Source: an uncultured Kiloniellales bacterium (lineage in GTDB: Bacteria; Actinomycetota; Acidimicrobiia; Spongiisociales; UBA5794). Taken from it: 64,000 nucleotides of DNA. A program made the position numbers and the translations under genes. Below are positions 1 to 64,000 of the stretch, one piece after another (the first letter of the stretch is position 1; the number at the start of each line of letters is the position of its first letter). The stretch lies in the NCBI GenBank assembly GCA_964195155.1, contig CAXMOP010000021.1, positions 7,007 through 71,006 on the forward strand. Reading direction: 5' to 3'. The notes under the pieces are model-generated. The model saw nothing but the letters and a program-made list of their open reading frames with translations, searched no databases and was not told the DNA's origin.

Positions 1-2
1 CG

Positions 3-170
3 CTCTACTACGCCGTCGGCGAGGAGTGGGTTCGCTACCGGGCGCGAGAGGCGCCGAACGACGGACCCGGGTACGGCGTCTTTGTCGTCGAGCCGCAACA
101 CCTCTCCGTGGAGACGATTGTGTTCCTCAGCAGCATCGCCGATGCGCCGGTGATGCCCCTCTGGCGGTAA
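3..170 (+). CDS. 3' end of an upstream gene (partial, C-terminal ~55 codons: ...GYGVFVVEPQHLSVETIVFLSSIADAPVMPLWR*)
   Basis: Open frame 3 from window edge to TAA at 168-170; strong GC3 bias; followed by GGGTTGC-TGA-GCAACCC hairpin. Confidence 0.35.
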   Translation, partial: LYYAVGEEWVRYRAREAPNDGPGYGVFVVEPQHLSVETIVFLSSIADAPVMPLWR

Positions 171-171
171 G

Positions 172-188
172 GGGTTGCTGAGCAACCC
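172..188 (+). terminator. possible stem-loop terminator (GGGTTGC/GCAACCC)
   Basis: Perfect 7-bp stem 3-nt loop right after stop; no clear T-tract. Confidence 0.2.
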
Positions 189-271
189 TCCGGCGAGCCT
201 CCTCGATTTGCCGGGCGACTGCGTTGTCGCTAGTTCTCGTTCGAGCAGCGATTCGGTGGGGCTGTTCGTGC

Positions 272-433
272 CTAATGCTCGAGCCTTGGGGTGACCATCC
301 AGGCAGCGGTCGCAGCGTACGCCAGGGCGATGGCACCGAGCACGAGCCCAGGGATCATCAGGGTCTCGTCGTAGTCGGTGGCCTCGCCGCCTTCAAGGGC
401 AATGCGGAACAGCGAGACGGTGATGAGGAGCAT
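272..433 (-). CDS. small hypothetical membrane protein (~53 aa, MLLITVSLFRIALEGG...AIALAYAATAAWMV...)
   Basis: ATG at 433, strong GC3 bias in region not covered by another gene, hydrophobic helix; no clear SD. Confidence 0.3.
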   Translation of the reverse strand: MLLITVSLFRIALEGGEATDYDETLMIPGLVLGAIALAYAATAAWMVTPRLEH

Positions 434-502
434 GCCTAGAGGATAGATCCACGCCGCACGCTGCCTGCTCGAAGCCCGGCCCCCGCACCTACCATCGCGG
501 CT

Positions 503-2338
503 ATGACCACCACCGGGAAAAGACGTGACGCGCCACCGATTACCGAGGCCCTCACGCTCGGCGGGGTGTTGTCTGGCGGTTTCCGCCTTATCGGCAGGTT
601 CGTTAGCTGGCACCCCTGGTCGTTCGCGCTCGCCGTGCTCGGTGCGGTGATCTTCGTCTCGGCGATCGTGGCGTCTGCCATCGTTATCGGCCGAATCACC
701 GACCTCGTCATCATCCCCGTCCTCGACGGGGGCGAGGAGATCGGCAACAAGGTGGCGTTGGCAGCCGGCGCCATCATGTTGGTCGCGGTCGTCAAGGCCG
801 CAGGGATCACACTGCGGCGCACGGCGGCCAGCGCGCTCCAATACCGGACGCGGGCGGATGCTCGCGAATGGCTGGTCGACCACCAGTTCCGCCTCGGCCT
901 GTCGTGGCACGATCAGCGATCGACCGGCGACCTGCTTTCCGTCAGCGAGGTCGATACTGAGCTCGGGACCTTTGTGCTGGCGCCGCTGCCCTACGCAACC
1001 GGTGCCTCGCTCCTGCTCGTCGGCACGATCGTGATCGTTTTCGTCACCAACTGGATCCTCGGAGTGATTGCACTCATCGGCCTCGTCATCCTGTTGGTGA
1101 TTGACATCTTCGGAGCATTCTCGCTGTTCACCCAGTTCGAAGCAGCACAGGCAGAGCGCGGGGTCGTAGGCGACATCGCCCACGAGAGCATCGACGGTGC
1201 GCTCACCGTCAAGGCCCTTGGTCGCGAGGTTGAGGAGACGGAGCGATTCCGGGCGGCAGCCGAAATCTTGAAGGATCGACTGACCATCATCGGTGTGCGA
1301 TTCGCCGACTTCCGGGCCGTGGTCGAAGCAATCCCCGTTGCGATCAATGTGCTCATCCTTGTCGTAGGGGCGGTTTTGGTGTCCGACGGGGTAATGACGA
1401 CCGGACAACTCGTCTCGGTCGCCTACCTCATCACGCTGATGGCATTTCCTCTTCAGCTCATCGGCTTCGTGATCTTCGAGATGGCGCAGAGCCAGGCCGC
1501 GTGGAGCCGCGTTCAGGAGGTCCTCGATGCCGACGACCTCGTCGACCATGGTTCGCTGAAGGCGATGGCCGAGAGATCGGGCGCGCCGGTCGATTCGGAT
1601 GAGATCGCCTTTTCCTACTTCGCCGATGAGCCGGTTCTCACCAATCTCCAGCTGGACATCCCGGCCGGCCGCACGGTGGCGGTCGTCGGCCCGACGGGTT
1701 CGGGGAAGTCGACCATGGCAATGCTGCTGGCGCGGCTATGGGATCCGTCGGACGGAGCCATTCGGATCGACGGCAGGGATCTGCGCGAGTTCGCCCGCTC
1801 CGAGCTGCCGCTGGAGGTTGCGTTCGTTTCCCAGGACACCTTCCTCTTCGACGACACGGTGTGGGGCAACATCACCCTCGGGGTCGACATCCCGGAGGAT
1901 GACGTTCGCGAGGCGGCACGCCTTGCCGGCGTCGAGCGCTTCGCCGGCAACCTGCCGGATGGCTACGACACGAATATCGGGGAGCGGGGCACCGCGCTCT
2001 CGGGAGGCGAGCGCCAGCGGGTTGCACTCGCTCGGGCCCTGGTCCGAAAGCCGAGGGTCTTGTTGCTCGACGATGCGACCTCTGCGGTCGATCCTTCTGT
2101 GGAGACGGAGATCCTGCGGGGGCTCCAGGGCGCCGACCTTCCTGCCACGATCGTGGTGGTTGCGTATCGCCGGTCGTCGATCATGCTGACCGATGAGGTG
2201 GTGTTCGTCGACGATGGCCGCATAGTCGCCCACGGGACCCACAAGGACCTGCTTGCCACGGTTCCCGGCTATGAACGGATTCTGCGCGCATACGAAGAAG
2301 ACGCGGCGCGGCGAGAAGACGACCGGTCGGCACCGTGA
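503..2338 (+). CDS. ABC transporter permease/ATP-binding protein (exporter type, half-transporter 1)
   Basis: N-terminal 6-TM region; Walker A GPTGSGKST, ABC signature LSGGERQRVALARAL, Walker B LLLDDATSAVD; overlaps next gene by 4 nt. Confidence 0.9.
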   Translation: MTTTGKRRDAPPITEALTLGGVLSGGFRLIGRFVSWHPWSFALAVLGAVIFVSAIVASAIVIGRITDLVIIPVLDGGEEIGNKVALAAGAIMLVAVVKAAGITLRRTAASALQYRTRADAREWLVDHQFRLGLSWHDQRSTGDLLSVSEVDTELGTFVLAPLPYATGASLLLVGTIVIVFVTNWILGVIALIGLVILLVIDIFGAFSLFTQFEAAQAERGVVGDIAHESIDGALTVKALGREVEETERFRAAAEILKDRLTIIGVRFADFRAVVEAIPVAINVLILVVGAVLVSDGVMTTGQLVSVAYLITLMAFPLQLIGFVIFEMAQSQAAWSRVQEVLDADDLVDHGSLKAMAERSGAPVDSDEIAFSYFADEPVLTNLQLDIPAGRTVAVVGPTGSGKSTMAMLLARLWDPSDGAIRIDGRDLREFARSELPLEVAFVSQDTFLFDDTVWGNITLGVDIPEDDVREAARLAGVERFAGNLPDGYDTNIGERGTALSGGERQRVALARALVRKPRVLLLDDATSAVDPSVETEILRGLQGADLPATIVVVAYRRSSIMLTDEVVFVDDGRIVAHGTHKDLLATVPGYERILRAYEEDAARREDDRSAP

Positions 2339-4155
2339 ACGACTCGACGACCTCGGTGCTCAGAGAGGCTTTCCGGGTCTCACCGAAACTGTCACGGGGT
2401 CTGGTCTTCACCCTCGTTCTGGCGGGCTTCGGCACGGTTCTCGAGCTGGTCGTCCCGATCACGGTGCAGCGGATCATCGACAGCGTGTTGCTCTCCGGGT
2501 CGCCCGCCCCGGGCGGCATCGACCGCGGCCAAGCGGTCCAGGCAGCCGCGGCGGCGTTGGTGGCAATCGTTGCCGCCGCGGTGGCGAGAAGGTTCTCTCT
2601 GGCGCGTCTCGCCCGATCGGCGGCTGCCGGGCTCGCCGATCTCAGGGTTACGACCTTCCGCCAGGTCCACCGGCTGTCGATGCTGCACGTCCAGTCGGAG
2701 CGGAGAGGCGCCCTCGTGGGCCGGGTCACATCGGACGTCGAAACGATCCAGGAGTTCATGGAGTGGGGTGGTGTCGGATTGTTGCTCGGGACGGCCCAGG
2801 TGACGCTGGCATTGATCGTGATGGTCGTGTACGAATGGCGATTGGCGTTGATTATCGCCATCGGCGTGACCATCTACGCGGGCCTGTTTCTCCTCTTCCA
2901 GAGGATCTTGCAGCGGGCCCACGACCGCGTGCGTGACCGGGTCGGTGATTCGCTTGCCGTCATCGGCGAGGCCACGGCGGGGTTATCGACGGTGCGGGCA
3001 TTCGGCATGGAAGACGCCGGCATGGCCAGGGTCAAGAACACCCTCGACCGGCAATACCGCGCCGAGTTCGGGGCCGGAGCGCTCGCCGCCGTCCTGTTCT
3101 CCTCGGCCGAGGTCTTCTCCGGCGTGATCACGGCATCGGCCGTTGCCTTTGGCATCACCTTCGGCGTCGACTGGGGGCTGAGTGCCGGCACCCTCGTGGC
3201 TTTCTTGTTTCTCGTCACGCTGTTGGTAGCGCCCGTCCAGATCCTGGTTGAGACCGTCAACCAGGCGCAGTCCGCCGGAGCCGGGCTGCGCAAGATCCTT
3301 GGTGTGTTGAACAGCGAGGTCGAGGTGCCGGATCCGCCCGACGGCGTCGATCTTCCCGACCAGGCCCTCGATGTTCGTTTCAGCCACGTGTGGTTCCGTT
3401 ACCCGACCGGCGAGCACGTCATGCGCGACGCCACGGTGTCGATCCAGGCAGGCGAGCGGATCGCGGTTGTTGGGGAAACCGGTTCGGGGAAAACGACATT
3501 CGCCAGGCTTGCCACCCGGCTACTCGACCCGGAGAGCGGAAGCGTCGTGGTCGGCGGCGTTCTCCTCGACCGGGTGAGATTTGCTTCGCTGCGAACCCGT
3601 GTCGCATATGTTCCGCAAGAAGGGTTCCTCTTCGACGGCACCGTCGCCGACAACATTCGATACGGAAAGCCGAGCGCAGACGACACGGGGATTCGCGCCG
3701 CCGTTGCAGATCTCGGTCTCCTCGAATGGGTCGAGTCGCTCCCAAACGGGATCGAATCCAGAGTCGGCGAACGAGGTTCGAATCTCTCCGCAGGTGAGCG
3801 GCAGTTGGTTGCCATCGTCAGGGCCTGGATTGCCAACCCGGATCTCCTGGTGCTCGACGAGGCCACGTCGGCCGTGGACCCGGCGTTGGAGGTGCAACTC
3901 AGGAGGGCGATCGAGCGCCTCACCGCAGGCCGCACGTCGATCGCGATTGCCCATCGGCTATCCACAGCCGAGGCGGCCGATACGATCCTGGTGTTCGACG
4001 ACGGGGAAATCGTCGAGCGCGGCCCCCACGCCGATCTCGTTGCCCGGGGAGGGGTCTACGCCAAGCTCCATCGGGACTGGGAAGGGGCGGCAGGCGGGTC
4101 TGGTTCCGGGCACGCAACGACGCTACGCAGCCGGGCTGCGCCGACCGAGGACTAG
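2335..4155 (+). CDS. ABC transporter permease/ATP-binding protein (half-transporter 2, heterodimer partner)
   Basis: TM domain + Walker A GETGSGKTT, signature LSAGERQLVAIVRA, Walker B LVLDEATSAVD. Confidence 0.9.
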   Translation: MNDSTTSVLREAFRVSPKLSRGLVFTLVLAGFGTVLELVVPITVQRIIDSVLLSGSPAPGGIDRGQAVQAAAAALVAIVAAAVARRFSLARLARSAAAGLADLRVTTFRQVHRLSMLHVQSERRGALVGRVTSDVETIQEFMEWGGVGLLLGTAQVTLALIVMVVYEWRLALIIAIGVTIYAGLFLLFQRILQRAHDRVRDRVGDSLAVIGEATAGLSTVRAFGMEDAGMARVKNTLDRQYRAEFGAGALAAVLFSSAEVFSGVITASAVAFGITFGVDWGLSAGTLVAFLFLVTLLVAPVQILVETVNQAQSAGAGLRKILGVLNSEVEVPDPPDGVDLPDQALDVRFSHVWFRYPTGEHVMRDATVSIQAGERIAVVGETGSGKTTFARLATRLLDPESGSVVVGGVLLDRVRFASLRTRVAYVPQEGFLFDGTVADNIRYGKPSADDTGIRAAVADLGLLEWVESLPNGIESRVGERGSNLSAGERQLVAIVRAWIANPDLLVLDEATSAVDPALEVQLRRAIERLTAGRTSIAIAHRLSTAEAADTILVFDDGEIVERGPHADLVARGGVYAKLHRDWEGAAGGSGSGHATTLRSRAAPTED

Positions 4156-4370
4156 TTCCGTCGCATCCGTTGTCAGGAGCCGAAAATCCTTTGATCCAAA
4201 GGGGAAGTGGCGTGTAGGTCGCACGAATCAAAACACTGAGAGTGTTCAAGATCCGGGTGATGATGGTCGATATTCAGCGTTGAACCGGTGGGACGGCCAG
4301 CGGGGTAAGTTATACCCATTATGCAGGGTGATTCACAGACAGACCTGCATCGGTCTTCCAAGGTTCACTT

Positions 4371-4402
4371 CAGGAGCCCCCGTAAGGGGGCTCCTGCTTT
4401 TG
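4371..4402 (+). terminator. rho-independent terminator (CAGGAGCCCCC-GTAA-GGGGGCTCCTG + CTTTTG)
   Basis: Perfect 11-bp GC stem, 4-nt loop, followed by T-run. Confidence 0.6.
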
Positions 4403-4476
4403 AGTCGCGAGTCGCGAGTCGCGAGGCCCGATCCGACCTTTTTTGCTCGTGTCTCGCGTCTCGCGACTCGCGACTC
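4402..4476. repeat. heptad-repeat hairpin element: (GAGTCGC)x3 ... loop with TTTTTT ... (GCGACTC)x3
   Basis: Inverted arms of tandem 7-mers between convergent genes; right arm ends at permease stop. Confidence 0.8.
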
Positions 4477-6673
4477 AGCTGATAAACCACTGCACCGCTC
4501 GGACCGCTGCGTTCGGTTTCTCCAGCAGCGGAGTGTGAACCAACAGGGCCGGGCAGTCGACCGCCTCGGCGATGCGGTCGGCGAGATCGGTCACCACGTG
4601 GAATCGATGGGTCGGCGCGCCAAGCAGGACCAGGTTGGAGCCGCGTGACAGCTCGGTGAGCGTCGACACCAGATCCTCGGTCGGCCGGATGAGATCGTCC
4701 CACCCAACGGTGAGCACGTCGCCGAGCCGCTCGTGGTATTCGTGGATGGCCTCGGTCTGGGCGTCGGGCGCATCCGGCGCGGTCACGTGCACAAACCGGA
4801 TCGTCGCATCTTCGTAGCGGGCGATGTGATCGGCCATCCCGATCTTGACGGGGTCATAGGGCCCGCCGGTGCCGAGCACTGAGATTGAGTCGATCGAATC
4901 TACCGCCCGATTGCGGAGGAAGACCGAGTCGCACACCAGATGCTCGCGCAGCCATTTCAGGTCTCTCGTCACGGTTCTGGTGGCGCGCAGCTCCTGGGGC
5001 AGGTCGGCGATGAACAGGTCGACGCCCTCGTTTTCCACGTACTGGTGGACCGCCCCGCGCCGATCCTCGTCGGTGTAGTGCGTTGCGGTGACCGCGATGC
5101 CGAGACGGTCGGCCTCTGCCTGGTCGGCGGCGGTAGGGACCAGCCTTGCCGTGGAGGTGTCGAAGTTGATCACGTGGATATGCCCGCCCGGTGCGATGCT
5201 GAGCCGCAGCGCCAGACGAAAAAGCGTGTGTTGCCGGGCGAGCCGTGTCGGTCGTCTGATCAGCAGGACAATGTGTTTGCGTCCCCCCGAGGCGACCTCG
5301 GCTGCGGTGAGATCGACGAGGCGATCATCCGCCCTCCCTCTGAGAGCCTCGCGGGCCGCCGATTCCTTGACGGCGCGAGCCTGCCCGAACCCGCGGTACC
5401 AGAGCACCCCGGCGACGATGAACAACAGGGCACCGACCGTGGGAACGATGCCCATCTGGGTCAGGAGAACGATCGGGGCGATGATCCCGAAGACCTGGAG
5501 CCACGGATACCAGGGGGAACGGAACTCGGGCCGATACCACTTGAGGTCGGCTTCACGAAAGGCGATCAGCGCCAGGTTCACAAAGGCGAACACCAGCAGC
5601 TGGAAGGCAGATGCCAGCTTGGCGAGCTCCAACAGCGGAAGTGTCAGGACGAGCAGGATGAGGACACTGCCGGTGACCAGGATGGCCGCGTATGGTGCGT
5701 TGCTTCGCTCTCCCACCTTGGCGAGGAATCCGGGCGCCAGCGAGTTGCGCGCCATGGCGAGGGGGTATCGGGCCGACGAGATGATGCCGGAGTTCGCCAT
5801 CGATATGAGGGCAAGCACCGCGACGGCTGCCACGACGTAGGTTCCGAAGCTCCCCATGAACTGTTCCGCCGCGGTCAACACCGGCGTCTCGGTGGCAGCA
5901 AGCTCCGATGCGGGAGTCACACCGACCATCACGGCAACGACCGACGGATACAGCACCATCGCAATCGCTACCGAGGTCAGCATGCTCAGCGGGAGGTTTC
6001 GTCCCGGCCGCTTGACCTCTTCTGCGACGCTTGCCACCTGGGTCACTCCGATGTAGGAGACGAAGACGAGCCCGGTCGCGGATAGCAGTCCCTTCAGCCC
6101 GTGGGGCAGGAAGGGGTCGTAGCGGAAGCCCTCGGTGTTGGGCACGCCGAGGAACACGAACCCGGCCAGCAGCAGGAGGACGACGGTGACGAGCACGGCC
6201 TGGAACCCTGCTGTTTCCTTGACACCGATGAGGTTGATGGCGATGAGGACGACGGCGATCGCGGCGGCGACGAGCCGCTCATCATGCTCGAAGAAGAATT
6301 CCAGATATGCAGAGAGGCCAACGAGAGCGAATGCAGCTTTGAAGACCAGCGACGACCAGACACCGAACCCGGCAATCGTGCCCATGAGCGGACCCATGGC
6401 CCGGTCGATGTAGACGTAGGTGCCGCCGGATTGGGGCATAGCCGTGGCCATCTCGGACTGTGAAAGGGCAGCGGGAATCACCACGAACCCGGCGAGAAAG
6501 AACGCCAGGATGACCGCCGGTCCTGCGATCGTGAACGCGAGACCAGGGAGCACGAAGATGCCGGAGCCAATCATGGCGCCGACCGAGATGGCCAGCACGC
6601 CATAGAGGCCGAGGCGGCGCTGCAGGACCGCGCTGGTGAATGCGGCTGGTTGCGGCTCGTTCCCGTTGTTCAA
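4475..6673 (-). CDS. APC-family amino acid permease fused to C-terminal tandem universal stress protein (UspA) domains
   Basis: N-terminal 12-TM region typical of APC permeases (GSGIFVLPG), C-terminal ~280 aa with Usp-like blocks. Confidence 0.85.
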   Translation of the reverse strand: MNNGNEPQPAAFTSAVLQRRLGLYGVLAISVGAMIGSGIFVLPGLAFTIAGPAVILAFFLAGFVVIPAALSQSEMATAMPQSGGTYVYIDRAMGPLMGTIAGFGVWSSLVFKAAFALVGLSAYLEFFFEHDERLVAAAIAVVLIAINLIGVKETAGFQAVLVTVVLLLLAGFVFLGVPNTEGFRYDPFLPHGLKGLLSATGLVFVSYIGVTQVASVAEEVKRPGRNLPLSMLTSVAIAMVLYPSVVAVMVGVTPASELAATETPVLTAAEQFMGSFGTYVVAAVAVLALISMANSGIISSARYPLAMARNSLAPGFLAKVGERSNAPYAAILVTGSVLILLVLTLPLLELAKLASAFQLLVFAFVNLALIAFREADLKWYRPEFRSPWYPWLQVFGIIAPIVLLTQMGIVPTVGALLFIVAGVLWYRGFGQARAVKESAAREALRGRADDRLVDLTAAEVASGGRKHIVLLIRRPTRLARQHTLFRLALRLSIAPGGHIHVINFDTSTARLVPTAADQAEADRLGIAVTATHYTDEDRRGAVHQYVENEGVDLFIADLPQELRATRTVTRDLKWLREHLVCDSVFLRNRAVDSIDSISVLGTGGPYDPVKIGMADHIARYEDATIRFVHVTAPDAPDAQTEAIHEYHERLGDVLTVGWDDLIRPTEDLVSTLTELSRGSNLVLLGAPTHRFHVVTDLADRIAEAVDCPALLVHTPLLEKPNAAVRAVQWFIS

Positions 6674-6716
6674 GGTCGCTACAACCTACCGAATCGGTCG
6701 CGAATAGCCGGGATCG

Positions 6717-8054
6717 TTACCGGCTGAGGGTCCGCGGTTGGTTGCGCGCCTCCCGACCGGCTTCGACGTCGACAAAGGACAGGACGACGGCGCCGATAAC
6801 GAAGAAGATCGCCAGGAACAGGATGGCGAGCCGCGAAGAGCCGGTGGCAATGCCCACCGCGGCAAAGATCAGGGGCCCGAAGATCGCCGAGAATTTGGAG
6901 AACACCGAGTAGAACCCGAAGAACTCGGCCGAGGCGTCCTCGGGGATCATCGACGCATAGAGGGAGCGAGAGAGTGCTTGGACACCGCCGAGGACTAACC
7001 CCGCTAGGGCGCCGACGCCCAGGAATCCGAGCGGCTGCTCTGCTGGGAGCAGATATGCCGCGACGGCGACGCCGACCCAGCCGGCAATCGAGACCATGAT
7101 TGCTCGCTTGGTCCCCGTTACGCCTGCCAGCCATCCGAAGACGAGCGCCCCGACGAATGCGACCAGCTGGATGACGACGAAGGCTGCGGCAATGGCCGTC
7201 GCGTCGAGCAGCAGCGTCTCGGTTGCGTAGACCGGGGTGATCCGGATCGCGGTCGACACGCCGTCGTTGTAGAACAGGAAGGCGAGCAAGAACAGCGCGA
7301 GCTGCTTGAACGCCAGCACGCTTCGGGTGGTCTGCACGGTACGGCTGAAGCCGATCCTGACATACGCAGGGATGGGCCGGTCCGGCGTCTCCGGCAGCTC
7401 GGCGCGGTCGCCGGCGCGTGGCAGCCGGGTGAAGGCGAAGGCGCCGAAACCGGCCCACCACAATCCGGCGGAGGCGATGACGACGCGCTCCGCGGTCTCG
7501 CCCACCCAGGCGTTCTGGTCGGCGTAGAGGAGCAGCGCTACCGCCAAGATCAAGTGGAGGCCGCCTCCGGCGTAGCCGAGTGCGAAGCCTCTTGCCGATA
7601 CCCGGTCCACGGTATCTGGTGTCGTGATCTCGGGCAGAAACCCGTCGTACATCACGTTGGCTGCGGCGAATCCGATCTGGGCGACGAGCGCCAGCACCAC
7701 GGCGAACACGAGATCGCCGGCACCGGGCAGTGCGGTGAGGACGGCGAATGCAGCGCCCGTATAGGCAAAGAACCGCAGCAAGGTCAGCTTGCGGTCGGTG
7801 TAATCGGCAATCGCCCCGAGCACCGGCATGGCGATGAACAGCAGCAGCGCCCCGAGGCCGATGACGATGCCGAAGAAGGCCTCGGCGCCGATCGTGGTCC
7901 CGCCGATCGTCAAACCATCGGTCGGGTAGATGACATCGGAGAAGAGGATGGCGAAAACGAGGCTCCCGGCCGTGATGTAGGCCGAGTTGGCCCAGTCGTA
8001 CATCGCCCATCCGAAGATGGTGCGTTTGTCGTTGCGTATGTCGTTGGAAGCCAT
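6717..8054 (-). CDS. MFS transporter (UMF1/Atg22-like family)
   Basis: N-term MYDWANSAY motif, 12 predicted TM helices. Confidence 0.8.
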   Translation of the reverse strand: MASNDIRNDKRTIFGWAMYDWANSAYITAGSLVFAILFSDVIYPTDGLTIGGTTIGAEAFFGIVIGLGALLLFIAMPVLGAIADYTDRKLTLLRFFAYTGAAFAVLTALPGAGDLVFAVVLALVAQIGFAAANVMYDGFLPEITTPDTVDRVSARGFALGYAGGGLHLILAVALLLYADQNAWVGETAERVVIASAGLWWAGFGAFAFTRLPRAGDRAELPETPDRPIPAYVRIGFSRTVQTTRSVLAFKQLALFLLAFLFYNDGVSTAIRITPVYATETLLLDATAIAAAFVVIQLVAFVGALVFGWLAGVTGTKRAIMVSIAGWVGVAVAAYLLPAEQPLGFLGVGALAGLVLGGVQALSRSLYASMIPEDASAEFFGFYSVFSKFSAIFGPLIFAAVGIATGSSRLAILFLAIFFVIGAVVLSFVDVEAGREARNQPRTLSR

Positions 8055-8077
8055 CGATCACGTGTCCCGAGGCGACG

Positions 8078-9262
8078 CTAGCCCGTCGTCGCGGCGGTGG
8101 GTGCGTCGCGGTAGCCCCGCCAAACCCCGACCAGTGCAACAGCGGCCGCCGATGCCACGATCGACATGATCCACATCGCCGCGTAGCTTCCGGTGGCGTC
8201 CACCGTCGCTCCGTACAGCGGGGGGCCAACGCCGAGCCCGGTCAAGAACCCGAGGAGTACCACGCCCGAGGCCCGACCCGTCGCTGCTCCCGCTTCGTTG
8301 ATGACCGTCAGCATCCCGACCGAGTTCCACGCCGAGGTGCTGGCCCCGATGAGCACTGCGCCCACCCACAGCAGCCAGATCCACCGGGTGGAGGCCAGCA
8401 GCAGTATCGAGGCGATGACACCGAGCATCGCCATGACGCCGAGCGACCACAAGTAGCGGTGCCGTCGCTCTGCATACCGGGCCCAGAGGATCCGTGCGGC
8501 AAAGGCGACGCTGCCCACCACCGTGATTGCCAGCCCTCCGATGCGCGGATCGAGGCCGAGCGACTCCTCGGCGAAGAGCGGGATGAAGAACGTGACGGCG
8601 CCGGCAAAGCCCATCACCAGCCCGTAGGCGCCAAGCCACCAGATCGACGGGGGCAGGCGGTGTGCTCCGGCACCGGTCGACTGCGCCGATCGATCGGATG
8701 CCGGGATGACGATGAAGGCGATGACCGCACCAGCCAGGGGCAAGACGGCGAGAGCGAGCATTGCCGCCCTCCAACCAAATGCGATCGCCAAGGTCGGCAG
8801 AACCAGCCCGGCCGCGGTGATCGCGGCTTGCACCCCGGACTGTTTGATCCCGGTGGTGACGCCACGCTCCCCGGGGGGGAGGTCCTCACCGATCAACTTG
8901 TTCGTCGCCGGGTTCGCCCCCGCCTGGCCGACGGCGGCTAGAGCGGCAGCAATGAAGAGCCACGTCAGGGCAGGGGCGATGCCGAACACGACGAAGGCCA
9001 CCACAGAGAGGCTGAAGACAAAGATGAGAGCGGCCTTGCCTCCGATGCGGTCGGTGACCAATCCAATCGCGGGGGACAGCACGGCGGCGAGTACCACGTT
9101 CGTGGCGATGATCCAGCCCAGCGTGGTCCGGGAGATCGAGAGGTCGTCGATGATGAAGGTGGCCAAGATCCCCATCGAGGGTGCGGCGAGCGTGGCGGCA
9201 CCCATCGCGCTGAACAGGAGCGCGACGAACACCACGCGCCGGCTGCTCGTCATCGTCGCCAT
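8078..9262 (-). CDS. MFS transporter
   Basis: 12-TM profile, MFS motif-like GLVTDRIGGK. Confidence 0.8.
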   Translation of the reverse strand: MATMTSSRRVVFVALLFSAMGAATLAAPSMGILATFIIDDLSISRTTLGWIIATNVVLAAVLSPAIGLVTDRIGGKAALIFVFSLSVVAFVVFGIAPALTWLFIAAALAAVGQAGANPATNKLIGEDLPPGERGVTTGIKQSGVQAAITAAGLVLPTLAIAFGWRAAMLALAVLPLAGAVIAFIVIPASDRSAQSTGAGAHRLPPSIWWLGAYGLVMGFAGAVTFFIPLFAEESLGLDPRIGGLAITVVGSVAFAARILWARYAERRHRYLWSLGVMAMLGVIASILLLASTRWIWLLWVGAVLIGASTSAWNSVGMLTVINEAGAATGRASGVVLLGFLTGLGVGPPLYGATVDATGSYAAMWIMSIVASAAAVALVGVWRGYRDAPTAATTG

Positions 9263-9316
9263 GCCGGCAACCTAGCCTCGGGGCTGTTCGGCTCATCAAC
9301 TACCCGGGCTTCACCC

Positions 9317-10381
9317 ATGTCTCTCGCTACCGAGATACCGATCCCCAAAGCGTTGGACGACGCGTTCGCCAAGGAATGGTCGTTCCTGGCTGCACCAGGA
9401 ACCTGGTTCTCGGGCGGGGAACGGGTGGAGATCGCCGCCGAGGCACGAAGGGCAATGACCGAATCCCTCTCCGATGACAGGCGTGGAGCTCAGGCAGTCA
9501 GCGGCGAGCCGAGTGCGAGCCGCCCGGAAAGAATGGCCGGCGAGCCGGCCGGCGAGGGCCTCCCTCCAGCCCTGCGTGACGTGGTTGACATGGTCGCGTC
9601 ATCGTCGCCGTTGATCGACGCCGATTGGGTTGCTGGTCTCGATGAACGGAACGTGACTTTGCCCGCCTATGCCGAGATCATCGGCATCGCCTCCCGAATG
9701 TCGGCGGTTGATTTCTTTCACCGTGCGTTGGGCCTTCCCCTCCCGCCGCTGCCGGAACCACAGGCCGGGGAGCCGACCCTTCTTCCGCCGCCGACGGATC
9801 TCATTGTCGGGAAGTCCTTCCTGCCGATGGTGCCACCGGTGAGCATTCCGCAGACCATCTCGCTGGTCCCGCCCGAGACCCAAGCCTGGCAGGCGTTGTC
9901 CGACGCGACCTACATGACCTTCGACGAGATGGGCGATCCCGATCTTTCTCGATCGCTCCACCGCACGCAGATCGAGCTCGTCGCCGCACGAACGTCGCAG
10001 GTCAACGAGTGCTTCTACTGAGTGTTGGCGCATGCATCGATGCTCAGTTGGAGTGCGCAGAACATGGGAATCGCCTGGGATCCGAGGTCGATCACCGATC
10101 CGAGCGTTGATCCGCTGCTGGCGGGCGGGCGCGAGCTCGTTGGCTTTGTCGATGCCGCCCACGGCTCGGAAGACGATGTGCTGGCCTCGGCGCGGGCTGA
10201 GCTGCGCGCTGCGCTCGGTGATGCGGCCACGGTGGAAGCGGCCGCCGTGCTCGGCAACTTCAACCAGATGAACCGCCTCGCCGACGCCACCGGCATGCCG
10301 GTAGGCCCCGGATCAATGCGCCACTCCGAGCAGCTGCGCGCCGCCACCGGGATCAAGCGCTTCCACGCCCATACGCCCTAA
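9317..10381 (+). CDS. carboxymuconolactone decarboxylase/AhpD-like protein with in-frame UGA (candidate selenocysteine) at 10019-10021; alternatively pseudogene
   Basis: Two ORFs (9317-10021, 10022-10381) are in the same frame separated only by TGA; reading through gives ...SQVNECFY-U-VLAHASML = AhpD core motif xNxCxxCxxxH with U at second Cys. Confidence 0.5.
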
Positions 10382-10385
10382 GGAG

Positions 10386-10540
10386 TCTTCAGTCGTCAGT
10401 CCTGAGTCATCAGCCAGAGTCGGACGGGCGATGACTGATGACTCCAAAGTCCACAGTCTTCCGTCCACAGTCTTCAGCCCGAAGGTGCGCTTGTCCTTCC
10501 CGCCCACCCTCTGGCTGACTGATGACTGATGACTGATGAC
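10386..10540. repeat. long-range inverted repeat built of TGACTGA-type heptads (tcatcagccagag ... ctctggctgactgatgactgatgac) with internal direct repeat ccacagtctt x2
   Basis: Arms 10386-10420 and 10510-10540 are reverse complements (13/13 core). Confidence 0.65.
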
Positions 10541-10546
10541 TTTCTC

Positions 10547-10583
10547 TTGACACCTAGGTTGTCTTAGCCTAGATTGTCTAGGT
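10547..10583 (+). promoter_or_regulatory. padR promoter (-35 TTGACA 10547-10552, 17-nt spacer, -10 TAGATT 10570-10575) with overlapping operator-like repeats; leaderless start
   Basis: Sigma70-like hexamers; ATG of padR ~8 nt after -10; direct/inverted TTGTCTAG / ACCTAG...CTAGGT repeats across the spacer. Confidence 0.4.
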
Positions 10584-10922
10584 ATGAGAGGGCAGGCGCT
10601 GAAAGGGCATCTCGACCTACTGCTGTTGGCGGTCCTTGCCGACGGTGCCAGGCACGGGTACGCCGTGATCGACGACCTCAGGGAGCGCAGCGACGACACG
10701 TTCGATCTCCCCGAGGGAACGGTGTATCCCGCGTTGCATCGATTGGAGAAGGGCGGCTATCTGAGCAGCGAATGGTCGGTGGTGCAGGGAAGAAGAAGGC
10801 GCACGTATCGGCTGACGGATCGGGGCCGGGGTGCGCTTGGTGAGCAGCGCCGTGCTTGGGGCGAGTTCTCGGATGCGGTGGCCAGTGTGTTGAAAGGATC
10901 CCCGTGGCCGACTACGTCTTGA
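10584..10922 (+). CDS. PadR family transcriptional regulator
   Basis: HGYAVIDDL...GTVYPALHRLEKGGYL winged-helix PadR signature. Confidence 0.9.
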   Translation: MRGQALKGHLDLLLLAVLADGARHGYAVIDDLRERSDDTFDLPEGTVYPALHRLEKGGYLSSEWSVVQGRRRRTYRLTDRGRGALGEQRRAWGEFSDAVASVLKGSPWPTTS

Positions 10923-11737
10923 TCGACGGCTATCTCGACACCATGCGCACCCGGGTGCGGTGGCGTCGCGACGTCGAGGACCTGGTCGCAGAGATGGAAG
11001 ACCATCTGTACTCGACGGTGGAGCGGTTCGAAGCACGCGGGACCGACACCAAGCTCGCCCAGCGCAAAACCCTGGATCGCTTCGGCGACCCGGACCTGAT
11101 GGCCGACGCGTTCGCCTCCACACCACGAGGAGGAATCGCCGTGCCAACCAAATTCACTAAAACCGCCGGACTCGCCGCCCTATGGGCGAGCGGGATGTGG
11201 GTCGCCGCAATACTCTTCGCCGGGGTCTACTCGTTACTCGACACCGAGGCGTCGTCCCCGTGGCTGGTCCTGGTTGGCCTCGTCGTCGCTGCGAGCGCGT
11301 TGACCTTGATGGCCACCGCCGGGTTGCGCGAACGCCATGGAGGCTTCGGGGTGCTCGGCATGGCTGGTCTGATCATCCTCGGAATCGGCGTTGCCGCGAC
11401 ACTGATCCTCGCTTGGGCTATTCCGTTCTGGATGACCGTGCAGGGGGTGGGATTGCTGTTCGTAGCCCTGGCTATTCTGCCGCTACGAGTTGCGCCTCGG
11501 CTGCCAACCATCGCGTATGGCTCCGGCATGCTGCTCGGTTCCATCGCCTTTGCCATCGCCAGGGCGTTGGAGGCCGGTTCGCCCGACGAGTGGGGCGACT
11601 ACCCGGTGGCCTACATGATCGGGGGATTGGTCGGGTTCACCATCCTCGCTGCCGGCCTCCTCGGCATCGGCCTCTGGCTCCGCGGCGAGGAGCCCGCACC
11701 GATCGACGCACCGCCCGACCAGGCCATCGCCGCCTAG
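10919..11737 (+). CDS. PadR-associated membrane protein (HAAS/DUF1700-like N-terminal sensor + 6 TM)
   Basis: TTG at 10919 overlaps padR stop (TTGA) or ATG at 10943; N-term motif ...RFGDPDLMADAF then polytopic membrane region; typical padR partner. Confidence 0.65.
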   Translation: MIDGYLDTMRTRVRWRRDVEDLVAEMEDHLYSTVERFEARGTDTKLAQRKTLDRFGDPDLMADAFASTPRGGIAVPTKFTKTAGLAALWASGMWVAAILFAGVYSLLDTEASSPWLVLVGLVVAASALTLMATAGLRERHGGFGVLGMAGLIILGIGVAATLILAWAIPFWMTVQGVGLLFVALAILPLRVAPRLPTIAYGSGMLLGSIAFAIARALEAGSPDEWGDYPVAYMIGGLVGFTILAAGLLGIGLWLRGEEPAPIDAPPDQAIAA

Positions 11738-11775
11738 CTCGACACAGATCAACGCCCCCACTCAGCAGCAACGCC

Positions 11776-11792
11776 GGCCTCACTGTGAGGCC
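11776..11792 (+). terminator. stem-loop GGCCTCA-CTG-TGAGGCC
   Basis: Perfect 7-bp hairpin downstream of 11737 stop; no T-tract. Confidence 0.25.
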
Positions 11793-11809
11793 GGCCGAGC
11801 TGTACCCAT

Positions 11810-11859
11810 CCGTTCTTGCGTAGCACCGCCATATATCGCTCCTGGCTACGCAAAAACGG
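11810..11859. repeat. hairpin element with 15-bp stem CCGTTCTTGCGTAGC / GCTACGCAAAAACGG (family shared with 51050-51101)
   Basis: Same stem sequence found after NAD-GDH gene. Confidence 0.7.
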
Positions 11860-12939
11860 TTATGAGGTCCTCAGCACTCGTTCTGCCTCGAATCGGACCC
11901 GGAACTCGTCGTCGTCCAAGGCCCTCTCCACGACCGTGAGGCTCGACCCAATCCCGAGGTCGCCGAGGGCCTTGACCGCCCGCCATCGGATCCAGGCATC
12001 GGGGTTGCCGATCACAGCCTGCTCGAAGGCGGCGCGAAACGTCTCGTCGCCGGTGTCGCCGGCGGCATCCAGCGCCATCCGTCGCACCCGCAGCGAGCCG
12101 TCGGCAAGCCCTCGTTCGATGGCGCTGTCGCGCACCTCGGTATCAGAAGACTCGGCCAGAATCGCCACCGCGATGCGACGCACCGACGAGGACTGGTCGT
12201 CGAGTGCGACCTCCAGGCGGTGCTGGTGGCCGGCGTCGTCGGGATCGAGCAGGTGAAGCTCATCGGCGGTCGTTGCGGCTTGCCCGGCCTCCGACAAGAG
12301 CTCGGCCCTCGTTCGCTCGGGAGATTCGATCGATCCGTCACGGGCGTACAGCTCGGTGACGAGCGCCAGGATCGGTTCGAGCCGATCCTCCCAGGATCGA
12401 TCGATGCCGACGGTGATGAAGTCCCCAGCCACCATCACATCGGTGACGTCCGGCTCGGCAAAGAGCCGCTTCAGCGCAGGATCGTCGATCGAGTCGCCTC
12501 TCCGATGCCACTCGCCCGGCGAGGGGCTGCCGCCCATCACGAAGCGGACCTTGCGTGGGTGTGGCGTGGCCTCCGGAACCACCGGCCCCTCGAACGCGCG
12601 GTCGAAAATCGAGGATGCACCCCTTGACCCGCCCGAGGCGGTGAGCACGAATCTGCCATGCCGGTTCCCATAGTCGAGGCTGATGCCTCCGCCGAGATCG
12701 TGCTCGCGCCATTGATCGCCGACATGGGGCGTAACCAGCTCCGCCAGAGCAGCGTCGTTCCCTTCGGTCCAAGGTGTGTCGGAGAAGAACCGCTTCAGCA
12801 GATCCTTGAAAGCCGCCAGATCCTCGAACGGCAGGCTGGTCGCCACGTCATCGGTCAGGTACGCCGAGGCGGTCGGCACCAGGCCACGCGCCACGATTGT
12901 CGCCCGGGTGGTGTCGAGATCGGCGGGGTGTGTGAACAT
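11860..12939 (-). CDS. Nfu/NifU-N-like (virulence-factor domain) protein with C-terminal HEAT repeats
   Basis: Block TPHPRKVRFVMG...PALKRLFAEPDVTDVMVAGDFITVG resembles Nfu_N; C-terminal repeated RRIAV/ALG helical HEAT-like units. Confidence 0.55.
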   Translation of the reverse strand: MFTHPADLDTTRATIVARGLVPTASAYLTDDVATSLPFEDLAAFKDLLKRFFSDTPWTEGNDAALAELVTPHVGDQWREHDLGGGISLDYGNRHGRFVLTASGGSRGASSIFDRAFEGPVVPEATPHPRKVRFVMGGSPSPGEWHRRGDSIDDPALKRLFAEPDVTDVMVAGDFITVGIDRSWEDRLEPILALVTELYARDGSIESPERTRAELLSEAGQAATTADELHLLDPDDAGHQHRLEVALDDQSSSVRRIAVAILAESSDTEVRDSAIERGLADGSLRVRRMALDAAGDTGDETFRAAFEQAVIGNPDAWIRWRAVKALGDLGIGSSLTVVERALDDDEFRVRFEAERVLRTS

Positions 12940-13070
12940 TCGCCTCCATGCTCACGGCAAAAGTTCCCGTCAGCAACTGCAGAATCGCACTATCGTCTAG
13001 CTCGCTTAGGGACGTCCCTCGCTCGAGATGGCTTCGGCTGGTTCGATGTAGATTGATGAACCCGGCCGAA

Positions 13071-13087
13071 TAGCGGGCCAACGAGGC
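13071..13087 (+). promoter_or_regulatory. 5'UTR hairpin CCAACG-AGGCT-CGTTGG upstream of RRM gene RBS
   Basis: Perfect inverted repeat 30 nt upstream of ATG 13119. Confidence 0.25.
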
Positions 13088-13118
13088 TCGTTGGAATGCC
13101 ATAGGAGGCATAGCAAGT

Positions 13119-13364
13119 ATGAACATCTTCGTAGGGAACCTTCCGTTCTCAGCGACGGGCGGGGAGCTAGAAACGCTCTTCGGCGAATATGGGGCGATCG
13201 ACTCCGCAGCCGTGATCAACGATCGTGAGACCGGTCGGTCTCGCGGATTCGGCTTCGTCGAGATGACGGATTCAGCGGAGGCGAACAAAGCCATCGAGGA
13301 GCTCAACGGCTACGAACTCGACGGTCGTCCACTCACCGTTAATGAAGCAAGGCCACGGCGGTAG
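13119..13364 (+). CDS. RNA-binding protein, RRM domain (Rbp-like)
   Basis: RNP2 IFVGNL and RNP1 RGFGFVEM motifs. Confidence 0.9.
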   Translation: MNIFVGNLPFSATGGELETLFGEYGAIDSAAVINDRETGRSRGFGFVEMTDSAEANKAIEELNGYELDGRPLTVNEARPRR

Positions 13365-13369
13365 CCAGC

Positions 13370-13594
13370 TTGGCCAGAGGTGACGACACTTTCCGTACCC
13401 AGGGGACCATCGTTGAGACCCTGAGGAACGCGGAATTCCGTGTCGAGCTCGATTCCGGCCTGGAGGTCATCGCCAGAGCATCTGGGAAGATGCGGCGTGG
13501 CCGAGGGATCCGGATCATTGCCGGCGACAAGGTCGAGGTCGAGGTGTCAGCCTACGACCCGACCAAGGGCCGGATTGTCTGGCGGCATCGGTAG
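13370..13594 (+). CDS. infA: translation initiation factor IF-1
   Basis: S1-like fold sequence GTIVE...FRVELDSG.EVIARASGKMRR..IRIIAGDKVEVEVSAYDPTKGRIVWR; TTG start 6 nt after RRM stop. Confidence 0.85.
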   Translation: MARGDDTFRTQGTIVETLRNAEFRVELDSGLEVIARASGKMRRGRGIRIIAGDKVEVEVSAYDPTKGRIVWRHR

Positions 13595-13639
13595 ACAACA
13601 GTCGCGAGTCGCCAGTCGCGAGCCACGAGTCATAAGGAA

Positions 13640-13661
13640 GGGGCGGCCAAGAGGCCGCCCC
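13640..13661 (+). terminator. terminator hairpin GGGGCGGCC-AAGA-GGCCGCCCC followed by TTGACTTGT
   Basis: Perfect 9-bp GC stem after infA. Confidence 0.55.
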
Positions 13662-13681
13662 TTGACTTGTAGCCTTACCGC

Positions 13682-14242
13682 ATGAAGCGGTTCCTCGCAT
13701 TGGTCGCAGTCGTCGTCGTGATCAGCACCGCGGTTGGTGTGGCGTTGGTCGTACGGCAGCGTCGGCGGCTGGGGAGGATGTCCGACGACGAGCTGCGCGC
13801 CGTACTCGAGGACAAGATCGGAGAGCGGGTGTCGCCCGAGCAGCTTGCACTGATCCAGGATGCAGTCGTCGCCAAGGTGCGCGGAAGCCGCTGGTCATCG
13901 TCGGGTGCGGTCACCGGCTCGGTGACGTATTCCGAACAGATCTCAATGCCACCCGACGCGGTCGTGATCGTCGAACTGCTCGATACGTCGCGGCTGGACG
14001 CCCCCTCCCAGCAGATTGGTGCACACGTGATCGATGACCCGCGATCCGTCCCCCTCTCTTACTCGATCGGGTTCGACCCTGCTGAGATCGTCGAGAGCCA
14101 CGGGTACTCGATCAGGGCCACGATCAGCGCCGACGACCGGCTGCTGTGGACTACCGACACCAACTACCCGGTGATCACCCGTGACAACCCGACGACCGTC
14201 GATCTGCTGTTGGTTGCGGTGACTGAGCCGGTATCGGAATAG
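13682..14242 (+). CDS. YbaY-family lipoprotein-like protein
   Basis: N-terminal TM/signal, motif VTGSVTYSEQISMPPDAVVIVELLDTSRLDAP...RATISADDRLLWTTD. Confidence 0.7.
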   Translation: MKRFLALVAVVVVISTAVGVALVVRQRRRLGRMSDDELRAVLEDKIGERVSPEQLALIQDAVVAKVRGSRWSSSGAVTGSVTYSEQISMPPDAVVIVELLDTSRLDAPSQQIGAHVIDDPRSVPLSYSIGFDPAEIVESHGYSIRATISADDRLLWTTDTNYPVITRDNPTTVDLLLVAVTEPVSE

Positions 14243-14352
14243 GAGGGTGTTGAACAATGACGAGTGCGCTGAGCCGCCGCTCGCTTGATTGTTGCGGTGA
14301 CTCGGTTTCTCCAGTCAGCGCCGGCACGCTGGAGGATTGCTCAACACCCTCC
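14241..14352. repeat. ~110-nt TIR element, family A copy 1 (TAGGAGGGTGTTGAACAATGACGAGTG...GGATTGCTCAACACCCTCCTA)
   Basis: Terminal inverted repeats; first 3 nt are the ybaY TAG stop. Confidence 0.85.
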
Positions 14353-14431
14353 TAGCCGCCCCAAATACACGCCACCCCCGACAAAGCCGGGGGCAGCGCG
14401 CCCCGAGTGGGGCCTGAGAGCGTCTTAGTGG

Positions 14432-15182
14432 CTATTCGGCGACGATCGAACCTGCGAAGAGACCGATGTCCCACTCCCGGTCGTAGGTCATTACCAGCTG
14501 GATGTAGGCGCTGTGCTGGCTCATGATGCCCGCCCAGGCGAGGGCCAGCTCGTCGCCGGTCAACGACCTGGCTGCGTCGATGGCGTCGAGCAGAGCCCAG
14601 CCGGCGTCGAGAGCGACGAAGCCCTCCGGCGTACCGATGCCTGCGTCGGGATGCATCGTGTTCTGTATTGCGATCTGGTAATTGTCTACTTCGAGTTCCA
14701 TGGCGTTGAGGGCGATGAGGATGATCGCGGTCTCTTCTGCGCCATCGTCTTCTTCTCCGCCGGTTCCTTCGCTCTCTTCGTCTTTGCCGTCGTCGTCATC
14801 GTCATTGTCCTCTTTGGTATCGGCGTCGGCAGCGGCGGCGAGTTCTTTCGTCTCGGCCCAGACCGCCTTGGCTCTGTCCTTGAGGGCCCAGATTTCCTCG
14901 GTGTTGTCCTCTTCCAGAATTCGAGCCTTGATTCCGCCGAGCTCTTCGATACCTTCGGTGTAGATCGCCCAAGCTTGGTCGGTCTTTGCTCCCTCGCGGT
15001 ACTCCTTGAGTGAGTTGATCTTGTAGTTGACGTGCTCGAGGGCCGTGGCGCGAGCCGACTCGACGCCGTCATCGTCGCCGGCGCGAGCCGGCGCGAGCCG
15101 GCGCGCCGAAAGCGAGCATGAGGGCCGTGATGATCACGATGATCGTGCGTGCCCGGAGTCGGGACGGAGCCGCCAGTTGCAT
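14432..15182 (-). pseudogene. secreted acidic protein gene, reading frame switched inside a 10-bp x3 tandem repeat (phase-variable or disrupted)
   Basis: ATG 15182 + signal peptide MQLAAPSRLRARTIIVIITALMLAFGAPARA in one frame; D/E-rich mature part and conserved-looking C-term (14432-14701) in +1 frame; deletion of one repeat unit restores a single ORF. Confidence 0.5.
15077..15106. repeat. tandem repeat (CCGGCGCGAG)x3 (10-bp unit)
   Basis: Direct reading of 15071-15110. Confidence 0.9.
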
Positions 15183-15322
15183 GTGTACCACACCAAATCT
15201 GCGACGAGCAGTGCGCATCGACCGTTTTCCCCTACCTCATTGGAATCGGCGCCGGAGGCACTAATCCTTAAGTGCGTGCCTGCCAATAGCGCCAATGAAC
15301 TAGCCCTCAGGAACCGCGCGGC

Positions 15323-16228
15323 CTAGTCAAGAATGGCCAAGGCTTCCGCGGCGATCTCGATCGATTCGGTGGTGATGGGGTCGAGGACGAGCTGGACGTG
15401 GTTGGCGCCTGCCTCGGCGAAGGCGAGCAACGTGTCGGCGAGCTGGTCGGCACCGCCCGATAGCGGAGGAGCACTGTCGCGGTCGGGGTTGGATTGGACC
15501 CGGCCGGTACCGCCGGCGAATTGCCAGTACAGCGCCGTCGTCCTTCCCACCTCGGCGGGGTCGCGGCCTACCTCTCGGCACGCGTCGTCGATGGTCGCAT
15601 TCACCTCACCGAACCCGCTCGGTCGGTTTCCGTGCCATGCATGCCAAACGTTCCAGAGGTCGACGTAGGGCAGGGTGATCGCCAGCATCTTTGGTCCGGT
15701 CGATCCGATCATCAGTGGCGGGCCGCCTGGTCGCGGTGGGGGTACGAGCTCGCAGTCCCTCAGGGTGTAGTAGTCGCCTTCGAAGTCGATGCTGCCCTGG
15801 GTGAGCAGCGTGCGAATGATCGTGAATGCCTCGGCAAAGCGTGCGACCCGATGATCGAAGGGAAAGCCGAAGGCGGCGTACTCGGTCTCATTCCACCCCG
15901 CTCCCAAACCGAGGATGAGCCGACCCCCCGAGATCTCGTCAACGGTGGCCGCCTTCTTGGCCAACATCGCCGGATTGTGAAAGCTTGTCGAAGCGACCAG
16001 AGGCCCGAGCTGGACCCGGTCGGTGATTGCGGCCAGGCCCGCCAGCACCGACCAGGCCTCCCAGGGACCGCTGGCCCCGTCACCATCCCGATACAGCAAG
16101 TGGTCGCCAACCCAGATCGAGTCGAACCCCGTGGCCTCAGCGGCAAGTGTCATGTCTCGCAGCTCCTGCCACGAAACCACGCGTTCGACCTCAGGAAGCT
16201 GCACACCGACGGCGAGGGGGCGGGCCAT
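15323..16228 (-). CDS. LLM-class F420-dependent oxidoreductase (luciferase-like monooxygenase family)
   Basis: Typical N-term MARPLAVGVQLP...FDSIWVGDHL, LGLGAGW motif. Confidence 0.85.
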   Translation of the reverse strand: MARPLAVGVQLPEVERVVSWQELRDMTLAAEATGFDSIWVGDHLLYRDGDGASGPWEAWSVLAGLAAITDRVQLGPLVASTSFHNPAMLAKKAATVDEISGGRLILGLGAGWNETEYAAFGFPFDHRVARFAEAFTIIRTLLTQGSIDFEGDYYTLRDCELVPPPRPGGPPLMIGSTGPKMLAITLPYVDLWNVWHAWHGNRPSGFGEVNATIDDACREVGRDPAEVGRTTALYWQFAGGTGRVQSNPDRDSAPPLSGGADQLADTLLAFAEAGANHVQLVLDPITTESIEIAAEALAILD

Positions 16229-16306
16229 GCAGGGAGTCTCAAGGCACAAGGCTCAACGCGCAAATCGCAAGCCTCAAGTTCCGTAGCTCGGATAGGGTGA
16301 CCTGAG

Positions 16307-16789
16307 ATGATCCGAAGTGTTGACTCTCGTTCTGTCCGGACGATCCGATGGTTGGCGCTGCCGCTGGCAATCGTCCTCTCGGGTTGCATCGGCTTTGGCA
16401 GGGACGGTGGCGGCGACTTCTCCGATTCCTGCCGGTGCCCGAATCTCGAAGCCGTTGCCCCAACGATTGATTGGGTAGGGACCGCTGTACGGCCCGAATC
16501 AACCCAGTCGAGCGACGGATTGGACCATCCGCATCGCATCGACCTCCACTACCCGGCGGCGAGTTCGTCGGAGTCTGCGCGGCAGGACCTCCAGGTTGCA
16601 ATCGACCGGCTGGACGACGCAGGGTTCCTGCGGTTGGACGCCTCGCTGCACGCGTACGCCGGCGAGGATTGGCTATTGAAACTGATGTCGAGCGACCTAC
16701 GCCTGATCGTGTTTGTCGAGATCGCGGACGACCACCTCGCCGAGAGCATCCTCCGCCCGCTCGCTGAGGCCCTGGGGACCGTCCCCTGA
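16307..16789 (+). CDS. hypothetical lipoprotein
   Basis: Signal peptide with lipobox LSGC. Confidence 0.5.
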   Translation: MIRSVDSRSVRTIRWLALPLAIVLSGCIGFGRDGGGDFSDSCRCPNLEAVAPTIDWVGTAVRPESTQSSDGLDHPHRIDLHYPAASSSESARQDLQVAIDRLDDAGFLRLDASLHAYAGEDWLLKLMSSDLRLIVFVEIADDHLAESILRPLAEALGTVP

Positions 16790-16919
16790 TCGCGGAACGC
16801 GATAAGCACCGCGCACGGTGGTCGCACGCGCGCTCAGCGCGAATGGCCCTTGTCACCTTCCTCAGACGCGTGTAGAAGTTGCACCAGACATGACACGGGG
16901 CTGAACGTCGGGGGAGTCG

Positions 16920-17150
16920 TTGAGGTCGGTTGGGCGAACCGCAACTGGGGGGCTCGCGCTCTTCTTAACGCTGCCCGCCTTTGCTCTTTTGGCGGCCACG
17001 CCGGCCTCAGCTGAGCCCGAGTCTTCGGAACCACCCAACTCCATCGAGTCGTACGCCATTCTTGCCACTGATTCGTTATGGCTCGGTCGTGGTTCGTCGG
17101 TCGAGTCGGGCCATGTTGGTGTCAACCAAGCCGGGAAGCAGTGGAGAGTA
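16920..17150 (+). pseudogene. N-terminal remnant of a secreted DUF3494/ice-binding-like protein (frame decays after ~75 codons)
   Basis: Signal peptide + SYAILATDSLWLGRGSSVESGHVGVNQAG then Arg-rich nonsense in all frames. Confidence 0.25.
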
Positions 17151-17545
17151 AGACGACGCTCCGGCCGGAGCCATCCACAAATGACGAATGGTGCGTCGGA
17201 CAACGACCGGCGCCACGTCGAGCCGAACGATCCCGATATGTTCGCCGATACCTACAACATCCAACCCACCTTCGTATCCACGCGAGCACGAACCGCTCGG
17301 CCACCAACTCCTCGACGACGGCGGAGCGATCGTCACCGAGTACCCGGCAGGGTCGCCGCCCGATGGATGGCGCTTTCCCCCGCGAATGCGCCTCGCCGCA
17401 TGACAAGGAACGTCCGTCAGTCGTCCGCCACGATGACTCTTCGGATGCCTCCTGGCGCTCCCAATAGCCGGGCGTCACGTTTGGCGCCGTGCCCAGAGCT
17501 CACCGATCTCCCCCTGCGTGGTTGAGGCGAGGAGTGCGTCGCGTC

Positions 17546-18220
17546 TTAGCCGAGGGTCGTCAGGCCCTTGATGACAAACACCACGCCAAAGAAGCCAAAC
17601 ACCCCAATCGCGGTGGCCCTGAGGTGCATCCTGATCCATCCGAACGCGGCGTCGAGTATGCCGCTTACCCGCTCCCTCGCCAGGGCGTACGCCCCGATGA
17701 TCAGGAAGTAGGCGGCCTGGACCAGGAGCGTGAAGACCAGGTAATTGGCCAAACTTCCGAGCGGTGGGAGCTGAGCAGCAAATATCACGGCGACGACGGT
17801 GAGAACGAACACCCACTGCTTCGGGCTCGCAAGCAACCATCCAAAACCGACCTGGTATGCGCCTTTCGGATCGAGGTTCTCGAGGCGCTCGAGCAGCGAC
17901 CGGAGCGTTCCCCCGGCACCCGGCGCAGTCGCGATCTTGAAGGCGCCAGCGAGCAGAATCACCCCACCGAGAAGAAACAGCACACCGATCAGGACCGCAA
18001 GGTCGGCCGAGCGATCTTCCGCGGCACGCCCAACGATGCTCATGGCTGCGCCAAGGGCAGCCCCTTGAAGAAGCATCGACGAGACCATTCCGCCAACGAA
18101 CCCGAGCGCGGTCGTCGCGCCTCGTGGCGTGTGTAGCAGCAAGATCACGGCGAGGGTGCGAGCAGGGGAGATCATCATCGCCAGCAGGAGCGGCACGAGA
18201 TCGATCCACATGTCCGTCAT
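17546..18220 (-). CDS. GAP-family membrane protein
   Basis: Six hydrophobic helices, family-like N-term. Confidence 0.55.
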   Translation of the reverse strand: MTDMWIDLVPLLLAMMISPARTLAVILLLHTPRGATTALGFVGGMVSSMLLQGAALGAAMSIVGRAAEDRSADLAVLIGVLFLLGGVILLAGAFKIATAPGAGGTLRSLLERLENLDPKGAYQVGFGWLLASPKQWVFVLTVVAVIFAAQLPPLGSLANYLVFTLLVQAAYFLIIGAYALARERVSGILDAAFGWIRMHLRATAIGVFGFFGVVFVIKGLTTLG

Positions 18221-18275
18221 TGGTGACGCCTCTCTACCGAGCGGCGATCAGCGCTTCTCGGGGAGCCCGCGCCGA

Positions 18276-19973
18276 CTAGTCGACGCCGTCGGTCCGCAGC
18301 GATGCCCGGAACTGGTCAGGCATGGTGAAGCCGATGAACTCGAGCGGGTCGAACGGGAGCTCCTTGCGGAGCTGCTCGAGGGTGTCACCGATTGCGAGCG
18401 TTTCCGGTCGGGCGTTCTCGATCCCGGTGAAGGGAACGCCCCGCCCCTTCTCGCGGTCGGGATACCGCTCCTTCCACAGCAGGTGGCGGGCCAGCAGTCG
18501 ATCGAACTGGCCGCTCGACCAGATCAAGGGGACGAGCTGTGCCATGGATTCGCGGGGATCGGTGATCAGGTCGAAGAACACCGGAGAGGTTCCCGTATCT
18601 TCACCTTCGGTGATCCAATGGCGCTTGTAGCGACCCTTCACCGTGGCGCCCAGCTGATCGCCGGAGTAGATGAACACGTAGTCCCGTCGGCTGTACCCAT
18701 CGCCGTTGAGGAGCATCGACGTCTGGTCGACGCCATCGATGACTCGGTCGGTCGGGATGTGACCGGTTGCCCCACCGATCCGGGCGAACGTGGTGAACAG
18801 ATCCACTTCGTGGACGATGTCGTTGACGAACTGGCCGGGAGCGATCGTGCCCGGCCACCAGGCGAACCCCGGCACCCGGACGCCGCCCTCGAGGAAGTCG
18901 CCTTTGCCTCCCCGAAAGATCGTGTCGATCATGCCGAGCAGGCTCGGCGGGTTGTGGATCATCGGCCCGTTGTCGGCCATGCACACCAGCAACGTGTTCT
19001 CGGCGATCCCGAGCTCGTTGAGCTTGTCCATCAGCTCGCCGATGAAGCCGTCGAGCCGCTTGAGCGCCTCGGCGAGTCCGCCGGCGTTCAGCGTCGACTT
19101 GGGCTCCTGGCTTGGAACGAAGCCCAAGGCGTTCGGCCAGTACGAGATGAAGAACGGCTTGTCGTCTGCGGCGTTCTGGTCGACGAACGCCATCAGCCGT
19201 TGCTCCGACTCTAGGTCGACCTTCATGTAGGTTTCGACGTCGGGTGCGCCCCACTCCCGGCTAAATTCGTCCTTCTTGCCGTCGATGACCATGACCATGC
19301 CGTCGGGCCGCAACCCGTGCTCGTCGATCTCGTGCACGTTGTCCTTGCGCATATGTGCAGAGCCCGGGGCGATGTTGGCGACGTCGCCCATCGGGTTCCA
19401 GATGCTGCTCACCTGGTTGTACGGGAGGAAGAACGCATCATCGAACCCGTGAAAATGCGGCCAACTCTCCTCGATGTCGCCGAGATGCCACTTGGAGTAG
19501 AACGCGGTGGCGTAGCCTTCCTCGGAAAGCACTTCAGCGGTCGTCACCTCGTCGCCGCGTAGCCCGCCGAAGCCGAGGGGCCAGTCGACAACACCCATGC
19601 CGGTGCGAACCGGGTGCCGGCCGGTGATCACCGCAGCACGGCTCGGCGTGCAGGCGTTCTCCGAGTAGAGGCGGGTGAACATGATGCCCTCGTCGCGCAT
19701 CCGATCCAGGTTGGGTGTGTCGAAACCTCTGATCGCAGCCAGGGCAGGGATGCCGATGTCGCCGAACGCGGTGTCGTCCCACATGATGTGGATGATGTTC
19801 GGCGGCCCGCCGTGCTTGTCCCTCAGCGCTTCCAGACGAGCATCAACGTCCTGATCTTCGGCTGTCCATCGCTCGCGGTTCTGCACCTCCAGGATGTAAT
19901 GCTCGGCGTCATGCATGACCGGATTGGCGTTTGTGTCGGCCACGGCGGCTCCCTCGTTTTGCGGCAGCGGCAA
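18276..19973 (-). CDS. arylsulfatase (sulfatase family)
   Basis: Sulfatase signature CTPSRAAVITGR (FGly site) and metal-binding D/N residues. Confidence 0.9.
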   Translation of the reverse strand: MPLPQNEGAAVADTNANPVMHDAEHYILEVQNRERWTAEDQDVDARLEALRDKHGGPPNIIHIMWDDTAFGDIGIPALAAIRGFDTPNLDRMRDEGIMFTRLYSENACTPSRAAVITGRHPVRTGMGVVDWPLGFGGLRGDEVTTAEVLSEEGYATAFYSKWHLGDIEESWPHFHGFDDAFFLPYNQVSSIWNPMGDVANIAPGSAHMRKDNVHEIDEHGLRPDGMVMVIDGKKDEFSREWGAPDVETYMKVDLESEQRLMAFVDQNAADDKPFFISYWPNALGFVPSQEPKSTLNAGGLAEALKRLDGFIGELMDKLNELGIAENTLLVCMADNGPMIHNPPSLLGMIDTIFRGGKGDFLEGGVRVPGFAWWPGTIAPGQFVNDIVHEVDLFTTFARIGGATGHIPTDRVIDGVDQTSMLLNGDGYSRRDYVFIYSGDQLGATVKGRYKRHWITEGEDTGTSPVFFDLITDPRESMAQLVPLIWSSGQFDRLLARHLLWKERYPDREKGRGVPFTGIENARPETLAIGDTLEQLRKELPFDPLEFIGFTMPDQFRASLRTDGVD

Positions 19974-20044
19974 ACACTAGTGGAAGCCGAACACCCGTCT
20001 GGTCGGCGAGGCCCGGCTAGCATTGGTTCGGGGAATGGTGAAAG

Positions 20045-20326
20045 TTGACGGCAGTAAATCGCGAACAACAGCGGTGTCCGGGATGCGGCATCGGTATCGG
20101 CTTCGACACCGAGGTGTGCTCTCACTGCGGTCACGGCGCTTTCTTCGATCCACCGCGGCTCCACGAGGGGCGTGAGGTGAGCGTCGTCGAGCGGGTGATG
20201 CTCACGATGCTGTACAGCGAGGACCGCGAGCCGAGGTGGTGGCAGCGGCCCGGACGGATCATCTTCCTCGTGTCAACAGCCGCGATCGGCTACCTGATCT
20301 GGCTATCGATGGCGCCCTCGCCCTGA
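20045..20326 (+). CDS. small zinc-ribbon membrane protein
   Basis: CPGCG...CSHCGH + C-terminal TM helix. Confidence 0.45.
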   Translation: MTAVNREQQRCPGCGIGIGFDTEVCSHCGHGAFFDPPRLHEGREVSVVERVMLTMLYSEDREPRWWQRPGRIIFLVSTAAIGYLIWLSMAPSP

Positions 20327-20894
20327 ACTCCGGGCCCCCGGCCCATTACCGGCACATCGGTGCTGGCAGCACGCGTCGCGGTGGGCGATCAGCTCCTCAC
20401 CCAATGAACCAACCAGCCGGCCGTTGGTTATCGCCACCGGCCACTGGTCATCATCTGCACGTGTCCGCACCTGACGCATTGGCGATACGGGGTCTCCCGG
20501 TCCTCAAATAGCCGCCACGAGTGCAGGAATGGGAACCACGTGTGTAGTCGCAAGGGCCAGCCATCATTCATCGAACAACGCTCCTGCTGAGGATTCAAAC
20601 AGGGTGTAGGGGCAGACGGTGGAAATCGGGCTTGGCGGAAGCGAGCCGATCGCCGACAGATCCTCACATCTGCGCTGGTTAGCGAGCATGGGGCGTTCGG
20701 TCTGCGAGAGTGATCACATGAGCAGTGCCACGACCACCGACGAAGTTGCCGCTGAGGTCCGGCATCACGTGGACCGACGGGTGCGGATGCGCGCGACCGT
20801 GTGCTCCCAAACTCCCCAGCCGGAATTGGACAATCATCGATCGGGCGTCTCGGCGTGCGTTACCCCGGGAGGGGGGACCGCTCCCCGGTTGTGG

Positions 20895-21722
20895 TCAACT
20901 TGGCGTGATCACCGCGACTTCGAGGGGCGCTGTCTTGCCTTTCAGGTCCAGCTCCCGATGTTCCAGACCATCAGTGTTTAGTCCGATGATCCGGGTGAGC
21001 TGCAGGCTTGCCAGTATCTCGCCCACTCCGGCGGAATCGGCAAGTCGCGCTCCGACGTTGATGTCGTCGCCGAGAGCGGTCATTTCCCTGGACCCGCCCG
21101 GCTCACCCAACATGCCGACGTAAGCGTTGCCGGCGTGTACTCCCACACCGAGTGGAATCCACGGCCCATCGGGGTCGCCATGCCCGGTAGCCGCCAGGAG
21201 CTCCACCGCGCTGTCCACAGCAGCCTGGGCGTAGTTGGGTCCGGCCAGACCAGGGACGAAGTATCCGATCGCTTCATCACCGGCCAACCGACCGAGCAGC
21301 GCACCGCCTTGGATGAACACTTTCGAAGAGGTCTGAAAGAACCGATCGATCAATTCGCTGAAGGCACGGTCACCAAGGCGTTCAGCAGTTGGCGTAGATC
21401 CTCTCATATCGGCGAACACGGTCGCGATATCGACGTGGGTACCTCCGGGGTGATCGTGACCCCGTTTGATACATGCATTGCAGACACGCGGATCCTCCCG
21501 TGATTGACCCCTCCCCAGCATCGACATCACCCGGCCCCCTGCACCCTCGAAGGGGCCGTGGCACCACATGCAGCGGGGGTCGGACGGGATCATGGCAAAC
21601 AATGCTCTTCCCCTGTCGAGCAGCGCGTTCCCCTCAGAGAACATCTCGTGCCAGATTTCCTCGCTCTCAGCCACTGTCACATCCCAGGTAATGGTCGATT
21701 GCACAGCAACGCAATTGCACAA
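20895..21722 (-). CDS. class III adenylate/guanylate cyclase with N-terminal Cys-rich (zinc-finger-like) region
   Basis: FADMRGST, LAGDEAIGYF, GVHAGNAYVG cyclase motifs. Confidence 0.85.
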   Translation of the reverse strand: MCNCVAVQSTITWDVTVAESEEIWHEMFSEGNALLDRGRALFAMIPSDPRCMWCHGPFEGAGGRVMSMLGRGQSREDPRVCNACIKRGHDHPGGTHVDIATVFADMRGSTPTAERLGDRAFSELIDRFFQTSSKVFIQGGALLGRLAGDEAIGYFVPGLAGPNYAQAAVDSAVELLAATGHGDPDGPWIPLGVGVHAGNAYVGMLGEPGGSREMTALGDDINVGARLADSAGVGEILASLQLTRIIGLNTDGLEHRELDLKGKTAPLEVAVITPS

Positions 21723-21959
21723 CGCAGTGGGGCTATGTGCTCTTCCCGAACCGAACCTGCCCGACCCATATCTGCACTGATGCGTTGGCGACCGGGAAGC
21801 TGTGCGGCTCTATTCTGCCATCATCGGGACCGCGCCATGAGCTGAGCATCCGGCTGGCTGATTGGCGGAGCGCCTCTCGGCGAACCGTCGCCGATCATCC
21901 AGTATGCGCAGTAACGCCCGCTTCACCGAGTGCGCGAGAGCGGCACCTCGGAGCGCTGT

Positions 21960-22964
21960 CTAGCTATGGATCTCCACCACGTCTCCGTCCTCGACCACAT
22001 GGTCCTTTCCGACCTGTTGGCCGTCGTAGGCGTCCGAGCCCCAGATTCTGGCGTGTTGAAACGACGAGGCGAGGTCGCGATGGACGAGCTGGGCAACCTC
22101 CCCGACCGTTGCGCCGTGTCGCACCGTGTACGGGCGGCCCATGTCCGGATCCTTTCCCGGCACCTTCGTGTAAACCCGCACGATCTCGAGGTTCCGAAAC
22201 AGCCAGGGCCCGATCTCGTCAAAGCCGCCCGGCGTGACCGAAGAGACGGCCAGCGTGGGGAGCTGCATGTCGGCAAGCTCCATGCATGCCGCAAGCTCTC
22301 CATCCACGTCGGCGATGAGGTCGCTCTTGTTGGCGACGAGCACCGTGGACAATTGCAGGCCAAACGGGTCGTCGTCTTCGTCTACCCGAGAGCCCCACTG
22401 TGGGCTAAGGGTGACCTGTCGCTCCTCGAGAATCTCGACCATGGTGACGAGTGCCTCGACACAGCCCGGCTGGGTGAGGTCAATGACGAGCAGTGCACCG
22501 TCGGCCGACTGCAGCGTGTTGCCGATCCACGGGATCGGATGTTCGGGAGAGATCGGCGGCAGGTCGACGACCTGGACGTGGGCGTCGTCGATCGTGAGCA
22601 TGCCAGGCTCCGGGTACTGCGTAGTGAACGGGTAGTCCCCGACGTGGGTGTGGGCTCCGGTAAGGGATGCGTGCAGCGTCGATTTGCCGGAGTTGGGAGG
22701 ACCGATGATCGCCACCTGGGCGGCGCCCTCGGGATGGATGAAGGTGGCCGGGCCGGTTTTCGCTCCACCCTTCGACGGGCCGGCGAGCTCGGCCTTGAGC
22801 TCCTTGATCCTGGTCTTGATTTCGGCCCGCAGATGCTCGGTTCCCTTGTGCTTTGGGATGGCGCGGTTCATGTCGCCGAGCAACTCGAGACGGTCCTGGG
22901 GATCCCTCGCTCGCTTGTAGGCAGCCTCGGCCTTCTTGTACTCCGGGGTGAGGTTGGCCGGCAT
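21960..22964 (-). CDS. Obg-superfamily GTPase, DRG/Rbg1-like with C-terminal TGS domain
   Basis: G1 GPPNSGKST, G3 DLPP, G4 NKSD; C-terminal TGS-like. Confidence 0.8.
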   Translation of the reverse strand: MPANLTPEYKKAEAAYKRARDPQDRLELLGDMNRAIPKHKGTEHLRAEIKTRIKELKAELAGPSKGGAKTGPATFIHPEGAAQVAIIGPPNSGKSTLHASLTGAHTHVGDYPFTTQYPEPGMLTIDDAHVQVVDLPPISPEHPIPWIGNTLQSADGALLVIDLTQPGCVEALVTMVEILEERQVTLSPQWGSRVDEDDDPFGLQLSTVLVANKSDLIADVDGELAACMELADMQLPTLAVSSVTPGGFDEIGPWLFRNLEIVRVYTKVPGKDPDMGRPYTVRHGATVGEVAQLVHRDLASSFQHARIWGSDAYDGQQVGKDHVVEDGDVVEIHS

Positions 22965-23087
22965 CTGGCCATGTTACGAAACGGCGGCAGGCCGAGACCG
23001 TTCCGGTGGTCGAGGATGGCCGTTCGGTCGACCCTCCGATGCAGGCGGGTTGCGGTGCTGCCTATCGTGAAGGTCAGGAGGTGTGCA

Positions 23088-23522
23088 ATGACAGACTGGT
23101 CTGCTCCGGTGCCAGAGACCCATCGCAATTGGGTGACCTGGGTTCTCTTCTTCTTGGCGATTTTCGCGGCGATTGCGGCGTTCCTCGATGCGGCGCGCTA
23201 CATGGGTTGGATTTCCGTGGCGAGCGTTGGCGAGCTCGAGTTCTTCCTCGAAGACGTCAACTGGCTCGGCGCGCTCTTCTCCGGGCTCATCGGCCTGATC
23301 TGGATCGCCGTCGCCGGATGGATCTGGAGCCAGGACACGCGGGGCTGGATGTTCGTGGTGATTCTGGCGTCGCTGAACCTGTTCTTCATTCTCCTGTCCC
23401 TGATCGGCACGGCCACGCTGGAGAACATCTGGCCGGCGTTGGTGATCAACGGCGGGGTGCTGATCCTGGCGTTCCTGCCGACCACGAAGCAAGCGTTCGG
23501 CGCCGACACCGAGGCGTACTAG
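23088..23522 (+). CDS. hypothetical 4-TM membrane protein
   Basis: RBS AGGTCAGGAGG then ATG 23088; hydrophobic helices; rest of the 530-aa ORF is antisense to the GTPase. Confidence 0.55.
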   Translation: MTDWSAPVPETHRNWVTWVLFFLAIFAAIAAFLDAARYMGWISVASVGELEFFLEDVNWLGALFSGLIGLIWIAVAGWIWSQDTRGWMFVVILASLNLFFILLSLIGTATLENIWPALVINGGVLILAFLPTTKQAFGADTEAY

Positions 23523-23556
23523 CGGCATGCTTTGTGGCCGCCTTGGACGATGACAC

Positions 23557-24048
23557 CTAGCGGGAGATGACCGGCACCTCGATGACCGCTTGCGCGGCCT
23601 CATAGACCGCCCACGCAGCCGCAAACACGGGTTCCGATCGGTCGAGCTTGACGTCGACCGAAGAGAAGGTCGGGGTTACGACGGGCAACGGGTAGATAGG
23701 GAAGCTCATCGTGGTGTCGATGCCGTCGAAACACCCCCGGCACTCGCCGGGCGGAAGCGATGCGAGGAGCTCGTCCTGGTCGGTCGCCGCCAGCTCGCGG
23801 TCAAGCGCAATCACGAGCTCGCGGTCGATCACCGCGGTATCGACGAGCTCGGATCCGGTCGCGGTGATGCGGAATGCCGTGACCTCTCCGTCGCCATGGA
23901 CGACGATGCTGACACAGTTCGGGCCGAGCTGGGCGCAGCCGCCGCTTGACTCGGCAATGAGCACCGTGGCGTCGGCAACAGGCTCCGAATAGGCGGATGC
24001 ACAGCCGGCGAGCATCACCGCAATGGCCGCGAGCAGTATCGATTGCAT
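23557..24048 (-). CDS. hypothetical lipoprotein
   Basis: MQSILLAAIAVMLAGC lipobox. Confidence 0.55.
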   Translation of the reverse strand: MQSILLAAIAVMLAGCASAYSEPVADATVLIAESSGGCAQLGPNCVSIVVHGDGEVTAFRITATGSELVDTAVIDRELVIALDRELAATDQDELLASLPPGECRGCFDGIDTTMSFPIYPLPVVTPTFSSVDVKLDRSEPVFAAAWAVYEAAQAVIEVPVISR

Positions 24049-24061
24049 ATCGGTTCGGACG

Positions 24062-24499
24062 TTACGGCGCCGTTGGCGGGTTCCGCGGTTCCAGAAACAC
24101 GATCGGGATCTCCCGGTCGGTCCTGGACTGGTAGACGGCGTAGTCCTGATAGGCCTCGACGACCCGTGGCCACCATTCCGCTCGTTCCTCCGCGTCAGCG
24201 GTCCGCGCCGCAACCGGTATTCGATTCTGTAGTACCTGGAGGGTGGCCTCGGGCTCGGTGACCAGGTTTCGGTACCACTCCGGATGATGGACTCGCCCGC
24301 CGTACGAGGCGATCACCACGGTCCGGTCGCCGTCTTCGAGATACAGCAGCGGAACGGTGTGAGGTCTTCCGGTTCGCCGACCGGTGGTGGTGAGGAGGCA
24401 CATGTCGTTGGCTACGAGGCGGCGCCCGATCAGCCCACCGGTCGCCCGGTATGCCGCGGCATGAAGGCGGGACAGGATCTTGACGGTGCCGTCTCTCAT
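24062..24499 (-). CDS. F420H2-dependent nitroreductase-family protein (Ddn/DUF385-like)
   Basis: PHTVPLLYLEDGDRTVVIASYGG...HPEWYRNL signature of deazaflavin-dependent nitroreductases. Confidence 0.8.
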   Translation of the reverse strand: MRDGTVKILSRLHAAAYRATGGLIGRRLVANDMCLLTTTGRRTGRPHTVPLLYLEDGDRTVVIASYGGRVHHPEWYRNLVTEPEATLQVLQNRIPVAARTADAEERAEWWPRVVEAYQDYAVYQSRTDREIPIVFLEPRNPPTAP

Positions 24500-24510
24500 G
24501 GGCGGGTCAG

Positions 24511-24696
24511 CTAACTAACTGCGTTGCCGATCGAAAGCAAGACGAGCGCGAGCACCCCGATGATGACCGAAACCGCGAGCCAAAGGCCGATGCTCAGCAC
24601 GATGATCCGCCACCACACGCCGAGCGCAACCCTCCAACGCTCGGAGTCCTCGAAGTCCGACCATCTCAGCCCCCGGATTCCATCGGGTGCGGTCAT
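24511..24696 (-). CDS. small membrane protein
   Basis: 61 aa, single/double TM. Confidence 0.4.
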   Translation of the reverse strand: MTAPDGIRGLRWSDFEDSERWRVALGVWWRIIVLSIGLWLAVSVIIGVLALVLLSIGNAVS

Positions 24697-24816
24697 GGCT
24701 GATCCCTCCTCGGTTGGTGGCGAGTGACCTTATCGAAGTTGGCGCGACGCCACGATGAGTCACCATCCCGAAGGTTCTCGAGATTAATGTCACGGCAACG
24801 TCCGAAGGGAGTCGCA

Positions 24817-25182
24817 GTGGACAACATCGATTGGAATAGTCTTTTGTTTCAGTTCGACGGCAGGATCAACCGGGGCAAGTTCTGGCTCGGCACGGTGATC
24901 ATCTGGGTGGCTTATATCGTGATCGTGGGCATCGCAGCGGCGGCCGAAGCGGTCCTGGTCTACGTGCTGGCTCTCCTGTTGATATGGCCCGGGCTTGCGG
25001 TGTCGATCAAGCGCTGGCACGACCGCGACAAGTCGGGCTGGTGGGTTTTGATCGGTCTGATCCCACTGATTGGCCCAATCTGGGCGTTCATCGAGACCGG
25101 TTTCCTCGAGGGGACCAGCGGTCCCAACGAGTACGGGCCCGACCCGCTTGGTGGTGGCGTCGCCGACGACATGGCGATGTAG
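24817..25182 (+). CDS. DUF805 inner-membrane protein (paralog 1)
   Basis: RINRGKFWLG ... KRWHDRDKSGWW motif; GTG start after GAAGGGA. Confidence 0.75.
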   Translation: MDNIDWNSLLFQFDGRINRGKFWLGTVIIWVAYIVIVGIAAAAEAVLVYVLALLLIWPGLAVSIKRWHDRDKSGWWVLIGLIPLIGPIWAFIETGFLEGTSGPNEYGPDPLGGGVADDMAM

Positions 25183-25243
25183 AACCACGGTCCGGACGGC
25201 CCATCGGGTACGATCGCTCCGCATTTGAGCGAGGGGAGTCGTC

Positions 25244-25609
25244 GTGGCTGATATTGACTGGATGGACCTGCTCTTTCAATTTGACGGAAGGATCAACCGC
25301 GCCAAGTTCTGGTTGGGGATCGTGGTCGTGGCAGTGATCAATGTCATTGCGTCGGCACTCTTTCGCGGAAACTCGGTCTTCATCGCGTTTCTGATCACCC
25401 TGGCGTTGCTGTGGCCGAGCCTGGCCGTCGCGATCAAACGCTGGCACGACCGCGACAAATCCGGCTGGTGGGTGTTGATCGTGCTGATTCCCCTGATCGG
25501 CTGGATCTGGGCGCTGATCGAAACCGGCTTCCTCGAGGGGACCAAGGGTCCCAACCAGTACGGGCCGGACCCGCTCGGAGGCGGTATCGCCGACGACATG
25601 GCGATGTAG
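25244..25609 (+). CDS. DUF805 inner-membrane protein (paralog 2, tandem duplicate)
   Basis: ~65% identical to previous gene incl. identical C-terminus. Confidence 0.8.
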   Translation: MADIDWMDLLFQFDGRINRAKFWLGIVVVAVINVIASALFRGNSVFIAFLITLALLWPSLAVAIKRWHDRDKSGWWVLIVLIPLIGWIWALIETGFLEGTKGPNQYGPDPLGGGIADDMAM

Positions 25610-25690
25610 TCGCGGTTCGCCGGAGGATCACCGTCGGCCACGCTGATTGGGCAATCCCATGCTCTATGCTCCCGAGCCGAGCGAACCCTC

Positions 25691-26122
25691 ATGACATCGG
25701 CAACTGAGCAGGAGATCCACTTCGTGAGCTACGGACCGGCGCGCTCTGTCGATGCGCACGACGCTGACGCCGGCGGCCACTTTGCTCTGTGGCTGTTCGG
25801 GATCTTCGGCGCATTGTTGATCGTGGCCGGGCTCTGGCTGTCGTTCGCTCCGTCGAGCGGCGAGCTGTCGGTGGGCTTCATCACCTTCGACGTCACCGAG
25901 ATCCCCGAGCTACTCGGACCCGGCCTTCTCATTGCCGGGGGAGCGATCCTCGCCGGATCCATGTTGTCCGGGGCGTGGCGAGACTATTGGTTCGATGAGG
26001 GCTGGCTGATGGTGTCGCTTCAGGGCGTCATCGGCGTCGTCGGACTGGCCGCATTAGTGCTCGGGGTGCTCGGCATCCTCGACCGGCTCGACCTGTACAG
26101 CCTCCCCGGCCTCCCGATCTGA
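25691..26122 (+). CDS. hypothetical membrane protein
   Basis: 4 hydrophobic helices. Confidence 0.5.
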   Translation: MTSATEQEIHFVSYGPARSVDAHDADAGGHFALWLFGIFGALLIVAGLWLSFAPSSGELSVGFITFDVTEIPELLGPGLLIAGGAILAGSMLSGAWRDYWFDEGWLMVSLQGVIGVVGLAALVLGVLGILDRLDLYSLPGLPI

Positions 26123-26127
26123 CTGCG

Positions 26128-26559
26128 ATGAGAACTCGTCCACCCCTCGACGAGCTTCGCCGAATCTACGCGGACAGCAAGACGATCGCGGTGGTGGGCG
26201 CCTCTCCCGATCCCGAAAAGCGCGCCCATGTCGTTCCCGCCTACCTCCAGGAACAGGGGTACCGGATCATCCCGGTGAATCCCAGGCACGAGGAAGTGCT
26301 TGGCGAGAAGGCCTATCCAACCCTGCTCGACATCCCCGAGCCCGTCGATGTCGTCGACGTGTTCCGCCCAGCAGACGAGGCGCCCGGCATCGCAGAAAAC
26401 GCCGCCGCCATCGGTGCCGGCGTACTGTGGCTCCAGGTCGGCATCGTCTCGGAGGAAGCAGGCGAGATTGCCGCTGCGTCCAACATGAGCTTCGTCATGG
26501 ACCACTGCATGGGCATGATGCACGCCAAGCTCGGCCTCGGCCCGGGACCGGACCACTGA
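26128..26559 (+). CDS. CoA-binding domain protein (YccU-like)
   Basis: KTIAVVGASPDPEKRAH...YRIIPVNP. Confidence 0.8.
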   Translation: MRTRPPLDELRRIYADSKTIAVVGASPDPEKRAHVVPAYLQEQGYRIIPVNPRHEEVLGEKAYPTLLDIPEPVDVVDVFRPADEAPGIAENAAAIGAGVLWLQVGIVSEEAGEIAAASNMSFVMDHCMGMMHAKLGLGPGPDH

Positions 26560-26562
26560 GTC

Positions 26563-26640
26563 AAGAGTCGCGAGTCGCGAGCCTGACTTCCGGCTCTGGA
26601 CTCTCGACTCCGGACTCAGGACTTTTCCAGCGCCAGCTCC
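26563..26640. repeat. heptad/hairpin repeat element (GAGTCGC x2; CCTGACTTCCGG...CCGGACTCAGG)
   Basis: Between convergent CoA-binding and lon genes. Confidence 0.6.
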
Positions 26641-28928
26641 AAGACTTGCGTGATGTCGTCCGACGGATGGAACTGCATGGCCTCACGGATCGAGTCCGGC
26701 AACTCGTCGAGATCATCGGCGTTGCGGACGGGGAGGATCACCTCATCGAGGCCGGCCCGGTGCGCGGCAAGCACCTTCTGCTTGACCCCTCCGATCGGCA
26801 GCACCCTTCCCTGCAGGGTCAGCTCCCCGGTCATCCCGACCGTGTCCCTGACCTTCCTGCCCGTGAACAGGCTGACCAGGGCCGTCGTCATCGTGATACC
26901 GGCAGAAGGCCCGTCCTTCGGGATTGCCCCCGCAGGCACATGGAGGTGAATCGCCTGGTCGAGCTGATCGGCATCGATGCCGAGCTCGGCTGCGTTGGAA
27001 CGGACGTACGACAAGGCGATCTCGGCGGATTCCTTCATCACGTCTCCGAGCTGGCCGGTCACGGTGAGCTCGAGATTGCCCGGCATCGCTGATGCCTCGA
27101 CGAACAGCACGTCACCACCGGCACCGGTGACGGCGAGTCCGGTTGCTACGCCTGGCACCCGGGTGCGATCTCCCGCCTCGTCCCGGAACACGGTCGGCTT
27201 GCCGAGCAGGTCGACCAGTTCGGTCTCCGTGACGTCGACGGTGACGGTGTCGTCGGTGGCGATCTTCATCGCGCTCTTCCTCGCCAGCTTCCCCAGGGTG
27301 CGCTCGAGCCCGCGTACTCCGGCTTCCCGGGTGTAGCTCTCGATGATCGTGGCCAGCGCCTCGTCGGACACGGTGACCTCGTCGGATTCGAGCCCGACGC
27401 CGCGTAGCTGCCTCGGGAGCAGGTGGTCGCGGGCAATGTCGACCTTCTCCTGGTCGGTATATCCGTCCAAGCGGATCACCTCGGTACGGTCGAGGAGCGG
27501 TCCGGGGATCGACTCGATCACATTCGCCGTGCCGATGAACAGCACGTCAGAGAGGTCGAGATCGAACTCCAGATAGTGATCGCGGAAGGTGTGGTTCTGT
27601 GCAGGATCGAGCACCTCGAGCAGCGCCGAGGACGGATCTCCCCGCCAGTCGGCCCCAACCTTGTCCATCTCGTCGAGGAGAAACACCGGGTTCATCGAAC
27701 CGGCATCGGCAAGGGCTCGCGCAATTCGGCCCGGCCGCGCCCCGACATAGGTGCGGCGGTGACCGCGTACCTCGGCCTCATCGCGAATGCCGCCGAGGCT
27801 GACCCTGACGAACTCGCGGCCGAGCGCGTGCGCCACCGACTCCCCAAGGGAAGTCTTTCCCACCCCGGGAGGGCCCACCAAGAGCAGGATGGCGCCGCCT
27901 CCGCGCCGGTCGTCGGTGGAGTCTTCAACGCCGCGCTCCTTGCGCAGCTTTCGCACCGCGAGGTGTTCCACGATGCGCTCCTTGACGTCGCTCAACCCCG
28001 TGTGATCGGCGTCGAGGACGTCCCTGGCCTCGCCGAGGTCGAGGTGGTCGGTGGTGTGGACACCCCACGGCAGCTCGAAAACGGTGTCGAGCCAGGTACG
28101 CACCCAGCCCACCTCAGGGCTCTGGTCGTTCATCCGCTCCAGCCGATCGATCTCGCGTTCGACCGCCTCGGCGACGGTCTCGGGGAGGTCGGTTTCGGTG
28201 AGCTTCTGGCGGTATTCACCGACGACGGATTCGGACTCCTCGCCGAGCTCCTTGCGCAGCGACTCCATTTGCTGTCGGATGATGAACTCGCGCTGGGTCT
28301 TGTCGATGCGCTCGGTAGCGTCTTCGCGGACACGGCGGCGCAATTCGATGTCGGCAAGGACGGCGTTCATCATGTCGAGCGCCAGCGTGATCCGTTCGTG
28401 GACGTCGGTCGTCTCCAGGACCTTGACCTTCTCGGCGGTGCTCAGGTCCGGAGAATGGACGAGGAGGTCCGCGAGCTGACCGGGGTCATCGGATGCGAGG
28501 ATTCGGTCGGCAATCCCGGCGATGCCGCGATGGTCGAGGATCTCGCTGACGACGGTGCGGAATTCTTCGGCAAGTGCCAGCGTTTCGTCGCTGTGCTCGA
28601 GGGGCTCGTCGACCGGCATCGCCTCCACCCAGAGCACCTCTCCGCTGCTTGGCTGGCCGGCGCCGATACGGGCGCGTGAGACCCCCGAGATCAGCGCGGT
28701 CGTGCCCTCTCCGGTGGACACCTCTTGGATCTCGGCGATCGTGCCGACGCTGGCATACTCGCCGTTGACCTGGGGGACGAGCAGTAAGCGACCGTTGCTG
28801 TTCTCGGCGGCCGCGATGGCCTGCTTGGCTTCGTCGGATTCGATGGTGACCGTGACCACCATATGTGGGAACACGACCCCGCTGCGGAGGGGAAGGACGG
28901 GCAGTGTTGTTGTTGTGAGGTCCGCCAT
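26616..28928 (-). CDS. lon: ATP-dependent Lon protease
   Basis: LON N-domain, AAA+ Walker [10 protein letters not shown], protease Ser motif [11 protein letters not shown]; ATG 28928 preferred over GTG 28952 that lies in repeat. Confidence 0.92.
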
Positions 28929-28945
28929 GTGGCGTGTCCTTTCTT

Positions 28946-29019
28946 GAGTCACGAGTCACGAGTCGCGAGTCGCGAGCCAATCCCGCAATTCTCGCGACTC
29001 GCGACTGGCGACTCGCGTC
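28946..29019. repeat. heptad-repeat hairpin (GAGTCAC/GAGTCGC x4 ... CTCGCGACTCGCGACTGGCGACTCGCG)
   Basis: Inverted arms upstream of lon. Confidence 0.8.
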
Positions 29020-29177
29020 TTCTCTTTGGGTTGACTTGAACCGTAGGGCGAAATTCGGTATTCCCTGACGGTCCTGGGGCGTCGTCGGGATCGGTCCGAA
29101 ACTCTTGCGGAGCAACGGTTCTGGAATTCTGTCACACCCGGCCGGCACGATGTACCCATGAGGAAAGGAGAGCAGCG

Positions 29178-30152
29178 ATGATGGTGGTGTTGCTGACGAC
29201 GATTGTGTTGTTGACGGGGGCGGTGGCCGCGCTCGGCGTGGTGGTGCTCCGACAGCGGGAGGCCGAGGTTGCGTTGCCCGATGGGCTCAACGCCGATGTG
29301 CTGGAGCGTATCGCTCGGATGGAGGGTTCTCTCGATGGCCGGCTTCGGTCGCTCGACGGACGAGTCGATGGTGTGACCTCGATGTTCGCCAGCGCCCAGG
29401 GAAGGGGCGGCTGGGGTGAATTGTCGTTGCGTCAGGCCCTCGAGCATGCGGGATTGGTTGAGGACCGTGACTTCGCGTTGAACAAGGCGGCGGGCCATGA
29501 TGCGAATCGACCGGACGCAGTGATCAAGCTCCCCGATGGCCGTTTCCTGATCATCGATGCCAAGTTCCCCGTTGCCCGTTTCGCCGCTGCGTGTCGCACC
29601 GACGACGCGACGGAGCGGGCCCGGCTGATGGCTGAGCACGCTCGGGCGTTGACCGCAATGGCCAAGGATCTGAAGGCTCGCGGCTATCACGCCGCGGCGG
29701 CCGGCGGGTATGTCGTAATGTACCTGCCCGACGAGGGGCTGTATGTCGAAGCAATGCGAGCCCGACCCCAGCTTTGGGACGAGGTTCTCGGCGAACAGGT
29801 GCTGCTCGCCGGCCCCGCGACGTTGCTGGCGCTGCTCGGCGTCACCGCGCAGGTCATCAACGAGTACCGCGCCGTGGAAGCGGCACGCCAGATCGTTGCC
29901 GACACCAAGGAGCTCCAAACGCGTCTCGCCCGGTTCGCCAAACATCTCGGCGACGTTGGCAAGAAGCTCAACACCGCGGTCAACGGCTACAACTCGGCGG
30001 TCGGGTCGTGGGAGAGCCGGTTGGTACCGCAAGTCAGCAAGGTCGCCGGATACGGCACCGGCGGACCCGAGGTGCCCTCGGCGGCTGCCGTGGAAACACC
30101 GGTCCGTGAGATGACGAATGACGAAGAATCCCATCTCACCGTGGTGGGCTGA
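29178..30152 (+). CDS. rmuC: DNA recombination protein RmuC
   Basis: N-terminal TM, coiled coil, RmuC core (LPDGRFLIIDAKFP). Confidence 0.85.
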   Translation: MMVVLLTTIVLLTGAVAALGVVVLRQREAEVALPDGLNADVLERIARMEGSLDGRLRSLDGRVDGVTSMFASAQGRGGWGELSLRQALEHAGLVEDRDFALNKAAGHDANRPDAVIKLPDGRFLIIDAKFPVARFAAACRTDDATERARLMAEHARALTAMAKDLKARGYHAAAAGGYVVMYLPDEGLYVEAMRARPQLWDEVLGEQVLLAGPATLLALLGVTAQVINEYRAVEAARQIVADTKELQTRLARFAKHLGDVGKKLNTAVNGYNSAVGSWESRLVPQVSKVAGYGTGGPEVPSAAAVETPVREMTNDEESHLTVVG

Positions 30153-30295
30153 CCGAATCTCTGCGGTTACATGTCATGTCTTTGCGACGGTGCGACACCG
30201 CGTCTCGTCGAGGGTGGGGTATTCGTTTTTCCCCCCTGTTTCCCCCCTGAGGTGAACGGTCGCGCTGGGGTGCGACACTTGCCTCGGCGGCGCGG

Positions 30296-30548
30296 TTTCT
30301 TTGCCTCCCCCTCAGGGGGAGGTGCCGAGCGCCAGCGAGGCTGAGGGGGTCAAGGCGTTGTCGCGACCACGGTTTGACCCCCCTCCCCGCCTGCGGCGGG
30401 ACTCCCCCCTGGGGGGGAGCAACGAGAACGCCGCGGCGGTGAGCCCAACGATCGTCGTACTGTCGCGAAACACGACACCCTTAGGGGAGGCAAAGAAGTC
30501 GCCTCACAAGCGACGGGAGGAAACGGGCGGGGAGGGGGCTTAGCGCTG
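30296..30548. repeat. GC-rich multi-hairpin repeat, family C locus 1 (CCTCCCCCTCAGGGGGAGG...GGGGGTCAAGGCG...TTTGACCCCCC...GGGACTCCCCCCTGGGGGGGAG...)
   Basis: Shared with 39285-39605 and 59040-59400. Confidence 0.85.
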
Positions 30549-30599
30549 TCACCACAAGGCGTGGTAGCGCCCTACGGCTGCGTGATCGTTGGGCCGGAT

Positions 30600-31451
30600 T
30601 TACGCGATCCGGTCCTCGAGATCGTGCGGTGTCCAGCACTTCGTGCCGCCCGAAGCGACGGCGGCCGGCTTCTCGGCTTTGACGATCGCCGAGTGCATGC
30701 CTTCGGCCACCCGATGAGTCGGGGTGATGCTCACGTCGGCGAAGCCCGCCGCAGCCAGACCTTTCTCATACTCGGAGAAGGAAAGCGCACCAGCGATGCA
30801 GCCGACCCAGCTCCCCCGCTCCAAGCGCTGATCTGTTGTGAGGTGGTCCTCGGCAACGACGTCGCTGATCCCGATTCGGCCGCCCGGCCGCAACACGCGG
30901 AAGATCTCGGCGAACACCGCGGGCTTGTTCGCGGACAAGTTGATCACGCAGTTCGAGATGACCACGTCGACGGCGTCGGGTCCGAGTGGAATATCCTCGA
31001 TGTACCCCCTGAGAAACTCAACGTTCCTAGCGCCGGCCTCGTCGGCGTGGCTGCGGGCAAGATCGAGCATCTCGTCGGTCATGTCCAGGCCGTATGCAAA
31101 GCCGGTCGGGCCCACTCGCCGTGCCGATAGCAGGACATCAATGCCGGCACCCGAGCCAAGGTCGAGCACCGTCTCGCCCTCGACCAGAGCGGCAACCGCG
31201 GTCGGGTCGCCGCAGCCAAGGCTTGCCGCCCTGGCACCTTCCGGCACGGCGACGATGTCCCCGGATCGATACAGCGCCGAGCCGAAGTCGGCGTCGGTCG
31301 CTGGTGAACAGCAGCCGGGCTCGCAGCAAGACGCCGCGATTGCTGCTGCGGCGTAGCGCTCTCGGACGCGTTCGCGCACACGGTCGGTTATCGGTGGGTT
31401 CTCCGGCATCGACGTATTCATCGCCATCAATACGATACTACCAATACCCAT
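30600..31451 (-). CDS. arsM: arsenite S-adenosylmethionine methyltransferase
   Basis: SAM motif VLDLGSGAGID, ArsM Cys pairs (CCEPGCC, C in N-term). Confidence 0.8.
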   Translation of the reverse strand: MGIGSIVLMAMNTSMPENPPITDRVRERVRERYAAAAIAASCCEPGCCSPATDADFGSALYRSGDIVAVPEGARAASLGCGDPTAVAALVEGETVLDLGSGAGIDVLLSARRVGPTGFAYGLDMTDEMLDLARSHADEAGARNVEFLRGYIEDIPLGPDAVDVVISNCVINLSANKPAVFAEIFRVLRPGGRIGISDVVAEDHLTTDQRLERGSWVGCIAGALSFSEYEKGLAAAGFADVSITPTHRVAEGMHSAIVKAEKPAAVASGGTKCWTPHDLEDRIA

Positions 31452-31498
31452 CGATGACTGTCAATACGTTGCCCAGAATCACTGGTAGCCTGCGGTAT

Positions 31499-31828
31499 AT
31501 GGAGATCAAGGTCATTGAAGCCTGTTGCGATCCGGTGCTGATCGAGCCGCTGGCTGAGGGAGAGGCCAGCGAGCTCGCTTCCGGATTCAAGGTACTGGCG
31601 GACCCGGTCCGGCTCAGGCTGCTCAGCCTGGTCGCCAATGCCCCCGACGGCGAGCTGTGTGCCTGCGATGTGGTCGACACGATCGGACGCAGCCAGCCAA
31701 CGGTGAGTCATCACCTGTCGATCCTGGCCGGGGCAGGATTGCTGATCCGCGAACAGCGGGGGAAGTGGGCGTACTTCCGCGTCGACCCCGATCGGGTCGC
31801 CGTGTTACGGGACGCGCTCGCGATCTGA
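31499..31828 (+). CDS. arsR: ArsR/SmtB family metalloregulator
   Basis: HTH ...LVANAPDGELCACDVVDTIGRSQPTVSHHL with ELCxC metal site; divergent from arsM. Confidence 0.85.
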   Translation: MEIKVIEACCDPVLIEPLAEGEASELASGFKVLADPVRLRLLSLVANAPDGELCACDVVDTIGRSQPTVSHHLSILAGAGLLIREQRGKWAYFRVDPDRVAVLRDALAI

Positions 31829-31841
31829 GCGCGGCCGCCCT

Positions 31842-31954
31842 TAGGACGGTGATGAACAATGACGAGTGCTAGGGGCCGCCGCTTGCTCGGATGATCCGGT
31901 GACTTGGTTTCTCCCGACAGCAGCGGCCCGCTGGTGGATTGCTCACCACCCTCC
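31842..31954. repeat. family A TIR element copy 2
   Basis: TAGGACGGTGATGAACAATGACGAGTGC...GGATTGCTCACCACCCTCCTA. Confidence 0.8.
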
Positions 31955-32014
31955 TACGCGATTCTCATCGGCGTCGCAGCCGTTTCCGCTGCCGCCGCCA
32001 TATGCTCGGCCGCC

Positions 32015-32941
32015 ATGACACGCGCAGGAACGATCATTGCGGTCGGAGCACTGGTGCTCGCCGCCTGCGGGGGCGACAGCATCGCGGCGACCGTCAACGA
32101 CACCGAAATCACCACCGCCGACGTCGAAGGCTTACTCATCGAGATCTCCGACTTCGACCGTACGCCGCAACAGTTCGCCACCTTCCTCGGGCTGACCATT
32201 CAGTGGGAGGCCATTGACCAACGCGTCACCGATGAACTCGGGTTCGAACCCTCGGAGGAAGAGATCGACGCCGAGATCCGCAGGCTGGTCATCGACGCAG
32301 GCTTCCTCGACATACCGTCGTTTCTCGCCCAGCAGAACATCTCGGAGGCTGCGCTGCATCGCCTGGCGAGTCAGATCGCCATCGAGCAGCACCTCCACGA
32401 GTTGTTGGGTCCTGACGTAGAGGCACCGGGCGACCAAGAAGTTCAACAGGAGCTCGACGAGAGCCCCGAGCGCTGGGTCGAGGAAGTATGTGCGTCCCAC
32501 ATCCTGGTGGCCACCCTTGAAGAAGCCGAGGCCGCGCTGGTTCGCCTCGACGCCGGAGAGGATTTTGGCGACCTCGCTTCAGAGCTGTCGATCGACACCT
32601 CGAATGCGGAAAGTGGCGGCTCGCTCGGCTGCGCGGACCCAATCGGTTACGTGCCGGAGTTCGCCCTGGTGACGGCGACGGAACCGATCGGCGAAGTGGC
32701 CGGTCCGGTGGAGACCCAGTTCGGAGCTCACCTCATCCTGATTGAGTCGCGCCAGTCCACGCCATTCGAAGAGATCCGCGACGCCCTCAAAGAGCTGCGC
32801 ACGGTCGATGCGGTTTCCGATTGGCTGACCGAAGCCGTGAAGATGGCAGCGGTGACGGTCGACGAGTCCCGCGGCACCTGGGTCATCGAGCCCGAGCCCC
32901 ATGTGCAGCCTCCGCCTGAGCTCCGCGAGGACGAACAGTGA
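32015..32941 (+). CDS. parvulin-type peptidyl-prolyl isomerase lipoprotein (PrsA/SurA-like)
   Basis: Lipobox LAAC; PpiC block CASHILV...GGSLGC; last codons and TGA lie inside family A repeat. Confidence 0.75.
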   Translation: MTRAGTIIAVGALVLAACGGDSIAATVNDTEITTADVEGLLIEISDFDRTPQQFATFLGLTIQWEAIDQRVTDELGFEPSEEEIDAEIRRLVIDAGFLDIPSFLAQQNISEAALHRLASQIAIEQHLHELLGPDVEAPGDQEVQQELDESPERWVEEVCASHILVATLEEAEAALVRLDAGEDFGDLASELSIDTSNAESGGSLGCADPIGYVPEFALVTATEPIGEVAGPVETQFGAHLILIESRQSTPFEEIRDALKELRTVDAVSDWLTEAVKMAAVTVDESRGTWVIEPEPHVQPPPELREDEQ

Positions 32942-33032
32942 CGAGTGCCACGTCCGCCGCTTGCTCGGATGATCCGGTGCCTCGGTTTCTCCCGACCGCA
33001 GCCCCCGCTGCAGGATTGCTCACCCACCCTCC
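32927..33032. repeat. family A TIR element copy 3 (5' arm partly coding)
   Basis: GAGGACGAACAGTGACGAGTGCC...GGATTGCTCACCCACCCTCC. Confidence 0.75.
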
Positions 33033-33072
33033 GAGCAAGTACTACCCGGGGGCGATCGAATAGCCTGGCCGC

Positions 33073-33855
33073 ATGATCGAGGCCTATTTCGATAGGGACG
33101 AAGGCGATTGGTTTGTCCCGACCGATTATTCGCGGGGACCCTGGGTTGATGATGCATGCCATGCAGGACCGCCGACCGGCTTGCTGGCCCGTGCCATGGA
33201 GCAGATCGTCACCGACCAGCGAATGACGCGCATCACGGTGGAGCTCATGCGCCCGATCCCGATGCGGGGCTTCCGGGTGCTGGCATCGATGGTCAAGCTC
33301 GGCCGCTCGGCGAGCGTCACCGAGGCCGAATTGTCCGATGACGACGGCATCTACGCCCGGGCCCACGGCCTCCATATGCGCGAGCTCGACCATCTTGCGG
33401 TGTCGATCGCCGACGACCTTGCACCGGATTTCGAAGCGTCCGAGCCGGGACCATTCCCGATTCAGCCACCACATGGCCTTGCGGCGTTCAACGACTCGGT
33501 GGAGTGTCGCTACGACCCGTCCACCAGGCCGGGGGGCGGGCCGTCGACGATGTGGATGAGGACCAAGGTCCCTTTGCTGCAGGGTGAGAAACCAAGCCCG
33601 TTTCAGGCCATCTGCCCGCTGGCCGATTGTCTGAACGGCATTTCCTACAACGATCCGATCGAAGAGGTGTGGTTCGTCAACGCCGATCTCACGTTGTCGC
33701 TGCACCGCGATCCAACGGGTGAATGGTTCTGCGCACAAGCCGTGTCGCTGTGGGAGCCCTCCGGAATCGGCCTCGCCCACGCCGCGCTCTTCGACACCGA
33801 GGGTTCGGTTGGCAGGGCGACTCAGAATCTTCTCTTGAGCGCGATCGACGGCTAG
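33073..33855 (+). CDS. acyl-CoA thioesterase-family protein (4HBT_3/TesB-like)
   Basis: Double hot-dog organisation. Confidence 0.6.
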   Translation: MIEAYFDRDEGDWFVPTDYSRGPWVDDACHAGPPTGLLARAMEQIVTDQRMTRITVELMRPIPMRGFRVLASMVKLGRSASVTEAELSDDDGIYARAHGLHMRELDHLAVSIADDLAPDFEASEPGPFPIQPPHGLAAFNDSVECRYDPSTRPGGGPSTMWMRTKVPLLQGEKPSPFQAICPLADCLNGISYNDPIEEVWFVNADLTLSLHRDPTGEWFCAQAVSLWEPSGIGLAHAALFDTEGSVGRATQNLLLSAIDG

Positions 33856-34059
33856 GACTGCCCGCGGCAAACCGTCGGCGTCGACAGACATGACGACGAG
33901 ACTCGAACCGATCCGAGCGGATGGCAAGTGGCCGGGGTAGTCGACCATAGGATCACCGAGTGGCCGGTCGTCGTCGACCAGACCTTCTCAGAGGGAGCGC
34001 GGGAGGCAATGGGTCTTCCGTCGGACTAGATCGACTCACACGGTGCATCGCAGCGCGAG

Positions 34060-34872
34060 TTACAGCGGGATCTTCATTCCCTCGGTGCCGCCGGTCACGT
34101 GCGGGAAATGCTCGGCTGCGGCAGCGACGATGACGTCGATGTCGTCGTCGGTGTGGTCCGGGTCGTGGCTGGTGAGCACCAGTTCCGCAACTTCGGCGTT
34201 CTTGGCGGCTTGGACCGCGTGCTCCCAGGTGCTGTGGCCCCAGCCCACGCGGACCGGGTATTCGGCGGGCAGATACTGGGCGTCGTGGATGAGTACGTCG
34301 GCCCCCCTGGCGAATTCGGCGAGTCTCTGATCGGCCTCAGGCTCGCTCTCGTGATCGGTCGCGACCACGATGCTCCGCGTCGGGCCGTCAATCCGAAAAC
34401 CGGTGATCCCCTGGGGATGGTTGAGTGCCACAGAAGTGATCGACACTTGGCCGAATTCGATTGGTTCCGAAAAGTCGCGGAACGAGATGGTTGCAGGCGA
34501 ATCGACGAGCGCCGCTGGGAACCATGGCTGGGTCAAGACGCCAGCCAGGGTGGACCGTACATCGCCGACCGGCGTGTCGTGGCCGTGAAGGGTGAAGTTG
34601 TTTCCCGGCATCCAGACCGGGGAGAAGACGGGGATGCCTTGGATGTGGTCCCAGTGGTAGTGGGTCAGGAGCATGGTGAACTGGTGATCGTGATCCCGGC
34701 TCAGGCTGTGCTCGACATCGCGCAATCCGGTGCCGGCATCGATCAGCACACGGTGCCGAGGGTCTTGTGCGATCTCGAAGCACGTCGTGTTGCCACCGTA
34801 CTTTGCGTACTCGACGCCCGATACGGCCATCGATCCGCGCCCACCGTGGATGATGAATTGAGGTTCGGTCAC
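34060..34872 (-). CDS. MBL-fold metallo-hydrolase
   Basis: HYHWDH metal-binding motif. Confidence 0.8.
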   Translation of the reverse strand: MTEPQFIIHGGRGSMAVSGVEYAKYGGNTTCFEIAQDPRHRVLIDAGTGLRDVEHSLSRDHDHQFTMLLTHYHWDHIQGIPVFSPVWMPGNNFTLHGHDTPVGDVRSTLAGVLTQPWFPAALVDSPATISFRDFSEPIEFGQVSITSVALNHPQGITGFRIDGPTRSIVVATDHESEPEADQRLAEFARGADVLIHDAQYLPAEYPVRVGWGHSTWEHAVQAAKNAEVAELVLTSHDPDHTDDDIDVIVAAAAEHFPHVTGGTEGMKIPL

Positions 34873-34878
34873 TGGCTC

Positions 34879-35301
34879 TTACTCGCTGGTTGACTGGGTC
34901 TCCGTCAGACGGCGAGCAAGCTCGGCCATCACCTGGACGGCGATGTCCGGCTTGGAGTTGAGGAGTGCTCGAAAGTCCCACTTGGTGAGGCCGAGCACCT
35001 CGGTGTCGCTGGTCGCGGTGACGGTCGCGGTGCGAGCGGTGTCGTCGCTGAGGAGCGCAATCTCGCCGAAATAGTCACCGGGGCCGTAGGTGGCGACGAC
35101 GCTGCCGTCTCTGCTCACTTCTGCGGTGCCGGAGCCGAGCACGTAGAAGCCGACAGACCGATGGTCACCTTCCGCGATGATCGTGTCGCCGGTTTCGAAG
35201 GTGAGATCGCGTGCGGTGTCTGCGATTGCATTCAGCTGTTTCTTATTGAGGCCACTGAACAGCGGGGCGACCTTCAGCATCTCGACTTTGTCCATCGTCA
35301 C
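34879..35301 (-). CDS. cyclic nucleotide-binding domain protein
   Basis: cNMP phosphate-binding cassette GDYFGEIALL...RTATVTA. Confidence 0.85.
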   Translation of the reverse strand: MTMDKVEMLKVAPLFSGLNKKQLNAIADTARDLTFETGDTIIAEGDHRSVGFYVLGSGTAEVSRDGSVVATYGPGDYFGEIALLSDDTARTATVTATSDTEVLGLTKWDFRALLNSKPDIAVQVMAELARRLTETQSTSE

Positions 35302-35352
35302 TCCTTCGTTCGCGGGAACAATACCTGATGGCTCCTGCTCATGACTCCCCGC

Positions 35353-36210
35353 TCAGTCGTTGAGGGCGGCGGCAATGGCTGCGTATTTGTCGAGCTTGTC
35401 GATCACGACCTCGCGATCGACCGATGGCAATCCGAACACCACCCTGGTCACACCAAGGTCTCGCATCATCTCGAGTTGCTCGAGATCGCGCGGCGCCTGC
35501 CAGGCCGTCAGCTCCAACGAATTGGGATCGCGGCCGGCGGTTTCCATGGCGGCCCGAACTTCCCCGATCTTGCCGGCCATCTCGTGTCTGACGACGATCG
35601 GCATCCACCCGTCACAGAACTCGGCGATGTCGCGCATCGTCCTCGGGCCGGCGCCACCGCCGAGGATGATCGGCGGGTGCGGCTTCTGCGTTGGCTTCGG
35701 CCATTGCCAGGATGGCGTGATATCGACGTGGTCGCCGTGGTACTCGGCCTCGTCCTTCGTCCACAGCTCGATCATGGCCAGCACCTTCTCGCGCAGGATC
35801 GCCCGCCGGTCGGTGTAGGCGACGTGGTGATTGGCCAGCTCTTCTTTGTTCCACCCATATCCGATCCCGAACAGCACCCGCCCATTCGAGATCACGTCGA
35901 GTGAGGCCACCTGTTTGGCCAGCCACAACGGGTCGTGTTGGGCCACCAGGGTGATGCCCGTGCCCAGTTTGACCGTGTCGGTGACCGCGGCGCAGGCCGC
36001 CAGGGCGATGAGCTGGTCGTGCGTTCTCCAGTACATCTCGGGTAGCTCGGCGGCACCGTCGATGCCTCCCCATGGGGTCTTCCGTGAGATCGGGATGTGG
36101 CTGTGCTCGGGAAACCACAGAGACTCGAAACGGCGCGCCTCGACCTCCCTGGCCAGATCCACCGGCTGGATGGTCTTGTCGGTGGGAAAGATCGAGACGC
36201 CGATGTGCAT
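35353..36210 (-). CDS. LLM-class F420-dependent oxidoreductase
   Basis: MHIGVSIFPTDK...FESLWFPEH; ATG 36210 preferred (TTG 36246 lies in repeat). Confidence 0.8.
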   Translation of the reverse strand: MHIGVSIFPTDKTIQPVDLAREVEARRFESLWFPEHSHIPISRKTPWGGIDGAAELPEMYWRTHDQLIALAACAAVTDTVKLGTGITLVAQHDPLWLAKQVASLDVISNGRVLFGIGYGWNKEELANHHVAYTDRRAILREKVLAMIELWTKDEAEYHGDHVDITPSWQWPKPTQKPHPPIILGGGAGPRTMRDIAEFCDGWMPIVVRHEMAGKIGEVRAAMETAGRDPNSLELTAWQAPRDLEQLEMMRDLGVTRVVFGLPSVDREVVIDKLDKYAAIAAALND

Positions 36211-36300
36211 GCCAGTAGCTAAGTAGCTGAGTAGCCAAGTAGCCAAGTCCTGGTCAACGGCTTTCCTCTTTTCTTCGCTACTTCGCTACTTGGCTACTGC
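36211..36300. repeat. heptad-repeat hairpin (AGTAGCY x5 ... CTACTTSG x4)
   Basis: Inverted arms in divergent promoter region. Confidence 0.75.
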
Positions 36301-36309
36301 CTACTATCG

Positions 36310-36325
36310 TCGAACGTATGTTCGA
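36310..36325. promoter_or_regulatory. LexA/SOS box TCGAAC-GTAT-GTTCGA (inside 15-bp perfect IR 36301-36334), overlapping helicase start codon
   Basis: Exact match to actinobacterial LexA consensus TCGAAC-N4-GTTCGA. Confidence 0.65.
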
Positions 36326-38354
36326 CGATAGTAGGCCATGGCTCAACGATCTCAACGACGCCCAGCGGGCGGCCGTGCTCCACGATGGCGGCCCGCTGCT
36401 CGTCGTCGCCGGGGCCGGGAGCGGCAAAACGCGCACGCTGGCAAGCAGGGTGGCGCGGCTCATCGACGAGGGGACGCCGGCGGACCGCATCCTGCTCCTC
36501 ACCTTCACCAGGCGGGCGTCCGCTGAGATGCTGCGCCGCGTCGGCGCCCTGGTTGTGGATCGATCGACCGGTGGCGTGTGGGGCGGGACCTTCCATGGGA
36601 CTGCCAACCGACTGCTGCGACGCCATGGCGTCGCGGTTGGGCTCGGCGCCGGGTTCACCGTCATCGATCAGACGGATTCCGCCACGTTGTTCGGGCGCCT
36701 GCGCGCCGAGCGCGGGCTTGGCTCGACCGGGCGCCGTTTTCCGAAGAAGGAGACCATTGCCGCGATCTACTCGCGCACGGTCAACACGCGCTCGCCCCTC
36801 GAGGACACGTTGAAAGACTGGTACCCGTGGGTCGCAGAACATCACGAAGATCTCGGCGGCCTGTTCCGCGCCTATACCAGTCGCAAGCGCGAGACCAACG
36901 TCGTCGACTACGACGACCTGCTCCTGTACTGGCACGCACTGCTCGAATCACCGGCCGCAGGGGCCATCCGAGGACTCTTCGATCACGTGCTTGTCGACGA
37001 ATACCAGGACACCAATCGCAGCCAGGCGCAGATCCTGTCGGCACTTGGTAGTCGGAATGTGACGGTGGTCGGCGACGACGCCCAATCGATTTACTCGTTC
37101 CGCGGAGCGAACGTGGAAAACATCATCGGCTTTTGTGACGACTTTCCCGGCACCACCGTGGTCAAACTCGAGCAGAATTACCGATCGACGCCGCAGATCC
37201 TCGAGGCCGCCAATGCCGTCATCGGCGCCTCGAACGCCGTGTTCCCGAAGCAGCTGTGGTCGGCGCGGCGGGCCGGTCCCAAGCCGGCACTCGTCACCTG
37301 TTACGACGAAGCGGCCCAGGCCGACTTCGTGGCGGATCGCGTGCTCGAACTGCGCGAGCAGGGGATCGAGTTGCGCGATCAAGCCGTGCTGTTCAGGACC
37401 GGGCATCACTCGGCCGGCCTGGAGATCGAGTTATCACGACGCAACATTCCCTTTGTGAAGTTCGGCGGGCTTCGGTTCCTCGAGGCCGCCCACATCAAGG
37501 ACATGATGTCTTTGCTGCGGATTCTGGACAATCCGTACGACGAGCTTGCGTGGGATCGCGTGCTCCAGGCGATGCCGGGGGTCGGTGCTGCGACGGCGCT
37601 GTCGCTGACCGAGCGGCTCGACGATCTGGCGGTTGACGGATCGGGCGATCGGGTGGCCGCCTTCATCTCGGTAGACCTGCCGATGCCGGCAGAGAGCGCC
37701 GAGGCCTATGCCCTGCTTCGTGCCACCCTGGGAGACTGCCGCGGGACGCCGGCGTCACAGCCGTCCCCTGCCGAGCAGATCGAGCGGCTCGCCGAGTTCT
37801 GCGAGGTCGTGTTCGAGGCCAACTACGACGATGCTGCCGCGAGGCTCGCCGACCTCGGTCAGCTGGCAGCCCTGGCTACCGAGCATGCCGACCGCAGCAG
37901 CTTCCTCACCGAGCTCACCCTCGATCCCCCGCTCTCGACCAGCGACCTCGCCGGTCCGCCGCATCTTGACGAGGACTATCTGATCCTGTCCACGATTCAC
38001 TCGGCGAAGGGAGGAGAATGGTCGGCCGTGTTCGTCATCCACGCTGCCGACGGCAACATTCCGTCCGACATGGCGCTCACCGACCCCGGGGGACTCGAGG
38101 AGGAGCGTCGGCTCCTGTACGTCGCGCTGACGAGGGCAAAGAACCATCTGGTGGTGAGCGTGCCCCAGCGCTTTTATCACCACCGCTTCTCGAGCAGTGC
38201 TAACCATTCCTATGCCCTGCCGAGCCGCTTCCTCGAGCCCGCGGCTGGTGCATTTGAGACGAGCGCTACCGGTGGGTCGGGCATCGACGAAGCAGCGGAA
38301 GGCACGGCTGCGGGCACCGACCCGGTTGACGCCATGCTCGAAGAGCTCTGGTAG
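36318..38354 (+). CDS. ATP-dependent DNA helicase, UvrD/PcrA family
   Basis: Motif I AGAGSGKTRTL, Q-motif, helicase motifs through C-term. Confidence 0.9.
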   Translation: MFDDSRPWLNDLNDAQRAAVLHDGGPLLVVAGAGSGKTRTLASRVARLIDEGTPADRILLLTFTRRASAEMLRRVGALVVDRSTGGVWGGTFHGTANRLLRRHGVAVGLGAGFTVIDQTDSATLFGRLRAERGLGSTGRRFPKKETIAAIYSRTVNTRSPLEDTLKDWYPWVAEHHEDLGGLFRAYTSRKRETNVVDYDDLLLYWHALLESPAAGAIRGLFDHVLVDEYQDTNRSQAQILSALGSRNVTVVGDDAQSIYSFRGANVENIIGFCDDFPGTTVVKLEQNYRSTPQILEAANAVIGASNAVFPKQLWSARRAGPKPALVTCYDEAAQADFVADRVLELREQGIELRDQAVLFRTGHHSAGLEIELSRRNIPFVKFGGLRFLEAAHIKDMMSLLRILDNPYDELAWDRVLQAMPGVGAATALSLTERLDDLAVDGSGDRVAAFISVDLPMPAESAEAYALLRATLGDCRGTPASQPSPAEQIERLAEFCEVVFEANYDDAAARLADLGQLAALATEHADRSSFLTELTLDPPLSTSDLAGPPHLDEDYLILSTIHSAKGGEWSAVFVIHAADGNIPSDMALTDPGGLEEERRLLYVALTRAKNHLVVSVPQRFYHHRFSSSANHSYALPSRFLEPAAGAFETSATGGSGIDEAAEGTAAGTDPVDAMLEELW

Positions 38355-38359
38355 GCGGC

Positions 38360-39232
38360 TCAGCGGTTCAGTGGTTCCGCCGCCATCAAACTGCTGCGCA
38401 AGAACTCATCTACCTGCGGGAAGTACGGCTCGTAGGCATCCAGATCGGAGTGGTTGCCATTGGGCACCACGATGAGCGTGCAGCTCGGCTGATGTTCGCG
38501 AAGGCTCAACGCATCCTCGACCGGGACGACCTCGTCGGCATCACCGTGGATGAGCAGCAGCGGAACCTCAACATCTCCGATCCTGTTGCGCGGCGCGATG
38601 TCGTCGTAAGAGACGCCGATCATCTGTCGGATCACCCGAAGCAATGTCCACTTGATCGGCGCCGGGTATGGGATCGCACGCCACATCAACTCCTCGGGGT
38701 GGGCAAACGACGCCACCGCCACCACGGCGTCGACGTCGGCGTTGCGGGATGCCACCAGGATCGACGCAGCCGCGCCCACCGAGTGCCCGATGACCCCGAT
38801 CGTCGTGACGTCTTCGCGTGCCCGGAGCCAGGCCACTGCGGTCTCGAGGTCCTCGGCGAACCTCGGCATGGACATGAAGTCTTCCTCGTCGGAAAGCCCG
38901 TGCGTCCGAGCGTCGAGGAACAAGGCATGCAGCCCGATGCCGTTGAGACCGGGCGCGATGGGAAGCATGTCGGCGGCCGTCCCTCCCCAACCGTGGAGCA
39001 CCACGACGGCCGGCGCCGTCTCCGCCCCAGGGATGAACCAACCATGGAGTCGCTTCTCGTTCGGGCCCTCGATCCACACCTCCTCGCCGTCGAGTCCCAT
39101 GTCTCGAGGCGTGGTGTCGGGCATGGCGCGCTGAGGAACCGCGAACATTCGCCTCAATAGCGACGGGGCGGCCAACGCGGCCCCCACCACCAGCCCAAGC
39201 GGGATCGCGATCGGGATCAGTGCCTTTCTCAT
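38360..39232 (-). CDS. alpha/beta hydrolase
   Basis: Nucleophile elbow GHSVG, signal/TM N-term. Confidence 0.8.
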   Translation of the reverse strand: MRKALIPIAIPLGLVVGAALAAPSLLRRMFAVPQRAMPDTTPRDMGLDGEEVWIEGPNEKRLHGWFIPGAETAPAVVVLHGWGGTAADMLPIAPGLNGIGLHALFLDARTHGLSDEEDFMSMPRFAEDLETAVAWLRAREDVTTIGVIGHSVGAAASILVASRNADVDAVVAVASFAHPEELMWRAIPYPAPIKWTLLRVIRQMIGVSYDDIAPRNRIGDVEVPLLLIHGDADEVVPVEDALSLREHQPSCTLIVVPNGNHSDLDAYEPYFPQVDEFLRSSLMAAEPLNR

Positions 39233-39284
39233 CTTCAGATGCTAGAAGGGCGATGTTGTTGTCTCTTCGGACCGCCGCCGGCCG

Positions 39285-39605
39285 GGCATCAGGGGGAGGT
39301 GCCGAGCGCCAGCGAGGCGGAGGGGGTCAAGGCGTGGTCGCGGCCACGCCTTGCGGCGGGACTCCCCCCTGAGGGGGGAGCAAAGAAAGGGCCGCGGCGC
39401 CACGGCTTTACCCCCCTCCCTTCTCGGGAAGGTGGCGACAACAGCGAGGTGGCTTCTTTGCCTCCCCCTCAGCTCAGGGGGAGGTGCCGAGCGCCAGCGA
39501 GGCGGAGGGGGTCAAGGCGTGGTCGCGGCAACGGTTTGACCCCCCTCCCCGCCTTGCGGCGGGACTCCCCCCTTGAGTTGAGGGGGGATCAAAGAAAGGG
39601 CCGCG
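39285..39605. repeat. family C GC-rich multi-hairpin repeat, two tandem units
   Basis: CATCAGGGGGAGGTGCCGAGCGCCAGCGAGGCGGAGGGGGTCAAGGCGTGGTCGCGG... x2. Confidence 0.85.
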
Positions 39606-39608
39606 GCG

Positions 39609-40781
39609 CTAGTCCGGCAGCGAAAACGCCACCAGCCCGCCGGGGCCTGGCTCTGCCCAGATGTGTCCGCCAAGCTCCTCGACCAGTTCCCTGGCGACTG
39701 CCAGCCCGAGGCCCGCACCTCCGGTCGATCGGGAGCGAGCCGGATCGGCTCTGGCGAACTCGTCGAAGGCCGCCTCGGTAAAGGAGGGCGGAAAGCCCGG
39801 CCCCTCGTCGGCGACCGTGACGGTTGCCGGCATCTCGACGGTGACCGTGATCTCCGAGCCGGACGGGGCGTGCCTGATCGCGTTGTCCAACAGATTCCGG
39901 ATCACCCGACCGATCGGCGCTGGTCCGGTATTGATCACAGAGGTTCCGTCAGTGTCGAGGCGGACGTTGACACCGGCTTGCCGCGACACCGGCGCCAGCA
40001 CCTCGATCGCCTCGTCGACGATCTCGGCGAGATCCACCGGCATCCGCTCGTACTCGAACCCTCCTGACTCGATGCGAGCGAGCAGAAACAGGTCGTCCAC
40101 GAGCTGGTTCAGCACCCGGGTGTCGCCCTCAATCGAAGCCAGGTATCGATCCGGGTCGGATGCCACACCGTCCCGCAACGCCTCAGCAGCGGCCTGGAGT
40201 GCGGCGAGCGGGGAGCGGAGGTCGTGGCTTACCGATGCGAAGAATCGCCGGCGAGCCTCATCGTCACGAGCTCGCTCGATGTCGAGGGCGGCAAGCTCCC
40301 GTGCCATTTCATCGACCGCATGCGCAGTGGACCCGACCTCGTCGGCGCGGTCGACCCCGGTTCTTGCGGTGAGGTCCCCGCCGGCAATTCGGGATGCTGT
40401 TTCCGCAACGCTGCGGAGATCCTCGGTCCAAGGTTTGGCGACCGATACAGCAAAGCTCAGGCCGGCGACCAGGCCGAGTCCGAGAACGACGATGAGCAGC
40501 TGGGCGTCGTGCGTCGACAGGAACATCCGCTGCGCAGAGACCACCGCGCCGACGATGACGATCAGCAGAGCGGTGGCGATGAGCGCGATCAGCGTTCCAC
40601 GCAGCGAGGTCGCCCGGCGTGCCCACCGGGGCAATGCCCAGGCGGCGACGGCTGCGGCGACGACCATGCCGAGAAGGATGGCGAGCAGCTCGACCCGTTC
40701 AGCCCCCGACGGCTGCATGCCGATCTCGAAAAGGGCGACGCCCACGAGGACAGCAGCGACGGCGAGTCCCAGGATCCTCAT
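39609..40781 (-). CDS. sensor histidine kinase
   Basis: 2 TM, HAMP, H-box SVSHDLRSPLAAL, HATPase_c; ATG 40781 overlaps RR stop (ATGA). Confidence 0.85.
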   Translation of the reverse strand: MRILGLAVAAVLVGVALFEIGMQPSGAERVELLAILLGMVVAAAVAAWALPRWARRATSLRGTLIALIATALLIVIVGAVVSAQRMFLSTHDAQLLIVVLGLGLVAGLSFAVSVAKPWTEDLRSVAETASRIAGGDLTARTGVDRADEVGSTAHAVDEMARELAALDIERARDDEARRRFFASVSHDLRSPLAALQAAAEALRDGVASDPDRYLASIEGDTRVLNQLVDDLFLLARIESGGFEYERMPVDLAEIVDEAIEVLAPVSRQAGVNVRLDTDGTSVINTGPAPIGRVIRNLLDNAIRHAPSGSEITVTVEMPATVTVADEGPGFPPSFTEAAFDEFARADPARSRSTGGAGLGLAVARELVEELGGHIWAEPGPGGLVAFSLPD

Positions 40782-41527
40782 GGCTCGAAGCGGTATCCCA
40801 TGCCGCGCACGGTCGTGATCCACTTTGGCCGTTCGGGGTCGGCCTCGATCTTCTGGCGCAGGCGGGCGACGTGCACGGTGACGGTGGACGGGTCCTGGTA
40901 ATCGGGAGACGAGTCCCACACCTGTTCGAGAAGCTCGGATCGAGACATCGCGGTGCGTGGCGCCGATGCGAGGTGTGCGAGGAGATCGAACTCCATCGGC
41001 GTCAGCTTGACCAGCGCGCCGTGGAGCTCGACCTCCCTGCTCGAGCCGTCGATGACGAGACCGTCGAACTCCAACCGCTCGGCCAGCCTCGGCGCCTGGG
41101 TCCTGCGGAGCACCGAACGGACCCTGGCAACGACTTCTCGCGGAGAGAACGGCTTGACGACGTAGTCGTCTGCGCCAAGCTCGAGGCCAACGATGCGGTC
41201 GGGCTCTTCCGCACGGGCCGTGAGCAGGATCACCGGCACCGAGCTGTTCTTGCGAAGGCTGGTCAGTACGGCAAACCCATCCAGCTCGGGCAGCATGACG
41301 TCGAGCACGATCAGATCGGGCTTGGTCGAGGCGGCCAGATCGAGGGCGTCCTGTCCGTTCGCTGCCTCGTCGACGGCGTACCCGTCTCGTTTGAGGTAGC
41401 CAACGAGTACCTCGCGCACCATCGGCTCGTCGTCGACGACGAGGATCCGCCTAACCGCGCCGTTTCCCTGCGAGGACACGCCCATATCGTAAGGGCGCGT
41501 CCTCGCAAGGTTGGTGGTCGATGTCAA
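40778..41527 (-). CDS. OmpR-family response regulator
   Basis: REC VVDDEP...D, winged-helix C-term TVRGMGYRF. Confidence 0.88.
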   Translation of the reverse strand: MTSTTNLARTRPYDMGVSSQGNGAVRRILVVDDEPMVREVLVGYLKRDGYAVDEAANGQDALDLAASTKPDLIVLDVMLPELDGFAVLTSLRKNSSVPVILLTARAEEPDRIVGLELGADDYVVKPFSPREVVARVRSVLRRTQAPRLAERLEFDGLVIDGSSREVELHGALVKLTPMEFDLLAHLASAPRTAMSRSELLEQVWDSSPDYQDPSTVTVHVARLRQKIEADPERPKWITTVRGMGYRFEP

Positions 41528-42495
41528 CCGAGTGTCGCAATTCCGCCGGGCAGGTCGCCGGCGTTGTTGCTGAGTTCATAGCTGACGTGGTCGGAAGCCG
41601 GGTCATCGGCCTGGCCGACCAGGGGCTTCAGGACAAACGGCTCCGGGCTGTCATCCGGGTCGGGCTCAACAGACACCACGATCGTGGCGCCGCTCAGGTC
41701 CGTCGGGAACGTCACATTCTCCGGCGCATTGACCAGGAAGTCCTCGCCGGGGAAGGGAGGTCCGTCCTCGGGCCCCGAGAATGGTGCTGCGTCATCAGGG
41801 GCCGTCGCGTCGAGGAACGTCCCGGTTGTCACGGGGACACCGTCGATTACCGCCCAGCCCTCGTAGTTCCAACCCGCCGGGAGCACCGGCAGCTGCAAGC
41901 TTGCGGTAGGACCGGGAAGCTCGATGAACCAGATCCCGCTCAGCTCGTCGTTGTCGTCGCCATTGGTCGGTGTCGCGAGCAGCACCGTGCCGAGGGCGTC
42001 GGCGAAGTCGGTACCGAGTGCAGCCGGGTGGGCGATCGAGAGCTCAGCGCTGCCATCGACGACGTCACCTGCGACGAATTTGGTATCGGACGGAACGGCG
42101 TCGGTGTCGCCGGCCGGTTCGATCGTGACGATAATCGTTGATGCGGTGTCAAGGTCTGGCACCGGGAAGCTCTCGATGGCTCCGCCGTCGATATCGACGA
42201 TCGCTCCGTCCTCGATGTTGAACTTGCCGGCAGAGATCGGGGTGCCGTCAATGAGCGCCCAGTTCTCATAGTGGACTCCGTTAGCCAGCGTAGGAAACCC
42301 GGTGACGTCGAGGGTCAGCCCCGGCTCCATTTCTTCCATGGCCTCGGTTGTCGTTGTTGCGGCTTCAGTGGTGGTCGTCACGTCGGCCGCAGTGGTTGTC
42401 GTGGCGTCATCTGCGACGTCGTCGTTGGTACCGCACGCAGCGGCGACGAGTCCAAACGCCGCCACCAGCACGATGATTCGTAATGCCTTGTTCAT
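41524..42495 (-). CDS. secreted lipoprotein with two tandem anti-sigma-K (RskA) C-terminal-like domains
   Basis: Lipobox VAAAC; repeated ...YENWALIDG..ISAGKF...TIIVTIEPAGD / EGWAVIDG..VTTGTF..TIVVSVEPDPD; co-oriented directly upstream of RR-HK. Confidence 0.55.
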   Translation of the reverse strand: MNKALRIIVLVAAFGLVAAACGTNDDVADDATTTTAADVTTTTEAATTTTEAMEEMEPGLTLDVTGFPTLANGVHYENWALIDGTPISAGKFNIEDGAIVDIDGGAIESFPVPDLDTASTIIVTIEPAGDTDAVPSDTKFVAGDVVDGSAELSIAHPAALGTDFADALGTVLLATPTNGDDNDELSGIWFIELPGPTASLQLPVLPAGWNYEGWAVIDGVPVTTGTFLDATAPDDAAPFSGPEDGPPFPGEDFLVNAPENVTFPTDLSGATIVVSVEPDPDDSPEPFVLKPLVGQADDPASDHVSYELSNNAGDLPGGIATLG

Positions 42496-42658
42496 GGGTT
42501 GCTTTCTCTGATCTGTGGGCGCGATTCGACGCCCGGTCGAGGTGGGCAACGGGCCGGATGATGGTCTCGTTCCGGATCCCAGTGGTGTTCACACGAGGTT
42601 CCTCGTTTGTTGACGGAGCTGTAAGAAACCCAGTCTCCCCCCGAAGGCGACGAGAGAC

Positions 42659-42773
42659 TAGGAGGGTGTTGAGCAATCCTCTAGCGTGCGGGGGCTGACT
42701 GGAGAAACCGAGTCACCGCAACACTCAAGCGAGCGGCGGCTCAGGGCACTCGTCATCGTTCAATACCGTCCTA
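42659..42773. repeat. family A TIR element copy 4 (reverse orientation); terminal CTA is methyltransferase stop on minus strand
   Basis: TAGGAGGGTGTTGAGCAATCC...CGTTCAATACCGTCCTAG. Confidence 0.85.
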
Positions 42774-43535
42774 GGTCTTGCGGGCCCGCCAGATCTCTTC
42801 AGAGGGCCATCGGTGTGCCCACGCTGCGTCGACATGGTCCCAATCGGTAACGGCTTCCTTCGGCGCTTGGAGCTCGATCAGATCGAGGATCTCAAATCCG
42901 CTGTCTCTCAGAAGCCGGATCCGGTCGCCGTGACTGAGATGGAACTCCACCCCATCGTCCTCGATCTCCGGCCAGTCGTAGCGGTGCATTCCGAACTGGC
43001 TGCGGAGGAGTCGAGGCCCCGCCGCCTCGCCTTCGCGGTCGGGCACGCACAGGATGAACAGCGTGGAGTTGCCCAGGAATATGAGCTCGCCGCCCGTCCG
43101 AAGCACCCTGGCAGCCTCCGGGATCCAGAGATACTGGTCGGACCAGATCGCCGAGCCGTACTCGGAGATGACCACATCAAATGACTCATCGCGAAAGGGG
43201 AGCCGCTCGGCGATGCCGTGGATGAGCGGAAATGCCAGGTTGTGTTGTTCCTGCATGCGCTTGGCCGTAGCGAGCTGGCCTTGGGAGTTGTCGAGGCCGA
43301 TCGGCATACCGCCAAGCTTGGCGATCCAGGCAGACACATAACCGGTGCCGCAGCCGTCCTCGAGCACTGCCTTGCCCGCGATGTCGACGAGCAGGCCGAC
43401 CTCGGCCTCAGGGACGCCCCAGATGCCCCAGCTGGGATCGCTCGTCCAGTTGCGATCCGCCCACTCGGCGAACTGTGGCGCCTGGTCATTCCAGAAGCTG
43501 CGGTTGCCCTCGACGTAGTCCGGCGTCTCGGTTAC
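42771..43535 (-). CDS. class I SAM-dependent methyltransferase; conserved N-terminus has no ATG/GTG/TTG, possible GTA start at 43535 overlapping upstream TAA
   Basis: Motif I VLEDGCGTG; in-frame upstream NRSFWNDQAPQFAEW...WGIWGVPEAEVGLLVDIAGK resembles family N-term; first canonical start (GTG 43367) is inside motif I. Confidence 0.55.
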   Translation of the reverse strand, partial: VTETPDYVEGNRSFWNDQAPQFAEWADRNWTSDPSWGIWGVPEAEVGLLVDIAGKAVLEDGCGTGYVSAWIAKLGGMPIGLDNSQGQLATAKRMQEQHNLAFPLIHGIAERLPFRDESFDVVISEYGSAIWSDQYLWIPEAARVLRTGGELIFLGNSTLFILCVPDREGEAAGPRLLRSQFGMHRYDWPEIEDDGVEFHLSHGDRIRLLRDSGFEILDLIELQAPKEAVTDWDHVDAAWAHRWPSEEIWRARKT

Positions 43536-44407
43536 GGCGCACCCCCGCCGAGCCAGCGCACGAACCGCTTCAGGACCTCACCGCTCGAGCCGGCTGTTGG
43601 GTCGCCGGCCTTGTCGAGCACGGCCTTGTACTGGTCTGCGGCGGCGGCGAGCTCTTCCCGCGACCAGGGCCCGTGGTCCTTGCTGGCTCCGCGGAGGACG
43701 GCGAGCGCTTCCTCGACCGAGAACCTCCCCGCCGTCACCTCCCTGCCCACCACGACACCGGTCAATCCCTCGATCTTCAGCAGCTCCCTGAAGTCGTCGA
43801 GATCGCGCACACCGCCCGCGGCAATGACCTCCTCGTCGACGATGTTGGTGGCGGTGCGCAGTGCCTCGAAGTTCGGCGGGTCTTCGAGGGCGTCGCGGCC
43901 CACTTCGGTGATCATGAAGGCCGCGGCCCCGGCCGACGACAGTTCGATCAGCGTCTCCTCTAGGTACTTGCCCGTCCCTTCAGTCCAGCCCTGAGTGACC
44001 AACTCCTGGTCGGCGGTGATGTCAAGGCTGACCACGATCTGGCCGGGATGCTCCCTGTTGATCTCCCAGAACAGCACCTGGTCGTCGAGTGCCAGCGTGC
44101 CGACGACGACCCGCCATGCTCCGTCGTCGAGAAGCCGATCGATCTCGAGGCGGGAGCGAGCGCCTCCCCCGACCTGTACCGGGACGTCGAGCTCGGCGAT
44201 GATCTCGCGAATCACCGGTCGGTTGCGGTAGTCGCCGTGAATGGCAGCGTCCAGGTCGACGACGTGGAGGCGGTCGGCTCCTTTCTCCACCCAACCCTTG
44301 GCGCGCCCTACGCAATCTGCGTCGAGGTGGATCACCTCATCCAGCGTCCCGTGCGGCAGTCGAACCGCCGCACCGTCCAGAATGTTCACTCGTGCATAGA
44401 GCTGCAT
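43532..44407 (-). CDS. HisA/PriA-like (beta/alpha)8 isomerase with ~60-aa C-terminal extension (orphan, not in a his operon)
   Basis: MQLYARVNILDGAAVRLPHG..., GGGARS phosphate-binding. Confidence 0.65.
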   Translation of the reverse strand: MQLYARVNILDGAAVRLPHGTLDEVIHLDADCVGRAKGWVEKGADRLHVVDLDAAIHGDYRNRPVIREIIAELDVPVQVGGGARSRLEIDRLLDDGAWRVVVGTLALDDQVLFWEINREHPGQIVVSLDITADQELVTQGWTEGTGKYLEETLIELSSAGAAAFMITEVGRDALEDPPNFEALRTATNIVDEEVIAAGGVRDLDDFRELLKIEGLTGVVVGREVTAGRFSVEEALAVLRGASKDHGPWSREELAAAADQYKAVLDKAGDPTAGSSGEVLKRFVRWLGGGAP

Positions 44408-44449
44408 GAGCTCCACCCTACAAAGCGTCGTAGTCATATCTCCCGGGGG

Positions 44450-44632
44450 GAGTCGCGAGTCGCGAGTCGCGAGCTATGACCGAATCGCTTCTCGATACAG
44501 AACTCGCGATCAGGCAGTCGGGCGGCGAGCCCCTGCGAGCCGCCCAACAAACATGACCGAATCGCTTCTCGATACAGAACCCGCGATCAGGCAGTCGGGC
44601 GGCGAGCCCCTGCGAGTCGCCCATGGGAATGG
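44450..44632. repeat. (GAGTCGC)x3 heptads followed by two tandem copies of ~72-nt family D unit (ATGACCGAATCGCTTCTCGATACAGAACYCGCGATCAGGCAGTCGGGCGGCGAGCCCCTGCGAGYCGCCCA)
   Basis: Direct comparison 44474-44552 vs 44553-44632. Confidence 0.85.
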
Positions 44633-44670
44633 CGAGCCTTAACCGCGGAAGCAGTTAGTTTCCCGCTCAC

Positions 44671-45654
44671 ATGCGCTATGGAGCTTTCATCCCGCAGGGC
44701 TGGCGTCTCGACCTCATGGGCATCGACCGCCACGAGCAATGGCCGACAATGCTTGCCGTCGCAAGAGACATCGAGGCCGCCGGTTACGAATCGCTGTGGG
44801 TGTTCGATCACTTCCACACGGTCCCGATCGGCACACAGGAGTCCAGCTACGAAGCATGGACGCTGATGGCGGCCCTTGCCGCCACCACCGACACGGTGAG
44901 AATCGGTCAGATGTGCACATCGATCGCGTACCGCAACCCGGCCTACCTGGCGAAGATCGCGGCGGACATCGACGTGATCTCCAACGGCCGTCTCGAGATG
45001 GGAATCGGCGCCGGCTGGTACCAGGAGGAGTACGACGGCTACGGCTACGACTTCCCCAAGCCATCGGTACGCATCGGGGAGCTCCAGGAGGGCGTCGAGA
45101 TCATGCGCCGGATGTGGACCGAGGACGAGGTCGAGTACGACGGGAAGTACTTCACGCTCCACGGTGCGATCGCGAATCCGAAACCGATCCAGGGATTGCT
45201 GCCGATGTGGATTGCCGGCGGCGGCGAGCAACTCACCCTCCGTGTCGCTGCCAGATACGCCGACTACACAAACTTCGGGCTCGAGCTCGACGCCTTCGCG
45301 CATAAGAGCGAAGTGCTTGCAGATCACTGTCGGGCGGTCGGACGAGATTTCGACGAGATCGTGCGTTCGGTGAACTTCACCGTGCTCATCGACGAGGATC
45401 AGCAGGTCGTCACCGACAAGCTCGACGAGATCGAGACACGGATGACGAAGCTGGTCGGCGCCGAAAAAGCGGAGCGAACGCGAGCCACGTACGAGAAGCA
45501 CGGGCTCATTGGCACACCGGACCAGATCATCGAGCAGCTCGGCCCCTGGCAAGACGCCGGGATGCGCTACATCATCGGTTACTTCCCCGACGCCGCCTAC
45601 GACCGCACCAGCCTCGATCTGTTCGCGAAGATCAGTAGATCAGTAGCTGAGTAG
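44671..45654 (+). CDS. LLM-class F420-dependent oxidoreductase
   Basis: MRYGAFIPQGWR...ESLWVFDHF. Confidence 0.85.
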   Translation: MRYGAFIPQGWRLDLMGIDRHEQWPTMLAVARDIEAAGYESLWVFDHFHTVPIGTQESSYEAWTLMAALAATTDTVRIGQMCTSIAYRNPAYLAKIAADIDVISNGRLEMGIGAGWYQEEYDGYGYDFPKPSVRIGELQEGVEIMRRMWTEDEVEYDGKYFTLHGAIANPKPIQGLLPMWIAGGGEQLTLRVAARYADYTNFGLELDAFAHKSEVLADHCRAVGRDFDEIVRSVNFTVLIDEDQQVVTDKLDEIETRMTKLVGAEKAERTRATYEKHGLIGTPDQIIEQLGPWQDAGMRYIIGYFPDAAYDRTSLDLFAKISRSVAE

Positions 45655-45750
45655 ATCAGTAGCTGGGTAGATCAGTGTCTGCCTTAGCTACTTGGTCTGC
45701 CTTAGCTACTTGGCTACTTCGCTACTTCGCTACTGCTTCGCTACTTCGGT
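45630..45750. repeat. heptad/octad-repeat hairpin (GATCAGTAGM x5 ... CTACTTSGC x6)
   Basis: Inverted arms of tandem units; left arm encodes last codons of LLM. Confidence 0.75.
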
Positions 45751-45800
45751 AGGTCGCTCGGCCTCTTCTCGCTAGCTCGAGTTGTCGGTACGCTGACCCC

Positions 45801-46244
45801 ATGGAGGGATGGGACCCGAAGAGAATCATCGTCGGTGTCGACGGCTCGGAGCAATCGATCAATGCCGCCAGAGTCGCCGCCAGCCTCGCTCGCGCCCGGG
45901 ATGCGACGCTCCTCATCGTCGCGGTCGTGCGACCGCCCGAAGGTTGGTGGGGCATCGTCGGCTCGCCGCCCACCGCGGAGGCGCTTGGCGACGCCCTCTC
46001 CAATGCCCAGCGCGACGTGCTCGACCGCACCCTCGACCAGGTAGATCTGGCGGGAATCGACTACGACACGGCGGAGGAGATCGGTGACCCCTCCCAACAG
46101 CTGATCGAGGCGTGCCAGCGCCTCGAGGCAGATCTGCTCGTGGTCGGCCGCCGTGGGGCCGGCCCGCTGCGGAGGATGGTCGTCGGATCGGTGGCAGGCC
46201 ACGTCGTCAACGAGGCGCCATGTCCGGTACTCATCGTCCCCTGA
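45801..46244 (+). CDS. universal stress protein (UspA family)
   Basis: IIVGVDGS...LLVVGRRG..GSVA..V. Confidence 0.85.
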   Translation: MEGWDPKRIIVGVDGSEQSINAARVAASLARARDATLLIVAVVRPPEGWWGIVGSPPTAEALGDALSNAQRDVLDRTLDQVDLAGIDYDTAEEIGDPSQQLIEACQRLEADLLVVGRRGAGPLRRMVVGSVAGHVVNEAPCPVLIVP

Positions 46245-46268
46245 GGGGCCCGTTATGCTCCACTGCTT

Positions 46269-49200
46269 GTGAATGACGGCGCCTCTCCGGAGCGGACGTC
46301 AGACCCGGTAGCGGCCTCACAGGTCGATGTGGTGGCCGAATTGCCCGGGGCATTCTCTGCATTCACGAAGGCCTATACCGCCCGCGTTCCCGACGACGAG
46401 TTCCCGTTGGTCAGCCCTGACGAGCTTCAGGCCGAGCTCGCCAACGCTTTCCGGTTCCTGGCTGAGCGCGGCGACGAGCCGCACGCGATCCGGGTGTTCA
46501 ACCCACAACACGAGGGCCATGGTTACCACGCTCCCGGCTCGGTCGTCGAGATCGTCACCGACGATCGCCCATTCCTGATCGACTCGATTCTGGCGCTACT
46601 CACCCGGCGCGAGCATGCCGTCGCCCGGAGCTTCCACCCCGTCGTTGGCACACTCCGCGACGACGCCGGCAATCTGCTCGACGTCGTCAGGGGCCGCGAT
46701 GCTGACAATCGCGAATCGTTCCAGCACTACGAGCTCCTAGAGATGCTCGATGAGGCCGCAGCTACCGGGCTGGTAGAAGCGATCGACTGGGTGCTCACCG
46801 GCGTGAAACTGGTCGTCAGCGACTTCGTCCCGATGCAAGAAGCGGTTCGGACCATGATCGGCCTTGCCCGCGATGACGCCGCCTCGTTCCCGGAAGAAGA
46901 CGTCGACGAGACCGTTGCGTTCCTCGAATGGCTGCTCGATGACAACTTCGTCTTCCTCGGCTACCGGCGATACGACATCGTCGACGCTAACGGGCAGCCT
47001 GCGCTGGTCATCACCCCCGGCACCGGACTCGGGTTGCTCCACACTGAATGGCGGAGCAAATATGTCGAGCCGGTACCGCTTGAGGATCTGCCGACCGGCG
47101 TCCGCGAGCGGTACGAGTCGAGCGACCATCTGGTGATCTCGAAGACGAACGCCTACTCGACGGTGCACCGCGACGCTCGGATGGACTACATCGGTTTGCG
47201 ACTCGTCGGCGACGATGCCAGCCCCCAGGGGGAGGCCCGCCTTCTCGGGCTCTTCACGTCGAAGGCGTACATGGCGAATGCGGGGTCGATTCCGATCCTG
47301 CGCAACAAGCTGGAGCGAATCCTGGCGGAAGAGGACCTGATCGAGGGATCCCATGACTACAAGGTGATCGTCCAGATCTTCGACTCCTTCCCGATGGATG
47401 AGTTGTTCACGATCTCGCACGACGATCTGCGCCGCAGCCTGATCGGTCTGCTCGAGTCCGAGGAGCACCAGCGCGTGCGCCTTTTCGTCCGACGCGATGC
47501 GCTGAGCCGCAATGTGTCGGTGCTGGTCGTCGCGCCGAGGGAGCGATTCAACGCCGAGCTCCGGCAGCAGCTCCAGCAACTGTTCCTCGAGCGGTTCGAG
47601 GGCGAGTCAATCGACTACCGGCTGTCGCTTGGTGAGAGCGGCGACGCACGCATCCATTTCACCGTATGGCCGGAAGGTGACATCCCGAATGTGCCGACCG
47701 AGGAACTGGAGAGTGAGGTATATCGCCTCACGCGCACCTGGGAGGATCGGGTGGGTCGTGTGCTCTCCGACCGCGTCGGCCAGGCCGAGGCCAAACGGCT
47801 GGTCGAAGCCCACAATGCTCGATTCCCGACCTACTACCGCTCGTCGACCCCTCTCCCCGAGGCGGCGACCGCGGTGGCCAACATCGATCGGCTCAAGGCC
47901 GGCGACGACGAAATTGCTGTTGATGTGTACAACGAGATCGACAGCGAAGAAGGCCTTACCCGGATCGCCGTGTACAGCAGAGAGGGCAAACGCGACCTCT
48001 CCGCAATGCTGCCACTCCTGGAGGATCTTGGCCTCACCGTCATCGAGGAGGTTCCGACGCGGATCGAAGATGACCAAGAAGAGCTCTTCCTGCACGACTT
48101 TGGTGTGCTGGGCGCGGACGGCGCCGCCCTGGACATCGCCGCGAGTGCGGCACGGGTTGCACAGACCTTGACTGCCGCGCTCACCGGTTCTGCGGAGACC
48201 GACAGCCTGCACCGCCTGGTTGTGGGCAGCGGTCTGAACTATCAGCAGATCAACGTGCTTCGCGCCTATCGGTCGTACTGGCACCTGGTGACGCCGACGT
48301 TCACCAAGGAGTACATCGCCGACACGCTCGCGGCCTATCCCGAGATCACCCAGGACCTCGTGCAGCTCTTCGAGGCCCGCTTCGGACCCGATGGCGACGA
48401 AGGCACAGAAGCCGAGCTGCGGCTGCGCATCATCGACCACCTCGACGATGTCGAGTCGCTCGATGAGGATCGGATTCTGCGCGGTTTCCTCGGGCTGATC
48501 GATGCCACGCTGCGTACGAGCGCCTTCATCGATACCGAGTCGCTTGCCTTCAAGTTCCTCTCAGAAGCGGTCCCGGATATGCCCCAGCCCTTCCCGATGT
48601 TCGAGATCTTCGTCTTTGCCCGCGCCGCCGCCGGCGTGCACCTGCGCGCAGGCAGGGTGGCGCGGGGAGGGATCCGCTGGTCAACCCGGCAAGAGGACTA
48701 CCGCACTGAGGTGCTTGGCCTGATGAAGGCCCAGAAGACCAAGAACGTGGTCATTGTGCCCACCGGCGCCAAGGGTGGCTTCGTTGTGCGGGAGCCCGCC
48801 GACCAGGCCGGCGCTTCCCGGGATGAGATTCACGACGCATACGAGATCTTCATTCGAGGTCTGCTCGACATCACCGACAACCTCGTGGACGGAATCGCGG
48901 TTCACCCTCGCGGCGTGCGCTGCCATGACAGCGGAGACCCATACCTCGTCGTCGCCGCCGATCGAGGAACCGCCACGTTTTCCGATGCCGCCAATGCTAT
49001 CAGCGCCGAGTACGGGTTCTGGCTCGACGACGCCTTCGCCTCCGGTGGCTCGACGGGTTACGACCACAAGGCCCTCGGGATCACCGCCCGCGGGGCCTGG
49101 GAGTCCGTTCGCCGCCACTTCGTCGAGCTCGGCGTCGATATCAATGCCGACGCGGTCACGGTCGTCGGGATCGGCGACATGTCCGGCGATGTCTTTGGGA

Positions 49201-51044
49201 ACGGAATGCTGCTGTCGCGATCGATCCGCCTCATTGCCGCCTTCGACCACCGCCACATCTTCATCGACCCGGAGCCGGATGCGGGGGCCGCGTACGAGCA
49301 GCGGGAGCGGCTCGCGGCGTTGGGTCGTTCCTCTTGGGCCGATTACGACAAGGCGTTGATATCGGTGGGAGGCGGCGTATTTCCGAGGACCGCAAAGCGA
49401 ATCGATATCAGCGAGGAGATGAGCGAGCGATTCGGGATCCGCTCCGGTGTCCTCACGCCAAACGAGCTGATCGGTGCAGTGCTCAAGGCGCCGACCGATC
49501 TTCTCTGGAATGGCGGCCTCGGCACCTTCGTCAAGGCCAGTGGCCAGTCGAATCTCGATGCCCAGGATCGTGCCAACGACGCGATCAGGATCAATGGCAA
49601 CGAGTTGCGAGCCAAAGTGGTGGGTGAGGGGGGCAACCTCGGCTTCACCCAGGCCGGGCGCATCGAGTACTCCCGCTTCGAAGGTCTGATATTCACCGAT
49701 TTCGTCGACAACGTCGGGGGCGTCCACTGCTCGGACAAAGAAGTGAACATCAAAGTGTTGCTTCGCCTTGCGGAGATGGACGGAGCCCTCGAGCGCGAGG
49801 AGCGCAATGCGCTCATCGAATCGGTCTCGAGCGACGTGGTCGAGGCAATCGTCTACGACAACTTCCTGCAGGCGCAGATCCTCGCCCAGGAGGCCGACCT
49901 GTCGGCGGCCAGCATCGATGCGTATGAGGACCTGATGATGGATCTCGAAGAGAATGCGGGTCTCAACCGGGAGATCGAGGGGCTGCCTTCATCCGAGATC
50001 ATGATGGAGCGGTCGCGGGACGGCCTCGCCATGCAACGCCCCGAGCTGGCCGTGATCATGTCGTACGCCAAGCAACAACTCACCAACAACCTGGTGGCCT
50101 CCGACTTGCCGGATTCACCGGAGTTGGACGACGACCTGCGCCGGTACTTTCCGACGAGGATCGTCGACCAGTTCGGCCAGTACATCGATCAGCATCCGCT
50201 GCGTCGCGAGTTGATCTCGACCATCATTGCCAACCAGGTGCTCAACTCGCAGGGATCGACGTTTGTCTCGCGGCTGGAGGCGGAGATGGGGGCGAGCCCT
50301 GCCCAGATCGTGTGGGCGTATCGCGTCGCCAGGGATGTCACCCTCGCCGGACAGCGCTGGTCCGCGATCGAGGAGATCACGGGAATGCTCGATCCCGCCT
50401 TGCAGCGCGACATGCTCCAGGGTGTGGACGATCTGGTCGAGACGGTGGCTCGGGTATTCATCGCCCAGCCACGGGATGCCTCAATGGCCGAGATTATCGA
50501 GCTCTATGGGGGAGGCTTCAACGAGCTCGCCGGCGAGATACAGTCGATCGGCCCCAAGCGCTGGCAGGACCAGAACAATGAGGAGGCGCAGCGCCTGATC
50601 GACCACGGAGTGCCGTCGGAGCTGGCGTACCGCCACGCCTATCAGGATCAGTTGGTGCACGGGACCGACATCGTCGACGTCGCCGAGGCCACCGCCAGAC
50701 CGGTCCTCGACGTAGCCAAGGCGTTTTTCCGCGCCGGCCAGTCCTTCCACATCGACTGGCTTGAGCGCCAGTTGGACAATCTGCCGGCCGACACCCGGTG
50801 GCAGCGATGGGCGCGCCTCAGCCTCGCGTACGACCTCATGGCGCTTCGGAGGCGAATCGTCGAACGCATCTTCGAAGAGTCACCCGATGACACCGCAGAC
50901 CAAGCGATCGACGCCTTCATCTCGAGTCACCTCGAGCAGGAGGGGCGCCTGACCAGACTGATGCGGCTGCTACGCCGCGATGGGGTATCCGATACCGCGG
51001 CGGTGACCGTTGCCATCCGCCAGATCCAGGCCCTGGCCAGCTAA
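46269..51044 (+). CDS. NAD-specific glutamate dehydrogenase, large (~1590 aa) Bac_GDH family
   Basis: Size and blocks GGIRWSTRQEDYRTEVLGLMKAQKTKNVVIVPTGAKGGFV. Confidence 0.9.
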   Translation: MNDGASPERTSDPVAASQVDVVAELPGAFSAFTKAYTARVPDDEFPLVSPDELQAELANAFRFLAERGDEPHAIRVFNPQHEGHGYHAPGSVVEIVTDDRPFLIDSILALLTRREHAVARSFHPVVGTLRDDAGNLLDVVRGRDADNRESFQHYELLEMLDEAAATGLVEAIDWVLTGVKLVVSDFVPMQEAVRTMIGLARDDAASFPEEDVDETVAFLEWLLDDNFVFLGYRRYDIVDANGQPALVITPGTGLGLLHTEWRSKYVEPVPLEDLPTGVRERYESSDHLVISKTNAYSTVHRDARMDYIGLRLVGDDASPQGEARLLGLFTSKAYMANAGSIPILRNKLERILAEEDLIEGSHDYKVIVQIFDSFPMDELFTISHDDLRRSLIGLLESEEHQRVRLFVRRDALSRNVSVLVVAPRERFNAELRQQLQQLFLERFEGESIDYRLSLGESGDARIHFTVWPEGDIPNVPTEELESEVYRLTRTWEDRVGRVLSDRVGQAEAKRLVEAHNARFPTYYRSSTPLPEAATAVANIDRLKAGDDEIAVDVYNEIDSEEGLTRIAVYSREGKRDLSAMLPLLEDLGLTVIEEVPTRIEDDQEELFLHDFGVLGADGAALDIAASAARVAQTLTAALTGSAETDSLHRLVVGSGLNYQQINVLRAYRSYWHLVTPTFTKEYIADTLAAYPEITQDLVQLFEARFGPDGDEGTEAELRLRIIDHLDDVESLDEDRILRGFLGLIDATLRTSAFIDTESLAFKFLSEAVPDMPQPFPMFEIFVFARAAAGVHLRAGRVARGGIRWSTRQEDYRTEVLGLMKAQKTKNVVIVPTGAKGGFVVREPADQAGASRDEIHDAYEIFIRGLLDITDNLVDGIAVHPRGVRCHDSGDPYLVVAADRGTATFSDAANAISAEYGFWLDDAFASGGSTGYDHKALGITARGAWESVRRHFVELGVDINADAVTVVGIGDMSGDVFGNGMLLSRSIRLIAAFDHRHIFIDPEPDAGAAYEQRERLAALGRSSWADYDKALISVGGGVFPRTAKRIDISEEMSERFGIRSGVLTPNELIGAVLKAPTDLLWNGGLGTFVKASGQSNLDAQDRANDAIRINGNELRAKVVGEGGNLGFTQAGRIEYSRFEGLIFTDFVDNVGGVHCSDKEVNIKVLLRLAEMDGALEREERNALIESVSSDVVEAIVYDNFLQAQILAQEADLSAASIDAYEDLMMDLEENAGLNREIEGLPSSEIMMERSRDGLAMQRPELAVIMSYAKQQLTNNLVASDLPDSPELDDDLRRYFPTRIVDQFGQYIDQHPLRRELISTIIANQVLNSQGSTFVSRLEAEMGASPAQIVWAYRVARDVTLAGQRWSAIEEITGMLDPALQRDMLQGVDDLVETVARVFIAQPRDASMAEIIELYGGGFNELAGEIQSIGPKRWQDQNNEEAQRLIDHGVPSELAYRHAYQDQLVHGTDIVDVAEATARPVLDVAKAFFRAGQSFHIDWLERQLDNLPADTRWQRWARLSLAYDLMALRRRIVERIFEESPDDTADQAIDAFISSHLEQEGRLTRLMRLLRRDGVSDTAAVTVAIRQIQALAS

Positions 51045-51049
51045 CAAAC

Positions 51050-51101
51050 CCGTTCTTGCGTAGCGTGATCCGGTATACCGGATGTGGCTACGCAAGAACG
51101 G
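51050..51101. repeat. hairpin with stem CCGTTCTTGCGTAGC/GCTACGCAAGAACGG enclosing palindrome ATCCGGTATACCGGAT
   Basis: Same stem as 11810-11859. Confidence 0.75.
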
Positions 51102-51116
51102 TCGTGTCGCCTCTTC

Positions 51117-51141
51117 ACAAACGAACGTTCGTTTGTATAAT
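51117..51141 (+). promoter_or_regulatory. paa operon operator candidate: 20-bp perfect palindrome ACAAACGAACGTTCGTTTGT overlapping -10 TATAAT (51136-51141)
   Basis: Perfect dyad immediately upstream of RBS GAGGAG and paaA GTG start. Confidence 0.5.
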
Positions 51142-51171
51142 GGTGAGACCGACCGAGGCTGAGGAGATCCG

Positions 51172-52101
51172 GTGAGCGGCGAAGCGCAATTCCAGGCGAC
51201 GATCGATGCCGACGAGAAGGTTGAGCCCCGCGACTGGATGCCAGACGGGTATCGCAGCACCCTGATTCGCCAGATTGCCCAGCACGCCCATTCAGAGATC
51301 ATCGGGATGCAGCCCGAGGGCAACTGGATCACCAGGGCTCCAACCCTCATGCGCAAGGCCATCCTCATCGCCAAAGTGCAGGACGAGGCCGGCCACGGCC
51401 TCTACCTCTACTCGGCGGCCGAGACCCTTGGCGTCTCCCGCGACGAGCTCCAACACCTGCTCCACACCGGGAGGCAAAAGTACTCGTCGATCTTCAACTA
51501 CCCGACGCTCAGCTGGGCCGACATGGGTGTGATCGGGTGGTTGGTAGACGGCGCAGCCATCGCCAACCAGATCATGTTGCAAGGCACCTCGTATGGGCCA
51601 TACGCACGCGCCATGGTTCGGATCTGCAAGGAAGAGAGCTTTCATCAACGTCAGGGCTACGCCATCTGCCTTGCGCTGGCCAACGGCAGCGACGAACAGC
51701 GGGCGATGCTCCAAGACGCCGTCGACCGGTACTGGTGGCCATCGCTGATGATGTTTGGCCCCCACGACAGCGAGTCGACCCACACCGAGGAGTCGATGCA
51801 ATGGAAGATCAAGCGGGTCACGAACGACGAGCTGCGGAGACAGTTCATCGATACCACGGTTCCCCAAGGTCAGTACCTGGGCGTGACCTTCCCCGATCCG
51901 GAGCTTCGCTTCGACAAGGAGACCGGCCACTGGCACATCGGGGACATCGACTGGGACGAGTTCTGGGCAGTGGTGAAGGGCAACGGCCCACTCAACCGCG
52001 AGCGCCTGGCCCACAAGGTGCGGGCATGGGACGAGGGTGCCTGGGTCCGCGAGGCCGCGGCGGCATATGCGGCCAAACACGCACTCGCCGAGTCGGCGTG
52101 A
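51172..52101 (+). CDS. paaA: 1,2-phenylacetyl-CoA epoxidase subunit A
   Basis: Ferritin-like di-iron motifs; gene order paaABCDE. Confidence 0.88.
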
Positions 52102-52111
52102 GGAGCAGATC

Positions 52112-52450
52112 ATGAGCTACGACGTTCCACAGATCCCCGGCGAGCAACTGGATGACATCACCGCGAAGCACCAAGACCACGGTTGGCCGTTGTGGGAGGT
52201 CTTTGTCCGTCCCAAGCGCGGGCTCAGCCATACTCACGCCGGCTCCCTGCACGCTGCCGATCCCGAGACCGCAGTACAGAACGCCCGCGACGTATATACC
52301 CGCCGCGCCGAGGGTGTGAGCATCTGGGTGGTGGCGTCGACCGAGGTGCACGCATCGGACGACTCCGAATCGATGTTCGAGCCATTTGAGGATCGGCCGT
52401 ACCGGCACCCCACCTTCTATGAGATTCCGGACGAAGTGGGGCAGATGTGA
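52112..52450 (+). CDS. paaB: 1,2-phenylacetyl-CoA epoxidase subunit B
   Basis: ~110 aa, MSYDVP...WEVFVRP.RG. Confidence 0.85.
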   Translation: MSYDVPQIPGEQLDDITAKHQDHGWPLWEVFVRPKRGLSHTHAGSLHAADPETAVQNARDVYTRRAEGVSIWVVASTEVHASDDSESMFEPFEDRPYRHPTFYEIPDEVGQM

Positions 52451-53241
52451 CCATCCAGCCGAGCTCCCAAACGGGGAACACGACGACCACCGCAACGTTG
52501 CTTGGCACCTATCTGCTGCGCCTCGGCGACGACAACCTCATTCTCGCCCAGCGCCTTGGCGAGTACATCTCGCGCGCTCCGGACCTCGAGGAGGACCTCG
52601 CGGTGGCCAACATCGCCCTCGACCACATCGGCGTGGCTCAGCATTTGTACACCTACACCGGCGAGGTCGAGGATGACGGACGCAGCGAGGACGACTTCGC
52701 CTTTCTCCGCTCCGAGCGCGAGTTCACCAATGCACTGCTGGTCGAGCAGCCACATGACGGATTCGGTGACTTGATTACCCGCCAGTTCTTCTTCGACGCA
52801 TACCAGCTCGAGTTGTGGACGGCCCTTGCACAATCCGCCGACGAGCGTCTCGCCGGGATCGCCTCCAAGGCAGTCAAAGAGGCGCGCTATCACCTCAGAC
52901 ACAGCTCGAGCTGGATGATCCGGCTCGGTGACGGCACAGAAGAGTCGCACCAACGCATCCAGCGTTCGGTCAACGATCTGTGGCGGTTCACCGGTGAGCT
53001 CTTCGATGGCGACTCGGTTGACCGCGACCTGTCGAACGCGGGCGTAGGCGTCGACCCGGGAACGTTGCGCCCCGCCTGGGAACGAACGGTCACCGAGGTG
53101 CTGGCCGAAGCGACGCTCGAGCGTCCAGACGATCCGTATCAGGCAAGCGGCGGTAGGCACGGGGTTCACGGCGAGCATCTCGGCCACCTGCTCGCCGAGA
53201 TGCAATGGATGCAGCGGACTTTCCCGGATCTCACCTGGTGA
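52447..53241 (+). CDS. paaC: 1,2-phenylacetyl-CoA epoxidase subunit C
   Basis: Ferritin-like, GTG overlapping paaB stop. Confidence 0.85.
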   Translation: MTIQPSSQTGNTTTTATLLGTYLLRLGDDNLILAQRLGEYISRAPDLEEDLAVANIALDHIGVAQHLYTYTGEVEDDGRSEDDFAFLRSEREFTNALLVEQPHDGFGDLITRQFFFDAYQLELWTALAQSADERLAGIASKAVKEARYHLRHSSSWMIRLGDGTEESHQRIQRSVNDLWRFTGELFDGDSVDRDLSNAGVGVDPGTLRPAWERTVTEVLAEATLERPDDPYQASGGRHGVHGEHLGHLLAEMQWMQRTFPDLTW

Positions 53242-53702
53242 TGGCCAGCGCCATCGACGAGCTGCTCGCTGCGGTCGTCGACCCGGAGATCCCGGTGCTC
53301 ACGATTGCCGACCTCGGCGTCCTGCGAGGGGCTTCGGTCGACGAACACGGCGTGGTCACGGTGACGATCACCCCCACCTATTCGGGGTGCCCGGCAATGG
53401 GCGTCATCGAGGAGGACATCGTGTCGACCCTCGAAGCCGGCGGATACGACCAGATCGTGGTGCGCACGACCTTCAGCCCGGCCTGGACCTCGGACTGGAT
53501 GAGCGAAGAAGCCAAGCGGCGACTGAACGAATACGGCATCGCCCCGCCACAGCAAGTCGGGAGCACACCCGAGCCCGTGTTGTGTCCGCAGTGCGCAGCG
53601 CCGGAAACCAGGCTCGTTGCCGAGTTCGGCTCCACGGCCTGCAAGGCGCTGATGGTGTGCAGCTCGTGCGCCGAGCCCTTCGACCACTTCAAAGCAATAT
53701 GA
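53241..53702 (+). CDS. paaD: phenylacetate-CoA oxygenase subunit PaaD (Fe-S assembly SufT-like)
   Basis: DUF59 N-term + CxxC...CxxC C-term. Confidence 0.8.
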   Translation: MASAIDELLAAVVDPEIPVLTIADLGVLRGASVDEHGVVTVTITPTYSGCPAMGVIEEDIVSTLEAGGYDQIVVRTTFSPAWTSDWMSEEAKRRLNEYGIAPPQQVGSTPEPVLCPQCAAPETRLVAEFGSTACKALMVCSSCAEPFDHFKAI

Positions 53703-53798
53703 GTCGCGAGTCGCGAGTCGCGAGTCGCGAGTTACGAGTCGCGAACGACTCGTCGCTTGTCATGCTCGCGTCTCGCGTCTCGCGACTCGCGACTTCTC
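53703..53798. repeat. heptad-repeat hairpin (GAGTCGC x5 ... GCGACTC-type x4) inserted between paaD and paaE
   Basis: Direct reading; both arms intragenic-operonic. Confidence 0.85.
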
Positions 53799-54860
53799 AT
53801 GGCTGCTGAGTTTCACTCGCTCGCCATCGCCTCCATCGACCGGCTCACCGACGCCTCGGTGACGATCCGCTTTGCCGTGCCACCAGAGCTGGTGGCCGAT
53901 TACCGGTTCACCCCGGGCCAGCACGTGATCGTTCGCGGGGACGTCGATGGTGAAGACGTGCGTCGGAGCTATTCCATCTGCACGAGCGCCAACTCCGGTG
54001 AGCTCCGGGTCGCGGTCAAACAGCTCGACGGCGGAGCCTTCTCGACCTATGTCAACAAGGAGCTGACCGCGGGCGACCGGCTCGAGGTCACGCTTCCGGT
54101 TGGTGAGTTCATCATCGAGACGGATGCTGCCAACGCGAGTCACTATCTGGCGATCGCCGCGGGCAGCGGCATCACCCCGATCATGTCGATGATTGCCACG
54201 GTTCTCGAAGACGAGCCGAACAGCCGCTTCACCCTCGTTTACGGCAACCGCAACTCGATGTCGGTGATGTTCCTCGAGGAGCTCAGTGACCTCAAGGATC
54301 GGTATCCGAGCCGGCTCGTGCTCATCCACGTGCTGAGCCGGGAGTCCAACATCATTCCCCTCTACGACGGTCGCATCGACGGTGCCAAGCTCGATGAGTT
54401 GTTCGCAACGGTCGTCGACGCTCACACCGTCGACGGCTGGTATCTGTGCGGGCCGTCCGGCGTCGTAGAGGCTGCGCGCAAGACCCTGGCCACGCTCGGA
54501 GTGGATGAGGAGTCGATCCACGACGAGCTGTTCTATGCCGGTGATGAGGTGCGCCCCCAAATCCCCGCCGACGACCCGGACGGTTCGACCGTGCGGTTCA
54601 CGCTCAACGGCCGCACCTCGACGATGGTGATCGACCCGGCCGGTCTCAGCATCCTCGACCATGCCCTTGTGGTGCGGCCCGACGCCCCGTTCTCGTGCCA
54701 GAGCGGTGCCTGTGCCTCGTGCCGGGCGGTGGTGACCGCGGGTGAAGTGCGCATGGACCGGAACTGGGCACTCAGCGACGCCGAAGTTGAACGGGGCGAT
54801 GTCCTCACCTGCCAGTCCCATCCCGTCTCCGAGTTCGTCGAGCTGACGTACGACCGATGA
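53799..54860 (+). CDS. paaE: phenylacetate-CoA oxygenase reductase subunit (FNR-like + 2Fe-2S ferredoxin)
   Basis: FAD RxYS, NAD GSGITP, C-terminal CxxxxCxxC...C. Confidence 0.88.
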   Translation: MAAEFHSLAIASIDRLTDASVTIRFAVPPELVADYRFTPGQHVIVRGDVDGEDVRRSYSICTSANSGELRVAVKQLDGGAFSTYVNKELTAGDRLEVTLPVGEFIIETDAANASHYLAIAAGSGITPIMSMIATVLEDEPNSRFTLVYGNRNSMSVMFLEELSDLKDRYPSRLVLIHVLSRESNIIPLYDGRIDGAKLDELFATVVDAHTVDGWYLCGPSGVVEAARKTLATLGVDEESIHDELFYAGDEVRPQIPADDPDGSTVRFTLNGRTSTMVIDPAGLSILDHALVVRPDAPFSCQSGACASCRAVVTAGEVRMDRNWALSDAEVERGDVLTCQSHPVSEFVELTYDR

Positions 54861-55444
54861 GCAGAACCACCAGAGACGACGTCGTCGCTGCCGCCGGGCG
54901 CCTGTTCGCTGAACGCGGCTATCACGGAACTTCAATGCGGGATCTTGGCCGCGAACTTGGACTCCTCGGCTCGTCGCTGTACTCACACGTCGAAGGCAAA
55001 CAGCAGTTGCTCGTCGAGGTGGTCGACCGCGGCGCCGGCTTCTTTCAGGATGCCGCCGAGGCGGCGCTGGCGAGCGAGGGGTTGGCCGCTGCTCGGCTCC
55101 GTGCACTCATTGCCGGGCACATCGGCGTGGTGCTGGACCATCGACCGGAGGTGCGGACCTACCTCAACGAGGCATCGGTGCTCGACGGCGACCTGCGCGA
55201 CGGCGTGATCGCCGCCCGCGACCGGTACGAGGAAGCGTTTCGGACCGTGCTCAAGGAGGGCTCTGCCGATGGCTCCTTCCGTGGCGACATCGACATTGCG
55301 ATGGCCGCGATCTTCATCCTCTCGATCCTGAACGCCGTAGATCGCTGGTATCGCGAGGACGGCCGGATGAACCGCGGTGAACTGGTCGATCACCTGTTTC
55401 TGTTCGTGATCAAGGGGCTCACCGAGGAGGGTGCTCAACAATGA
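54857..55444 (+). CDS. TetR/AcrR family transcriptional regulator (likely paa regulator)
   Basis: N-terminal HTH ...FAERGYHGTSMRDL; last 7 codons + TGA supplied by family A repeat. Confidence 0.85.
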   Translation: MSRTTRDDVVAAAGRLFAERGYHGTSMRDLGRELGLLGSSLYSHVEGKQQLLVEVVDRGAGFFQDAAEAALASEGLAAARLRALIAGHIGVVLDHRPEVRTYLNEASVLDGDLRDGVIAARDRYEEAFRTVLKEGSADGSFRGDIDIAMAAIFILSILNAVDRWYREDGRMNRGELVDHLFLFVIKGLTEEGAQQ

Positions 55445-55494
55445 CGGGTGCGATGAGCCGGCGCGTGCGCGAGAGTTGGGCGGCTTATCCCATC
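55425..55494. repeat. family A element copy 5 (truncated/diverged 5' half)
   Basis: GAGGAGGGTGCTCAACAATGACGGGTGC... Confidence 0.6.
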
Positions 55495-55495
55495 C

Positions 55496-55530
55496 ACGCC
55501 GGCCCGCGACTCTGGACTCTCGACTCTCTC
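55496..55530. repeat. short tandem GACTCTN heptads (CGACTCTGGACTCTCGACTCTCTCT)
   Basis: Direct reading. Confidence 0.6.
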
Positions 55531-55610
55531 TAGCCGGGAATCAGCTCCACTTGGTCCTGGTTGCTCGAATGCCGGATCACAACCACACCACCAATCCGAG
55601 GAGCTGGACG

Positions 55611-56363
55611 ATGGCCGAGACGCGAGGCAGGGTCAGGGTCGAAGACGGCCACAAACGAGTACGGGTCTACCTCGGTGGCGAGGTCGTCGCAGACTCGGTG
55701 AGCCCGAAATACGTGTGGGAACGGCCGTACTACCCGACCTACTACTTCCCGGCGGCAGACGTTCGCACGGATCTGTTGGTCGACACCGGCGACACCTACC
55801 GATCGCCGAGCCGGGGCACCGCATCCGTGCACACCGTCAAGGCGGGTGGTCGGGAGGCATCGGCTGCGGTACGGGTTTGGGACCAGGCCGAGATCGATGA
55901 GATCAAGGGCTACGTCTCGTTCAACTGGAACGCCATGTCGCGTTGGTTCGAGGAGGAAGAAGAGGTGTACGTCCATGCCCGCGACCCGTACAAGCGCGTC
56001 GATATTCTCCAGTCGTCCCGTCACATCGAGGTGGTGATCGACGGCGCGACCGTCGCCGACTCGCACCAGCCGAAGCTCCTCTTCGAAACTGGTCTGCCGG
56101 TGCGCTACTACTTGCCGAAGACCGACGTTCGCCTGGATCTGCTCGTTTCCTCCGACACCGCGACCAGCTGTCCCTACAAGGGAGATGCGGAGTACTGGCA
56201 TGTGCGTACCGCCGACGGACTGGTCGAGGACATCGTCTGGTCGTATCCGACTCCGGTCGCTGAGTCGGCGCCGATAGCCGGCTATGTCTCGTTCTACAAC
56301 GAGAAAGTCGACATCATCGTCGACGGCGAGCTCGAGGCCCGGCCGGAAACGGTATTCAGCTAG
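55611..56363 (+). CDS. DUF427 domain protein (two tandem DUF427 domains)
   Basis: Repeated blocks ...VRVYLGGEVVADS / IEVVIDGATVADS and GYVSFxxxxxD. Confidence 0.7.
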   Translation: MAETRGRVRVEDGHKRVRVYLGGEVVADSVSPKYVWERPYYPTYYFPAADVRTDLLVDTGDTYRSPSRGTASVHTVKAGGREASAAVRVWDQAEIDEIKGYVSFNWNAMSRWFEEEEEVYVHARDPYKRVDILQSSRHIEVVIDGATVADSHQPKLLFETGLPVRYYLPKTDVRLDLLVSSDTATSCPYKGDAEYWHVRTADGLVEDIVWSYPTPVAESAPIAGYVSFYNEKVDIIVDGELEARPETVFS

Positions 56364-56475
56364 GAGGGTGTTGAGCAATCCTCCAGCGTGCCGACGCTGA
56401 CTGGAGAAACCGAGTCACCGCAACACGCAAGCGAGCGGCGGCTCAGGGCATTCGTCATTGTTCAACACCGTCCTA
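56361..56475. repeat. family A TIR element copy 6 (reverse orientation, ~93% identical to copy 1); supplies TAG stop
   Basis: TAGGAGGGTGTTGAGCAATCC...CATTGTTCAACACCGTCCTA. Confidence 0.85.
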
Positions 56476-56486
56476 ACGTCAGCCGG

Positions 56487-57326
56487 TCATTGCGGTTTGT
56501 CGCGCAACGACTCGACCTCTTCGATCGCCGAGGCTGCTTTCTCGTCGCCCATCCGAGGCAGCTTTGCCGACCTGGCCTCATAGCGTGAGGGCCGTTGTGA
56601 TCTGGGGGACCACCCGACGTCTCCGATGTCGTCGACCGGCTCGGGCACCGGCTCGCGAAGATCGATGGTGACCTTCTCTTCGGGCTCGATCGAGAGGTTT
56701 TGGCTCCCTGCGGTCTCGAGAATGGCCGCCGCCATTGTCTTGGCGTAGCTGACCAACTCAATAGTCTCCGCTGCGGTGAGCTCGCGTAATTGCTCAGCAA
56801 ACCGCTGCGCACCGGCGCGGGTGGCGGCGGCTTCCGTCTTGGCCTCGGAGACGATATCGGCTGCTTCTTCATGGGCTTCGGTGAGCAGGAGGTCGCGGTT
56901 GGTCTTCGCCGCGGCAAGCAGGCGGGCCTGGTTCGATTCGATTTGTTCGGTGGTGGATAGGGCGTCCTCGACGATGATCACGGCGCGTTCCTTCAGCCGC
57001 ACCGCCTGAGCTATTGCTGCGGCGAGGACGCGCTGTGCCTCCTCGGCAGACAGATGGGCTGCGGATTCGGCCGGCCCAGTCCCGGATTCTCGCGCCATCG
57101 CACTGCTGGCGACGGCCTGATGGAATCCGTTCTCCGAACTTCCGTGGAGGTCGTGGACGTCCCGGCGCAGTTCGACATTTCTCAGCTCGGCGGCCCTGGC
57201 CGCATTCTCGAGCTCGGCCATCGCCATGGCGACGCGATGGAGATACCGGCTCACGTCGCTGCGGTCAAACCCCTTGCGTTTGAGGGGGAAACTCCGCCGT
57301 TCGATTTCCTCGGGTCCGAGGTCCAT
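56487..57326 (-). CDS. DivIVA domain-containing protein
   Basis: N-term ...EEIERRSFPLKRKGFDRSDVSRYLHRVA + coiled coil. Confidence 0.7.
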   Translation of the reverse strand: MDLGPEEIERRSFPLKRKGFDRSDVSRYLHRVAMAMAELENAARAAELRNVELRRDVHDLHGSSENGFHQAVASSAMARESGTGPAESAAHLSAEEAQRVLAAAIAQAVRLKERAVIIVEDALSTTEQIESNQARLLAAAKTNRDLLLTEAHEEAADIVSEAKTEAAATRAGAQRFAEQLRELTAAETIELVSYAKTMAAAILETAGSQNLSIEPEEKVTIDLREPVPEPVDDIGDVGWSPRSQRPSRYEARSAKLPRMGDEKAASAIEEVESLRDKPQ

Positions 57327-57439
57327 GGCGCCTTCCGGAAGGCAGGTACGATCCCTTCAGGATAACGAGCCGGGATGTGGGCGCCGTGCACCTGCAATAA
57401 ACATCGCCGGCGCCGCGTTTCCAAAACGGGAGGTGCTCG

Positions 57440-57991
57440 ATGCCGACAGACATCGCATTGCTCATTATCAGGGTCGCCGTAGGTCTGGTTCTCTTAGCCC
57501 ACGGGATCAAGCACGCACGCGGACAGAAGAAGACCACTGCATGGTTCGGGAGCATCGGGTTCCGTCAGCCCGGGATGCAATGGATGGCTTCTTCGGCATC
57601 CGAGATCGGCATCGGCGTACTGCTAGTGGTCGGGGCGCTGACCTCGTTCGCGGCGGCAGGGTTGATCGCGATCATGGTGGTCGCGTTCATCTCGGTGCAC
57701 CGCTACGCGGGATTCTGGGTCACCGCTCGGCCCGATGAAGGCTGGGAGTATGTATTCGTGATCGCATCGGTCGGATTCGCGGTGGCCATCGGGGGACCGG
57801 GCTCGGTGTCCGTTGATTCAGCGATCGGGATTGCAGACAGCGTTGACGGCTGGGTGGGCTTTGGCATAGCAGTGCTCGGTGTGTTGGCTGCTTTTGGCCA
57901 GGTGGCGATGTTCTATCGCCCGAGCGAAGCGGAGCCAGCGGTCGAGGAAGGCACGGAAACAGCGGCCCCGGGTGGACTCGCTGACTCCTAG
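57440..57991 (+). CDS. DoxX family membrane protein
   Basis: MPTDIALLIIRVAVGLVLLAHG. Confidence 0.75.
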   Translation: MPTDIALLIIRVAVGLVLLAHGIKHARGQKKTTAWFGSIGFRQPGMQWMASSASEIGIGVLLVVGALTSFAAAGLIAIMVVAFISVHRYAGFWVTARPDEGWEYVFVIASVGFAVAIGGPGSVSVDSAIGIADSVDGWVGFGIAVLGVLAAFGQVAMFYRPSEAEPAVEEGTETAAPGGLADS

Positions 57992-58000
57992 ACGAACTCG

Positions 58001-58180
58001 CTATTTCTTGTTCGTCCCGTAGAACATGTTCCGGATCCGCGCCTCGACCTCTTTTGGGTCCTCATTCTCGACGCCGTTGCTTCGAGCAAACACTTGGCTC
58101 AGACGGGATTGAGTGACCTCGGCATGCCGAGCCCGTTTCTTTTTGGAGTCACGCTCTCCGCGTTTTCTTAGCCAAGCCAT
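58001..58180 (-). CDS. small basic hypothetical protein (59 aa, MAWLRKRGERDSKKKRARHAEV...)
   Basis: ATG 58180 to TAG 58001, GC3-biased. Confidence 0.35.
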   Translation of the reverse strand: MAWLRKRGERDSKKKRARHAEVTQSRLSQVFARSNGVENEDPKEVEARIRNMFYGTNKK

Positions 58181-58245
58181 AGGCTTCTATCGGCAGGCGT
58201 TCGCAGTGACATGAGACTTTCGATTCGCGCTCTCGCAGAGAGTAG

Positions 58246-58932
58246 CTATTGCCTGCTCAGTGTCACTAGGCCGTTCGAATCATTGACGCGTAAGGCAAAA
58301 TCGAACGCATCGACCATCAGGCATAGCTCGATGTCGCCGTCATCGATCCATGAGGCCGCTCGCAGCCGCTTCGTGCCGGCACCGGCGAGTACTGAAGCGA
58401 TGACGGCTTCGGCCTCGAGTTCGCGTTCCAACAGCGTTCCCGCAATCACATTTCCGGTCAGTTCGTCTTCGTCGTGCGGAACTGAGGGCGACCCGCCCGA
58501 CGACACGAGGGCGACGGTCCGCTCTTTTCCGAGTGATTCGGCGGTGGCGCGTGCGACGAGCAGGCTCGCCGCGTAGATCGGGCCAGCACCCGCTTCAACC
58601 GCCGCCACGACGCAGCGGGTCCCTGCGGTGGTGCGCATCACAACCGTTGCCCCGGCCAGGCCGCCATGGGCGATCACTTCCGTCGGGGAATTCCCGAGAT
58701 CGAAGTCATCCGGGCGCCGGCCTTGATCCTCACCGCACAGCAGGGCGCGATCATGATGTGCGGCGATGCGCCGGGCTTCATCGACACCGTCGGTGAGGAT
58801 GAGCCGGCTCACCCCGGCGTCGAGGAGATAGGCGGCGGTCGAGAAGGCGCGGTAGGTGTCGATCACAACAGTCGGCCCCGATGCTGTTGCGGCTCCGTCG
58901 AGGCCGACAGTGCGGGTGATGGTCGGCGGCAC
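58246..58932 (-). CDS. 2-phosphosulfolactate phosphatase (ComB)-family protein
   Basis: TVVIDTYRAFSTAAY... family blocks; GTG 58932 start assumed, upstream ORF extension runs into repeats. Confidence 0.6.
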   Translation of the reverse strand: MPPTITRTVGLDGAATASGPTVVIDTYRAFSTAAYLLDAGVSRLILTDGVDEARRIAAHHDRALLCGEDQGRRPDDFDLGNSPTEVIAHGGLAGATVVMRTTAGTRCVVAAVEAGAGPIYAASLLVARATAESLGKERTVALVSSGGSPSVPHDEDELTGNVIAGTLLERELEAEAVIASVLAGAGTKRLRAASWIDDGDIELCLMVDAFDFALRVNDSNGLVTLSRQ

Positions 58933-58960
58933 GCGGGGAGGGTAACCATCCTTGCTGGGC

Positions 58961-59480
58961 GGCTCGCGGGGGCTCGCCGCCTGACTGCCTGATCTTGCGT
59001 TCTCTGCTGCGAAGCAATTCGGTGTGCGTACACCGAGGCCGTCGCCCTCTCCTTTTGCTCCCCACTCAGGGGGGAGTCCCGCCGCCAGGCGGGGAGGGGG
59101 GTCAAACCGTGGTCGCGAGAAGCGCTTTGACCCCCCTTCGCCTCGCTGCGCTCGGCACCTCCCCCTGAGGGGGAGGCAAAGAAGCCGCCTCGACGGGGGG
59201 AATACCGCCGGAGAGTGGAGGGGGGTCGAGGCGTGGCGCCAGGGGCCCCTCTCCTTTTGCTCCCCCCTCAGGGGGGAGTCCCGCCGCCAGGCGGGGAGGG
59301 GGGTCAAGGCGTGGTCGCGAACAACGCCTTGACCCCCTCCGCCTCGCTGCGCTCGGCACCTCCCCCTGAGGGGGAGGCAAAGGAGTCGCCTGGCGTCCTC
59401 GGTATCGCCGCCACTGAATTGCTTCTCGCTCGAGAGCTCGCGATCAGGCAGTCGCCGCCGAGCGGACTGCGAGGCGGCCA
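58961..59480. repeat. composite repeat island: inverted family D copies (58961-59028 and 59412-59480) flanking two family C units in reverse orientation (59040-59400)
   Basis: Direct sequence comparison. Confidence 0.8.
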
Positions 59481-59509
59481 ACAAGCATGGCGCGCGGTTC
59501 AGCTTTATC

Positions 59510-60091
59510 GTGACCGGACTCATGCTCCAAAACATGATCCGCGCCGGCGCGCTCGATTCCGACTTCTACAACCTCGTCGAACGCGACCCGTCTTTGAACG
59601 GGCAGGCGTTCTTCGTCGTCGTGATCGCCAATGGGCTTGCCGGTGTTGGAGCATGGATCGGCCTGGGTGAGGTGGTTGGATCGGAGATCTGGGAGGGTGT
59701 CCGCGCCTGGTTTGCTTTCGGCACATGGATCGGTCTAGACGACGGAGGCCTGCCTTTCGCTGTGGTGGCCAACATCGCATTGGCGCTGACCGGGTGGGTC
59801 GTATGGGCATGGACGACGGGCTTCATCGGCGCACGTGTTTTCGGCGGCACGACCGACTTCGCCGAGATGGCCCGCGTTCTCGGGTTTGCCCAGGCGCCCC
59901 GCGTGATCGCAGTGATTCCACTGCTCGGACCCGTCGCCGCCGTCTGGACGCTGGTCGCTTCCGTGATTGCGATCCGGCAAGGACTCGACTTGGACACCCC
60001 GCGCGCCATCGGGACTGCGATTGGAGGATGGCTTGTGTGGGTCGTCCTGCAGCTCGGAGCGCTGCTGATCGCGGGGACGCTCTTCGGTTAG
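59510..60091 (+). CDS. Yip1-domain membrane protein
   Basis: 5 TM; start GTG 59510 or ATG 59522. Confidence 0.65.
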   Translation: MTGLMLQNMIRAGALDSDFYNLVERDPSLNGQAFFVVVIANGLAGVGAWIGLGEVVGSEIWEGVRAWFAFGTWIGLDDGGLPFAVVANIALALTGWVVWAWTTGFIGARVFGGTTDFAEMARVLGFAQAPRVIAVIPLLGPVAAVWTLVASVIAIRQGLDLDTPRAIGTAIGGWLVWVVLQLGALLIAGTLFG

Positions 60092-60096
60092 CAGGC

Positions 60097-61197
60097 CTAC
60101 CCGACCGACCGATGAACCTCGCCGCGGCGCAAAACCTTCCAGTCGCCTCGCCACGAGCGGTTCGCCCGCCAAAACACCCACGAGGCGAGCCCTACGGCAA
60201 TCGGGGGCAGGAAGGTAAGCGCCCGGTACAGGAGCACGCCCGCAGCGAGCAGCGCCTGGTCCGCCCCTGCCCCCCAGCCGAGGGTCAGCAGCCCAATGAA
60301 TCCAAGGTCGACCAGCCCGAGTCCCCCGGGACTGATGGGGATCGCCACCAGGAGGCGGCCGAGTGAGACCGCGAGGATGACCCAGGCAGTCGACACATCA
60401 TCTTCGGACACCCCGACCGCCCGGAGCGACGCCAAGAAGAGCAGGACCATCGCCGCGTGGTTCAGCAGCGATGCCAGCGTGATGACCTTCCACCGCTCCC
60501 CCGCAACCGAGGTGACGTTGACCCGAAACTGGAGGGTTGCAGCAACCACGTCGACCGGGCCCCGATTGATCCAGCCGAGTGCGGTGTTGGTGACCGAGTC
60601 GAGGCGGCCACCAAACCGGCGAGCGGTCGTCTCGGAGCGCAGCACGACGATGAGGACCCACACCGTGGCTCCGACAATGGCTATGCCAACCAGCGACACC
60701 GCCCACATCCACCAGGCGGCGTCACCGCTGAGGGCGATCAGCGCCACCGCAAGTACCGGAACGGCCATGCGGGTGAGCTGATCCCAGACCCCGGCCGTCA
60801 CCAGACCGCTCGTGACTGCCGAAGGAGTGAATCCCCACGACATGAACATGACGTACTGCAACGGAAGTGCGATGGCGCCGCCGGCGGGGATCGAGTTGTT
60901 GATGGCGGTGCCGGTCGTCTGCACCACGAATCCTTCAACAAAGCGCAGCGTCGGAAGTGTTGTCATGAGGACGAAGACATAGGCGACGAGGAACCAGACG
61001 GCCAGTGCGCCGAGCAGGATCCAGTGGCCCGCTGCGATACCCGCGATGTGGTCGAGGACCTGGTCGTAGTCGGCGATCTGGGGTATGACGAAACCGAACA
61101 CGACCACCACGACCGCAGCCGTGATCGCGAAGCTTGCCAGCCGCTGCCACCATGGCCTGTTTGGAGACTCGGGCACCGCGCCGGCATGGTTGGTCAT
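60097..61197 (-). CDS. lysylphosphatidylglycerol synthase TM-region-like (MprF flippase-like/UPF0104) membrane protein
   Basis: 8 TM profile; ATG 61197. Confidence 0.6.
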   Translation of the reverse strand: MTNHAGAVPESPNRPWWQRLASFAITAAVVVVVFGFVIPQIADYDQVLDHIAGIAAGHWILLGALAVWFLVAYVFVLMTTLPTLRFVEGFVVQTTGTAINNSIPAGGAIALPLQYVMFMSWGFTPSAVTSGLVTAGVWDQLTRMAVPVLAVALIALSGDAAWWMWAVSLVGIAIVGATVWVLIVVLRSETTARRFGGRLDSVTNTALGWINRGPVDVVAATLQFRVNVTSVAGERWKVITLASLLNHAAMVLLFLASLRAVGVSEDDVSTAWVILAVSLGRLLVAIPISPGGLGLVDLGFIGLLTLGWGAGADQALLAAGVLLYRALTFLPPIAVGLASWVFWRANRSWRGDWKVLRRGEVHRSVG

Positions 61198-61219
61198 TGC
61201 GGGGAACGCAAGCCAGGCA

Positions 61220-62071
61220 TCAGAATCTGCAGCCGACGGCTGCCTCGCTGAGAGTCCACAACCGCGCAGCCAGCTCCTCGTCCCTAGCGAGCGCACTGGG
61301 GTCGGTGACCTGCGAGCTGGACAGGTAGGAGCCGTCGTGCTGCTCGAGTCGCGGATCGGTTGCCGCGTACACGGTGGTCGCCGCCCCTTGCACCGGGGTC
61401 AGCATTCGATGGCTCATCAGCTTCCAGGCAAGGCCGGCAAGCATCGTGTCGCCGTCCTGAGCGATCCGAGTGGCCACGACGCCGGGATGGAGCGAGAACG
61501 AGGTTACGCCGGTTCCCGCCAAGCGCCGTGCAAGCTCGGCGCCGAAGAGCACGTTGGCGAGCTTGGAACGGGCGTAGGTCCGAAATCCCCGGTACAGGCC
61601 ACCCGCCGGCTCGAGTTCGACGCGGTCGGCGGAATAGTGAGCGGCAGATGCCACGGTGATCACGCGTGCCGGTTCGGATTTCACGAGGTGGTTGCGCAAC
61701 AAGCAGGTGAGGTGGAAGTGGCCAAGATGGTTGACCCGAATGGTCATCTCGAACCCGTCGGTGGATATCGCCTTCCTGCCAAGCATGACGCCTGCGTTGT
61801 TGATCAGCACTCCGAGGTCAGCCGTGGTCGCCAGGAATTGCTCGGCGAAGGCCTGCGTCGATGATGGGTCCGAGAGGTCGAGGGTCATCGCCCGCACCGT
61901 TCTACCAGCGCGTGCGGTGAGCTCTTGGGCGACCTTGGCGCCAACCGCCGGATCCCGGGCGGTAATCACCACATCCGCGCCCCGCTCTGCCAAGGCAGCT
62001 GCGCTCGCCCTGCCGATTCCCGATGTGGCACCGGTGACGAGGACGGAGCGATCCTCAATGTTCCATGGCAT
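61220..62071 (-). CDS. short-chain dehydrogenase/reductase (SDR)
   Basis: TGATSGIGR, NNAG, YxxxK. Confidence 0.88.
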   Translation of the reverse strand: MPWNIEDRSVLVTGATSGIGRASAAALAERGADVVITARDPAVGAKVAQELTARAGRTVRAMTLDLSDPSSTQAFAEQFLATTADLGVLINNAGVMLGRKAISTDGFEMTIRVNHLGHFHLTCLLRNHLVKSEPARVITVASAAHYSADRVELEPAGGLYRGFRTYARSKLANVLFGAELARRLAGTGVTSFSLHPGVVATRIAQDGDTMLAGLAWKLMSHRMLTPVQGAATTVYAATDPRLEQHDGSYLSSSQVTDPSALARDEELAARLWTLSEAAVGCRF

Positions 62072-62153
62072 TCCGACGACGCTACCGGAACGATTCTCAT
62101 ACGGTCCTCACGCGCTGTAGGGGTTCGGCGTCGTATCGTTTCAGGAGATCGCC

Positions 62154-62831
62154 ATGGACAGAGTGCTCATCGTCGAAGACGACCCGGATGTTCGCGCCGC
62201 GCTGACGCGCGCCCTCTCCTTCGAGGGCTATGAGGTCGATACCGCCACCGACGGTGGGAAGGCCTTGGCGATGGTCGACGAAGAGGAGCCGGACGCCATC
62301 ATCCTCGACGTCATGATGCCGTTCGTCGATGGGCTGGAGACGGCCCGCATGTTGCGGTCCCACGGCTACACGACACCGATCCTCATGCTCACGGCGCGGG
62401 GCGAGGTAGGCGATCGGGTCGATGGGCTCGACGCCGGAGCCGACGACTACCTGACCAAGCCGTTCGCACTCGAGGAGCTGCTGGCACGGCTGCGGGCGCT
62501 CCTGCGCAGGGCGCACCATGAGGTGAGCGAGGTCATGACCGATGCAGGCATCGAGATGAACCTCGGCACGCGCGAGGTGGCAAGAGATGGCGAGCCGCTC
62601 ACGCTCACCAAGACCGAATTCGACCTGCTGGAGGCGCTGATGCGCGACGCAGGCAAGGTGGTGTCGCGGAGCCAGTTGTACAACGAGGTGTGGGGCATCG
62701 ATTTCGAGACGTCGTCGAACTCCCTCGACGTCTACATCGGCTACTTGCGCCGCAAGACCGAGGAGGACGGGAAGCCCCGGGTGGTCCATACGGTCAGAGG
62801 CGTTGGCTACGTCTTTCGAGAAGACCGATGA
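62154..62831 (+). CDS. OmpR-family response regulator
   Basis: REC + winged helix (RGVGYVF). Confidence 0.9.
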   Translation: MDRVLIVEDDPDVRAALTRALSFEGYEVDTATDGGKALAMVDEEEPDAIILDVMMPFVDGLETARMLRSHGYTTPILMLTARGEVGDRVDGLDAGADDYLTKPFALEELLARLRALLRRAHHEVSEVMTDAGIEMNLGTREVARDGEPLTLTKTEFDLLEALMRDAGKVVSRSQLYNEVWGIDFETSSNSLDVYIGYLRRKTEEDGKPRVVHTVRGVGYVFREDR

Positions 62832-64000
62832 GCCTACGGGCCAGAATCGCCACGGTGGCCGCCGCCGCGGTGGCTCTTGCCGTTATCGCCGTATCGGTCA
62901 GCGCGTTCCTGGCGGCACGAATCGAGCTCCGGGCAGAGGTCGACTCGGGCCTGCTGGAACGGACCATGATCGTGGAGGAGGCGGTCGAGGAATTCGAACA
63001 GATCACCGGCGATCGACCGTTCCGTCTCCCTCCGGGAATTCTCGGCAACGTCCGCAGCGATTTCGACGTCGTCTACTACCAGCTGAACCTGCCCAACGGG
63101 AGAGTGATCGTTCCGCAGGGCCAGCCGGCACTTCCCGCCGTTGATGCCCGGTCCATGCTGGATGGAGCGGTGCTGAGCGATGAGACCGTTGACGGAGTCC
63201 ACGTGCGCATGGCCTCGGTCGATGCCGGGCGCCTCGGCGTCGTACAGATCGCCAGACCGCTCACCGAGGTCGACGCAACGCTGTCCGGGCTCGCCGTGAT
63301 TCTCCTTGCGATTGGAGTGATCGGCACCCTGCTCGCCGGCGTCATCGGCCTGCTCATCGCCAGAAGCGCGCTGAAGCCGATCGGCCATCTGACCGCCGCC
63401 GCCGAGCACGTTGCCGAAACGCGAGATCTCGGCTCACGAATCGAGATCGCGTCCAAAGACGAGGTCGGCAGCCTGGCCGGAAGCTTCAACGCCATGCTGG
63501 CAGCGCTCGACGAGTCGCGGTCCCAGCAGCGCCGCCTGGTTCGCGATGCCGGCCACGAACTGCGCACACCCCTCACGGCGCTGCGCACCAACATCGAGCT
63601 ACTGGCAAAGTCGGACCAGCTCGGCGACGAAGTGAGAAACGAGCTGGTTGCTGCCGCCAATGCCGAGGTCATCGATCTGTCCGCCCTGGTGACCGAGATC
63701 GTCGACCTGGCGTCCGACCGGTACGCCGAGCTCCCCATCGAGCGTGTCGCACTAGAAGACGTCGTTGAGGTGTCGGTGACGAAGGCTCGCCGGCGCGGCG
63801 AATCCGACATCACCCTGACAAGGACAACCTCGCCCGTCATGGGTAGACCGGCGGCACTGGAGCGGGCCGTAGACAACCTCCTCGACAATGCCCACAAGTG
63901 GAACGATCCCTCCAAGCCGATAGAGGTCGAGGTCAGCGACGGTCGCGTCAGCGTGCGCGACCACGGCCCCGGGATTCCCACCGAGGAGCGCGAACTGGTC
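62828..64000 (+). CDS. sensor histidine kinase (partial, runs off window)
   Basis: ATG overlaps RR stop; 2 TM, HAMP, H-box DAGHELRTPLTAL, N-box start. Confidence 0.85.
   Translation, partial: MSLRARIATVAAAAVALAVIAVSVSAFLAARIELRAEVDSGLLERTMIVEEAVEEFEQITGDRPFRLPPGILGNVRSDFDVVYYQLNLPNGRVIVPQGQPALPAVDARSMLDGAVLSDETVDGVHVRMASVDAGRLGVVQIARPLTEVDATLSGLAVILLAIGVIGTLLAGVIGLLIARSALKPIGHLTAAAEHVAETRDLGSRIEIASKDEVGSLAGSFNAMLAALDESRSQQRRLVRDAGHELRTPLTALRTNIELLAKSDQLGDEVRNELVAAANAEVIDLSALVTEIVDLASDRYAELPIERVALEDVVEVSVTKARRRGESDITLTRTTSPVMGRPAALERAVDNLLDNAHKWNDPSKPIEVEVSDGRVSVRDHGPGIPTEERELV

Follow-up and report, generated by a model that had tools for sequence, protein, structure and literature searches.

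REP, BIME and REPIN elements, described from Enterobacteria, Pseudomonas and Stenotrophomonas, are extragenic repeats in which the REP itself is a single palindrome of 20-40 nt carrying a GTAG/CGTC tag, and the gene for RAYT, an HUH-Y1 transposase, is bracketed by REPs. MITEs, such as Correia/NEMIS, RUP, ERIC and Chunjie, are non-coding elements of about 100-200 nt that form a long stem-loop. The known Vsr-like homing endonucleases, for example I-Bth0305I, are encoded within protein-coding genes, in their introns or inteins. The CIR/Bru-RS repeats of Alphaproteobacteria are described, in the section of PMC2229807 that summarises Chen and Shapiro (2003), as intergenic sequences of about 110 nt with two hairpin arms, strong conservation between species, a conserved GANTC exposed in a loop, no TIR or TSD, and a spread that is unexplained.

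The DNA analysed here is a stretch of 64 kb (referred to as the window), in which the closest named relatives of a UvrD-like helicase are those of Acidimicrobiia/Actinomycetota MAGs. Exact protein matches locate the stretch on contig CAXMNS010000015.1 of MAG GCA_964194755.1 and in JGI samples 3300024521 and 3300027872. A preliminary description had proposed that a GC-rich repeat of about 140 nt is present at three loci, and five units of a single-sequence family were indeed found at three intergenic loci by reading of the regions, alignment and nhmmer. The units are 107-148 nt long (134-148 nt when full length), have a GC content of 69-74% (about 70%) compared with 64% for the window, and are 90-96% identical in pairwise comparisons; the window contains five occurrences of the 19-mer CAGGGGGAGGTGCCGAGCG, compared with 0.06 expected from shuffles. 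As argued below, these units are probably members of an extensive family of the REP/BIME/MITE kind in marine Acidimicrobiia (Actinomycetota), made up of intergenic repeats that are palindromic, modular and non-coding and that spread as DNA; a partnership with DUF559 proteins is only a lead.

Each unit is composed of two modules, A and B, which are inverted with respect to each other around a variable spacer. Module A consists, in order, of TTGC, hairpin H1 (CCTCCCCC-TCA-GGGGGAGG), T, the core GCCGAGC-G(N)NA-GCGAGGC, and GGA-GGGGGTCA (the G-run), and module B consists of TGACCCCCC-TCC (the C-run), a variable hairpin H3, GA, hairpin H4 (CTCCCCCC-TGA-GGGGGGAG) and CAA. H2 arises by pairing between the G-run of A and the C-run of B, the two unit ends, CTTTGCCTCCCCCTCAGGGGGAGG and CTCCCCCCTGAGGGGGGAGCAAAG, form an inverted repeat of about 24 nt, and the whole unit is an imperfect palindrome. 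Among the hairpins quoted in the preliminary description, CCTCCCCCTCAGGGGGAGG is located at 30304, 59158 and 59359 and GGGACTCCCCCCTGAGGGGGGAG at 39358 and 59260, but the inner palindrome GTGGTCGCGACCAC, described as perfect, is absent from the whole window, and the actual copies have 1-3 mismatches. In addition, the description had overlooked that the invariant core, GCCGAGC-GNA-GCGAGGC, is a small hairpin as well, the fifth of the unit.

The unit positions (Table 1) were determined with an nhmmer profile built from the window copies; L-numbers, such as L102, are labels of the public loci that were compared. At the first locus, positions 30296-30548 had been assigned to the repeat, but only one full unit could be recognised there, the remainder being an accessory module and degenerate reverse-oriented fragments. 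The two tandem units at the second locus and the two reverse-oriented units at the third were recovered as previously described, although U2 lacks the 5' arm of H1 and, according to the alignment, an 18-nt internal deletion has removed the 3' arm of H2. U3 has duplications of 5-6 nt in the loops of both terminal hairpins, and H2 of U5 is perfectly paired. Linkers like the one between U2 and U3 were also found between U5 and U4 and in L124. The 77-nt repeat arm next to U4 has its inverted partner at 59410-59480, on the far side of U4 and U5, indicating that both units are nested in another palindrome.

Table 1. Positions of repeat units, linkers and associated sequences in the window.
Feature	Position	Strand	Evidence and remarks
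Accessory left module of U1 (…CCCCCCTGAGGTGAACGGTCGCGCTGGGGTGCGACACTTGCCTCGGCGGCGCGG)	30225..30294	+	Recurs before units in L124, L081, L131 and L053
U1, full length (A + B)	30295..30428	+	nhmmer 133 bits; folds
U1 sub-features	H1 30304-30322; H2 30345-30382; H3 30386-30400; H4 30402-30419	+	
U1 core mini-hairpin, GCCGAGC-GCCA-GCGAGGC	30324-30341	+	
Right accessory sequence and degenerate reverse-oriented module-end remnants, e.g. GGGGAGGCAAAGAAGTCGCCTC (about 30484-30505)	30429..30560	.	Sequence reading; flank comparison with other copies
U2, truncated	39283..39389	+	nhmmer 94 bits, model positions 13-137; core 39301-39318
U2/U3 linker, degenerate extra module: C-run, hairpin CCTTCTCGGGAAGG, degenerate core TGGCGACAACAGCGAGGTGG	39390..39451	+	Sequence
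U3, full length	39452..39599	+	nhmmer 134 bits; fold -101.6 kcal/mol, z -8.0; core 39486-39503
One arm of a different 77-nt repeat	58947..59023	.	Inverted repeats I4, I5 and I21; direct family D6
U4, full length	59048..59185	-	nhmmer 135 bits; fold; core 59140-59156
U5/U4 linker, degenerate B-like module (GGCGCCACGCCTCGACCCCCCTCC…)	59186..59249	-	Sequence; comparison with U2/U3 linker
U5, full length	59250..59386	-	nhmmer 135 bits; fold -103.3 kcal/mol, z -8.4; core 59341-59357

The suggestion that open reading frames across the repeats are spurious was borne out. The quoted peptide PPPQGEVPSASEAEGVKA is read at 30313. The ORFs over the units contain no Pfam domain, and a protein-coding role was rejected on this ground and because of the atypical GC content by codon position and the 1-nt indels, as a result of which the reading frames are broken and differ among copies. 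A 429-codon comB-like ORF that crosses the repeat at the third locus is likewise an artefact; the gene call (58246-59535) is over-extended, and the actual start is near 58949. Thus, the repeats generate spurious ORFs and at least one over-extended gene call. Two further identities were also rejected. A CRISPR array or integron attC site did not agree with the lack of fixed-length unique spacers and of GTTRRRY ends and with the housekeeping neighbours, and a tRNA-like element was dismissed as ARAGORN found no tRNA and the Rfam tRNA model does not match the units. In favour of the latter, the core looks like a class II tRNA D-arm, and a four-way junction would be possible in some B-A composites.

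The minimum-energy fold of the unit is one long hairpin of about 60 bp, and the alternative is a set of four to five local hairpins. The energy of the long hairpin is -89 to -103 kcal/mol as RNA (z -5.8 to -8.4) and -45 to -55 as DNA, with single-strand z-scores of -5 to -8 for either RNA or DNA. RNAalifold favoured four local hairpins closed by TTG/CAA, and over 42 diverse copies the share of paired cells was 86.7% for the long fold and 91.5% for the local one, compared with 51-64% in slid controls. H3 showed compensatory changes (CCCGCC/GGCGGG versus CCGGCC/GGCCGG, among others), as did the closing stem and a single position in H2 (CG 10, GC 9). Covariation, which had been recommended as a check on the structure, was weak among the Acidimicrobiia copies, which are very similar and for this reason offer few compensatory changes. 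An apparent enrichment of UNCG tetraloops in H3 was discarded, since the loops are mostly TGGC or TGC.

This degree of structure, together with GNA/GNRA-type loops in the core and the observation that the strand reading A then B has a fold 2-13 kcal/mol more favourable than that of its complement, is what a family of genes for structured, trans-acting small RNAs might display, and a structured non-coding RNA had been among the original proposals. However, no Rfam family matched in the window and the units gave only sub-threshold, miRNA-hairpin-like matches, no promoter-like site was found to be associated with them, and they occur in both orientations relative to the neighbouring genes, with no preference for either. 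Furthermore, truncations, internal deletions and tandem sub-repeats occur in the family and units are missing at orthologous sites (see below), so that a small RNA gene is a very improbable identity and that proposal is not supported.

A census of 177 distinct cores among the matches listed gave the loops GCA (82), GCCA (25), GAA (19), GTCA (6), GGA (4) and GTA (4), and the sequence around the loop was fixed, with variation only at the N positions, which defines the core centre as GCGNAGC or GCGNNAGC. This motif, present in all five window units, is by the definition of a 2026 review (PMC13037366) a 'mini-hairpin DNA', with a Tm of about 80°C as DNA compared with 39°C as RNA, and is known from the ssDNA priming sites of phage G4 and ssiA and from phage N4 promoters. 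While those natural cases are single phage or plasmid sites for ssDNA priming or transcription, the identical motif within the unit core forms a predicted hairpin in a dispersed repeat family. In the window cores, tandem G.A/A.G and, beyond it, GCC/GGC border the GC/GC stem, and a distant copy in L193, CCATCGC-GCA-GCGATGG, has the same shape with a fully Watson-Crick stem, which, as far as sequence comparison can tell, is the best single piece of covariation evidence for the putative core hairpin. A hairpin of at least 7 bp was located directly upstream of the core in 84% of 134 distinct cores among the matches listed, compared with 3.6% in shuffles, and 33 different stem sequences were represented among these upstream hairpins. 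By analogy with the described sites, the mini-hairpin match points to possible recognition of the core in single-stranded or cruciform DNA.

Alternatively, a host protein (for instance gyrase, a methyltransferase or a nucleoid-associated protein) might bind the units as duplex DNA, a proposal for which BIME and the CcrM-associated CIR are precedents (PMC2229807). Such binding would be compatible with the 22-nt core, which is invariant across phyla, and with a GANTC (GACTC) that almost all Acidimicrobiia copies carry in module B; however, the GANTC is absent from the alphaproteobacterial (Pleomorphomonas) copy and is not enriched overall, leaving a GANTC/CcrM link unsupported, and the restriction of core variation to loop positions is more readily explained by a hairpin rule than by a duplex site. 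We therefore consider a host-protein duplex site highly unlikely, and recognition as a hairpin is favoured in what follows.

Pfam analysis of the neighbouring genes indicated that all three window loci are intergenic. The first lies between the 3' ends of rmuC (plus strand) and a methyltransferase gene (minus strand), the second occupies the whole of the 376 nt that separate the stop codon of a histidine kinase gene from the beginning of an alpha/beta-hydrolase gene (two minus-strand genes), and the third lies between the 5' ends of the comB-like gene and a Yip1 gene. Among the matches listed, 31 sites were convergent, 20 co-directional and 9 divergent, against a baseline of 19%, 62% and 18.5% in the same loci (chi-square p = 1e-9, or p = 1e-5 after spacer-length weighting), counts that rest on a crude GC3-based gene caller with at least one error, at the window's own third locus. 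An association with gene ends or insertion sequences had been suggested for examination: convergent gene ends were enriched, but no IS with matching ends was found.

This placement raised the question of whether the units are cis-acting RNA elements at transcript ends, either bidirectional terminators or 3'-end stabilisers, that have spread through their usefulness. Such a role would account for the strong enrichment between convergent genes and near stop codons, as illustrated by U3, whose end is about 10 nt away from the histidine kinase stop codon (gene at 39609-40919, minus strand), and for the very stable hairpins, whose TGA/TCA terminal loops supply stop codons on both strands; moreover, REP elements stabilise upstream mRNA (Delihas review, PMC3184786). 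However, the hairpins are followed by no U-tract on either strand, the flanks (TTCTTTG-hairpin-CAAAGAA) being the reverse of a canonical terminator, and they were not called by a terminator scan. In addition, the genes on either side of one of the three window loci are divergent (5'/5'), other modules or none are present at orthologous sites, and the mini-hairpin, as noted above, melts at a much higher temperature as DNA than as RNA (PMC13037366). Usefulness at transcript ends is thus an unlikely cause of the spread of the units, with a secondary role there being possible, and spread as DNA is the preferred explanation.

Comparison of syntenic loci, which were obtained via helicase homologues, revealed extensive turnover. 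The spacer between the histidine kinase and hydrolase genes, which holds two units in the window, is 73 nt long and has no element in L179 (helicase 78% identical), while L176 (helicase 86% identical) carries other module types at both window sites and L088 has a 'D-type' module downstream of the methyltransferase gene. L128 and L011 are orthologous, with flanks 89-94% identical, and one has a full unit and the other an A-only copy, the difference being a 72-nt deletion between two G-runs, which indicates that singlets are decay products of doublets. Mosaics with extra modules and tandem sub-repeats of 47-52 nt period were also observed. Orthologous loci that are empty or occupied by other module types are the mark of a turnover-prone repeat and not of a conserved RNA gene. 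The units are thus gained, lost, replaced, truncated and duplicated at orthologous sites, and they accumulate where they are least harmful, mostly between convergent gene ends.

At 38 unit boundaries, neither a direct repeat nor an extended inverted repeat indicating target-site duplication was detected, and the sole empty site (L179) is too diverged for junction mapping. No transposase was found between inverted copies, the gene between inverted modules in L048 being GlcG-like, and no recurrent transposase family was present among 150 flanking genes. A tblastn search of 1.29 Mb of loci with E. coli RayT as the query, which is a weak test, detected no RAYT-like ORF; a match in L167 (E = 0.018) lies within an OsmC-like ORF and was judged spurious.

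Further copies in relatives, for which the preliminary description had recommended a search, are abundant in public data. Scans with the 19-mer identified 52 genome loci and at least 117 metagenome loci, and nhmmer analysis of the public loci gave at least 226 non-overlapping matches (at least 72 full length, at least 123 A-only and at least 19 B-only) at no fewer than 143 distinct sites in at least 176 loci. L123 continues the window and carries a further array 1.1 kb past the window end. Many contigs terminate within a unit, and the repeats break metagenome assemblies of this widespread uncultured marine actinobacterial lineage. Chance 19-mer matches in ABC-transporter genes (LQGEVPSA motif) and in a Streptomyces tandem repeat were excluded, and a search of phage genomes gave no match. 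Literature searches with the core sequence returned nothing relevant, and the repeat family appears to be undescribed in Rfam and the searchable literature.

The carriers are mostly Acidimicrobiia/Actinomycetota MAGs and contigs from the JGI Ga025505x series. Units of full length were also found in contigs binned as Acidobacteria, Kiloniellales and Saprospiraceae, but these contigs share the 64% GC content and the heptamer arrays of the window, making mis-binning likely, and they were not used as evidence. Spread beyond Actinomycetota was judged only on plasmids of cultured Alphaproteobacteria and on long contigs. Plasmid pSM30-1 of Pleomorphomonas sp. SM30 carries an entire A+B unit whose arms co-vary, with CCTTCCCC/GGGGAAGG throughout, plasmid pMDW1 of Aminobacter sp. 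MDW-2 has a B-A arrangement, and copies are present in Litorimonas and Novosphingobium contigs. Furthermore, 23 IMG/VR contigs contain GGTGCCGAGCG-N(1-2)-AGCGAGGCGG, and in these copies the upstream hairpin and the downstream G-run differ strongly in sequence yet match each other.

One protein family recurred beside the repeats. DUF559 (PF04480, with PF18741) turned up twice in the scan of flanking genes, and tblastn identified five DUF559 genes in the collected loci, each bracketed by unit-class modules, and none in the 64-kb window. Between A and B modules, no gene other than one for a DUF559 endonuclease was found. We know of no activity for DUF559 proteins, and among the literature that mentions DUF559 none links it with repeats. 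A module of this class was located directly upstream of the DUF559 gene in all 13 cases inspected, including eight selected by protein homology alone, which were picked by similarity to the L102 protein and by length of contig in order to lower ascertainment bias.

The clearest arrangements were those of L102 and L268, which come from different samples and consist of an A module, 55-70 nt, a DUF559 ORF and a B module; the two proteins are 72% identical, and in both the stop codon is the TGA of the H4 loop. L102 is a 173-kb contig from the same sample series as the window, and its ORF of 124 codons, located about 70 nt after A, has its final codons (…AGTPP) encoded by GGGACTCCCCCC. In L268, which is from a different study, a gene-less A-B unit adjoins the A-ORF-B arrangement. 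Modules also bracket the DUF559 gene in L267, L170, L183, L017 and L193; in L267 (an Acidimicrobiia MAG) an A-like module is upstream and the ORF runs into H4 sequence at the contig end, and in L193 the gene is 3 kb from the core that retrieved the locus and has its own variant modules.

Proteobacterial DUF559 homologues, from Acidovorax, Stutzerimonas and others, have a fixed position between acnD and prpF. In these and in a contig of 48% GC, a C-run/G-run hairpin with a G-rich mirror tail is directly upstream of the gene, and in three of these cases the same module is also downstream; none has the mini-hairpin. In viral contigs, a full module was detected within 300 nt of 4 of 21 DUF559 genes, whereas shuffles predict 0.65, and module density was 0.22 per kb near DUF559 compared with 0.07 per kb farther off; the detector was strict and under-counts, because it requires the mini-hairpin.

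These associations suggest, tentatively and with less than even confidence, that the C-run/G-run hairpin, an optional GCGNAGC and the G-rich mirror tail constitute the cis-acting end of an unrecognised selfish DUF559 cassette, and that gene-less A-B units are its non-autonomous derivatives or homing targets, an explanation that would cover the window units and the GC-rich 'PLSP…GEG…' repeats of many GC-rich bacteria. The surroundings of DUF559 genes vary, with A-gene-B arrangements, direct-orientation composites and inverted A modules, and this variety raises the possibility that the gene is a small stand-alone one that targets the repeats or around which they simply accumulate. Caution is also suggested by the proteobacterial homologues, whose constant place between acnD and prpF does not look mobile.

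A mechanism consistent with these observations is that the units spread as DNA, with a trans-acting nuclease that would recognise the hairpins in single-stranded or cruciform-extruded DNA; the far higher stability of the core as DNA and the known use of such motifs at ssDNA sites fit this proposal. The best candidate for the nuclease may be the small DUF559 (Vsr-like, PD-(D/E)xK) endonuclease, which we offer as a lead. The A-DUF559-B arrangement could be the autonomous form and the A-B unit its deletion derivative, as in MITE/IS or REPIN/RAYT pairs, or the DUF559 gene could be a homing-type invader of the H2 spacer in pre-existing units. If the link is true, a DUF559 cassette would explain a repeat class that extends from Acidimicrobiia to Proteobacteria, plasmids and viral contigs, and a function would be provided for a large family of 'endonuclease domain-containing' proteins of so far unassigned role.

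Comparison with known systems showed that the repeat resembles REP/BIME elements and MITEs, but it is not a REP in the strict sense and could not be recognised as a strict MITE. It had been put forward as REP/BIME-like or a MITE, and the resemblance holds in that the units are multicopy, intergenic, palindromic, mosaic, variable between orthologous loci and disruptive to assemblies, whereas a GTAG tag, RAYT, target-site duplication or IS with matching ends was not detected. With MITEs, the units share size, non-coding character, the long stem-loop, terminal inverted repeats of about 24 nt, presence or absence between related genomes, and a longer gene-bearing form with the same ends (L102 and L268), but neither a target-site duplication nor a DDE transposase was found, and unit copies are highly mosaic, with tandem sub-repeats. 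CIR/Bru-RS repeats, as far as the account in PMC2229807 describes them, are similar in their intergenic size, two hairpin arms, between-species conservation and unexplained spread, no TIR or TSD is described for them and no TSD was detected at the unit boundaries, and related unit-class modules occur in Rhizobiales plasmids; by description, they are set apart by their loop-exposed GANTC, the single GACTC of the units being in the stem before H4.

As is expected for homing, a small Vsr-fold gene is present within a sequence that is also abundant without the gene, but the DUF559 gene is in the spacer of a palindromic intergenic repeat and not in an intron or intein, where Vsr-like homing endonucleases are found. 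REP/BIME/REPIN elements share with the units their extragenic, GC-rich imperfect palindromes, inverted doublets that fold as one hairpin, decay to singlets, mosaic clusters and bias toward gene 3' ends. They differ in that the modules described here are 50-55 nt long with two or three hairpins, no tag is conserved at either end in an alignment of 42 sequences, and no Y1 protein (RAYT) was found in the loci, the candidate being a PD-(D/E)xK Vsr-like protein. Nevertheless, a small nuclease gene is bracketed by modules in the manner of RAYT, and the proposed relationship between modules and DUF559 is comparable to that between REPs and RAYT; if it is true, a DUF559 protein would be the cognate enzyme of a very common GC-rich bacterial repeat class, as RAYT is for REPs.

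The 429-codon ORF of the comB-like gene (2-phosphosulpholactate phosphatase; PF04029, residues 221-386), located at 58246-59535 (-), has an upstream part that is an artificial extension across the family-C repeat, and its true start is near 58949. The adjacent units of this GC-rich palindromic intergenic family, U4 and U5, are bracketed by an inverted pair of a 77-nt repeat. The same 77-nt repeat forms a tandem duplication in the window, with copies at 44476/44553, and is present as a single copy at that locus in one public assembly (L054).

A further repeat of ~120 nt, distinct from family C, was identified in copies with 83-95% identity and a long closing stem, TAGGAGGGTGTTGAGCAAT … ATTGCTCAACACCCTCCTA. 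Comparison of this repeat with Rfam gave no match, and it may be a further family of structured repeats or RNAs.

In the window, the heptamer GAGTCGC and its complement are arranged as inverted tandem arrays that form hairpins built from repeats, and every heptamer contains a GANTC site. Family-C units on other contigs (L001, L006 and L108) are flanked by the same heptamer arrays. The A modules, one of the two inverted halves of a family-C unit, are adjoined in L004, L047 and L121 by (CAGCTACC)n arrays, similar to the (CAGTAGCT)n octamer arrays of the window.

A sister module, termed D-type, consists of the hairpin CCCCCCGGCC-GGA-GGCCGGGGGG followed by ACGCGAGGAGCGCCAGCGACGATGCAGGGGGG, which also contains GCGNNAGC. 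D-type modules pair with A modules and, in related genomes, were found at sites orthologous to those of the window.

Features in the window and in public genome or metagenome loci (L-numbers)
Feature	Position or locus	Remarks
GAGTCGC heptamer arrays	4395-4476, 13591-13636, 26550-26623, 28945-29020, 44442-44486, 53700-53794	
(CAGTAGCT)n octamer tandem arrays	36205-36300, 45625-45763	complementary arrays nearby
~120-nt repeat	14240-14356 (+), 31842-31956 (+), 42658-42773 (-), 56359-56475 (-)	
~120-nt repeat, partial copy	32954-33002	
77-nt repeat	44476-44623; 58947-59023 and 59410-59480	
205-nt direct repeat	24978-25182, 25405-25609	83% identity, 427 nt apart
D-type module	L176 5215-5425 and 13030-13260; L088 3560-3640	
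D-type module, further loci	L021, L049, L029, L004, L024, L025, L018	
acnD-DUF559-prpF arrangement	L269, L270, L271, L273/L274, L276	

Two kinds of match to the family-C 19-mer used to scan public data were unrelated to the family: alphaproteobacterial oligopeptide ABC-transporter ATPase genes, through their LQGEVPSA motif (L002, L012, L042 and L052), and a 56-nt tandem repeat on a Streptomyces contig (L030).

The DUF559 gene, which encodes a Vsr-like endonuclease and is a candidate partner of the A and B modules, lies together with its hairpin modules between acnD and prpF in the methylcitrate operon of Acidovorax, Stutzerimonas and other Proteobacteria.
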